From Acaryochloris marina MBIC11017 (GTDB lineage Bacteria > Cyanobacteriota > Cyanobacteriia > Thermosynechococcales > Thermosynechococcaceae), in NCBI RefSeq assembly GCF_000018105.1, contig NC_009925.1, forward strand, positions 1,470,001-1,502,000: a DNA stretch of 32,000 nucleotides, written 5' to 3'. Of this stretch, positions 1 to 32,000 are shown one piece after another; positions within the stretch are counted from its first letter, which is position 1, and each line of letters starts with the position of its first letter. Below the pieces are notes generated by a model. It worked only from the letters and a program-made list of their open reading frames with translations, was not told the origin of the DNA and did not search any database. The position numbers were made by a program, and so were the translations under genes.

Positions 1-624
1 TTCTTGGTTCTCTTCTAGCTTGAGACGAAGGTAGCGAATGTAAACTTCGATGATATTGGAGTCTCCCATAAAGTCGTAGCCCCAGACTTGTTCCAGGATG
101 CGATCGCGGGTCAATACCTGGCGAGGATGCATCATCAAATACACCAGCAAATCAAACTCCTTGGCCGTTAGCTCAATCGAGCGTTCACCGCGGAAGATCT
201 CACGGGTGCGCTGGTTAAGGGTCAAGTTGGAGAATTCTAGGACATCGGGATCTTCTTCCTGGGTGCGCCGCAAGTGGGCTCGCACCCTAGCTAACAGCTC
301 TTCGATGCTAAAGGGCTTCACCATATAGTCATCCGCCCCGGCATCTAGCCCTTCGACCCGATCGCTAATTTCATCTTTGGCGGTCAATAAAATAACGGGA
401 ACTTTATCCCCGGTTGCCCGCAGACGTCGACAGACTTCAACGCCAGAGAATCCTGGCAGCATCCAGTCCAGGAGAATTAAATCCGGTTGAGACTCGCGAG
501 CAGCGGTGAGTCCCCCGATGCCATCATTGGCCACGGTCACCTGATACCCCTCATGGGTCAGTTCCATTTCAACAAATTGAGCCAGTTTGGTTTCGTCTTC
601 AACCAGGAGAATATGTGCTGTCAT
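1..624 (-). CDS. OmpR/PhoB-family response regulator (C-terminus runs off the window edge)
   Basis: The minus-strand frame is open from ATG 624-622 to base 1. It is absent from the ORF track because no stop is reached. The translation starts MTAHILLVEDETKLAQFVEMELTHEGYQVTVANDG...DLILLDWMLPGFSG...LLTAKD...MVKPF (receiver domain). It continues with LTAKEFDLLVYLMMHPRQVLTRDRILEQVWGYDF (winged helix). The ATG overlaps the stop of the upstream kinase gene (ATGA at 621-624), suggesting translational coupling. Confidence 0.9.
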   Translation of the reverse strand, partial: MTAHILLVEDETKLAQFVEMELTHEGYQVTVANDGIGGLTAARESQPDLILLDWMLPGFSGVEVCRRLRATGDKVPVILLTAKDEISDRVEGLDAGADDYMVKPFSIEELLARVRAHLRRTQEEDPDVLEFSNLTLNQRTREIFRGERSIELTAKEFDLLVYLMMHPRQVLTRDRILEQVWGYDFMGDSNIIEVYIRYLRLKLEENQE

Positions 625-2135
625 ATTTTTGCTTCAGGAGATATGGGTAACGTCACGGTGAATGTACTGCCTTCACCCTCGGCAGACAGGACACTGACTT
701 GTCCTCCCATGCCTTCGGTAAAGGTCTTGACTAGGGAGAGGCCCAGACCAACGCCACCGGTACAGCGGGCTCGGGCTTCATCTAATCGATAAAAACGTTC
801 AAAAATGCGGGACTGTTGTTTGAGAGGGATACCATCGCCGCGATCGCACACATGAATCAAAGCTGAGTCCTCTCGTTGTTCTAGCTTCACTGTGACAGGT
901 TCCGTCGTTGCAGAATATTTAATCGCATTTTCCACCAAGTTTACCAATACCTGTTGGAGACGCTTCGCATCAGCAAAAACGGGAATTAGAGGAGACTCAA
1001 ACTCCAAATCAATCTGACGCTGATTAAACTTGTCTGCCATATTAACGACTTCTACCGCCACATCGTTCAGAATCAACGTCTCCAGATGATAAGGCATATA
1101 CCCATCATCCGCTCGGGCTAAACACAGTAAATCTTGCAATAACTGAATCGTCAGGTTCGCCTCAGCCGTAGAGATTTCCAAGGCTTCCCGCTGCATTTCA
1201 GTCAGGTTATCGCCCCGCCGTTGAATACTTTGCAAATAGCCTCGGACAATCGTGAGAGGCGTTCGCAGTTCATGGGAGACATTGCCCACAAACTCTCGCT
1301 GTCGCTCCGTAGCATGCTGCTGCTCATGCCAAGCCTCAGATAGGCGCTCCAACATCCGATTGAAAGTCTCTGTCAATTCTTGGATTTCACTGGGCGCATT
1401 ATCAATTTCTACCTTTGTCTTCCCTAAATCATCCGGCGAAATGGCTTTTGTCATTAAGTCCATTTGGCTTAAGGAGCGTAAGGAACGATGCACATACCAA
1501 GTTAAAGCCAAAGTGATCAAGACAACAGCAACTGAACTAGCCAAAGCCAGAGATTGCACACTAGCGATAAACTGGCGTTGATCCTCAGTAATATCTTGAG
1601 CCACAAATAACGTTCCCAAAGACTGGTTCCTCACCATTAAAGGGCTATGGCAGGCGACAAAATCTCGCCCTTGAATGTGATAGACCTTGGGGACAATGCT
1701 GTCTCGGAAAGCCGTTGCCAACGAACCAGGGCCTTCAAATCGTTGCCACGTTGGCCCCGACATATTGGCAGACATCGCCACCAAATTTTCTTGGGAATCG
1801 TTGACCCACAGCAGTAAATTACGTCCAGACCGATTGTTAATCGCTTTTTCAATACTCTTTTGCAGCGGGAACATCTCATCTTGTTGATAAAGCACCACAT
1901 CATCCGCAATGCGATCGCTAATATCAACAATTTTTTGCTTATGACTAGAAATCAAAATCCGCTGCATCTTCCAGCTCGTCCATACAGCGACACTGGTTAA
2001 CCCCACAGCAATCAGTCCTGCAATACTAGCCGTCAGCCGAAACTGGAGTGACTTAGGATTCACAGCTTGGCGCAACTGAGGAGAGACGTTTCGCCATCCC
2101 TTACCCAGGGAAGATTTGATCGGAAGTTCACCCAC
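621..2135 (-). CDS. Sensor histidine kinase with two TM helices flanking a ~130-aa periplasmic domain, then HAMP, HisKA and HATPase
   Basis: 504-aa ORF with a GTG start at 2135. Hydrophobic segments are LTASIAGLIAVGLTSVAVWTSW and FIASVQSLALASSVAVVLITLALTWYV. H-box [15 protein letters not shown]-box LVNLVENAIKYS, G1 DRGDGIP, G2 GGVGLGLSLV. The architecture matches CusS/CopS/NrsS-type envelope sensors. Confidence 0.9.
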   Translation of the reverse strand: MGELPIKSSLGKGWRNVSPQLRQAVNPKSLQFRLTASIAGLIAVGLTSVAVWTSWKMQRILISSHKQKIVDISDRIADDVVLYQQDEMFPLQKSIEKAINNRSGRNLLLWVNDSQENLVAMSANMSGPTWQRFEGPGSLATAFRDSIVPKVYHIQGRDFVACHSPLMVRNQSLGTLFVAQDITEDQRQFIASVQSLALASSVAVVLITLALTWYVHRSLRSLSQMDLMTKAISPDDLGKTKVEIDNAPSEIQELTETFNRMLERLSEAWHEQQHATERQREFVGNVSHELRTPLTIVRGYLQSIQRRGDNLTEMQREALEISTAEANLTIQLLQDLLCLARADDGYMPYHLETLILNDVAVEVVNMADKFNQRQIDLEFESPLIPVFADAKRLQQVLVNLVENAIKYSATTEPVTVKLEQREDSALIHVCDRGDGIPLKQQSRIFERFYRLDEARARCTGGVGLGLSLVKTFTEGMGGQVSVLSAEGEGSTFTVTLPISPEAKI

Positions 2136-2147
2136 GCTAGCCGTCCC

Positions 2148-2759
2148 TCAAAATAACTTAGCGGTATGGGAAACTGAATCAAAGCTGTATCGGTTCTGAT
2201 AATCCGTCAGTCCGTAAAGATTAAACGTCACCGTCGGTTCATCCCCTAATGCCTCTACACAGTGAATGGCTTCAGGCATTAGGCTAATCGTATCGCCAGG
2301 ATTTAAAGTCAACTCACCTACGGACTCAATTTTGTGGGGATAGTCATCAGATGGGGTCCGCTGCCAAAACGTATTTTTCTCTTGGCCACTCACCAGCGCT
2401 ACAACCCCCCACGTTGCATGATTATGAATCTGGGACGTTTGCCCCGGTGCCCAAACCACCGTTTGTACCGTTAGGGGAAAATTCGGTTCATCGTAGAGCA
2501 TGGTGACCGACCAGCCTTTTTCAGGGTCAGGAGGCTGAATCTCAAACTGCAACCAGGCCGAGTCCGTTAACAGTTCTCTAACGAGGGGATGAATGGCCTG
2601 TAAACGCTCCTGATCTTGGTCAGTCGCGGCTAAAATATCTTCAACTTCTGTCAAAAACCGATACAGTCTATAGGTTTGCGCTCTCTTCTGTGGCAAAGAC
2701 TGATGGGACCAAGGTTGCACTTGGCCATCATCCTTTACGAACCAATCTTGGTCTACCAT
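2148..2759 (-). CDS. Cupin-fold protein, cysteine-dioxygenase type I-like (3-His metal site, COG5553-like)
   Basis: 203-aa ORF with an ATG start, ending 12 nt upstream of the kinase gene. It carries cupin motifs SQIHNHATWGVVALVSGQEKNTFW and PEAIHCVEALG (H-x-H plus a distal H). The family assignment comes from motif recognition only. Confidence 0.65.
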   Translation of the reverse strand: MVDQDWFVKDDGQVQPWSHQSLPQKRAQTYRLYRFLTEVEDILAATDQDQERLQAIHPLVRELLTDSAWLQFEIQPPDPEKGWSVTMLYDEPNFPLTVQTVVWAPGQTSQIHNHATWGVVALVSGQEKNTFWQRTPSDDYPHKIESVGELTLNPGDTISLMPEAIHCVEALGDEPTVTFNLYGLTDYQNRYSFDSVSHTAKLF

Positions 2760-2929
2760 CTTGACGTTCTACAAAGTGGACTCAAATCTATTGAACACTG
2801 ACTGGATAGTCAGGGGTAAGGTTCAGGAGACAACTGAAGACGTAGTTCCCCAGCTTTAGCGTAATCGCATAGGATTGAGTTTGTCCTTGATTGAAGTCAC
2901 CATCACTCACTTTAGGTAAAGTCACTGGG

Positions 2930-3199
2930 TTAATCTCTTCCCTCCACAAATAGAAACCCAGGCTTAAAACTGGATTTGCGTTTTTCCAAAGTTTCGCTGC
3001 TCAGTTTCTTACAATCATCTGCCTGTGTTGTTTTGAACCTGAAATTTTCAGATTCTGTCTCCAAAAATTGACAGCCAGTTTGAGTCAATTTAATCACTTC
3101 TACAGGTTGATCTACATCGCTGGTTTGAGTGTTTGAATCACAGCCTTCCACAAGGACAAATGCGAACAAACTTTCATACCGAATGAGTCTAGATTGCAT
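2930..3199 (-). CDS. Small hypothetical lipoprotein-like ORF, possibly the 5' part of a frameshifted cupredoxin-like (EfeO N-terminal-like) gene extending to 2788
   Basis: 89-aa ORF with N-terminus MQSRLIRYESLFAFVLVEGC (hydrophobic segment plus Cys). The +1 frame stays open downstream to a stop at 2788-2790 and encodes ...REEINPVTLPKVSDGDFNQGQTQSYAITLKLGNYVFSCLLNLTPDYPVSVQ. See the finding on 2788-3199. Confidence 0.4.
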   Translation of the reverse strand: MQSRLIRYESLFAFVLVEGCDSNTQTSDVDQPVEVIKLTQTGCQFLETESENFRFKTTQADDCKKLSSETLEKRKSSFKPGFLFVEGRD

Positions 3200-3559
3200 A
3201 GAGTTTCAGCTCATCAAGGGGTCTCAAGCAAAGCCCTATCTCAAGTTTAAAGTTGTACAGATGATATCGCCCTGACCCCTAAATAAATTTTTCCTGAGAA
3301 GTATGTAGAATCAATCCAAACAGGCTTTAGGGTCACTGTTTAAAATCCTTCAATCCTGCCATAAATCACTTTCTTAACCAATCCCAATCTCCTTCTCAGC
3401 AAAATTTCAGATTGGTCAGTCTCAATCAAGAATGTCTGCCTGAACCTTCTGAAAAATTTGCCAAAAGAACTTCCTATTTCAGCCAAATTTCCATTTAATG
3501 CAACAATTAATTAGGCAATTTTAGTTGCACCAAAGATTAATCCGTCATGGAGAGTATCA

Positions 3560-3946
3560 ATGAAAGTTAAATATATGGCAATGGTTGCCACCGTTTCTCT
3601 ACTCAGTGTTGGTGGCCTGGTGATTGGTTGCACTAATCCCTGTGCTGCTCAAGATAAGAACGGAACCGAAACAACTGAAACAGCAGATCCTTGTGCTGCA
3701 AAGTCAGGCGATCCTTGCGCTGCAAAGTCAGGCGATCCTTGCGCTGCAAAAGATGACCCCTGTGCTGCCAAAGGAGATCCTTGCGCCGCTAAAGAAGATC
3801 CCTGTGCTGCCAAGGCAGATCCTTGCGCCGCTAAAGAAGATCCCTGTGCTGCCAAGGCAGATCCTTGCGCCGCTAAAGAAGATCCCTGTGCTGCCAAGGC
3901 AGATCCTTGCGCTGCCAAATCAGAAGACCCCTGTGCAGGATCCTAA
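3560..3946 (+). CDS. Cys-rich heptad-repeat lipoprotein (11x DPCAAK, plus NPCAAQ and DPCAG)
   Basis: 128-aa ORF. GGAGAG lies 6 nt upstream of the ATG. The signal peptide MKVKYMAMVATVSLLSVGGLVIGC has a lipobox-like VIGC. The remainder is a repeat array with 14 Cys in total. This is the only one of three overlapping repeat-region ORFs that has a start context and a signal peptide. Confidence 0.7.
   Translation: MKVKYMAMVATVSLLSVGGLVIGCTNPCAAQDKNGTETTETADPCAAKSGDPCAAKSGDPCAAKDDPCAAKGDPCAAKEDPCAAKADPCAAKEDPCAAKADPCAAKEDPCAAKADPCAAKSEDPCAGS
3686..3940 (+). repeat. In-frame tandem repeat array: 24-bp units x2, 21-bp units, and three perfect 42-bp copies (3776-3817, 3818-3859, 3860-3901)
   Basis: Direct reading: gatccttgcgccgctaaagaagatccctgtgctgccaaggca occurs three times back to back. 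The two 21-bp halves encode the same DPCAAK but use different third-codon positions in five of the six codons. Confidence 0.95.
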
Positions 3947-4137
3947 TCCTTTTCCCCATAGCCTTCGTTAAGGCTGTGCTCAATTACAACTACAGATAAC
4001 GATAGAATGCTGGAGGTAGATACTATGGTGTCTACCTCTGTTCTATCTGCTGTTTTGCGAGAATTTGATCCATCACCATTGCCAACCAGAGATCCAAGCA
4101 AATGCACTGGGACAGATAGTTAGCAAAACCGTTTTCA

Positions 4138-4599
4138 ATGATTAATCAGATGAATCCAACCACTATGTCTTTACGTGTCAAGTTTGCCTGTTTTTGTATG
4201 GCGTTTGCGTTGCTCGTCAGCAGTTTCCTCAGCCCACCTGCCCTTGCAGTAACCCAAATTGAACTTAAGGATCTCACCTATGAAGAATGCTCTGCTGAAG
4301 TTGGCAAGGGTACCGTTACCAGTGGAGGACCAATCATGCGATTGGCCAACTGTTTTATCATTTCGGGGACAACGGTCAACAAATCCGGCAAACCTGTGAT
4401 GGATGCAGACGTATTTGGCCGTATCTTTGATGCAAACAACAATCCAGCCATGGAAAACCGGGGACGGTTGGGAGCCATTGATATCGTTGAGCCTGGAGAA
4501 GGCACTTTTGAGCTAAGGGTGAGTGTCCCCGATGCCCTAGAAACCCCCTTAAAACTTGAGCAGTTCAAGGCAAGCGGTTTTACAGCCAAAGTCCGTTAA
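4138..4599 (+). CDS. Secreted (Sec-signal) hypothetical protein
   Basis: 153-aa ORF. The N-terminus ...MSLRVKFACFCMAFALLVSSFLSPPALA|VTQ resembles a cleavable signal peptide. The true start may be the ATG at 4150 or 4165. A strong terminator follows. I recognise no family. Confidence 0.6.
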   Translation: MINQMNPTTMSLRVKFACFCMAFALLVSSFLSPPALAVTQIELKDLTYEECSAEVGKGTVTSGGPIMRLANCFIISGTTVNKSGKPVMDADVFGRIFDANNNPAMENRGRLGAIDIVEPGEGTFELRVSVPDALETPLKLEQFKASGFTAKVR

Positions 4600-4619
4600 C
4601 GACTATTGATTTAACCCTT

Positions 4620-4662
4620 AAAAAACAACCTGAGTTCAACTTTAGAACTCAGGTTGTTTTTT
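4620..4662 (+). terminator. Rho-independent terminator
   Basis: Perfect 17-18 bp stem aaaaacaacctgagttc / gaactcaggttgttttt with a 7-nt loop and a trailing T-run, 21 nt after the stop of the 4138-4599 ORF. Confidence 0.85.
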
Positions 4663-4675
4663 ATTGCAGAATAAT

Positions 4676-5619
4676 AGACCTCTTGCATATTTGGATTTGC
4701 GATATGGTATTGAGCCTGATGTTCTTTCTCTTCAGTACCATATTACGAAACAGCCCAACAGCTGAGTGCAAAGGACTTTAAGCGACGAACTGGAGTCTAC
4801 AAACAAACCTTTAAACGCATGCTCCACGCATGGCATACCCATCATCTAGGTCGCTCAAATGCAGGGCGTCCTCCAAAGTTGTGTCGCCCTGATCAACTAT
4901 TGGTGGCTCTTCAATATTGGCGGGAATATCGGACTTATTTCCATATTGCTGGAGATTGGGAAGTCTCTGAATCAACTGTCTGCCGTATTGTCCACCAGGT
5001 CGAAACCGCTCTGATGAACTCAGGACTCTTTCGCTTACCTGGTCAGAAATCTCTGCTACAAGGGTTTGAGCGACCGGATGTCGTTGTGATGGATGTGACT
5101 GAAACGCCCATTGAACGTCCCCAGAAAAGACAAAAAGCGTATTATTCAGGGAAAAAAAGAGACATACCCTCAAATGCCAGATTATCGCTGACCGCAACAC
5201 TTTAGAGATTATCTGTCTGAGCTTTGGCCCAGGCCGTCGGCATGATTTTCAGATCTTCAAGGTTTCAGGTATCCATATCCATCCAAATACCGAGAGTCTG
5301 CAAGATAGCGGATATCAAGGGATTGCAGCCTACCACGCCAACAGCTATGTTCCTTTCAAGAAGTCACAACACAGTGAACTGACTTCCCTGCAGCGAGAGT
5401 ATAACCGTGCTCTGAGTCAAGAACGAATGGGCATTGAACACATTAAATCGCAGCCTGAAGATTTTCAGAATTCTGTCGGAGCGCTACCGTAATCGTCGTC
5501 GTCGCTACACGCTGCGGTGTAACTTGATTGCAGCTCTCTATAACCATGAACTATCTTTGGCTGCTTAAGGGATGGAAAACAGCAATACCACATCGTCAAA
5601 TGAATATTGCAAGAGGTCT
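4676..5619 (+). mobile_element. IS5-family (Harbinger-like DDE_Tnp_4 type) insertion sequence, decayed
   Basis: Imperfect ~38-bp terminal inverted repeats: left agacctcttgcatatttgg..., right reverse complement agacctcttgcaatattca..., with the outer 12 bp identical. AAT flanks both ends (4673-4675 and 5620-5622), a possible 3-bp target duplication. The interior encodes a transposase split over three frames. Confidence 0.75.
4720..5567 (+). pseudogene. IS5-family DDE transposase, interrupted reading frame
   Basis: Frame 1 gives ...QLSAKDFKRRTGVYKQTFKRMLHAW...VVVMDVTETPIERPQKRQKAYYSGKK. After the A7 run (5152-5158) the -1 frame continues KKRHTLKCQIIADRNTLEIICLSFGPGRRHDFQIFK...SGYQGI...ERMGIEHI. 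A second shift near 5445 is needed to read NRSLKIFRILSERYRNRRRRYTLRCNLIAALYNHEL. There is no ATG at the head of the first frame. Confidence 0.7.
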
Positions 5620-5653
5620 AATGAGAAGACTGACGAGCCTATAGCCGTTATTT

Positions 5654-5929
5654 CTAAACGGCGATTCCAGTCACAGCCTGCTGTAGGAACTGTAAAAGGA
5701 AAATAGCCAGAATCGGTGAAAAGTCGATGCCACCTAGAGGAGGAATGATGGAACGAAAAATATTGAGATAGGGATCAGTAAGCTGACTCAAAACCGAAAA
5801 GGGTGCACTACTCCAATCAATATTGGGGAACCAGCTTAGCAAAATCCGAATGATTAATAGAGCGAAGTAAATTTGTAAAAATGTTGCAAGACTGCTAGCA
5901 ATTAATGCTGTGATTTCGGTTGCTGCCAT
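5654..5929 (-). CDS. yggT: YggT/Ycf19-family membrane protein
   Basis: 91-aa ORF. The sequences LLIIRILLSWFPNIDWSSAPFSVLSQLTDPYLNIFRSIIPPLGGIDFSPI match the YGGT repeat signature as I recall it. Confidence 0.85.
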   Translation of the reverse strand: MAATEITALIASSLATFLQIYFALLIIRILLSWFPNIDWSSAPFSVLSQLTDPYLNIFRSIIPPLGGIDFSPILAIFLLQFLQQAVTGIAV

Positions 5930-6089
5930 GGTGATGTATATGGGATTAGTCGTACAAGTAGATCAATACTGATATCCATCAGTTTAGCGGATGTTTTGTA
6001 GTCAGGGTATACGGTGAGATTGTGAGATTGCCGTTCAAGAGGATCGGCAATCCACCACCATGGGGATAGCCGACATCATCTAAATTCAC

Positions 6090-6743
6090 CTAAACAGTTT
6101 CAAAAGCGCGATCGCCCGCATCTCCTAACCCAGGAACAATGAACCCTTGTTCATTCAAGCCTTCATCAATCGTCGCAGTATAGATTTGTAAACTCGGGTA
6201 GTTTTCACCCAATTCCTTCAGCGCTGGGGGCGCTGCCACGACTGAGATAATCCGAACCAACTCTGGATTGGCTTGGCGTTGGGTAAGTTCCTGCATGGTG
6301 GTCATAATCGACCCGCCCGTGGCTAGCATCGGTTCTGTGATCAAGATGCGAGTTTGGGGCAGAAACTGATCTGGAAGTTTATTCAAATAACAGTGAGGTT
6401 GCAGGGTTTCTTCATCGCGCGCTAAACCCAAGTGGTAGGTGGCGGCTCTAGGGATGACACTTTGTGCGCCTTCTAGCAAGGTCAGTCCAGCTCTGAGAAT
6501 CGGTACCACTGCAACGGGTAGTTCAGGATTGATCACAGCAGCGGCAGCAGGACCTAAAGGTGTCTCAACTGTTGTTTCTACTAAAGGGAACCATTCCCGC
6601 ATGGCTTCGTAAGTCAGCCATCGACCTAGCTCCGTCATCGCCGTCCGAAACATTACCCCTGGTGTATTCCGATCGCGGGCCACCGCCAACCAATGCTTAA
6701 TTAAAGGATGAGGAGGAACATATACCCGAAGTTGAAGCGCCAT
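6090..6743 (-). CDS. upp: Uracil phosphoribosyltransferase
   Basis: The sequence from the internal Met, MALQLRVYVPPHPLIKHWLAVARDRNTP...EPMLATGGS...GFIVPGLGDAGDR, is typical UPRT at ~217 aa. The 33-codon upstream extension of the ORF-track call (to 6842) is probably not translated. Confidence 0.9.
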   Translation of the reverse strand: MALQLRVYVPPHPLIKHWLAVARDRNTPGVMFRTAMTELGRWLTYEAMREWFPLVETTVETPLGPAAAAVINPELPVAVVPILRAGLTLLEGAQSVIPRAATYHLGLARDEETLQPHCYLNKLPDQFLPQTRILITEPMLATGGSIMTTMQELTQRQANPELVRIISVVAAPPALKELGENYPSLQIYTATIDEGLNEQGFIVPGLGDAGDRAFETV

Positions 6744-7058
6744 ATGGTTACTGAAGCAGGTTAGGAGCAAAGCAGTTCGTTCTTGAACCTGACCTATCAT
6801 ACGCCGTTTAATCCCTTGCCATCGGTGTCGAAACACAGACACCCAAAATTTTATTGAGAATTAATTGCAATTAGTCGACAACTGATCTATATTTATTCAT
6901 GTGTTCTCCTCTCAGAGGATTCGGCAGGTGGGGCCAAGGCGTTAGCGCAGCTTGGTTCCATTTTTTTTGAGGGGTTAGGTCTACAACAGCAGTAAAGGCT
7001 GATTCGTTTCTCTTTCAAGCAGGATAATAAAAGAGAAACGTCCTACTAGCCCTTGCCC

Positions 7059-8579
7059 ATGCCATCCTCTTTAGACAGCGGTCCTGATCAGACAATTAAT
7101 TATGATGCCATCGTCATTGGCTCAGGGATTGGAGGGTTGGTAACGGCGACTCAACTCGCAGCGAAAGGGGCCAACGTATTGGTTTTGGAACGTTATCTCA
7201 TTCCAGGCGGAAGCGCAGGGTACTTTGAGCGCAGTGGCTATCGGTTTGATGTTGGGGCTTCCATGATTTTTGGGTTTGGTGATCGGGGTACGACCAATCT
7301 GTTAACCCGCGCTTTAGCAGCCGTTGACCAGCACCTTGAGACCTTTCCCGATCCCGTCCAAATTCACTACCATCTCCCTCAGAACTTAGACCTCAAGGTG
7401 CATAGAGACTATGAGAAGTTTTTGCAAGAACTGATTTCACTTTTTCCCTATGAGCGCCGTGGCATCCGCCAGTTTTACGACACCTGTTGGCAAATCTTTA
7501 ATAGCCTTAACAGTATGGAGTTGCTGTCTCTAGAGGAATTGGGCTATTTAGCCCGGTCTTTTTGGCAGCATCCGGGCAGTTGTTTTCGGCTATTGCAGTA
7601 TTTACCCCGCAATGTCGGGGACTATGCTCGGCGATATATCAAAGACCCTATTCTTCTCAAGTTTATTGATATGGAGTGCTATTGCTGGTCGGTGGTACCA
7701 GCCGCCCAAACGCCCATGATCAATGCTGGGATGGTCTTTTCCGATCGCCATTATGGCGGGGTGAATTATCCCAAAGGTGGGGTGGGTCAAATTGCCCTCA
7801 AGTTAGTGGAAGGACTAGAAGCTTCCGGGAGTCAGATTCGCTATCGGTCCCGGGTCAATAAAATTGTCTTGGAGCAGGGAACAGCCGTTGGAGTTCAGCT
7901 AGCAACGGGAGAAACCTATCGCGGCCAGCAGATTATTTCTAACGCCACTCGCTGGGACACGTTTGGCCATTTAGTCGATGAAGTTCCGCCAGCAGAAGCC
8001 AAATGGCGACAACGCTACACCAAGTCTCCTAGCTTTTTAAGTCTGCATTTGGGGGTGAAAGCAGAAGCACTCCCTACAAACCTAGATTGTCATCATATTT
8101 TGTTGAATAACTGGGATGAGATAGCTGAACCTGGCGCAACGGTGTTTGTGTCCATTCCCACACTGCTCGACCCCTCGTTAGCCCCACCTGGGCATCATAT
8201 TGTCCATGCCTTTACACCAAGTTGGGTTAAGGATTGGCAGGTGCGATCGCAAACCCAATACAATGCCCAAAAACAAGCGGCAGCCCAAAAACTGATTAGC
8301 CGATTGCAGCAAATTATCCCCAACTTGGACCAGCATATTCACCATATGGAAGTGGGCACGCCCCGCACCCACCGCCGCTTTCTCGGGCGTCAGGATGGCA
8401 CCTATGGTCCTATCCCTAGCCGCCAGCTTTGGGGTTTAGTGGGTATGCCTTTTAACCGCACTGCCATTCCTGGTCTGTATTGTGTCGGCGATAGTACCTT
8501 TCCTGGCCAAGGGCTAAATGCGGTCGCTTTTTCGGGGTTTGCCTGTGCTCACCGAGTCGCCAAAGATTTGAAGCTATGA
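7059..8579 (+). CDS. crtH: Carotenoid (prolycopene) cis-trans isomerase, CrtISO/CrtH type FAD oxidoreductase
   Basis: The dinucleotide-binding motif YDAIVIGSGIGGLVTATQLAAKGANVLVLERYLIPGGSAGYF, the ~506-aa length and the C-terminal YCVGDSTFPGQGLNAV all fit. The ORF track starts at TTG 7053; ATG 7059 is more likely. Confidence 0.8.
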   Translation: MPSSLDSGPDQTINYDAIVIGSGIGGLVTATQLAAKGANVLVLERYLIPGGSAGYFERSGYRFDVGASMIFGFGDRGTTNLLTRALAAVDQHLETFPDPVQIHYHLPQNLDLKVHRDYEKFLQELISLFPYERRGIRQFYDTCWQIFNSLNSMELLSLEELGYLARSFWQHPGSCFRLLQYLPRNVGDYARRYIKDPILLKFIDMECYCWSVVPAAQTPMINAGMVFSDRHYGGVNYPKGGVGQIALKLVEGLEASGSQIRYRSRVNKIVLEQGTAVGVQLATGETYRGQQIISNATRWDTFGHLVDEVPPAEAKWRQRYTKSPSFLSLHLGVKAEALPTNLDCHHILLNNWDEIAEPGATVFVSIPTLLDPSLAPPGHHIVHAFTPSWVKDWQVRSQTQYNAQKQAAAQKLISRLQQIIPNLDQHIHHMEVGTPRTHRRFLGRQDGTYGPIPSRQLWGLVGMPFNRTAIPGLYCVGDSTFPGQGLNAVAFSGFACAHRVAKDLKL

Positions 8580-8677
8580 CTTGACCTGATCCGCTTTATC
8601 CAGGATTTCACACGATTAGAGTTGACGGATTGCCGTAATGTGTTGAATGATAGTGAATCGCAGTTAATGCACAGCCA

Positions 8678-8761
8678 GCGGAACTGGCGGAATTGGTAGA
8701 CGCGCTAGGTTCAGGTCCTAGTGTCTGCAAAGACATCCGGGTTCAAGTCCCGGGTTCCGCA
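8678..8761 (+). tRNA. tRNA-Leu (anticodon CAG), long variable arm
   Basis: GCGGAAC...GTTCCGC forms a 7-bp acceptor stem. The anticodon stem is CTAGG/CCTAG with loop TTCAGGT. The variable arm is GTGTCTGCAAAGACAT. The T-arm is CCGGGTTCAAGTCCCGG. CCA is not encoded. Confidence 0.9.
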
Positions 8762-8774
8762 TCTTTTACACCCT

Positions 8775-9560
8775 ATGATTACCAGCTTGCAAAATCCGCT
8801 GATTAAACAAATGCGGAAGTTGCAGCAGGTCAAACATCGCCGTCAGCAAGGCAAGCTGCTGCTCGAAGGCACCCATTTACTCCAGTCTGCCTGGGAGCAA
8901 AATTGGTCCTTTGAGATTGTTTGCTATACAGATAGATGGCAAGCCAAATATCCCCAGATATGGCAGCAAATTCAAGACCGAACGACTCGGTTGGAGCGGG
9001 TCAGCCCAGAGGTCTTGCAAGCCACTGCGACAACCGTGCATCCTGATGGCGTGGTAGCAGTCATTAGTCGGCCAGCAACACCATCGTTACCGATTCAGAC
9101 TTTAGGACTAGCCCTAGAAACCATTCAAGATCCGGGCAATCTTGGGACCTTAATTCGGACCTCTGTGGCGACTCAGGTGGAAGGGCTGCTGCTCAATCAA
9201 CAGTGTGCAGATCTAGAAAGTCCCAAAGTCTTGAGGGCTTCGGCTGGAGCCTGGTTTCATCTTCCCCAGCGGGCAACGGATAAATTCGTCACCGTATTAC
9301 AAACGTATAAACAGCAGGGCATGCAGCTTATTGCCACGGTTCCCGATGCATCCCACACCTTTTGGCAGGTTGATTATCGCCAACCCACCCTGATCTTGAT
9401 TGGCAATGAAGGAGCAGGTTTATCCCAGCCTGTGTTGGATTTGGCCGATCACCAGGTCAATATTCCCATTGCCCCAGGGGTGGAGTCGTTGAATGCTGCG
9501 ATCGCAGCCGCGCTTCTCCTCTACGAAGTCCGTCGGCAGCGTGATGGCAAACCCGCTTGA
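8775..9560 (+). CDS. TrmH/SpoU-family RNA 2'-O-methyltransferase (RlmB-like)
   Basis: Sequence from ATG 8775: MITSLQNPLIKQMRKLQQ...LLEGTHL...IQDPGNLGTLIRTS...LIGNEGAGLS...IPIAPGVESLNAAIAAALLLYE. The ORF-track start at 8721 would overlap tRNA-Leu. Confidence 0.85.
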   Translation: MITSLQNPLIKQMRKLQQVKHRRQQGKLLLEGTHLLQSAWEQNWSFEIVCYTDRWQAKYPQIWQQIQDRTTRLERVSPEVLQATATTVHPDGVVAVISRPATPSLPIQTLGLALETIQDPGNLGTLIRTSVATQVEGLLLNQQCADLESPKVLRASAGAWFHLPQRATDKFVTVLQTYKQQGMQLIATVPDASHTFWQVDYRQPTLILIGNEGAGLSQPVLDLADHQVNIPIAPGVESLNAAIAAALLLYEVRRQRDGKPA

Positions 9561-9650
9561 TTACGTTCAATAACATCCAATGGATTCCGCCCCAGAAGCC
9601 CATAGAATAAAACTACCTAGTAAAGCTGCTGCAATTTTTAAAAATTTTCT

Positions 9651-10109
9651 ATGACCACTGAAACGTCCTCTGCCAATGAAGTTGCTGCTGATGATTATGT
9701 TGTCATCGGTCTAGCGACCTGCTTTGTCAAAAAAGATAATAAGCTGCATCCAGTCAAAATCGTAGAGCCGATTCCTTCTGCCGCTCTAGAAGCGATTCTC
9801 AAAGGGATTCCCACCTCCTACGAAATGGCAGTTGCAACCACAGTGGGGGCAGTTTGGTCTAATGAAACACCTCAAGCTCCTTCAGGATTTCCGGCTGAAG
9901 CCCAATTCTGTGATGAGTTTTCTTTCCGCCTCCAAGCCACAGCCCGCAGTTATCGATCACGCCCCGTTGCCAAAGAGCACCTAGCGCCGGGAGCCCTAAA
10001 AACAGACTTCAACTTCTCGACAGAGCGGAAGCGCATGCTCAATGCAGATCGCACGGTCAGTACCGAAGACAATGTCAAACAGCATTCCCATACCCATAAG
10101 GTCCTCTAG
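9651..10109 (+). CDS. Hypothetical protein (152 aa)
   Basis: ATG-initiated ORF in a coding-like region with an AT-rich leader and a stem-loop downstream. I cannot name a family from memory. Confidence 0.55.
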   Translation: MTTETSSANEVAADDYVVIGLATCFVKKDNKLHPVKIVEPIPSAALEAILKGIPTSYEMAVATTVGAVWSNETPQAPSGFPAEAQFCDEFSFRLQATARSYRSRPVAKEHLAPGALKTDFNFSTERKRMLNADRTVSTEDNVKQHSHTHKVL

Positions 10110-10130
10110 TCCACATTAATACTCTAGGGT

Positions 10131-10167
10131 GGGGAGTCAGCCAAATCCCTTCATGGCTGGCTCCCCA
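10131..10167 (+). terminator. Stem-loop downstream of the 152-aa ORF (possible terminator, no T-run)
   Basis: GGGGAGTCAGCCA ... TGGCTGGCTCCCC forms a 13-bp stem with one G-U pair, 22 nt after the stop codon. Confidence 0.35.
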
Positions 10168-10340
10168 CTCGCGCAGCCGCTCACAAACAGGTTCAGTCCA
10201 TGAACCTAGCCTTCAGTCAGGATAGTGCTGAGATGGATAAAGCCCTGTGGACTCAATATGCAGGGGTAAGTCATCATTCAATCTTTCCAGACGCTATTGG
10301 CTAAAAACTTGGCACCATAATCTTTAGAAACGTCACCAGC

Positions 10341-11552
10341 TTAGGGTAATTCTGTCTTTAAAACCTCAATAGGAAGCTTGTTTTGGCCGCATTGCAGAGC
10401 GGGTGGGTGAAAGTTAAACTGCTTAAATGCTTCATAGTAACTGAGAATATTTTGGATACTGGGCTCCCCAATCGTTGTGGGTAGCTCATTTTTCAGAGAG
10501 AGTAATAAACCTTCAGCAAGACAAGACCAAGCTGTACTAGATAGACCATGCTCATCCTGTTCAGCAAAATCAAATGGAAAGCGTGATAAGTACCCAATGC
10601 TATGGCAATCAATCAGGCCTGCCTCACATGGGGCAAGATCATGATAAGTCCGACATCTGTTCCATGCCTTTTCACGATCCCAACAGTAGGGCTGGCTATC
10701 ATCGATCAAAATGGTTCCGGGGGCAACGTGATCTATCTCAATCACATGCCAAGAACTCACAGCCGTGACTAAGAATTTGCAGTCATAACAAGAACTATGG
10801 GGGGGTACTTCTCCCCTTGGTGTCGTTAATTCAAAAGATATCTTCGTCTTTTCTGCATTTTTTTGTAGAGACTTACAAAGGGTATTCAAGTGCTCTGCCC
10901 GAGAAGGCTTGTCTACCAGAATGAGTTCTCTCGGCACGAGGGGTTGCTGGAGTAAAAGTCGGGCAAATGCCCCGCCCACACTACCGGCACCAAGAACGAC
11001 CATTTTCGAGGTTGAGACGTCTATCGCCAGATCATGAATCGATCTTAAGTAGGTTTCTAAGACAGAAATGGAAGTCACCGAGTGCCCCGTGGTTAACGTA
11101 ATGCCCAGTTCCTGGGCCAGTGCTGCTAACTTTCTACCATAGAGGGAAAGAGACCCCGTGAGTCCACCTAAACAAACAAAACGTGCACCCGATTGAGCAG
11201 CAAGCCTAAGCCCATCTTGTAAGATTTTACGACTGCCTGAGCGAGTGGATGGATGAATAATATCTTGGGCATATACTGGCAAAAAGAGAATACCCACTCG
11301 CACTGATCTGGTTTCCAACACCTCACCAAATGCTGGCTTGAGATGCTTGGTTAAAGAGGCCCGTTCATGGTGCTCTAAGTTTTTGCTCCAAGGAAACATG
11401 CGAGGTAAATCATCTTCATCCCTAGGATGTGTAATCAGAACCACATCAAAATCGGCATCTTTCTGGTGGGACTTACAACTTTCTAACCAATCAAAGTAGG
11501 CATCGGGGCCTATCCATGAGCAAAGGCTGTGTGATTGAGTTTTGGCTTGCAT
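10341..11552 (-). CDS. COG5322-type NAD(P)-dependent dehydrogenase, paralogue of long-chain acyl-ACP reductase (AAR)
   Basis: 403-aa ORF with an ATG start. Its segments align with what I recall of Synechococcus elongatus AAR:
- VVLITHPRDEDD with GLIGHLTSLEQ
- CLGGLTGS with ALGGFTSI
- TTGHSVTS with TTGNTHTA
- the Rossmann motif VVLGAGSVGGAFARLL with VVGATGDIGSAVCRWL
- LIDDSQP with LIDGGYP
- AWSCLAEGLLLSL with MFACFAEAMLLEF (the catalytic Cys region). Confidence 0.7.
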   Translation of the reverse strand: MQAKTQSHSLCSWIGPDAYFDWLESCKSHQKDADFDVVLITHPRDEDDLPRMFPWSKNLEHHERASLTKHLKPAFGEVLETRSVRVGILFLPVYAQDIIHPSTRSGSRKILQDGLRLAAQSGARFVCLGGLTGSLSLYGRKLAALAQELGITLTTGHSVTSISVLETYLRSIHDLAIDVSTSKMVVLGAGSVGGAFARLLLQQPLVPRELILVDKPSRAEHLNTLCKSLQKNAEKTKISFELTTPRGEVPPHSSCYDCKFLVTAVSSWHVIEIDHVAPGTILIDDSQPYCWDREKAWNRCRTYHDLAPCEAGLIDCHSIGYLSRFPFDFAEQDEHGLSSTAWSCLAEGLLLSLKNELPTTIGEPSIQNILSYYEAFKQFNFHPPALQCGQNKLPIEVLKTELP

Positions 11553-12046
11553 CGTAGCTGATCGTGGTATGAATGACTAAATGATTTACCCTGCCTTCCA
11601 AAGTCAAAATGACGCTCTGGATAACCAAGGATTTCATCGGCAATTTTGCAATCGCCCACTATCGGCTATTGTTCTTGAGCTAGCTGATTGAGGCCTGATA
11701 CCTACCTAATTTTTGCCTGAGTATGTCATGAATACAGGGATACAAAGGATTCATCATGTCACTCTAACCATGGGCTGCCGATGATACAAGTATTGGAGCC
11801 TTCTGAAATATCCCTGCACTTTAATGAGGAGAAACTCAGTGGTGTTAGCCTGCGATACTCTCCGACCGGCCTTTGGTCATCGCAAGCTACTAATCTGATT
11901 TCAGGTAAAGCGGGTTTAAAAGCTTTCCGGAGAACTTAAACAGGCTCAACAAGAAAATTAAAGCAAGACTTTAGAAACTCACAAGCGTTATCCAATAATA
12001 ATTTCAGGACTTGATACTCCAGGAAATAGAGGGGGTAAAAAAAACT

Positions 12047-12089
12047 GTATTTTCTGATACAAAATCTCTGTGATCCAGTCTCTTAGGAT
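12047..12089 (+). promoter_or_regulatory. NtcA-type activated promoter of glnA: GTA-N8-TAC box plus TAN3T -10 element
   Basis: GTAttttctgaTAC lies at 12047-12060. TAGGAT at 12084-12089 begins 23 nt downstream of the box. The site lies ~155 nt upstream of the glnA ATG. Confidence 0.6.
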
Positions 12090-12214
12090 ATTAGGCTAAA
12101 TCCTTAGCTTGACTCACCCTGAGCATTTTTGTTTGACCGCTGTTTATGAGCTTGGTAACGTTTCTACCCCAGGGAATGCACTTGAGCTTGCTATTTACTG
12201 TTAAGGAGTAATTC

Positions 12215-13636
12215 ATGGCCCAATCCCCCCAGGACATTCTGAATTGGATTAAAAACGACAATATTCAAGTCGTTGATCTTAAATTCATTGATATGCCAGG
12301 TATTTGGCAGCATCTGACCCTTTATCAGGATCAAATTGACGAAAGTAGCTTCACCGATGGTGTTGCATTTGACGGTTCTAGTATCCGGGGTTGGAAAGCC
12401 ATCAACGAATCGGATATGGCTATGGTGCCTGATCCCAATACGGCTTGGATCGATCCGTTTATGGAAGAGCCTACGCTCAGTATGATCTGTAGTATCCAAG
12501 AACCCCGTACGGGCCAGCCCTACGAGCGATGCCCTCGCTCCATTGCCCAAAAAGCCTTAGATTATCTCGCAAGCACAGGAATTGGCGATACCGCATTCTT
12601 TGGCCCTGAAGCTGAATTTTTTATTTTCGAAGATGTTCGCTTTGACCAAACTGAAAATTCTGCCTATTACTATGTAGATACCAAAGAAGGTCGTTGGAAC
12701 TCTGGCGCAGTCGAAGAAGGCGGCAACTTGGGCTACAAGCCCCGCTATAAAGAAGGCTATTTCCCTGTTTCTCCCACCGATACGCTGCAAGACATGCGGA
12801 CGGAGATGCTGTTGACCATGGCCAAATGTGGGGTACCCATCGAAAAGCATCACCATGAAGTTGCCACGGGTGGCCAATGCGAATTAGGCATCAAGTTTGC
12901 TCCCATTATTGAGTCTGGCGATAACTTGATGATCTATAAGTATTGCGTCAAGAACGTTGCCAAAAAATACGGCAAATCAGCGACCTTTATGCCCAAGCCC
13001 TTGTTCAACGACAATGGGTCGGGAATGCATACTCACCAGTCTATTTGGAAAGCTGGGCAGCCTCTATTCTGGGGAGATGGCTATGCCAATCTGAGCCAGA
13101 CAGCGTTGCATTACATTGGCGGTATCCTTAAGCATGCCCCGGCATTATTGGCCCTCACCAACCCCACCACCAACTCTTATAAGCGTTTGGTTCCGGGCTT
13201 TGAGGCTCCCGTTAACCTGGCCTACTCTCAAGGTAACCGCTCTGCATCCATTCGGATTCCGCTTTCTGGTCCTAATCCCAAAGCAAAGCGTCTAGAATTT
13301 CGTTGTCCTGATGCTACTTGTAATCCATATCTCGCCTTTGCTGCGATGCTCTGTGCCGGGATTGACGGGATTAAAAATCAAATTGATCCAGGCAGCTCTT
13401 TGGATGTTGATATTTATGATCTCAGTCCTGAAGAACTCGCCAAGATTCCTTCTACCCCCGGTTCCTTACTAGAAGCCTTAGAAGCATTGCAAAATGATCA
13501 CAACTTCTTAGTCGACTCAGGTGTCTTTACCAAGGACTTCGTTGAGAACTGGATTGAGTACAAACTCGACAATGAGGTTAACCCCATGCGGTTGCGCCCT
13601 CATCCCTATGAATTGTCCTTGTACTACGATGTCTAG
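12215..13636 (+). CDS. glnA: Glutamine synthetase type I
   Basis: 473-aa ORF preceded by AAGGAG. It contains canonical GSI blocks: [50 protein letters not shown] and the cyanobacterial N-terminus. Confidence 0.97.
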
Positions 13637-13669
13637 GACAGGTGTTCTAGGCTAGAGTCAAAGCGATTT

Positions 13670-13705
13670 ACAACAAAAGCTGCCTGTACAGGCAGCTTTT
13701 GTTGT
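13670..13705 (+). terminator. glnA terminator hairpin
   Basis: Perfect 15-bp stem ACAACAAAAGCTGCC / GGCAGCTTTTGTTGT around TGTACA, 34 nt after the glnA stop. The 3' arm is U-rich. Confidence 0.7.
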
Positions 13706-13854
13706 AAAAAGCGATCAAAAATATAGATTCCTTTACACTTAACTTAATATAAATTTCATTATTGTAGACTTCGAAAGTGATTGATCTTGATTGGCAGGCT
13801 AGATAGCGGTCGCTGACCTACTTTTCTTTGTTCTCTAAATCACAATCTAGTTTG

Positions 13855-13888
13855 AAAACGATGACCTAATGGTAGGTTATCGTTTTTT
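13855..13888. terminator. Orphan, potentially bidirectional terminator hairpin
   Basis: aaaacgatgaccta / taggttatcgtttt forms a 14-bp stem with one G-U pair. It has a T6 run on the plus strand and an A/T-symmetrical base, so it can also act on the minus strand. Confidence 0.45.
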
Positions 13889-14156
13889 AGTAAGGTGATT
13901 TGAGGTGGAAATCAATGTATTGAGGCACTACCAAAAACTTGGTAGACAATAAAACATGCTATCTTGTCCGAAATCATAATCAAGTTCAGCATGCCAAGAA
14001 CTAGGGGAGTAGTTTAGCATCAGCAACTTGGTTTTATTCCTAGACATCCATTCAACACAGATGATGTCATTATTTTCTAGTGAAGTAAAAGCCTTCTCTA
14101 TAGATAGACGGGGATGTTTCACGCGTTAGAAAAATGAGTGCAATTGTGCCAACCCT

Positions 14157-15035
14157 ATGAATCTCAAATCCTTAAACCAAGTATCAGATGCTAGCCAGGC
14201 CCCTCAAGACGATGGGCCAACAACAAAAACTCCTCTCTCAGGTCATCAAGACCAATTATTACAGCTGGCTCAACAGCGTAACCTGGAAGCTCTGACAACA
14301 CTCATCGATCAGAAGCTAGCAGATCAGGTCGTGAAGGTCGCTGAAATTGAGTTTAAAAATGATTTGCTACAGCTCAGTGTAGAGTCCTCTGAAGTTCCTG
14401 AACAGTCCGTGACTGTACCTCTGATACGAGATTTTTTGAGTCAATTACGATTGCCTGAAGTAACAGCAGTGACCATTTATGGCCAAAAATTGGGTCAAGA
14501 GCTGCCGTTTTGGATGGAAGAGGTAGCTTTGGATTTGCTGATTCTGGATACGCAAGCCTTAATGCCTCAAACTATGGCTGCAGGAAGTGCTGAAGTTACA
14601 GATGAAGAGCCCTCCCCTTTACCTGAGGCAGCACCATTACCCAGTGAAACTGCCCTGGATATAACAGCAAAGTATGAAGCAGGTGAACGCAATTTTGCCC
14701 GAATCAATCTCAAGGATGAGGCATTGCCGGGTATTAATCTGACCTTAGCGGACTTACAAGAAGCTAATTTTGTATGGTGCAATCTAAGGGAATCGAGTTT
14801 AAGCCATGCCAACCTTACGAGTGCCCAGTTGCGTCATGCAGATTTAACAAATGCCAATCTGCAGGGTGCAAAGTTACAGGGAACGGATTTGCAAGGGGCC
14901 AAGCTACAAGGGGCCAACTTAAGCTGGGCTGTTTTACGAGGCACCAACTTAACCGATGCAGATCTAACGGATGTTAATTTGCAAAATGCCACCCTAGAGC
15001 GTGTGATTATGCCCGATGGCACTATGCTTGATTAG
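14157..15035 (+). CDS. Pentapeptide-repeat protein with an unrelated ~190-aa N-terminal region
   Basis: The C-terminal ~110 aa are uninterrupted A(D/N)LXX pentapeptides: ANLTSAQLRHADLTNANLQGAKLQGTDLQGAKLQGANLSWAVLRGTNLTDADLTDVNLQNATL. Confidence 0.85.
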   Translation: MNLKSLNQVSDASQAPQDDGPTTKTPLSGHQDQLLQLAQQRNLEALTTLIDQKLADQVVKVAEIEFKNDLLQLSVESSEVPEQSVTVPLIRDFLSQLRLPEVTAVTIYGQKLGQELPFWMEEVALDLLILDTQALMPQTMAAGSAEVTDEEPSPLPEAAPLPSETALDITAKYEAGERNFARINLKDEALPGINLTLADLQEANFVWCNLRESSLSHANLTSAQLRHADLTNANLQGAKLQGTDLQGAKLQGANLSWAVLRGTNLTDADLTDVNLQNATLERVIMPDGTMLD

Positions 15036-15308
15036 ATTATTTTGGGGCTTTACCCCCTTGTTTCTTAATAGCTATTACTCAATTTATAGGGATCTTGGAT
15101 TTTCATTTATCAATGAAATTTCAGGTACCCGACAAGTGAATTATTTCTAGGGATAGTATAAATTCTTATCAATATACGATCTCAATAAAACTCAAGTCTG
15201 AAAATATTGTTTTCAAATAGAGATAAGTATCTCAAAAGTTTTTGGGCATTATTTTCTATAGAGATCTATTACCTGCCTAGCATTATCTTGCAGGTGGAGT
15301 CATTTTGC

Positions 15309-18098
15309 ATGATTATTCCTGAAACTGAACCTCCTCACCTCCCTAGCTCTTCCCAACAACCGACGATAGAACCATTGAATGTAGAAGATAGTGACCTTAC
15401 CCCACCAACTGCGGCCCAACTCAAAATGCAATTACAACAAGCCATTTTGTTGGGAGATGTCACCAATGAAATTCGCCAAAGCCTGGATACAACTACTATT
15501 TTCCAAATCGCGGTTGACAAAGTTCAAACTTTACTACAAGTTGATCGAGTCGCTATCTTTCAGTTCGATTCAGCCACAGACTATAAACAGGGCGTTTTTG
15601 TCGCCGAGAAGGTTATTCCTATCTATTACTCTGCCGTGGCTGCACGGGTTCAAGATGATAGTTTTGGTGAAAATTATGCGACCAAATATCAATTGGGGCG
15701 GGTATTTGCAGTAGCCGATGTCTACGATGCTGGACTCAGTGACTGTCATATCCAGATTTATGAACGCTTTCAGGTCCGAGCAACATTAGTAGTCCCACTG
15801 CTTCAAGGAGAAAAATTATGGGGGCTGTTATGTATTCATCAATGCTCACGACCCCGGGCATGGAAATCTGCAGAAATTGAGTTCATCAAAAAGTTAGCCG
15901 ATCAGCTCAGTGTGGCCCTTAAACAAGCAGAGCTACATGAACAAGCTTTAGAAAAATCTCAGCAGCTACAAAGTGCTCTCAATCAAGTGAAAGCTCAAAA
16001 GGAGCGGGAGGCATGGCTCGCACAGTATGAGCGGAACTTCACCCAAATTATTCAAAATATTCACCAAAATCTAGATATTGAGGATATTTTTAAGGCTACG
16101 ACTCGGGATATTCGACAGTTTCTAAAATGCGATCGCGTTGCGGTCTACACCTATTGCCCTGAGGGGACTGGGGAGCTGCTTTTAGAATCCTCAGAGTCAC
16201 ACCTGTCCCCCCTATCCGGAAGTCAGGGGGCTAGTATCTGGCAAGACATTTACTTCAACGCCACTCAAGGGAGAGCCAGAGACTACATCCCCCTAGTGAC
16301 GGATATTGATCAGCAACACCACCCAGACGGACATTTAGTCTTACTAGAGCAATTCCAGATTCGTGCCTATCTACTCGTTCCCGTATTTATTGGTGACCGA
16401 TTTTGGGGATTGCTCGTCACATGCCAGCAAAATCCACACCAATGGGACGATATTGAACAGAGTCTGCTACGGCGAGTTAGAGACCAATTAGGCGTTGCCT
16501 TACAACATGCAGAACTCATGCATCAACTCCAACGGTCCAAGGAAAAGGCAGAAGCAGCAAACCGAGCCAAAAGTGCTTTTTTAGCCAATATGAGCCATGA
16601 ATTACGGACCCCTCTCAATGCCATCTTGGGATTTAGCCAGCTGCTCAATCGGGATAAAAATCTCACCCCAAAGCAAAAACAAACCCTTACTTCAATTAAT
16701 CGCAGTGGTTCTCATTTATTGAATCTCATTAACGATGTCTTGGAAATGTCCAAAATTGAGGCTGGTCGGGTTTCACTCAATTTCAAGAACTGTGACTTGA
16801 TGAGTTTATTGGATTCTATTCAAGAAATGTTTTTGCTCAAGGTGGAATCAAAGGGGCTGAAATTATTGGTTGATAAAGCCCTTGATTTACCACCCTACAT
16901 TCGAACCGATGAAAGTCGGCTTAGACAAGTCTTGATCAATGTATTGACGAATGCCCTCAAGTTCACTGAACAGGGTAGCGTGGCCCTTAAGGTGTATACC
17001 CAACCTCTAAGATCACCTAATTTAGTCCCCACCCATGACGATGGCAACGCTGTGACAGAAGAACACCAACCCAATATCTACCTCTGCATTGATGTGGAAG
17101 ATACGGGAGTAGGTATTTCTGCATCTGAAATGGGCAACCTGTTTGAAACCTTTACCCAAGCCTCAGCAGGGCGGAACTCTACAGAAGGAGCCGGGCTAGG
17201 CTTGGCCATCTGCCAGCATTGTATCGAGCTAATGGGCGGCAACATCCTGATTGATAGCAAGGAGGGACAAGGAACCACGGTCCAGATCAAGGTACCCGTT
17301 ATGGCGACCCAGACAAAGTCGGTGGATCACCTCGATGTTCCCATGGTGCAGACCCTAGCGCCCGGACACCCCCACATTCGCATGCTAGTCGTCGAAGACA
17401 ATCCAGAGAATGCTCAGATTGTCATTGATTTAATGACTTCTGTCGGGTTTGAAGTGCAGTCGGTGGTCAATGGACAACAAGCGGTTGCCTGCTGGCAAAC
17501 CTGGCAGCCCCACGTCATTTTGATGGATTGGCAGATGCCCGTTATGAATGGCTATGAAGCAACGCAAACCATTCGCACCTTAGAAAGCCAGGCCGGATCT
17601 ACTATCCATCTCCAGGGATCTCAAGATTCAAGTAACAGCCCATCGGTCCTCTTCCCCCTCAACAATACGATTATTATTGCCCTCACAGCTAGCGTTTTTG
17701 AAGATACAAAGCAAGAATGTTTTAAGGCAGGTTGTGATGATTTTTTGCGCAAGCCATACCAACAAAGTGTTCTTTTTGAGATGCTAGCTCAGCATCTCAA
17801 TCTCCAATATGTATATGATGAGTGTCCTCAAAATATCAATTTTTTACATTCATCGAGTCCTCAGAATATGCACCAAGGAGGTATTGAATACCAATTATCC
17901 CAACTTCCTAAACCGTGGTTAGCTAAACTGCACCAAGCGGCGATTGAACTCGATGAAGAGCAGATGAGTCAGCAGTTTGTAGAGATTACGTCTGACTACC
18001 CTTATTTATCCACTCATTTAACGAAATTATTCCAAAATCTGCAGTTTGACCACATCGTAAACCTTACTCAAGCAGCCCTTCAAATCAAAAAACGGTAA
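15309..18098 (+). CDS. Hybrid sensor histidine kinase: GAF (cyanobacteriochrome-like), GAF, HisKA, HATPase, REC, then a ~100-aa C-terminal helical extension
   Basis: The likely start is ATG 15309, with GGTGGAG 8 nt upstream; the ORF track's TTG 15207 is less likely. H-box [19 protein letters not shown]-box [13 protein letters not shown]1 VEDTGVGI, G2 [10 protein letters not shown]. The receiver domain has [12 protein letters not shown]...[12 protein letters not shown]...LTAS...RKP. Both GAF domains end in the LWGLL..HQC / FWGLLV.CQQ style motif. Confidence 0.9.
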
Positions 18099-18543
18099 TG
18101 TCATTCGACCATAATTCTATGCAGATCAAGCTAGAAACTCTCAAACATTTTTTGTTTTTATTTTTTCTTCATGGATTTTATTCTTTTATCTACTCAACAA
18201 AAGCCATTCCATGCATAAAATAGCCTTATCTAAAGTATTTTTAATTACATAAATACATACAAAACTCTATTTCAAAAACTCCCTTGTATCCGCAATTTTG
18301 AATCAAAGAACACGCCTCATTTCTTTTTTTAGCCTCTATCCTAGCCCCAGAGAGGAATACTCTCCACGAAAGAAATCCTAGTAAAGATACGGAGGAATAT
18401 CTACATAAACTTTTTTAAGATCAAGGCAGCATTAGCTAACCTTTGAAAGGATCGAAACTAGTTTGTCCCTTTAGCAGTGCAAGTATCCCTTTTATTGCCA
18501 ACAATATGGGAGACCCAAACTTAAATAGATTAAATCACGAACA

Positions 18544-20184
18544 ATGAAAAATAGCACTGCGAATATTTTGATTGTTGATGACAACGTGGACAACCTAAAT
18601 GTCTTAGCTGGAATGTTAGCAGAACAAAACTATAAGGTCAGACGAGCCATTAATGGATCAATTGCACTCAGAGCAATCAAAGCGTCGATTCCTGATCTAA
18701 TTTTGCTAGATATTGTGTTACCAGATATGACTGGATATGATATTTGCACCCAATTAAAACAGCATCCAAGCACCCAGGACATCCCGGTGATTTTCATTAG
18801 TTCCCTCAATGACACCGAGGACAAAGTGAAGGCCTTTGCGGTAGGCGGCGTGGATTATGTGTCTAAACCCTTCGAAATGGCTGAAGTTTGCGCTCGGATC
18901 CGCAATCAGCTAGAAATTCAGTTCGCAAAGGCAGAAATCGAATCCCTCAATGCCGAGTTGGAGCAGCGCGTTCAAGAACGAACCGCTGAACTAACTGCCG
19001 TTACTGTAACCCTAGAGAAACAGATCCAGGAACGCCAAAAAGCCGAACAGGCCTTGCGACACAGTGAAAGTCGCTTCCGGGCAATGATTGAAAATGCGTC
19101 TGATCTCATCCTTTTACTCGATCCACAAGGGATAGTTCATTACTCTAGCCCCTCTGTGGAAAGGAATTTGGGATATCTCCCCACCGATCTGCAGGGGCAG
19201 TCCTTAGTCCATTTACTCCATCCCCAGGATCAGTCTAGTATTACCCAATTATTAGCCGAGGTACTGGCAACGCCAAGCAAAGTTGCCGTTCCCCTAGAAA
19301 TTCGGTGGCAGCATCAAGCGGGACACTGGTGCACACTAGAAGCGATGGCCCAACAGTTTTCTGATACCACCGGATTTTCCGGCATTGTGGTCAATGCTAG
19401 AGATATTACCGAACGACAAAAAATGGAGGCGATGCAACGAGCCTTAGAACAGGAACAAGAGTTAAGTGAGCTGAAACTCCGCTTTTTCTCCATGGCATCC
19501 CATGAGTTTCGGACGCCCCTAAGTGTCATTCTGATGGCAGCTCAGATTCTTGGAAGCTCGGAGTCCCAGAGCCTAGACAACAAACAACAGCGGAATATTG
19601 AGCGTATCCATACGAGCGCGCAATATTTGAAAAAGATGCTAGCAGATATCTTAGATATTGCTCGGTTAGAAGCACAAAAAAGGGAGTTCAATCCGCGACC
19701 TGTTTGCGTGAAAACGATGTGCGATCGCATCCTGGATACTCAGCAAACCTCCCATGGGGGAATTCCCAGAATTCGCTGTGCCTATACGGGGTTATCTGCG
19801 GAAATAGCCCTAGATCCGGATCTGTTCCAGTCTATTCTGAACAATCTGCTTGCCAATGCCCTTAAGTATTCAGCCCCAGAACAGTTGGTGCAGGTCAAAT
19901 TAACGCAAGAGTTAGACCAAATTGAATTAATGATCATCGATCAAGGCATTGGGATTCCCAAGGCTAGTCAATCCCAATTATTTGAAGCCTTTCATCGGGG
20001 GGATAATGTGGGTGAGATCGAAGGATCAGGTTTGGGATTGGCCATCGTCAAAAAATGTGTTGATCTCCATGGTGGCCATCTGTCATTTGTGAGTGAGGCT
20101 TCTGGTACCACCTTTACGGTACGATTGCCGATCCAGACCAATCGACACCAGGCTGATCCACTCATTAGACAGACCGTAGCTTAG
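18544..20184 (+). CDS. Response-regulator-fused histidine kinase: REC, coiled coil, PAS, HisKA, HATPase
   Basis: The receiver domain has ILIVDDNVDNL...LLDIVLPDMTGYD...FISS...SKPF. The PAS-like segment is SESRFRAMIENASDLILLLDPQG. H-box FFSMASHEFRTPLS, N-box LNNLLANALKYS, G1 IDQGIGIP, G2 GSGLGLAIVK. Confidence 0.9.
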   Translation: MKNSTANILIVDDNVDNLNVLAGMLAEQNYKVRRAINGSIALRAIKASIPDLILLDIVLPDMTGYDICTQLKQHPSTQDIPVIFISSLNDTEDKVKAFAVGGVDYVSKPFEMAEVCARIRNQLEIQFAKAEIESLNAELEQRVQERTAELTAVTVTLEKQIQERQKAEQALRHSESRFRAMIENASDLILLLDPQGIVHYSSPSVERNLGYLPTDLQGQSLVHLLHPQDQSSITQLLAEVLATPSKVAVPLEIRWQHQAGHWCTLEAMAQQFSDTTGFSGIVVNARDITERQKMEAMQRALEQEQELSELKLRFFSMASHEFRTPLSVILMAAQILGSSESQSLDNKQQRNIERIHTSAQYLKKMLADILDIARLEAQKREFNPRPVCVKTMCDRILDTQQTSHGGIPRIRCAYTGLSAEIALDPDLFQSILNNLLANALKYSAPEQLVQVKLTQELDQIELMIIDQGIGIPKASQSQLFEAFHRGDNVGEIEGSGLGLAIVKKCVDLHGGHLSFVSEASGTTFTVRLPIQTNRHQADPLIRQTVA

Positions 20185-20204
20185 GCAGTAATGGTAGGGG
20201 GGAC

Positions 20205-20882
20205 ATGAGACTTTTACTGGTAGAAGATGACTACCCACTGGCAGCCGTTTTTGCGGAAGCCCTGGAAGATTCTGGCTATATCGTCGATGTCGTCCATGAT
20301 GGAGAAGCCGGTTGGTATCAAGCAACGGAATCAGAATATGGCATTATTCTGCTAGATTGCATGCTGCCAAAGCTTGATGGTTTGGGGCTATGCCAGCGAT
20401 TACGTGCCCATGGCTACACCATTCCCATCTTGATGATGACGGCCCGAGATGCCAGTACAGATAAAGTTCTGGGTTTAGATGCAGGGGCTGACGACTATCT
20501 GGTTAAGCCCGTCGATTTACCAGAGTTGTTAGCTCGGATACGTGCCGTCCTCAGGCGAGGCACAGCAACCCCTTCCCCCTTGTTATATTGGGGCGATCTC
20601 TGTCTCCATCCCTTAAACCACGAAGTGACCTATGCCAGTCACCCCGTTAAGTTAACCCCCACTGAATTTTCACTCCTAGAACTGTTCCTGCGCAGTGGAT
20701 TACGGGTACTTAGCCGCAAAATTATTATTAGCCATCTTTGGGATTTAGAAGATCCGCCTGGGGAAGAAACCGTTAAAGCCCACATCAAAGGGTTGCGGCA
20801 AAAACTGACAGAAGCCGGCGCACCTAAGACGTTCATCGAAACAATTCGGGGGGTTGGCTACCGGATGCAGCCGATTCCGTAA
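20205..20882 (+). CDS. OmpR/PhoB-family response regulator
   Basis: 225 aa, starting 20 nt after the preceding kinase. The receiver domain has MRLLLVEDDYPLA...ILLDCMLPKLDG...MMTARD...LVKP. The winged helix has LTPTEFSLLELFLRS...IRGVGYRM. Confidence 0.92.
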   Translation: MRLLLVEDDYPLAAVFAEALEDSGYIVDVVHDGEAGWYQATESEYGIILLDCMLPKLDGLGLCQRLRAHGYTIPILMMTARDASTDKVLGLDAGADDYLVKPVDLPELLARIRAVLRRGTATPSPLLYWGDLCLHPLNHEVTYASHPVKLTPTEFSLLELFLRSGLRVLSRKIIISHLWDLEDPPGEETVKAHIKGLRQKLTEAGAPKTFIETIRGVGYRMQPIP

Positions 20883-21011
20883 ATCTTCCCGCTTTCTTCC
20901 CGCTTTCTCCCTTTTCTCTTTACTCTCTCCAAATATATTGAGACTAGGTCACACCAAAGTGGCTTTTCGTTTCACCACGCACAGAAATCTGCTGGCCTTA
21001 TAGGGGGAATT

Positions 21012-21689
21012 ATGACATCAACTACTTTTCAAGTATCGGACTCAACGAATGTCTCGATTGCACAACCGGATTTATATGTATCACTTTTAAATAAAAGTTT
21101 CCTATTTTCCTCAGCTGGAACCCAGGAAGATTATGCCCATCAATTATTAGAGCTTAATGGCCTTGCTTGTCAGCTCAATCAGCTGCTCCAGCAAGCTCCC
21201 GAGCATCATTGTGCTCAAAGTGCCGTGGGAGTCGTTATTCCCAGTGGCTTAACGGCCAAAGAAGCCTATCAATTGGGTAAAGAACTCGGCCAACAGGAAT
21301 ATCAACATTTTGTCGCCTTAGCCTCTACACCCCAGCGATACCTGTTACCCGAGCAATTACTCGTGCTGATTGACTGGTGGTCCCAATCTTACTTATCCCA
21401 TTATGGTCAATTACTGATTGACGCAACCCGCTCATCCGATACCTATATTTATTTAGAGGTGTTGAGCACCTCCCATATCAGCCTCAAGCAGGACGAGCAT
21501 CATCCCGATTGCGCCTTCTATGGGGGGCTAATTGCAGGCTTCTTTAGTGGCTTAGTGGACCGTGATTTTGAGGTCATTGAGCCAGATTGGTGGCAAGCAA
21601 AAGGCAAACGCTGTCATTTTCTAATGGCCCCTCAATCAGAGCTGGATGCCCAATTCTTTTGGCAAACCGTTGATACATTATCAGCCTAG
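21012..21689 (+). CDS. Hypothetical protein with a V4R-like (4-vinyl-reductase type small-molecule-binding) C-terminal domain
   Basis: 225 aa. The C-terminus CAFYGGLIAGFFSGLVDRDFEVIEPDWWQAKGKRCHFLMAP resembles the V4R pattern C-x-(F/Y)-x-x-G...E...C...G...C-x-F as I remember it. I do not recognise the N-terminal half. Confidence 0.5.
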   Translation: MTSTTFQVSDSTNVSIAQPDLYVSLLNKSFLFSSAGTQEDYAHQLLELNGLACQLNQLLQQAPEHHCAQSAVGVVIPSGLTAKEAYQLGKELGQQEYQHFVALASTPQRYLLPEQLLVLIDWWSQSYLSHYGQLLIDATRSSDTYIYLEVLSTSHISLKQDEHHPDCAFYGGLIAGFFSGLVDRDFEVIEPDWWQAKGKRCHFLMAPQSELDAQFFWQTVDTLSA

Positions 21690-21711
21690 GGTTGCGGAAA
21701 GGAGGATGACC

Positions 21712-22080
21712 ATGATGACAACCTATTCTAAACCCGCTACGCCAGAGCGCATCAGCAATGAAGTCACCACCACAACCTGTTATTACATTCGCAAGCTGCT
21801 CGCGACCTATTCAGGTGAACTACAGTCTTTTATTGCTGAAGGAGCAGGCCTGATTGCCGATGCGAAATCCGATCTCAATCATGTTTTGGAAAGCTTATAT
21901 TTAGACGAACCTGACATCAGCGTGATGGCTCGGGAGCTGGAGGTTTTGGCCCAACTACATCGGAGTTTAAGTGGCCAGGTTAAAGATAGTATCAGTATCC
22001 CAGGGCAACTAGCAGAAGTAGAACGGCGGATTTTCTGGATTCTAGGTCTCAAGAGAATCGATCCTTCTGGGAAGGGTTAA
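21712..22080 (+). CDS. Hypothetical protein (~122 aa)
   Basis: AAAGGAGG at 21698-21705 is followed by ATG codons at 21706, 21712 and 21715. The ORF overlaps or abuts the stop of the V4R-like gene, which suggests co-translation. I recognise no family. Confidence 0.5.
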   Translation: MMTTYSKPATPERISNEVTTTTCYYIRKLLATYSGELQSFIAEGAGLIADAKSDLNHVLESLYLDEPDISVMARELEVLAQLHRSLSGQVKDSISIPGQLAEVERRIFWILGLKRIDPSGKG

Positions 22081-22096
22081 GCCATCCCTTGACAGC

Positions 22097-23539
22097 TTAA
22101 ATTCTCGTCAATATAAATCGAGCGACTGCAAAGTAGATAAACACCCCTAACACATCGACTGCAGTGGTAATAAACGGTGCTGACATCAGTGCCGGGTCAA
22201 ACCCAATCGCCCTAAACACAAAGGGAAGGGCTGATCCGGCCACAGAAGCCAAAATGGAGATAGCGATTAAACTGATACCAACTGCGATCGCAACCGCTAA
22301 ACTGCCCTGGAGAAAATACGCCCAAATCACCACAATCACCCCCAGCATCACGCCCAATATGGCACCAGCAAAAGCTTCTCGCTGAATCACCCATAAGGGA
22401 TGATTGGCCTGGGGCTGATCGACATTTAGACTGCGAATAACCACCGTTGAGGACTGGGCACCGACATTACCTCCCGTCCCAATTAATAGTGGAATAAAAC
22501 TAGACAAAGCCACAACCTTCTTGAGCATATCTTCCTGGCTATGAATCACGGCGGTTGTACCCGTATTGGTCAACAGCAAGACCAACAGCCACACCACCCT
22601 TCTACGGGCAACCGTGAGTAAATTCGTCTGAAAATAGTCATCTCCTCCGGATTGCACCCCGCCCATGCGGTAGATATCTTCGGTGGTTTCTTCCTCGAAA
22701 ATATCGATTACATCATCAACGGTGACAATACCCACTAGGCGTTCTTCTCGATCCACGACCGGCATTGCCAGAAAATCGTACCGTTGAATCGTCCGAGCCA
22801 CCTCTTCCTGGTCCGTATCCGTACTGACAGACACCACATCTCGGGTCATAATTTCGCCAATGGTCTGCTCTGGCTGGGCCGTCACCAAATCTCGCAAGGA
22901 GATAATACCTGTCAAGTGGCGGGCAATATCGACCACATACAGGTAATAAACCGTTTCGGTGAAACGCGCCAAACTCCGAATTCGTTCCAATGCCTGAAAG
23001 ACATTTAAGTTCTCTTTTAAGGACACATATTCCGGCGTCATAATCCGCCCCGCCGTGCCTGCCTCGTATCCCAACAACAAGGCAGTGGCCTGCCGCTCAA
23101 TCAGGCTAAGCTGTCCCAGTAGGCGGCTCACGACCTTCGCCGGCAGTTCATCAAACAAGCGAGCCCGATCATCCGGGGACATCTTATCGACAATATCTAA
23201 GACCTCTTGCCGTTTAAACTCTTCAATTAAAGATTGCTGAACATTGGAATTCAAATTCTCATAGACTTCAATCGCTTCATCTTTGGATAACAAGCGAAAG
23301 GCAATAGCCTGCTTAGCCTCCGGGAGTTCTTCAATCGCTTCCGCAATATCTGCCGGCTGCACCGGAACCAGCAAGGCTTTTGCACCTTGTAAATTCCCCT
23401 GCTCTAACAGCATCAGCAGTTGAGATCGCACCAGCTCCCGCAATTCCTTGCGGGAAATTACTTGTAATCTGGAATCAGCATTTTCAGTCAAGCCAGATCC
23501 TCTTAGATATACGCCTTGTAGTGCTGGCAATCCAATCAT
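22097..23539 (-). CDS. mgtE: Magnesium transporter MgtE
   Basis: 480 aa with an ATG start. It has the MgtE N-domain (DIAEAIEELP...FRLL.KDEAIEVYENL), tandem CBS domains and the C-terminal TM domain with PLLIGTGGNVGAQSS and APFITTAVDVLGVFIYF. Confidence 0.92.
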   Translation of the reverse strand: MIGLPALQGVYLRGSGLTENADSRLQVISRKELRELVRSQLLMLLEQGNLQGAKALLVPVQPADIAEAIEELPEAKQAIAFRLLSKDEAIEVYENLNSNVQQSLIEEFKRQEVLDIVDKMSPDDRARLFDELPAKVVSRLLGQLSLIERQATALLLGYEAGTAGRIMTPEYVSLKENLNVFQALERIRSLARFTETVYYLYVVDIARHLTGIISLRDLVTAQPEQTIGEIMTRDVVSVSTDTDQEEVARTIQRYDFLAMPVVDREERLVGIVTVDDVIDIFEEETTEDIYRMGGVQSGGDDYFQTNLLTVARRRVVWLLVLLLTNTGTTAVIHSQEDMLKKVVALSSFIPLLIGTGGNVGAQSSTVVIRSLNVDQPQANHPLWVIQREAFAGAILGVMLGVIVVIWAYFLQGSLAVAIAVGISLIAISILASVAGSALPFVFRAIGFDPALMSAPFITTAVDVLGVFIYFAVARFILTRI

Positions 23540-23819
23540 TAGGCAGCCACGGCGAAAGTGACCCCCTACTTCACAGGTTCTAAAATATAGGTCTACTCAA
23601 ACACTGCCAGCCCTTAGTTTACGCTATTGTGAGAGCGACTGTGGGAAATGCTGATGCGGGAGTCACTACCGCGATCCTTTCTTCACTTTTACAGGCCCAC
23701 TCAGACTTAAATCGTTATCTGCAGGTGATAGATAAAGACTGCAATCTGTCTCCCGCTGCGCAACTCATCCAAAGTTATGTTAGGGTGGGTTCCTATGTTA
23801 GAATACATGGGCCTCAGAG

Positions 23820-23891
23820 GGGTCGCTAACTCAACGGTAGAGTACTCGGCTTTTAACCGATTAGTTCCGGGTTCGAATCCCGGGCGACCCA
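23820..23891 (+). tRNA. tRNA-Lys (anticodon UUU)
   Basis: GGGTCGC/GCGACCC forms the acceptor stem. The D-arm is ACTC-AACGGTA-GAGT. The anticodon loop is CTTTTAA. The T-arm is CCGGGTTCGAATCCCGG. A T7 run follows. Confidence 0.9.
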
Positions 23892-24031
23892 TTTTTTTGG
23901 ATTCAACACCCCATACTTGAGATTAAGCTACCGGAGAACCCGCTAGACAGGGTAGGATATCTAAAGATTAGCGTAAGAATTCGGCGCAGTTTTCGCTTTT
24001 TATCGACGACAAACATTTAGGAGGATCAACT

Positions 24032-25111
24032 ATGGCGCTTGTACCAATGCGGCTTTTGCTCGATCATGCCGCCGAAAACGGCTACGGCATTCCGGCATAC
24101 AACGTGAACAATATGGAGCAAATCATCTCCATTATGCAAGCTGCAGATGAGGCAGATAGCCCCGTCATTTTGCAAGCTTCTCGTGGTGCCCGTAGCTATG
24201 CGGGTGAGCATTTTCTCCGCCACCTAATTACAGCTGCGGTTGAGTCCTACCCTCATATCCCCATCGCGATGCACCAAGACCATGGCAATAGCCCTTCCAC
24301 ATGCTATTCCGCCATGAAGAATGGGTTTACCAGCGTCATGATGGATGGTTCCTTGGAAGCAGATGCTAAGACCCCTGCAAGCTTTGAGTACAACGTTGAT
24401 GTGACTCGTAAAGTTGTACAAGTCGCTCATGCCATTGGCGTCAGCGTTGAAGGTGAGCTAGGTTGCTTAGGTTCCTTGGAAACGGGTCAAGGTGACAAGG
24501 AAGATGGTCATGGTTTTGAAGGGACCCTCAGCCGCGACCAGCTCCTGACTGACCCTGACGAAGCTGTTGAGTTTGTTGAGCAGACTCAAGTGGATGCCCT
24601 AGCCGTTGCCATTGGCACTAGCCACGGTGCTTATAAGTTTTCTCGTAAGCCCACTGGTGAGATTCTAGCCATTAGCCGCATTGAAGAGATTCATAGCCGC
24701 TTACCCAACACTCACTTGGTCATGCACGGGTCCTCTTCTGTACCCCAAGAGTGGATCGACATGATCAACGCTCATGGCGGCAAAATTCCTGAAACCTATG
24801 GTGTTCCTGTAGAGGAAATCCAAAAGGGAATCAAGAGCGGTGTTCGCAAGGTCAATATTGATACTGACAATCGTTTAGCGATTACAGCCGCTATTCGGGA
24901 AGCAGCATCTAAAGATCCTAGCAACTTTGACCCCCGTCATTTCTTGAAGCCTTCTATCAAGTACATGAAGCAAGTTTGCCTAGCTCGTTATGAGTCTTTT
25001 GGCACTTCTGGAAATGCCAGCAAGATTAAGCAACAGCCCCTAGACATTTTTGCCATTAAATATGCCAAGGGTGAGTTGGATGCAACGACTAAGAAAACCG
25101 TAACTGCCTAA
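24032..25111 (+). CDS. fba: Fructose-1,6-bisphosphate aldolase, class II (Calvin-cycle type)
   Basis: 359 aa preceded by AGGAGG. It contains [30 protein letters not shown]...[11 protein letters not shown]...HQDHGNS...SVMMDGS...GELGCLG...HGAYKF...LVMHGSS. Confidence 0.95.
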
Positions 25112-25122
25112 ATCAGTAGTGC

Positions 25123-25156
25123 AAATTTAGGTGGTGCGATCACACCACCTAAATTT
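25123..25156 (+). terminator. fba terminator hairpin
   Basis: aaatttaggtggtg / caccacctaaattt forms a 14-bp stem with a 6-nt loop, 12 nt after the fba stop. Confidence 0.6.
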
Positions 25157-25250
25157 GTCGTTAACGGCATTCCCACTCTCAGCATTGCTAGTCTGCTTAA
25201 GGGGAAATGTTTTAGGTAGAAGTGAAGACTGACTTAATCCAATTCCAAAG

Positions 25251-25294
25251 AACAACGAAAAGGCCATGAATATATTCATGGCCTTTTCGTTGTT
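25251..25294 (-). terminator. Terminator hairpin downstream of the M23 peptidase gene
   Basis: AACAACGAAAAGGCCATGAATA / TATTCATGGCCTTTTCGTTGTT is a near-perfect 22-bp palindrome, 24 nt beyond the minus-strand stop at 25318. Confidence 0.65.
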
Positions 25295-25317
25295 CTTTGA
25301 GTATTCTATGAATGCCT

Positions 25318-27096
25318 TTAGAGCTTTCTAAGGAAGGGAACCGGGTTAATCGCACCTTTACCCGCAGGATGGAGTTCGAAGTGGGTGTGAGGCCCAGTAC
25401 TGAGTCCAGTGCTCCCCATCTCAGCAATCTGTTGGCCTTGGTAAACAGATTGTCCGACGCGGGTTTTAATACGGTGGTTATGGGCATATAAGGTCAAGCT
25501 ACCATCTGGGTGACGGATCTCAACTAAATTGCCATATCCCCAGCGATTCCAGCCCGCAGTGGTCACAATGCCAGGGGCAGATGCTATAACCGGTGTACCC
25601 ACAGGGGCAGCAATATCGATACCCCGATGGGGTCGTCCCCAACGCCAGCCGAACCCAGAAGTCAGAATGCCTTTAGCAGGCCACAAATACTTTTGGGGGC
25701 CCGGCAGCATTTGGCTAGGGAGGTAACGATCAACGGAAGAGAGAGGTGGTAACTCTAAACTCGGAACCTGAGGCAACAGATTACGAGTGGCGATCTTCGT
25801 CGCATCACTATTTAACTTCGTACTGGGGGCGGACTGAATCGGTAGAATGGCGACCGGCGGAGAAGTTTTAGTTGAGAGAGACTTGGTATCATCCTGGGTT
25901 GCTTTAGGCTCCTTGGATGTTTCAACCGGTGTCTTTTCCCCTTCCCCTAACACATCACTAGGCTTCGTCTTTGTCTCAGAATCGTTAAGAGCAACAATGT
26001 CCTCAACTGTTGTTAACGACAAGGCAAGGGATTGATGGGCAGGAATGCGAAGCTTCGTTGTGGGGCCAATAGAAGCTGGATCACTAATGCGATTCGCCTT
26101 CGTAATTTCCTTCGCCGAAACCTGGTAAAGGCGAGAGATATCGTCTAGCGTCTCCCCCGGTTTGACCTGATGAACTATCGCTCCAGAGTCGATGAGGGCT
26201 GAATTTTGCTCGTTCGGAATGATCGTTTGAGACAAATCGATATCGGGGAGGACAGCCAGGGAGGTAGAGTCCACTGATTTGACAGCAGTCGTTTCCTCAG
26301 GGCTATCTTTCTCAGACGTTGAGACATCCAGAGATTCAATCCCTTGGGGGTTGCCCTCAAGGGTGGCAGACAAGTCTAAGGGATTGTTAATAGAGGCTGA
26401 ACTCAACTCAACATCAGACTGTTGGGATTGAGGCAGAAGCTCATCTAAATCAAGTAGGGGTTGGCTAGGTAACTCAGCCAACAGGATAGGCTCCACCTCT
26501 AGGATGGCTGATGTGCTGAGTTCTAAACTCTCTTCAATATTGTCAAGGTCGAGAATATCGATGGCTTCTAGCAGATTTTTAGAGGTCAAGGGAGTCATCA
26601 GCTCGTCAGCCAACTCTTGAGACACTCCAACCAAGGTACTTTGCGTGAAAGAAACGCCTGCCTTAGACACTAGTGATTTAGAAGATCTTTCAGACTCCAG
26701 AGGTGCAGATTTAAGGGCCAGAGAACCAACCGGTTTAGTAGTCAGCAATGTAGTGGGCTTAGACCCTAGAGTCGGCTCAGAGGCAATGAGTGCAGATGAG
26801 CGCTGCACAATCCGCTGTTGAAATAGCCTAGAGGACTGGGTGAGGTTCTGGTTTGAATAGGTCGATAATTTATATCGAGGAGAACCGATCAGATCTGGCA
26901 ACTGCACAGATGTAGAGGTGGATAGCTTTTGATGAGCCGGAGAAACGGCAGCTACAGCCGTCTGCCCAGTTGTTAGTCCGCCGATGGCACTGACCGTGAT
27001 CATGAAACCTAGAACACTGACAGAACGAGTTCGACGAAGGAGAGTTGATACCCCTGACGAAGTGATATCAATCTTCTGCGGAATTTCTCGTTTCAA
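25318..27096 (-). CDS. LysM-domain M23-family peptidoglycan endopeptidase
   Basis: 592 aa with an N-terminal TM/signal segment and a ~300-aa Ser/Thr/Leu/Glu-rich low-complexity linker. The LysM domain is HQVKPGETLDDISRLYQVSAKEITKANRI. The M23 core is HRGIDIAAPVGTPV...GYGNLVEIRHPDG..TLYAHN...GSTGLSTGPHTHFELH. Confidence 0.85.
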   Translation of the reverse strand: MKREIPQKIDITSSGVSTLLRRTRSVSVLGFMITVSAIGGLTTGQTAVAAVSPAHQKLSTSTSVQLPDLIGSPRYKLSTYSNQNLTQSSRLFQQRIVQRSSALIASEPTLGSKPTTLLTTKPVGSLALKSAPLESERSSKSLVSKAGVSFTQSTLVGVSQELADELMTPLTSKNLLEAIDILDLDNIEESLELSTSAILEVEPILLAELPSQPLLDLDELLPQSQQSDVELSSASINNPLDLSATLEGNPQGIESLDVSTSEKDSPEETTAVKSVDSTSLAVLPDIDLSQTIIPNEQNSALIDSGAIVHQVKPGETLDDISRLYQVSAKEITKANRISDPASIGPTTKLRIPAHQSLALSLTTVEDIVALNDSETKTKPSDVLGEGEKTPVETSKEPKATQDDTKSLSTKTSPPVAILPIQSAPSTKLNSDATKIATRNLLPQVPSLELPPLSSVDRYLPSQMLPGPQKYLWPAKGILTSGFGWRWGRPHRGIDIAAPVGTPVIASAPGIVTTAGWNRWGYGNLVEIRHPDGSLTLYAHNHRIKTRVGQSVYQGQQIAEMGSTGLSTGPHTHFELHPAGKGAINPVPFLRKL

Positions 27097-27744
27097 TGAG
27101 GACCTCCTAGATGCGTAATGTGTCTCTGAATGATTCAGAAATGGAACTGTGTGTATAACTGCGTTTGAGAGCTGGAATATAAGCTTTTAATTATCTCATA
27201 ACATTGTTCTTAATGTTTGAGTGATCGACTCGTATAGAGAATCATATTAGGTAAAAATACCTTGCTTCTCTAAAATAAACAAGTTCCAAGCCGGCGCAGG
27301 CTAAACATGCTTGAATTAGAACCCTGGTCACGGATAGCAAACAGTATTCACAAATACCTTTACCCAGAGTGTTCTGAAGAAGCCTCTCACATGATTCACA
27401 ATGACGAAGTGAATCAGAGCAGCGGTATAGCTCTGGATGGAGTGGCTTTCATTAATCTGCCCAGGAGCTTACTCGTATATCCTGCGTGATCCTACTGAAT
27501 TCTTAAATAAAACCATCTAGGGATAGGTTATGCCTCCGTAAAAACACATAGAAGCGCCAGCAGACTGCCGGAAATCAGTGGAGTTTGAAGTCTAGATATA
27601 GATATTTATTTAAACTAAACTGATGCATTAAAAATACTTATTTGTCTATGGAGAAAAATATTCCATCTATCCTAATCTATCTATTTGAATCTGCCAAAAT
27701 TAGGGGCGGTACTGTGCAGATTCACCTCATTTCAAGCCTGAGGG

Positions 27745-28206
27745 TTAAGTCATTAATGCAAGCTGTCTACGAGCTTCAAATAGTCCAACAGCAGCACTGA
27801 CAGACAGGTTCAAACTTCTAACCTGCTCATGGGCCATCGGGATACGAAGCACCGCAGAGCTATCTTGCAGAATATCTGGGGGTAAACCACTGGATTCACT
27901 CCCAAAGATCAGCCAATCATCCTCGCAGAATTGGAATTGCAAGTAGCTATGGGTTCCAGATTTGCTGAAGCTAACGGAACGTCCACCTTGTTGCTGACGC
28001 ACCTGCTCAAAGGCAGCCCAAGAAGCATGGGTTTGGAGTTTTACAAAGGGCCAGTAGTCTAGTCCTGCCCGCTTTAAATACCGATTGGATATTTCAAACC
28101 CTAAAGGCTCAACCAAATGCAGCTCGGTTTGCGTTGCCGCACAGGTCCGAGCAATATTACCTGTGTTGGGAGGGATCTCAGGATAAACAAGGACAACCCG
28201 GAGCAT
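27745..28206 (-). CDS. trmL: tRNA (cytidine/uridine-2'-O-)-methyltransferase TrmL (SpoU class)
   Basis: 153 aa: MLRVVLVYPEIPPNTGNIARTCAATQTELHLVEPLGFEISNRYLKRAGLDYW...IFGSESSGLP...IPM...RSLNLSVSAAV. Confidence 0.88.
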   Translation of the reverse strand: MLRVVLVYPEIPPNTGNIARTCAATQTELHLVEPLGFEISNRYLKRAGLDYWPFVKLQTHASWAAFEQVRQQQGGRSVSFSKSGTHSYLQFQFCEDDWLIFGSESSGLPPDILQDSSAVLRIPMAHEQVRSLNLSVSAAVGLFEARRQLALMT

Positions 28207-28232
28207 GGCTTAGACGTTGGCTGGTGGACTTT

Positions 28233-29378
28233 TTATACCGCTACAGGCTCACATAATTTGTTGCGCAGATCAATCTCTGTTTGGGCCATGTTTGCGATCG
28301 CATCCTGCATCACAGACCGAATCGACTGCCCCTGTTGATGTTGTCTCAACCACTGTTGAGCCTCATTCCCTTGGTCCAAAATCTGGTGAATTGGCGACAG
28401 AAAACAGCTAAATCCTGATTGTTTCGCCGTCGGCCATACTTCGGTATACAGCTCTTCAATCCAGTCTCGGGCCAGAATTTTGCGGCCATCTTGCCAATGG
28501 GTCAATTCCGCATCCAAACTATGGGTAGCAGCAGCGATCTCATTGGCATCTGCTAGAGCAACCAGGTGTTCAGAATCAGTCTTGAAGTTGCTACCCACCA
28601 AAGGATCAAGCTGGGGATCATCGAGCAGCTGGAGGATTCGGGCTTCTAGCAACGCCGTAATCGCTAATAAATGGATGGGATGAGTGACGAGATCGCAAAT
28701 TCTCAACTCCAAGCGATTCAAATCATAGGGACGACGATTGCCGTTGGGGCGAACCGAACTCCACAAGTGGCGCACATTTTGCATCGTGCCCTGTAAGAGC
28801 TGTGACTCGGTCCAATCAATAAAATGCTGATGACTGGTAAACAGGGGCACCTGGGCTGGGGTTTTGGGGAAGACTGCCCAACGAGACGAATGATGGCCCG
28901 TCACCTGCTCCCCTAAAAAGGGAGAAGAGGCACTTAAGGCCAAAAATAGTGGGGCTTCCATCCGAACTAGGCGACATGCCTGGAAGAGCTGCTCAATGTC
29001 AGGAATACCAATATTGATATGAATACTGGCCGTCACAACACTCGTACCGTAGGTCTGCTCAATATAGGAATGGTATGGATTCTTGGGATCAGACCGATAA
29101 AAATGCTGATGATCTGACAGGGCCAGGGTACTGCCTGGAATCAGGGTGTAGTCTCCCAGGGTTCGCACATATTCGCGAAGCTGGAGACGAGGTTTGAGCA
29201 GATCACAAAGCAGAGGATCATAATGATGGGCTGGGGCAGTCGTATATTCGACATTACGACTGTCAGGTTCTCGAACAAACCCATCTAAATCGGCAACAAT
29301 TCGGTCGGACAGGCCAACAATCTCACCTGAGGGTTTCCCAGTATACAGTTCTACCTCGAACCCTTTAGAAAGCACCAT
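28233..29378 (-). CDS. gshA: Glutamate--cysteine ligase, cyanobacterial type
   Basis: 381 aa. The N-terminus MVLSKGFEVELYTG and the overall length match the cyanobacterial GshA family as I recall it. It ends 26 nt upstream of trmL on the same strand. Confidence 0.8.
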   Translation of the reverse strand: MVLSKGFEVELYTGKPSGEIVGLSDRIVADLDGFVREPDSRNVEYTTAPAHHYDPLLCDLLKPRLQLREYVRTLGDYTLIPGSTLALSDHQHFYRSDPKNPYHSYIEQTYGTSVVTASIHINIGIPDIEQLFQACRLVRMEAPLFLALSASSPFLGEQVTGHHSSRWAVFPKTPAQVPLFTSHQHFIDWTESQLLQGTMQNVRHLWSSVRPNGNRRPYDLNRLELRICDLVTHPIHLLAITALLEARILQLLDDPQLDPLVGSNFKTDSEHLVALADANEIAAATHSLDAELTHWQDGRKILARDWIEELYTEVWPTAKQSGFSCFLSPIHQILDQGNEAQQWLRQHQQGQSIRSVMQDAIANMAQTEIDLRNKLCEPVAV

Positions 29379-29657
29379 GCATATCCCTCGCTCTTGTCAA
29401 ACAGATTATAGACAGCAGATCTGAATAGACCCTTAGAAAGAGTTAGTAAATTTTATGAGGGCAAACCAAGGTTGAGTGCACACCTAAAAATCGAACACGA
29501 TCAATCAATAGGTGTACTGCTAGCAATGATGTCGCTCACTCGGCAGATCGTTGTTCACATTCTGACATATTTCGGTGCAGGTGTTGGGTAGAGTCCCTAC
29601 TCCCGCAGGCCTCCAGCCAAGCCAAAACAAGCATGAGGACCACAAATGCCAATCATT

Positions 29658-30559
29658 GGTCGTGCATCAAAGAAGTGTGGGTTTGTTAAACCGATAGGGA
29701 GTCGAGTTGTTTTATTTCCTCATGCAATGTCCTCTATGTGGTCATCCTAAAACCCACAAACATGGCAAGACCAGCAAAGGCAGTCAACGTTACCGTTGCC
29801 CCCACTGTCAACAGACCTTTAGTGAGACCTTTGACACCCTGTGTTATCGCCGTCAGATCTCTCCTGAAACGATCCAGACCATCCTTCAAGCTCATGTTGA
29901 AGGGAGTAGTCTACGAGGACTCTCTCGCATCACGGGTGTAGCGTATAACACTTGTGTGAGTGTGGTTCGTTCAGCGAGTCATAAATCCCAAATGATTCAC
30001 AATGGGGAAGTTCAGGCCGTTGCGACCGACGTCATTAATGCAGATGAGTTGTGGTCCTTTGTCAAAAAAAGCAAAAGCACTGTGAGCCGAAGGAGTTGAG
30101 GGTAGGCGACTGCTGGATAGCATTGAGTCTTGCGAAAGAGAGTGGTCTCGTGCTCAGTGGCCGTATTGGCAAACATACCGACGAGCTAGCTCAAGAATTG
30201 ATTGAAAATACTGAGGGCAAAACCGCCTGTCATCATTGGCAAACGGATGGTTGGGAAGGGTACGCACGACAATTACCCGATGAGGTCGTCCATGAAGTGA
30301 GTAAAGCCCTGACCCAACGCTTAGAGCGGACCAATGGCATCGTGCGTCAGCAGACCGGGCGTTGGCATCGACGACAGAATAAATTTGGCAAAGTCTGGCA
30401 ACAGAGTGCGATGACTTTAAGATTGGTGCTGAGCTATTTCAACTGGATTTGGTGCCACTCTCGATTCAAGAACACGGCTGCCCAACGAGCTGGATTGACG
30501 GAGCGTCCTTGGAGATGGCAAGACTTAGCTTCCTATCCCACACTTTGTTGATGCACAAT
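29658..30559 (+). mobile_element. IS1-family insertion sequence, apparently intact
   Basis: Terminal inverted repeats: ggtcGTGCATCAAaGAAGTGTGGG on the left, and the reverse complement attGTGCATCAAcAAAGTGTGGG on the right. It is flanked by the 9-bp direct repeat CCAATCATT (29649-29657 and 30560-30568). The 902-bp size fits IS1. Confidence 0.85.
29722..30551 (+). CDS. IS1 transposase InsAB' (InsA frame 29722-30099; InsB frame joined by -1 frameshift at A7 30064-30070)
   Basis: InsA has a zinc finger (CPLCGH...CPHCQQTF) and an HTH. The downstream frame (30051-30551) lies at -1 relative to InsA. The fused reading ...DELWSFVKKKQKHCEPKELRVGDCWIALSL...WQTDGWEGY... matches the IS1 DDE organisation. 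Confidence 0.8.
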
Positions 30560-30613
30560 CCAATCATTACCGTTTAGAAAAACTAATTATGGAGTGCTTT
30601 CCTATAGTCGGTT

Positions 30614-31318
30614 CTATTCCATGAAAGAGCGAATGGTATCTGAGAGAATATCGAGGATTCCAGATTGCTGAATATAGGGTTGAGCTTGTCTTAAGATCGG
30701 ACCCGCTTCTTTTAAGAGGGGACCTGCATCTTCTAAGAGAGGAGCGGCTTCTTTTAGCAAGGGGCTAGCGGCTCCGATGGCCGGGGCAAATTGCTTGCCC
30801 TTGGCAATGATAGGGCCATATTTTTGATAGGCTTCCAACAACCGCTCACCATCTACTTCCACGGTGCTGGTGGGATAGCTTTCAAGGGTATCTAGGATGG
30901 TAATTTTGCCATCTCGGCTAGCGTCTAAAACCAGGGCAGAGCGAATGGCCTGACGACTAGCTCGTTTAGAAGGGGGGGACATGATTTCCCCGGCTTCATC
31001 GAGCATGGCATCGCCGAAGGGGGTATTAAGTAACTGATCGAGCTGAGTAGAACTGACGGCAAAGGGGCGAGTGAGAATGTCGCTCACTTTTTCTGGCTCT
31101 TGTTCCGCTAACTCTAAATACACTTTTAGATCAGCAGGGGCACGACCTGTATCCGCCAATTGACGTAGAGAACTAACCGGAACCGAGCGAGCGATGGGAC
31201 CATATTTGAAGACCACCTGTTCTGCAGCCCCAGAAGGTAATGCGCTCAACAGCACAACCGCACAACTTCCTAATACATAATTCCACCAATTGCTGGTCTG
31301 TGATGTTGTTGAACTCAT
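30614..31318 (-). CDS. DUF1400-domain secreted protein with a C-terminal PLL(K/E)(E/D)A octapeptide repeat
   Basis: 234 aa with a signal-like N-terminus (NYVLGSCAVVLLSALPSGAAE). The sequence VVFKYGPIARSVPVSSLRQLADTG...LKVYL...LL.TPFG...AIRSALVLDASRDGKITILD is typical of cyanobacterial DUF1400 as I recall it. Confidence 0.7.
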   Translation of the reverse strand: MSSTTSQTSNWWNYVLGSCAVVLLSALPSGAAEQVVFKYGPIARSVPVSSLRQLADTGRAPADLKVYLELAEQEPEKVSDILTRPFAVSSTQLDQLLNTPFGDAMLDEAGEIMSPPSKRASRQAIRSALVLDASRDGKITILDTLESYPTSTVEVDGERLLEAYQKYGPIIAKGKQFAPAIGAASPLLKEAAPLLEDAGPLLKEAGPILRQAQPYIQQSGILDILSDTIRSFME

Positions 31319-31651
31319 AACGCTAGGCTCTATACCTTTCCAATCTTAAGAATACCCAATTACCATGACCAAAATGTGATCCTGGAGTTCCTGAAGTCTA
31401 AGAGATCTATAGTTTTAGGTCGAACCCATCGGGAATGGAATAGGATTTTGGCTGGGCGTTGATCTTGTATGGAGTAGGCGAAAACGCTCTCAAACCTGCT
31501 TCAATAGAAAGGAACGAAATCGGTTCATCGGCTTTGTAGCACTATATCCGAGGCCCAGCTGAAGCCAGCCGTTCAGGATTTGAAATGGCATGGGGCCTGG
31601 ACCGATACAGAGTGATTCACGAAAATTTGGCAACTGAAAGGTAAACGGTTT

Positions 31652-32000
31652 ATGGATGTTATCCCTGCTATTGACTTGTTAGAGGGACGATGCGTTCGTC
31701 TATATCAAGGGGACTATGACCAATCCCAGGTTTTTTCTGAAAACCCTGTTGAAGTTGCCAAGGCATGGGAGGCTCAGGGTGCCCAATGGCTGCATTTGGT
31801 GGATTTAGATGGTGCTAAAACAGGCCAGCCCGTGAATTTAGACACCATTGCTGCGGTGGTGGAGGCTTTAGAGATTCCGGTGCAAGTGGGGGGTGGCTTG
31901 CGAGATCGCAACCGCGTTACCCAACTTCTAAATTTAGGTGTAAGAAGAGGTATTTTAGGTACGGTAGCCATCGAAAACCCCGATCTGGTGCAGGAACTAT
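31652..32000 (+). CDS. hisA: 1-(5-phosphoribosyl)-5-[(5-phosphoribosylamino)methylideneamino]imidazole-4-carboxamide isomerase (5' part, continues past the window)
   Basis: The frame is open from ATG 31652 to the window end. It is absent from the ORF track because no stop is reached. Translation: [63 protein letters not shown]...VQVGGGLR. Confidence 0.9.

Follow-up and report, generated by a model that had tools for sequence, protein, structure and literature searches.

A 3-His cupin encoded divergently to an exported PCA-repeat protein is the conserved core of a gene module found in many orders of cyanobacteria. The locus described here lies at the start of the window, by which we mean the whole 32-kb stretch of Acaryochloris marina DNA that was analysed. 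We judge the chances to be about even that it represents a conserved envelope-stress module of cyanobacteria, one that includes a divergent poly-cysteine lipoprotein. What was observed directly is its gene content, protein folds and synteny, together with the way operators accompany the kinase pair. A literature search turned up no described system with matching gene content, as the earlier note had maintained. The gene and motif coordinates of that note were all verified in the sequence (Table 1), as were the ATGA overlap of kinase and regulator genes and the 12-nt gap between kinase and cupin genes.

Table 1. Features of the locus, with positions in the window
Feature	Position	Strand	Remarks
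Response regulator gene	1-624	-	cut by window edge; last ~16 residues beyond window start
Sensor histidine kinase gene	621-2135	-	HAMP-HisKA-HATPase
Cupin gene	2148-2759	-	203 aa, 3-His, thiol-dioxygenase family
EfeO-type cupredoxin-like lipoprotein pseudogene	2788-3199	-	frameshift by 62-bp deletion
Divergent intergenic region	3200-3559		360 bp, 37% GC
Cupin-side operator/promoter (candidate)	3255-3300	-	four boxes, 11-bp period (TCAG/TTAT/TCAG/TCATCT), then TTTAAAC
Degenerate box array, repeat-gene side	3393-3430	+	TCAG/TCAG/TCAG/TCAA
46-bp clade-conserved block	3485-3530	.	contains TGCAAC-N19-GTTGCA inverted repeat
-10-like element and RBS of repeat gene	3533-3555	+	TTAAT 3537-3541; GGAG 3549-3552
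PCA-repeat lipoprotein gene	3560-3946	+	128 aa, 14 Cys, 13 units
Terminator-like hairpin	4011-4040	+	13-bp stem, then T-rich tail; 3' of repeat gene
Exported 153-aa ORF	4138-4599	+	signal-peptide-like N-terminus; lineage-specific neighbour
Hairpin terminator 3' of 153-aa ORF	4618-4664		

Gene neighbourhood across cyanobacteria

Conservation of the neighbourhood, proposed as a check in the earlier note, is strongly positive. The cupin gene is divergent to a poly-Cys repeat ORF in 49/76 informative cyanobacterial loci, and kinase and regulator genes lie directly downstream of it in 27/80. Only 8 repeat ORFs were found away from the cupin in 2.3 Mb, an approximately 48-fold enrichment next to it. 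One of the 49 loci lies on pAQ7, a plasmid of PCC 7002, which is a model strain; its cupin/repeat and kinase/regulator layout is the same. The regulators of a locus are either a kinase/regulator pair or an ECF sigma/anti-sigma pair. Recurrent neighbours are TlpA-like thioredoxin, CcdA, thioredoxin reductase, YHS, DM13, EfeO-type cupredoxin, CutA and ECF/RskA or NrsF regulators; an FGE-like lipoprotein is also among them. By predicted function this set would suit an envelope thiol or metal theme, the setting proposed originally. The 153-aa exported ORF is present with a signal-peptide-like N-terminus and is not a conserved member of the module: tblastn found it only in L001-L003, and it also occurs in L081, so that its range is confined to the nearest relatives. 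All of its protein family matches are below threshold (YtkA-like, 0.067; FxLYD, 0.076).

The cupredoxin-like lipoprotein had been described as an ORF with two possible ends. Its reading is split over two frames (2930-3199 and 2788-2949) by a 62-bp deletion relative to intact orthologues, with the junction at 2961/2962. Because of this deletion the reading with two alternative stop codons falls away and the gene is a pseudogene. The lipobox alanine is also changed to glutamate (LVEGC, compared with LVAGC in L081). Relatives differ in their lesions, with a TGA nonsense codon in both L081 and L001 and a generally decayed gene in L002; L003, L013, L015, L019 and L027 retain an intact gene of ~157 aa. 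An intact orthologue was modelled with pLDDT 81, and Foldseek matched the model to EfeO (7WGU, 8.8e-6), amicyanin, CuA domains and FtrB. By this model, the fold of intact relatives is that of an EfeO-type cupredoxin. The two frames and the cupredoxin assignment stand, and a functional gene at this locus does not; what is left serves as a leader separating the cupin gene from the promoter.

Box arrays between the divergent genes

Direct-repeat arrays of the TCATCT type with an 11-bp period precede both divergent promoters. The cupin-side weight matrix rests on 11 representatives of 21 sites, all of them in cupin promoters from outside the Acaryochloris-like clade. The cupin-side array, at the operon promoter, is the top match in the whole window (z = 6.4). 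Five Acaryochloris-like genomes share conserved blocks at 3255-3277 and 3281-3300, and the same box architecture is present in L005, PCC 7002, Microcoleus, Chamaesiphon and others. On the repeat-gene side, a CAT[C/G]T-N6-CATCT-N6-CAT array occurs in 19/25 loci with the kinase pair versus 0/45 without it (p = 2.8e-12). Arrays on both sides, the repeat-gene-side one only with the kinase pair, support the idea that the divergent layout joins a regulator to its target.

No strict triple array of TCATCT boxes occurs in the window or in its Acaryochloris-like relatives. The repeat gene here is preceded by a degenerate array (weight-matrix z ~4.3) with box spacings of 11, 9 and 10 bp and a regex match, CAGCAAAATTTCA, at 3397; within the clade, conservation covers blocks 3380-3399 and 3404-3427. 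The 46-bp block is identical in 45/46 columns among the five Acaryochloris-like genomes, and the flanking spacer has diverged. It has no stable RNA fold (z = +0.54) and no Rfam match. The block at 3533-3555 is conserved in 21/23 columns, and other genera likewise have a TTAAT after their box arrays, at the corresponding position. Both the lack of a strict array and the dependence of repeat-gene control on a degenerate one plus the 46-bp block count against the module reading.

The earlier note had proposed an inverted repeat and AAATTT[C/G] copies as operators. Both are present, the inverted repeat at 3499-3529 within the 46-bp block upstream of the repeat gene and the copies at 3402, 3454 and 3485. 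Neither candidate is among the elements kept across genera, which are the array boxes. Some 6-bp inverted repeat is found in 90% of shuffles of such a region, and some 6-mer occurs at least three times in 64%. These motifs are weak by themselves, and the weight is carried by conservation. The copy at 3402 (AAATTTC) lies inside the conserved box array, that at 3485 at the edge of the clade-conserved block, and that at 3454 in variable spacer.

Proteins of the module

The 14-Cys repeat lipoprotein was verified, with a VIGC lipobox and one Cys in each [D]PCA[A]K unit. The DNA repeat period in its gene is 21/42 bp. Among 11 DPCAAK units, 161/330 codon comparisons differ; because all 161 differences are synonymous, the frame is under selection. 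The family consensus in exported repeat proteins is [N/D]PCA[A/G/S]K. Every organism-named member of 311 homologues is cyanobacterial; P0234, from a 72%-GC contig, is apparently non-cyanobacterial. Annotations of the homologues go no further than hypothetical, thioredoxin/TlpA or YHS protein. The repeat itself is matched by no model in Pfam or NCBIfam, and a literature search found no paper on it. Protein length differs among close relatives with repeat number (77, 84, 115, 117 and 128 aa). Across the family, units are 5-8 aa long and copy number varies, which would suit a capacity function, not a fixed fold. Fusions occur in other genera, where the repeat is joined to a TlpA-like thioredoxin (accompanied by CcdA and thioredoxin reductase), a YHS domain or a DM13 domain. 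The fused thioredoxin is of the WCxxC type and adjoins CcdA/DsbD_TM, thioredoxin reductase and a cytoplasmic thioredoxin.

The cupin was expected to be a 3-His enzyme resembling CDO, and both profile and fold place it in the thiol dioxygenase family. All 17 homologues compared have His112, His114 and His166, T176-N180-Y182 occupies the position of the catalytic Ser-His-Tyr triad, and the protein is ~60% identical across cyanobacterial orders. The family profile matches mercaptosuccinate dioxygenase 8VNI (2.7e-17) and the 3-mercaptopropionate dioxygenases 6XB9 and 3USS. Foldseek matched an AlphaFold2 model (pLDDT 90) to 6XB9 and 4TLF (TM 0.72-0.77), with ADO among the fold matches. The protein is a predicted cytoplasmic thiol dioxygenase. 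Such an enzyme is without an obvious role in periplasmic metal buffering, a point against the metal reading.

The regulator belongs to the OmpR/PhoB family (Response_reg, 3e-30, and Trans_reg_C domains) with a canonical acid pocket and phospho-acceptor (E9-D10, D53, T81, K103); the full-length orthologue in L081 has 224 aa. Its recognition helix is near-identical between genera (SNIIEVYIRYLRLKL vs SNIIEVYIRALRIKL). NblR is the closest NCBIfam model, yet the regulator falls below this and every other equivalog cut-off (NblR, 287.9/300; copR subfamily, 242/279; RppA, 238/250). Transmembrane segments at ~33-53 and 192-214 of the kinase enclose a periplasmic loop of ~138 aa. Over its full length the kinase can be aligned with TIGR01386 (heavy-metal sensor kinases), but its score of 211 is below the cut-off of 292.55. 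The earlier assignment of a CusS/CopS/NrsS-type metal sensor was not upheld, as both proteins are under the curated heavy-metal subfamily cut-offs, and this counts against a metal-stress module. Conserved in the periplasmic domain of 21 orthologues are H65, K66, Y83, W110, R157, C162, the sole Cys, and D181-I-T. Unlike CusS, the domain has no His/Met-rich site, only one conserved Cys and one conserved His, which also counts against the metal-stress reading.

Proposed function and alternatives

From these patterns we infer the stimulus, regulator binding, metal binding and cupin substrate as follows. The kinase would detect a periplasmic signal through its ~138-aa domain with the lone C162 and would phosphorylate the OmpR-type regulator. 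The predicted binding site of the regulator is an array of three to four direct repeats (core TCATCT, ~11-bp period) in place of a -35 region. Bound there, the regulator would activate its own operon of pseudo-lipoprotein, cupin, kinase and regulator through boxes 3255-3300, and also the divergent repeat-lipoprotein gene, here through the degenerate array and the 46-bp block. The repeat lipoprotein may be a flexible 13-unit chain, anchored to the cytoplasmic or thylakoid membrane on its outer face. It would be a thiolate buffer of high capacity that holds soft metal ions, and it may absorb oxidants too. Its thiols would be kept reduced by electrons passing from NADPH through thioredoxin reductase, thioredoxin and CcdA to a periplasmic thioredoxin. 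Most relatives encode this chain in the same cluster or have the thioredoxin fused to the repeat; no thioredoxin or CcdA gene is encoded in this window. The cupin would be a co-induced cytoplasmic Fe(II) dioxygenase converting a thiol to a sulfinate. Judged on predicted features, a regulated extracytoplasmic thiolate buffer is the most likely function of the lipoprotein. Cu(I) is the leading candidate for the captured soft metal, though a tentative one. Against this reading, thirteen exposed Cys in an oxidising compartment could simply form disulfides, and the window has no reducing chain of its own.

A pure thiol-redox module without metal is rather unlikely, though the closest competitor. 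Repeat Cys would then be sacrificial or cycling reductants of periplasmic or lumenal oxidants (peroxides, hypochlorite, singlet-oxygen products, quinones). Thioredoxin and CcdA would re-reduce them, the kinase would read thiol-disulfide state via Cys162, and the cupin would clear over-accumulated or damaged cytoplasmic thiol. The single conserved sensor Cys is consistent with this, as are the complete electron chains adjoining the cupin, from thioredoxin reductase and thioredoxin through CcdA to the repeat-bearing periplasmic thioredoxin. The ECF/RskA regulators of other loci resemble SigK-RskA of mycobacteria, a redox-sensitive pair with DipZ (CcdA-Trx) under its control. A list of oxidative-stress proteins includes the Synechocystis thioredoxin Sll0685 (PMC12382314). 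However, YHS fusions, EfeO-type cupredoxin, CutA and the NrsF context indicate metals, and a dedicated peroxidase would work catalytically with far fewer Cys. In Caulobacter a SigF/NrsF pair controls copper-buffering bufferins (PMC11626156).

Maturation resembling that of RiPPs is improbable. The cupin, replacing the MNIO enzymes that mature bufferins and oxazolin, would oxidise repeat Cys in the cytoplasm before Sec/lipoprotein export, for example to sulfinates, and the modified Cys would be the true metal ligands. Cupin and repeat gene do stay paired whichever regulator type is present, and the family-specific His-to-Asn triad change suggests a non-standard substrate. Some thiol dioxygenases do have protein cysteines as substrates (ADO and PCO), and ADO is a fold match of the cupin. 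Signal-peptide Cys-repeat precursors, with EGKCG repeats for example, are modified by iron oxidases before export (PMC12452194, PMC11626156, PMC11252979). Against such maturation, the substrates known for thiol dioxygenases of this fold are limited to small molecules and N-terminal Cys, and the clusters have no conserved recognition-element partner protein. The repeat-thioredoxin fusion and CcdA imply free, redox-active thiols. The 72%-GC non-cyanobacterial repeat locus has a DoxX/MauE-like gene, CcdA, thioredoxin and ECF sigma with NrsF, but no cupin. Least probable by our estimate is adjacency without common function, in which a housekeeping dioxygenase of cysteine, 3-mercaptopropionate or a similar small thiol is under a two-component system for sulfur metabolism and the repeat gene merely neighbours its operon across the intergenic region. 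The nearest solved cupin relatives act on small thiols, and the cupin is also found without an adjacent repeat gene or kinase, as in several Nostocales loci. Enrichment of repeat ORFs beside the cupin argues otherwise, as do operator arrays that face both genes and track the kinase; the association also outlives swaps of regulator type and fused domain.

The arrangement recurs across cyanobacteria and apparently was never studied before. The module probably protects the envelope from copper-like metals or oxidants.

Conservation of a cupin gene and a divergent poly-cysteine repeat gene

Eighty loci surrounding homologues of the cupin were fetched from different species and searched with the window proteins, and their neighboring ORFs were clustered. 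A repeat protein was counted when an ORF with at least three PC[A/G/S] units lay upstream of the cupin gene, at most 4 kb away and in the opposite orientation; 76 loci were informative. 49/76 have a repeat gene divergent to the cupin gene. Only 8 such ORFs were found elsewhere in 2.3 Mb of strand-sequence, an enrichment of approximately 48-fold. The earlier note had proposed an envelope metal/thiol-stress module and called for a check of this gene neighborhood in related genomes. Its observation is confirmed and its interpretation is supported in part: the synteny and the general idea hold, and several details are corrected below. Kinase and regulator genes lie directly 3' of the cupin gene in 27 loci, and an ECF pair takes that position elsewhere. 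Because the regulators and the domains fused to the repeat vary among loci, the conserved pair, judged from gene order, is the cupin and the repeat protein, with regulators and fused domains interchangeable.

Features of the module in the window and the repeat gene of plasmid pAQ7
Feature	Position	Strand	Remarks
OmpR-type response regulator	1-624	-	interrupted by window edge
Histidine kinase	621-2135	-	ATGA overlap with regulator
Cupin, 203 aa	2148-2759	-	12 nt upstream of kinase
Lipoprotein, two short ORFs	2930-3199 and 2788-2949	-	different frames; further upstream of cupin
Divergent spacer, 360 bp			37% GC; between operon and repeat gene
Repeat lipoprotein, 128 aa	3560-3946	+	VIGC lipobox, 13 PCA units, 14 Cys
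Terminator-like hairpin	4011-4040		between repeat gene and 153-aa ORF
Exported ORF, 153 aa	4138-4599	+	
Repeat gene, 93 aa (Picosynechococcus sp. PCC 7002)	L086 (pAQ7 locus) 9202-9483 = NC_010474.1 ~183272-183553	+	pAQ7

The window repeat protein is composed mostly of DPCAAK units with a 7-aa period. Pairwise comparison of 11 DPCAAK units revealed that 161/330 codon comparisons differ, and since all the differences are synonymous the repeat frame, and not the overlapping ORFs, is under selection. The N-terminus contains a sequence that fits the lipobox [LVI][ASTVI][GAS]C (MKVKYMAMVATVSLLSVGGLVIG-C24), predicting a lipoprotein; homologues have AAC, AGC or TGC. Across loci the repeat reads [N/D]PCA[A/G/S]K, with units of 5–8 aa in 2–13 copies that always follow a signal peptide or lipobox. 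Free-standing repeat proteins are encoded in the window and in Coleofasciculus, Symploca and PCC 7002. A WCxxC thioredoxin carries the repeat as an N-terminal extension in many genera; the fusion partner is a YHS domain in Microcoleus and Tychonema and a DM13 domain in one locus (L011). The thioredoxin-repeat genes are followed by CcdA/DsbD_TM and often by genes for thioredoxin reductase, a cytoplasmic thioredoxin, and an ECF sigma factor with an RskA-type anti-sigma factor, in clusters of the sll0685-sll0688 type of Synechocystis. Other recurrent neighbors are an FGE-sulfatase-domain lipoprotein (15 loci), DUF4079 (12 loci), CutA (7 loci) and the cupredoxin lipoprotein.

In PCC 7002 the regulator, kinase and cupin genes of pAQ7 are divergent to a 93-aa repeat lipoprotein gene, which is followed by a gene for a MauE/DoxX-like membrane protein. 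With ldhA = G0164 (PMC10160077) as the reference point for the old locus tags, these genes are G0158-G0162. RefSeq has dropped the repeat gene and shows an antisense hypothetical ORF instead (SYNPCC7002_RS16885, WP_156785491.1). An equivalent spurious antisense ORF lies at 3649-3918 in the window. Annotation pipelines may miss the PCA-repeat family systematically. G0157, a lipoprotein encoded just downstream of the regulator, was detected in a proximity proteome of the thylakoid lumen (PMC7880944). A search for homologues of G0157 and G0162 near the cupin in other loci found only G0162, in L021 alone. A DoxX/MauE-like gene was seen only in PCC 7002, L021 and L087 among the inspected loci.

The 153-aa protein encoded 3' of the window repeat gene is limited to the nearest relatives among the fetched cupin loci. 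Neither this protein, the repeat protein nor the intact form of the lipoprotein has a significant family match in Pfam or NCBIfam. A strong hairpin (AAAAAACAACCTGAGTTC...GAACTCAGGTTGTTTTTT) at 4618-4664, 3' of the 153-aa gene, resembles a bidirectional terminator; its Rfam matches are sub-threshold only, to unrelated miRNA and sRNA families. Beyond it, at approximately 4680-5620, an additional stretch of about 930 bp, in which transposase-like ORF fragments are found (4819-5205, 5224-5382 and 5434-5568, all +), separates the 153-aa gene from yggT. The same two genes are only about 130 bp apart in L081, a 97%-identical relative. The extra DNA is probably an IS insertion or its remnant.

The cupin, the sensor pair and a decayed lipoprotein gene

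A profile of 17 cupin homologues was compared with solved structures. Solved thiol dioxygenases matched at 2.7e-17 to 1e-11, including mercaptosuccinate dioxygenase (8VNI, 2.7e-17) and 3-mercaptopropionate dioxygenases (6XB9 and 3USS, ~1e-15), and CDO matched at ~1e-5. The AlphaFold2 model (pLDDT 90) superimposes on 6XB9 and 4TLF with Foldseek TM scores of 0.72-0.77. The cupin has the fold and 3-His iron site of bacterial 3-mercaptopropionate, mercaptosuccinate and cysteine dioxygenases and is similar to them in size and in its N-terminal helical region; H112, H114 and H166 are invariant and constitute the facial triad. In contrast, identity with these enzymes is only 18-25% and the Pfam CDO_I score of 13.2 bits is below the threshold of 23. 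The outer-sphere Ser-His-Tyr triad is replaced by Thr/Ser176-Asn180-Tyr182, in which the Tyr is kept but the His has become an invariant Asn. The cupin is 86-97% identical to versions in Acaryochloris assemblies, which assigns the window to an Acaryochloris-like cyanobacterium, members from different cyanobacterial orders are about 60% identical, and no signal peptide was found. On these comparisons the cupin belongs to a separate, cyanobacterial branch of the thiol dioxygenases, with O2-dependent oxidation of a thiol to a sulfinate as the predicted activity, and its genomic coupling to an exported poly-Cys protein and a kinase is new compared with the bacterial enzymes. Immediately 3' of the pAQ7 regulator gene, and in its orientation, are egtD and egtB of ergothioneine biosynthesis, a DUF427 gene and the gene for G0157, the lumenal lipoprotein (L086 1733-5643). 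Because an ergothioneine dioxygenase is a distant fold match of the cupin, a link between the cupin and ergothioneine is conceivable.

The neighboring genes encode an OmpR/PhoB-type two-component pair. The regulator consists of a receiver and a winged-helix output domain (Response_reg 3e-30, Trans_reg_C 1e-22), and its translation reveals the acid pocket and phospho-acceptor set E9, D10, D53, T81 and K103. In the kinase, transmembrane segments at approximately 33-53 and 192-214 flank a periplasmic domain of about 138 aa that is followed by HAMP (1e-6), HisKA (1e-16) and HATPase_c (2e-29). One Cys (C162) and one His (H65) are conserved in the periplasmic domain, which is without a Met/His-rich site.

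The kinase aligns end to end with TIGR01386 (cztS/silS/copS; residues 28-497 against model positions 2-457) but its score of 211 bits is below the 292.55 cut-off. Regulator scores also fall short of TIGR01387 (cztR/silR/copR; cut-off 279.2), with 218.5 bits for the truncated window protein, 242.2 for the full-length L081 orthologue and 220.2 for PCC 7002 G0158. Against the NblR equivalog NF045914 (cut-off 300 bits) the same proteins score 250.2, 287.9 and 257.9, and the regulator scores 238 against the RppA model cut-off of 250. By these scores NblR is the nearest named relative and likely a sister of the regulator. NblR itself is atypical and an orphan. The regulator differs from the NblR type in having canonical phosphorylation residues and a translationally coupled kinase. 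Because the pair lies below all curated equivalog and subfamily cut-offs, the comparison did not demonstrate orthology to any system of known regulon. The earlier note had named such orthology, with an unrelated regulon, as fatal to its proposal.

The lipoprotein gene upstream of the cupin was described in the earlier note as cupredoxin-like. That description is right for the family, but the window copy is, from alignment with close relatives, a frameshifted pseudogene. A 62-bp deletion with its junction at 2961/2962 removes approximately 20 codons and shifts the frame, and the lipobox alanine has become glutamate. Relatives have lesions of independent origin. At a codon that aligns with the part lost from the window, L081 and the related locus L001 both have TGA where L003 has CGA (Arg), interpreted as one nonsense mutation common to two copies of a gene in decay. 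The L001 copy is frameshifted elsewhere as well, and that of L002 is decayed, while an intact ORF of approximately 157 aa is found in L003, L013, L015, L019 and L027. The intact family comprises 904 proteins, nearly all annotated as hypothetical; all the organism-named ones are cyanobacterial, and some UniRef members are named 'EfeO-type cupredoxin'. The model of the intact orthologue P0241 (pLDDT 81) matched the EfeO cupredoxin domain (7WGU, 8.8e-6), amicyanin, CuA domains and FtrB in Foldseek, as expected for a cupredoxin fold. The only invariant residues are the cysteines C43, C63 and C144. A type-1 Cu ligand set (His, Cys, His, Met) is absent, as no His or Met follows Cys144.

Candidate operators in the divergent region

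In genera other than Acaryochloris, 3-4 direct repeats of [T/C][T/C]ATCT with an exact 11-bp period precede the repeat gene and are followed by TTAAT. The strict form of this array is present in 19/25 informative loci with the kinase and 0/45 without it (Fisher p = 2.8e-12), and the pattern has one stray match in 1.3 Mb. On the cupin side the array is TTCAGC-N5-TTCATC-N5-TTAGGA-N5-ATCATC, followed by TATAGA or TTAAAC. PCC 7002 has both canonical arrays. The arrangement is like that of PhoB-type pho boxes, in which tandem direct repeats of 11-bp period take the place of the -35 element ahead of a -10-like sequence, here TTAAT or TATAGA. It differs in that the core is TCATCT, the sites are predicted, and the repeat-side array of the window is degenerate.

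A cupin-promoter matrix built from non-Acaryochloris sites only was scanned over the 32-kb window. Its best match, at 3300 (-) with z = 6.4, is the operon promoter, and this site is kept in L005 as well as within the clade. No canonical triple TCATCT array was found in the window; the repeat-gene side has only a degenerate array at 3393-3430 (z ~4.3). The recognition helices of the regulators are nearly identical across genera. Autoregulation of the operon, as predicted from these sites, is well supported, and so is predicted control of the repeat gene by the regulator in other genera. In the genus of the window, control of the repeat gene is plausible but the case is weaker.

The second-best matrix match in the window, TACTCAGGCAAAAATTAGGTAGGTATCAGGCCTCAATCAGCTAGCTCA at 11676-11723 (-), has z = 5.6, far above the rest. 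It lies approximately 125-170 nt upstream of, and points at, a 403-aa ORF (10341-11552, -) encoding an AAR/PigE-N-terminal-like NAD(P)-binding reductase, which may be a further member of the regulon. In L038 and L074, which lack adjacent kinase/regulator genes, each side of the divergent region contains regulator-type boxes. In the Coleofasciculus loci L016, L017 and L032 the first boxes upstream of the cupin are kept and are followed by the palindrome TGTCAAAATTGACA. For these loci the regulator may be encoded elsewhere in the genome. In three ECF-type loci (L009, L056 and L067) the region that separates the thioredoxin-repeat gene from the cupin contains a common motif, GTTACGAAG-N9-12-AAATGGATTTAA. 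Read as its reverse complement, AAATCC-N16-CGTAAC, the motif resembles a promoter of the ECF type directed at the repeat-thioredoxin operon.

The earlier note had offered two other operator candidates, three AAATTT[C/G] copies at 3402, 3454 and 3485 and an inverted repeat, TGCAAC-N19-GTTGCA, at 3499-3529. All were located at those positions. The AAATTT[C/G] triplet is rejected as an operator, since only the 3402 copy lies inside the box array and chance alone often yields three copies of a 6-mer. The 3485 copy is at the edge of a clade-conserved block and the 3454 copy is in non-conserved spacer. Some 6-bp inverted repeat occurs in 90% of shuffles, and the inverted repeat is not statistically meaningful alone. 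It is retained only because it lies inside the conserved block, 46 bp at 3485-3530 of which 45/46 are identical in five genomes. A C[C/A]A[A/T]TT triplet with 12-bp spacing (3491/3503/3515) was seen by eye and is too weak to claim. An RNA element in the repeat-gene leader was also rejected, as 3445-3575 folds with z = +0.54 and Rfam gave no match at E <= 1 in the intergenic region. A sigma-70 consensus scan found no promoter in the correct orientation.

Relation to known envelope systems and possible function

Bufferins and oxazolin are among the nearest described systems. Bufferins are Sec-exported Cys peptides that buffer periplasmic Cu and are matured by a non-heme iron oxidase; their operons are regulated by SigF/NrsF in Caulobacter, their clusters include DoxX, and one bufferin fusion has an FGE-sulfatase domain, while oxazolin (Haemophilus HvfA), with "EGKCG" repeats, binds Cu(I), and cyanobacteria are not mentioned in the MNIO survey (PMC11626156, PMC12452194, PMC11252979). 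The PCA-repeat loci have in common with Caulobacter BufA1/BufA2 and HvfA a Sec or lipoprotein signal peptide, multiple Cys motifs, an adjacent gene for a non-heme iron oxidase, envelope-stress regulators (SigF/NrsF) and, in some clusters, a DoxX-type protein. In PCC 7002 and L087 the DoxX/MauE-like gene lies 3' of the repeat gene. However, the PCA-repeat loci have a mononuclear 3-His cupin as their iron enzyme, the [N/D]PCAxK repeat is unrelated, and the family is almost exclusively cyanobacterial. Bufferins and oxazolin are defined by a precursor with a signal peptide and conserved Cys, features that the repeat protein shares, and by adjacent MNIO (DUF692) and DUF2063 genes. Neither of these two genes was found in the gene tables of the related loci L081-L083, L085 and L087-L090 or among recurrent clusters.

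Similarity to CopRS, CusRS and SilRS with PcoE, SilE or CopM (PMC4335983, PMC4182526) is seen in the two-TM kinase with a ~130-aa loop and HAMP-HisKA-HATPase, the OmpR-type regulator, the apparent autoregulation, and a small exported, probably disordered and predicted metal-binding protein with its own regulated promoter. Unlike those systems, the cluster lacks genes for an RND pump, a P-type ATPase and a multicopper oxidase, its kinase and regulator score below the cut-offs of TIGR01386 and TIGR01387, the ligands would be Cys thiolates rather than Met/His, and the operon includes a putative thiol dioxygenase. Most relatives resemble TlpA/ResA-CcdA systems (mycobacterial SigK-RskA-DipZ; Synechocystis sll0685-sll0688), with the repeat N-terminal to a TlpA-like WCxxC thioredoxin beside CcdA (DsbD_TM), often accompanied by thioredoxin reductase and an ECF sigma factor with an RskA-type anti-sigma factor. 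The poly-Cys extension and the linked cupin are absent from described TlpA/ResA systems. The window differs from these relatives in having the free-standing repeat lipoprotein only. It contains no further PCA-repeat ORF, and no thioredoxin or DsbD_TM domain was found among the window proteins scanned with Pfam or NCBIfam; both are also missing from the near-identical locus L081.

The best-supported reading is that the repeat protein would act outside the cytoplasm as a poly-thiolate buffer under regulation, with a reducing chain dedicated to keeping it reduced. The kinase/regulator or ECF pair would sense the stress, and a cytoplasmic thiol dioxygenase would be co-expressed. Cu is the leading candidate for the stimulus because of the YHS, cupredoxin and CutA neighbors, the NrsF context, ligands that are cysteines only, and the bufferin analogy. 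Almost equally plausible is a role in redox chemistry alone. A further alternative is that the cupin oxidizes cysteines of the repeat precursor in the cytoplasm before lipoprotein/Sec export, producing cyanobacterial poly-ligand metallophores of a new class, genetically encoded and matured after translation. Such a cupin would be a mononuclear-iron counterpart of the MNIO of bufferins and oxazolin, under two-component or ECF control. We consider this improbable. The repeat is often fused to thioredoxin, which is unlike bufferins and implies free thiols. Furthermore, an apparently non-cyanobacterial contig of 72% GC encodes an NPCAAK repeat protein with a G0162-like DoxX/MauE protein, CcdA, thioredoxin, and an ECF sigma factor with NrsF, and a search of this locus for a cupin found none.

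Cyanobacteria have to supply plastocyanin and cytochrome oxidase with Cu across two membrane systems and at the same time avoid its toxicity. To our knowledge few envelope Cu components are known, among them CopRS, CopM, CopBAC and PetRP. Literature searches found no paper for the repeat peptide strings, nothing relevant on cysteine dioxygenase in cyanobacteria with two-component systems, and no mention of G0158-G0162 of PCC 7002. The gene module itself is real and conserved; it has apparently not been described before and is accessible to experiment. It is widespread and unstudied, and combines a putative thiol dioxygenase, a dedicated sensor and an exported poly-Cys family without a Pfam or NCBIfam model, which is often wired to a complete route for cytoplasmic reducing power into the periplasm. 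The module is testable now in PCC 7002, which is genetically tractable, carries G0158-G0161 on pAQ7, and has predicted operator boxes that can be mutated. If the poly-thiolate reading is true, the repeat proteins would represent a new type of periplasmic or lumenal metal/oxidant buffer, and the module would provide the first physiological context for orphan cyanobacterial thiol dioxygenases.

What the first reader, a model, noticed from the sequence alone, without database searches (positions are those of the whole stretch)
3560..3946. Lipoprotein whose mature part is a Cys-bearing heptad array (DPCAAKx), with recently amplified 42-bp units
**What the sequence shows.**
- After a lipobox signal peptide the protein reads NPCAAQ, a 12-residue linker (DKNGTETTETA), 11 copies of DPCAAK(x or xx), then DPCAGS.
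- That places one Cys every 7-8 residues, always in the context Asp-Pro-Cys-Ala-Ala-Lys.
- At DNA level there are three perfect 42-bp copies (3776-3901).
- Within each copy the two heptads encode identical DPCAAK peptides, but with different third positions in five of six codons (cct tgc gcc gct aaa versus ccc tgt gct gcc aag).
- The array is open in three frames (ORFs 3560, 3624 and 3649 minus).

**Inference.**
- The codon pattern points to long-term selection on the peptide, followed by recent unit amplification.
- Only the 3560 frame has an SD sequence, a start codon and a signal peptide.
- The Pro in every repeat argues against a coiled coil.
- A flexible, lipid-anchored poly-thiolate chain could act as an envelope metallothionein-like metal buffer (Cu(I), Zn or Cd), a thiol/redox scavenger, or a disulfide-crosslinking surface polymer.
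- I do not recognise this repeat from any described family.
Basis: partly seen in the sequence, partly recalled or inferred. Interest (0 to 1): 0.8.

Follow-up and report, generated by a model that had tools for sequence, protein, structure and literature searches.

The report
Lipid-anchored poly-cysteine repeat protein
This is a real gene for a small exported lipoprotein made of thirteen one-cysteine heptads; it belongs to a widespread but undescribed cyanobacterial repeat family that sits beside or is fused to envelope thiol-redox proteins, so it most likely works as a regenerable chain of thiols that captures soft metals or other thiol-reactive species outside the cytoplasm.

Summary
ORF 3560-3946(+) encodes a lipobox signal peptide, NPCAAQ, an 11-residue linker (not 12), 11 DPCAAK units and DPCAGS, with three perfect 42-bp units.

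It is not an orphan. Hundreds of proteins carry the same x-[N/D]-P-C-A-[A/S/G]-K heptad, yet no Pfam or NCBIfam model and no paper describes it.

The array occurs in these forms:
- alone, as here
- fused to a lipoprotein thioredoxin that is followed by a CcdA/DsbD gene
- fused to a YHS (seleno)domain, a DM13 domain or a SoxA/TsdA-type cytochrome c
- next to a DoxX gene

In 52 of 80 cyanobacterial loci it lies divergent from a thiol-dioxygenase-like cupin. That cupin often heads a cupin-histidine kinase-response regulator operon, as in this window. The shared promoter region carries a conserved OmpR-type direct repeat that tracks the presence of the kinase.

AlphaFold gives no fold. Orthologues differ in copy number, always in frame.

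Best reading (inferred): a stress-inducible, lipid-anchored polythiol buffer or carrier, kept reduced by Trx-CcdA. Its cargo, soft metal versus oxidant or sulfane sulfur, is unresolved.

It is a new variant of a known kind and of moderate-to-high interest.

The parts
1..633 (-). OmpR-type response regulator (C-terminus cut by the window edge); last gene of the cupin-HK-RR operon
   Evidence: phmmer against the orthologous regulator of L001, E 7.7e-138. NCBIfam best hits are NblR, PhoB and the heavy-metal regulator TIGR01387, all below cut-off.
621..2135 (-). HAMP/HisKA/HATPase sensor histidine kinase with a periplasmic loop that carries one near-invariant Cys (FVAC, about residue 162)
   Evidence: Pfam. 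The best full-length NCBIfam match is the heavy-metal sensor kinase TIGR01386, 211 bits against a cut-off of 292.55. Alignment of 35 cupin-linked kinases.
2148..2759 (-). 203-aa cytoplasmic cupin, homologous to bacterial thiol dioxygenases (3-His iron site kept)
   Evidence: PDB profile search: 6xb9 E 2.5e-17, 8vni 1e-16, 3uss/4tlf 1.4e-16. It is 51-93% identical to the cupins beside other arrays.
2788..3199 (-). Two out-of-frame fragments of a 157-aa lipoprotein gene that is intact in orthologue L001 (frameshifted remnant)
   Evidence: tblastn: residues 1-80 in frame -3 and residues 100-157 in frame -1. The intact protein has a weak Cupredoxin_1 hit, E 0.0037, below cut-off.
3282..3298 (-). 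Degenerate copy (CTCAGGAAAAATTTATT) of the family-wide direct repeat TTCAGC-N5-TTCATC, pointing towards the cupin operon; candidate response-regulator site
   Evidence: It lies in a block conserved among four orthologous loci.
3395..3411 (+). Second degenerate copy (CTCAGCAAAATTTCAGA), pointing towards the array gene, 149 bp before its ATG
   Evidence: It lies in a conserved block in alignment A2. Only 4 matches to the degenerate pattern occur in the 32-kb window, and 2 of them are here.
3549..3552 (+). Shine-Dalgarno GGAG, 7 nt before the ATG
   Evidence: Read directly from the sequence.
3560..3631 (+). Lipoprotein signal peptide MKVKYMAMVATVSLLSVGGLVIG|C (lipobox VIGC, Cys24)
   Evidence: MKVKY...GC is conserved in relatives. 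125 of 182 family proteins match a lipobox-like pattern.
3635..3685 (+). First motif NPCAAQ plus the 11-residue Thr/Glu-rich linker
   Evidence: 'GC(A/S)NPCAA' directly after the lipobox is conserved.
3686..3943 (+). Cys-heptad array: 11 x DPCAAK(x/xx) + DPCAGS
   Evidence: Family logo: x-[N .74/D .24]-P-C-A(.96)-[A/S/G]-K(.87), with a Cys spacing of 7 in 567 cases, 8 in 142 and 6 in 66.
3776..3901 (+). Three identical 42-bp double-heptad units (recent amplification)
   Evidence: The closest orthologues have 6-7 PC motifs against 13 here.
4011..4040 (+). 13-bp-stem hairpin after the stop codon (terminator-like, weak T tail)

Best explanation
**What it is.** The ORF is a genuine gene for a small lipoprotein.
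- After signal peptidase II cleavage, Cys24 would be lipidated (inferred from the lipobox).
- That would tether a 104-residue, intrinsically disordered, acidic chain to a membrane face outside the cytoplasm: the periplasm or the thylakoid lumen.
- The chain presents 13 cysteines, one per heptad, each in the context Asp-Pro-Cys-Ala-Ala-Lys.
- It is the stand-alone form of a repeat module (consensus A-N/D-P-C-A-A-K) that other proteins carry as an N- or C-terminal appendage on exported thiol-redox or metal domains.

**How it most likely works (inferred).**
- The thiols are the working groups.
- They capture thiol-reactive species: soft metal ions such as Cu(I), Cd, Hg or As(III) (my first choice), or else oxidants or sulfane sulfur.
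- A lipoprotein thioredoxin fed by a CcdA/DsbD electron conduit returns them to the reduced state. That pair is encoded at the same locus in many relatives but not in this window.
- The protein would therefore act as a regenerable polythiol buffer or carrier for the cell envelope.

**Regulation (inferred).** Expression is most likely driven by the divergently transcribed cupin-histidine kinase-response regulator operon, through an OmpR-type direct repeat in the shared intergenic region. The kinase's periplasmic domain has one near-invariant Cys, which suggests a thiol-reactive signal.

**Shown:** the gene, the family, the fusions, the neighbourhood, the cis-motif, the disorder prediction and the in-frame copy-number variation.
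**Inferred:** lipidation, compartment, thiol state, cargo and regulation.
For: **Gene and family**
- 340 homologues at E<=0.01; they occur as stand-alone proteins of 70-120 aa or as fusions.
- An all-against-all profile search finds 450 50%-identity clusters at E<=1e-3, some of which are spurious eukaryotic repeats.
- The P-C of the motif is invariant, with A/A/K after it.
- Stand-alone forms end in a conserved PCAG[S/K/Q], so they are not truncated fusions.

**Fusions**
- Array + thioredoxin (WCxxC) in 15 of 80 cupin loci, array + YHS (seleno)domain in 13, DM13 + array in 3, array alone in 25 (NF041384; PF10517 and PF04945).
- Array - SoxA/TsdA cytochrome c - array in other phyla: PF21342 at 33.8 and 37.6 bits (cut-off 27) in P0330 and P0327, and a sub-threshold 23.6 bits in P0328.

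**Neighbourhood**
- The array-Trx gene is followed directly by a DsbD_TM/CcdA gene.
- The same Trx + DsbD_TM pair lies beside stand-alone arrays in Rhizomicrobium and in a high-GC stromatolite contig.
- An array gene is followed by DoxX/MauE in Leptolyngbya BL0902 (array, then DoxX, then cupin on one strand), in the stromatolite contig and, weakly, in PCC 7002.

**Link to the cupin/TCS**
- 54 of 80 cupin loci have an array ORF within 5 kb, and 52 of these are upstream and divergent.
- All four stand-alone cyanobacterial arrays I looked up have RR-HK-cupin next door, including plasmid pAQ7 of PCC 7002.

**Cis-element**
- TTCAGCAAAAATTCATC is found exactly in 16 intergenic regions of several genera.
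- A copy with at most 1 mismatch is present in 21 loci, and all 21 have the kinase. Of 52 loci without it, only 10 have the kinase.

**Metal-type clues**
- The kinase aligns end to end with the heavy-metal sensor kinase model, but below cut-off.
- NrsF/ECF sigma lies beside arrays. NrsF, ECF sigma and DoxX are the accessory genes of copper-chelating bufferin clusters (PMC12452194, PMC11626156).
- ArsR, a mercuric-reductase-like gene and ArsM flank the operon on a Pseudanabaena plasmid.

**Structure.** Disorder: pLDDT 42.8.
Against: - There is no experimental datum for any member: no transcript, peptide, metal or thiol measurement. Papers on PCC 7002 and the supplementary files held here do not mention the locus.
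- This window has no Trx, CcdA, DoxX, YHS or DM13 gene, so regeneration would have to come from elsewhere in the genome.
- The kinase and regulator assignments to heavy-metal families are below the curated cut-offs. The regulator scores higher against NblR and PhoB.
- The window's own copies of the direct repeat have 4 mismatches each.
- Several partners point to sulfur or electron transfer rather than metal: SoxA/TsdA-type cytochrome, C554-like multihaem cytochromes, DoxX and the thiol-dioxygenase-like cupin.
- Isolated cysteines in an oxidising compartment may simply form disulfides.
- The chain has no His or Met ligands.
Confidence: 0.5

Rival explanations
1. **Sulfur-carrier or electron-relay arm.** The cysteines carry sulfane sulfur or thiosulfonate adducts, or shuttle electrons as thiol/disulfide couples. 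They would work like a multi-armed version of the SoxY GGCGG swinging arm: oxidised by cytochromes or DoxX and reset by Trx-CcdA, as SoxS/SoxV reset SoxY.
For: - Arrays flank a SoxA/TsdA-type cytochrome c domain: PF21342 above cut-off in P0327 and P0330, below it in P0328.
- A C554/MtrC-like multihaem cytochrome follows array genes in three unrelated contigs.
- The Trx + CcdA pairing is recurrent.
- DoxX/MauE partners occur beside arrays.
- The cupin belongs to the thiol dioxygenase family.
- The cysteine is flanked by small residues, as in SoxY (established knowledge of the Sox system, not tested here).
- Many hosts are mat-forming genera.
Against: - No sox genes, SoxZ-like partner, SQR or rhodanese were seen in the cyanobacterial loci.
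- The cytochrome partners are all outside cyanobacteria.
- A carrier needs one arm, not 13.
- The YHS fusions and the metal-type regulators fit less well.
Confidence: 0.2
2. **RiPP-like precursor.** The cysteines are enzymatically modified in the cytoplasm before export and the modified chain is the active species. This follows the logic of bufferins and oxazolins, with the mononuclear-iron thiol-dioxygenase-like cupin, or an unlinked enzyme, in place of MNIO/DUF2063.
For: - It has the same overall design as Buf_EGKCG/oxazolin precursors: a Sec signal peptide plus a short repeat with one Cys each (PMC12452194).
- DoxX and NrsF/ECF sigma recur beside arrays.
- In Leptolyngbya BL0902 the order array-DoxX-cupin lies on one strand.
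- The cupin keeps the 3-His iron site. In the HMMER alignment, however, the carboxylate-binding Arg/Gln position of CDO/MDO is a Val and the Ser-His-Tyr His is an Asn, so its substrate is probably not free cysteine or 3-mercaptopropionate (my reading).
Against: - No MNIO (DUF692) or DUF2063 gene appears in the window or in the loci whose genes carried Pfam calls.
- The cupin is co-transcribed with the kinase and regulator rather than with the array.
- The cupin also occurs at loci with Trx-CcdA but no array, and at loci with neither.
- Fusion to a thioredoxin, with a CcdA partner, argues that the thiols stay thiols.
Confidence: 0.1
3. **Passive spacer or structural element.** The array is a flexible Ala/Pro/Lys-type stalk that holds domains away from the membrane. 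Alternatively it forms intermolecular disulfides that build a surface polymer.
For: - In the Trx and YHS fusions the array sits exactly between the lipid anchor and the domain.
- Its composition resembles Ala/Pro/Lys linkers.
- It is predicted to be disordered.
Against: - The P-C of the motif is invariant across the family proteins surveyed; a spacer does not need it.
- 25 of 80 loci encode the array with nothing to tether.
- In DM13 and SoxA-type proteins the array is C-terminal or on both sides.
- The dedicated reductive partners argue against stable disulfides.
Confidence: 0.08
4. **Accessory sensor.** The lipoprotein reports the envelope's thiol or metal state to the adjacent histidine kinase, for instance through a mixed disulfide or a shared metal with the kinase's invariant periplasmic Cys. 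This would be analogous to NlpE or CpxP with CpxA.
For: - The kinase operon and the array are tightly and divergently linked.
- The kinase's sensor loop has one near-invariant Cys.
Against: - Many array loci have a cupin but no kinase, for example Coleofasciculus.
- Rapidly varying copy number is unusual for a specific signalling partner.
- The array also occurs on enzymes.
Confidence: 0.07
5. **Not this gene.** The repeat is non-coding, or the antisense or +2-frame ORF is the real product.
For: - All three frames are open.
- RefSeq annotates the antisense ORF in three Picosynechococcus genomes.
Against: - Only the 3560 frame has an SD sequence, an ATG and a signal peptide.
- Only that frame is conserved from Acaryochloris to Picosynechococcus, and it continues into the Trx, YHS and DM13 domains.
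- The synonymous-only differences between half-units are specific to this frame.
- PGAP itself calls the sense ORF in PCC 8807.
Confidence: 0.02

Closest known systems
Bufferins, especially the Buf_EGKCG/oxazolin precursors (MNIO-modified, copper-chelating RiPPs; PMC11626156, PMC12452194)
   Same: - Exported through a Sec-type signal peptide, and some are lipoproteins.
- Short tandem motifs with one Cys each.
- DoxX and NrsF/ECF sigma genes recur nearby.
- A role in envelope metal stress.
   Different: - The motif differs (EGKCG against [N/D]PCAAK).
- No MNIO (DUF692) or DUF2063 gene was seen at the loci examined here.
- The partners here are Trx + CcdA and a thiol-dioxygenase-like cupin, which suggests the thiols stay unmodified.
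- The family is mainly cyanobacterial.
Scs/TlpA-type envelope reducing pathways with their thiol clients (ScsB/ScsC, CcdA-TlpA, CueP in Salmonella; PMC3322552, PMC4546943)
   Same: - A membrane electron conduit of the DsbD/CcdA type plus an exported thioredoxin-fold protein keeps envelope cysteines reduced.
- Such pathways are often under two-component control and linked to copper or oxidant stress.
   Different: Here the presumed client is a disordered repeat, sometimes fused in cis to the thioredoxin, rather than a folded copper protein or peroxiredoxin.
Metallothioneins and phytochelatins (SmtA/BmtA; (gamma-Glu-Cys)n-Gly)
   Same: - Small, Cys-rich polymers that bind metal through thiolates.
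- Phytochelatins also present periodically spaced single thiols on a flexible chain.
   Different: - Metallothioneins are cytosolic, use CxC/CxxC clusters and fold around metal clusters.
- Phytochelatins are made enzymatically.
- This protein is ribosomal, exported and lipid-anchored, has one Cys per 7 residues, and has no Pfam metallothionein hit.
SilE/PcoE periplasmic metal sponges controlled by CusS-like two-component systems
   Same: A small, disordered, exported protein encoded next to a sensor kinase-regulator pair that resembles the CusS/SilS type, and presumably induced by it.
   Different: SilE and PcoE use His/Met motifs and are not lipoproteins. This protein has neither His nor Met.
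SoxY sulfur-carrier arm (GGCGG) with SoxAX, SoxS/SoxW and SoxV
   Same: - An exposed Cys flanked by small residues.
- Relatives carry SoxA/TsdA-type cytochrome domains.
- A Trx + CcdA-type reactivation pair is present.
   Different: There is no SoxY fold, no SoxZ and no sox operon, and there are many arms instead of one.

Membership tests
Bacterial lipoprotein (signal peptidase II substrate) | Positively charged n-region, hydrophobic h-region and a lipobox [LVI][ASTVI][GAS]C | tested here: met
   MKVK / YMAMVATVSLLSVGGL / V-I-G-C24. The same layout is conserved in relatives, and 125 of 182 proteins match a lipobox-like pattern.
Bacterial lipoprotein (signal peptidase II substrate) | Diacylglyceryl modification and cleavage before the Cys | not testable with these tools
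   This needs mass spectrometry or globomycin sensitivity.
Undescribed [N/D]PCA[A/S/G]K heptad-array family (defined here) | At least 3 tandem units with invariant Pro-Cys, Ala at +1, Lys at +3 and a 7-residue period, behind a signal peptide | tested here: met
   The window protein has 13 PC motifs. Logo and spacing were derived from 182 proteins; homologues reach E 1e-37.
Undescribed [N/D]PCA[A/S/G]K heptad-array family (defined here) | Encoded divergent from a thiol-dioxygenase-like cupin (with or without a kinase-regulator pair) | tested here: met
   Window 2148-2759(-) against 3560(+). The same layout holds in L001-L005 and in 52 of 80 cupin loci.
Bufferin / Buf_EGKCG-oxazolin RiPP precursors | Signal peptide plus conserved Cys motifs | tested here: met
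   Both are present, but the motif differs from EGKCG and from DUF2282. There is no Pfam hit.
Bufferin / Buf_EGKCG-oxazolin RiPP precursors | Adjacent MNIO (DUF692) and DUF2063 genes | tested here: not met
   None appears among the window ORFs or in the Pfam-annotated neighbourhoods of 12 relatives. The 80 cupin loci were screened only for cupin, HK, RR, Trx, CcdA, YHS and DM13, so the test is incomplete there.
Bufferin / Buf_EGKCG-oxazolin RiPP precursors | Cys converted to thiooxazole, and copper chelation | not testable with these tools
   This needs MS and metal-binding assays.
Bacterial metallothionein (SmtA/BmtA) | Match to the metallothionein models; clustered CxC/CxxC with His; cytosolic | tested here: not met
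   No Pfam or NCBIfam hit. The protein has single cysteines 7-8 residues apart, no His and an export signal.
Thioredoxin / TlpA family | Thioredoxin fold with a WCxxC active site | tested here: not met
   This is absent from the window protein, which ends at DPCAGS. It is present in fused relatives such as P0005, P0006, P0034 and P0045.
SoxY sulfur carrier | SoxY fold with a C-terminal GGCGG, a SoxZ partner and a sox operon | tested here: not met
   No family hit, no fold, and no sox genes in the window or in the related loci examined.
Thiol dioxygenase (CDO/MDO) - for the neighbouring cupin | Cupin with a 3-His Fe(II) site | tested here: met
   HNH...H is invariant in alignment A1 and aligns to the H-x-H...H of 6xb9.
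Thiol dioxygenase (CDO/MDO) - for the neighbouring cupin | Arg (CDO) or Gln (MDO) substrate-carboxylate residue and the Ser-His-Tyr triad | tested here: inconclusive
   In the HMMER alignment to 6xb9 the 'YQQY' stretch aligns with 'WSVT', and 'SIHVYG' aligns with 'SFNLYG'. This is my reading, made without a structural superposition.

The most novel reading that the evidence does not exclude
The array is the substrate or cargo arm of an undescribed envelope thiol system, in one of two forms:
- **(a)** A bufferin-like, signal-peptide-bearing precursor whose cysteines are oxidatively modified by the conserved thiol-dioxygenase-like cupin before export. That would be a mononuclear-iron counterpart of the MNIO enzymes, acting on internal peptide cysteines.
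- **(b)** A ribosomally made, multi-armed SoxY-like carrier that hands sulfane sulfur or electrons to SoxA-type or multihaem cytochromes and is reset by Trx-CcdA.

Either form would define a new class of exported repeat protein with its own two-component regulon and operator (TTCAGC-N5-TTCATC).
Probability: 0.15. Interest if true: 0.85.

Novelty: new variant of a known kind. Interest (0 to 1): 0.62.

Why it matters
**Why the biology matters**
- Cyanobacteria must move copper and other thiophilic metals through the periplasm and lumen, and they must survive oxidants and sulfide there. Few envelope thiol systems are known in them beyond CcdA/HCF164-type cytochrome maturation.
- This analysis points to a conserved, apparently uncharacterised module found in many genera and on plasmids of the model strain PCC 7002.
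- The module combines a promiscuous one-Cys heptad array, Trx-CcdA, DoxX, a divergent thiol-dioxygenase-like cupin, and a kinase-regulator pair with a recognisable operator.

**What it makes testable**
- It offers a tractable knockout and induction experiment in PCC 7002.
- It supplies a candidate regulator binding site.
- It suggests a possible ribosomal analogue of phytochelatins or bufferins.

**Annotation problem.** Automatic pipelines call the antisense frame of this repeat in three of four Picosynechococcus genomes.

Tried and rejected
**Database and literature searches that found nothing**
- Pfam and NCBIfam scans of the protein gave nothing, only a GltG match at E 9.2.
- Full-text searches for PCAAK, DPCAAK or NPCAAK and for the 17-bp motif found no relevant paper.
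- PCC 7002 locus tags and supplementary tables of three transcriptome papers had no mention, or the files are not held.
- More general keyword searches gave nothing specific.

**Structure and fold**
- AlphaFold2 with a 25-sequence alignment gave no fold, so I did not run a fold search.
- PDB sequence searches with the fused Trx and YHS domains returned only generic thioredoxins and nothing informative, respectively.

**Neighbours tested as possible partners**
- The downstream 153-aa gene (4138-4599) is unrelated to the PCC 7002 downstream gene. It is a widely conserved cyanobacterial orphan that is adjacent only in this clade, so I rejected it as part of the system.
- I looked for Trx, CcdA, YHS, DM13 or MNIO genes elsewhere in the window and found none.

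**Weak or misleading evidence, flagged as such**
- Heavy-metal assignment of the kinase and regulator rests on sub-threshold scores only.
- Some long hits of the profile search are eukaryotic low-complexity proteins and were discarded.
- Contigs for the SoxA-type fusions were too short for much context.
Full report
**1. The observation**

- ORF 3560-3946(+) has a GGAG 7 nt before its ATG.
- The N-terminus is MKVKYMAMVATVSLLSVGGLVIGC, with lipobox V-I-G-C24.
- It continues with NPCAAQ and the linker DKNGTETTETA, which is 11 residues and not 12.
- Eleven DPCAAK(x/xx) units and a final DPCAGS follow.
- The 42-bp units at 3776, 3818 and 3860 are identical.
- The two heptads inside each unit encode the same DPCAAK with different third bases in five of six codons.
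- Tandem Repeats Finder scores the 42-bp array at 317.
- Two other frames are open across the array.
- The mature chain uses only A, D, P, C, K, E, T, G, S, N and Q. It holds 13 Cys in 104 residues and has a net charge of about -8.

**2. It is a real gene and a member of a large, unnamed family**

No curated family or paper covers it.
- Pfam and NCBIfam give no match.
- The full-text library has no paper with the motif.

Homologues are nevertheless numerous.
- A homologue search returns 340 proteins at E<=0.01.
- A profile search of 1.84 billion representatives returns 450 clusters at E<=1e-3 and 92 at E<=1e-10. A few of these are spurious eukaryotic repeats.
- In 182 family proteins the unit is x-[N 74%/D 24%]-P-C-A(96%)-[A/S/G]-K(87%). 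Cys-to-Cys spacing is 7 in 567 cases, 8 in 142 and 6 in 66. The all-Asp units of the window are therefore a minority variant.
- The signal peptide 'MKVKYL...GC(A/S)NPCAA' and the C-terminal 'PCAG[S/K/Q]' are conserved in stand-alone members. These proteins are therefore not truncated fusions.

The window comes from an Acaryochloris-like cyanobacterium; its cupin is 89% identical to that of an Acaryochloris MAG. Syntenic orthologues carry 6-7 PC motifs against 13 here. Picosynechococcus strains also differ by in-frame rearrangements.

AlphaFold2 finds no structure: pLDDT is 42.8 and the mature part is all coil.

**3. Architectures**

The array is a mobile module. It occurs:
- alone;
- between the lipid anchor and a thioredoxin domain with WCxxC;
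- before a YHS (seleno)protein domain (NF041384);
- after a DM13 domain;
- outside cyanobacteria, on both sides of a SoxA/TsdA-type cytochrome c domain (PF21342 above the gathering score in two of three proteins).

Because it occurs alone and at either end of domains, it is more than a tether.

**4. Neighbourhood**

*Stand-alone arrays.* All four stand-alone cyanobacterial arrays I looked up are divergent from an operon of a ~200-aa cupin, a HAMP histidine kinase and an OmpR-type regulator. These are two Acaryochloris-like contigs, a 6-Mb genome, and plasmid pAQ7 of PCC 7002. The window has the same layout: regulator 1-633, kinase 621-2135, cupin 2148-2759, all on the minus strand.

Of the 80 loci kept:
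- 54 have an array ORF within 5 kb, and 52 of these are upstream and divergent;
- 25 arrays are alone, 15 are fused to Trx, 13 to YHS and 3 to DM13;
- 62 loci have an array, a Trx or a CcdA gene;
- 32 have the kinase directly downstream of the cupin.

*The Trx + CcdA pair.* Array-Trx genes are followed by a DsbD_TM/CcdA gene. The same Trx + DsbD_TM pair sits beside stand-alone arrays in Rhizomicrobium and in a high-GC stromatolite contig.

*DoxX/MauE.* Such a gene follows the array in Leptolyngbya BL0902, where array, DoxX and cupin lie on one strand. The same is true of the stromatolite contig and, weakly, of PCC 7002.

*Other recurring neighbours.*
- NrsF/ECF sigma.
- C554-like multihaem cytochromes.
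- Ergothioneine-type genes.
- On a Pseudanabaena plasmid, ArsR, a mercuric-reductase-like gene and ArsM.

The window itself has no Trx, CcdA, DoxX or MNIO gene.

**5. The cupin and the kinase**

*Cupin.* It is a homologue of bacterial thiol dioxygenases: 6xb9 E 2.5e-17, mercaptosuccinate dioxygenase 8vni, and MDO 3uss/4tlf. It keeps the 3-His site. In the printed alignment the Arg/Gln substrate position aligns with Val, and the His of the Ser-His-Tyr triad aligns with Asn. This is my reading of that alignment.

*Kinase.* It aligns end to end with the heavy-metal sensor kinase model at 211 bits, below the cut-off of 292.55.

*Regulator.* It scores best against NblR and PhoB, also below cut-off. 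A metal assignment is therefore only a hint.

*Sensor loop.* Across 35 cupin-linked kinases, the periplasmic loop has one near-invariant Cys.

**6. A shared cis-element**

- The intergenic regions between the cupin and the divergent array or Trx gene are enriched for TTCAGCAAAAATTCATC. This is a direct repeat with an 11-bp period, as used by OmpR/PhoB-type regulators.
- It occurs exactly in 16 regions from several genera, usually 60-125 bp before the cupin start.
- A copy with at most 1 mismatch is present in 21 judgeable loci, and all 21 have the kinase. Of 52 loci without it, only 10 have the kinase.
- The window has two 4-mismatch versions, at 3282-3298(-) and 3395-3411(+). Both lie in blocks conserved among orthologues.
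- I infer autoregulation of the operon and co-regulation of the divergent gene. Neither is shown.

**7. Interpretation**

*What the data show.* This is an exported, probably lipid-anchored, disordered polythiol. Its family is tied, by fusion and by neighbourhood across phyla, to extracytoplasmic thiol-reducing machinery and other redox or metal domains. In cyanobacteria it is also tied to a specific cupin/two-component module.

*Reading I commit to (confidence about 0.5).* It is a stress-inducible, regenerable thiol buffer or carrier.

*Cargo.* My first choice is soft metal ions. The supporting clues are:
- the YHS fusions;
- the sub-threshold resemblance of the kinase to CusS-type kinases;
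- the NrsF/ECF and DoxX neighbours, which are also the accessory genes of copper-chelating bufferin clusters (PMC11626156, PMC12452194);
- the metal(loid) genes nearby.

The sulfur and electron-transfer clues are nearly as strong: the SoxA-type and multihaem cytochromes, Trx-CcdA (as in SoxS/SoxV), DoxX and the thiol-dioxygenase-like cupin. I give that rival 0.2.

*Other rivals.*
- A bufferin-like modification of the cysteines, possibly by the cupin, is not excluded (0.1).
- A mere linker or polymer (0.08) is disfavoured by the invariant P-C motif, by the stand-alone forms and by the reductive partners.
- A kinase co-sensor role (0.07) remains possible.
- A non-coding or antisense reading (0.02) remains possible but unlikely.

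**8. Comparison and novelty**

The closest described systems are:
- bufferins and oxazolins, which share the design but whose MNIO/DUF2063 genes are absent from the loci examined here;
- Scs/TlpA-CcdA envelope reducing pathways with thiol clients;
- metallothioneins and phytochelatins;
- SilE/PcoE;
- the SoxY arm.

The protein fails the defining tests for membership in each (see the membership table). It plausibly works like a blend of the first three. I rate it a new variant of a known kind: an undescribed family and locus within the known class of exported Cys-based metal or redox buffers.

**9. Limits**

- There are no expression, proteomic or biochemical data for any member.
- The compartment, lipidation, thiol state, cargo and regulation are all inferred.
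- The 80 cupin loci were screened for only a fixed set of partner proteins.

Noticed in passing
L009 7219-7515(-), L096 3219-3515(-), L098 3220-3525(-) versus L097 3208-3483(+): RefSeq annotates the antisense ORF of the array gene as 'hypothetical protein' in Picosynechococcus PCC 7002, 73109 and 7117, but the sense ORF in PCC 8807. The sense frame is the conserved one, so the three antisense calls are probably mis-annotations. Note that the PLSDB gene table is incomplete.
   Followed up: partly
window 2788-3199 (-): Two out-of-frame fragments of a 157-aa lipoprotein gene that is intact in orthologue L001 (7168-7641, -). The intact protein has a weak, sub-threshold Cupredoxin_1 hit. The gene also looks fragmented in L002 and L011.
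   Followed up: partly
window 3282-3298 (-) and 3395-3411 (+); related loci L016, L036, L039, L041, L043, L071, L081, L083 and others: The conserved 17-bp direct repeat TTCAGCAAAAATTCATC lies in the cupin/array intergenic region, and its presence tracks the presence of the kinase-regulator pair (21/21 against 10/52). I found it in no paper.
   Followed up: yes
window 621-2135 (-), about residue 162 of the kinase: The periplasmic loop of the cupin-linked histidine kinases has a single near-invariant cysteine (FVAC in the window).
   Followed up: partly
window 4138-4599 (+): This 153-aa secreted protein has no Pfam family but 524 cyanobacterial homologues at about 55-60% identity. It is adjacent to the array only in the Acaryochloris clade, and a hairpin at 4011-4040 separates it from the array gene.
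   Followed up: partly
window 4819-5205 (+): A transposase fragment (HTH_Tnp_4) is inserted between the 153-aa gene and the YggT gene, relative to the orthologous contigs L001 and L002.
   Followed up: no
L005 532-2855 (PCC 7002 egtD/egtB); L092 8610-10497; L082 3992-4921: Ergothioneine-type genes (FGE-sulfatase/EgtB-like plus Methyltransf_33) lie near array loci in PCC 7002 and in a Tectimicrobiota MAG. An FGE-sulfatase protein is divergent from the cupin in a Halomicronema MAG.
   Followed up: no
P0327, P0328, P0330 (L099-L101); L091 4355-5665; L092 7331-8581: Outside cyanobacteria the array flanks a SoxA/TsdA-type cytochrome c domain (above the Pfam cut-off in P0327 and P0330). It is also repeatedly followed by a ~420-aa C554/MtrC-like multihaem cytochrome. 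NrsF lies directly upstream of one such gene.
   Followed up: partly
L095 (Pseudanabaena galeata plasmid pPg_02): The cupin-HK-RR operon is flanked by ArsR/SmtB on one side and by TVP38, a mercuric-reductase-like gene, ArsM and ArsS on the other. A TVP38 gene also follows the locus in PCC 7002.
   Followed up: no
L021 5727-6134; L079 5735-6217: In cupin loci without an array, the gene directly after the cupin is DoxX-like (a Nostocales genome) or of the ArsC family (Nostoc sp. C117).
   Followed up: no
window 28236-29396 (-): A family-2 glutamate-cysteine ligase (GCS2) gene lies 24 kb from the array. No link is established.
   Followed up: no
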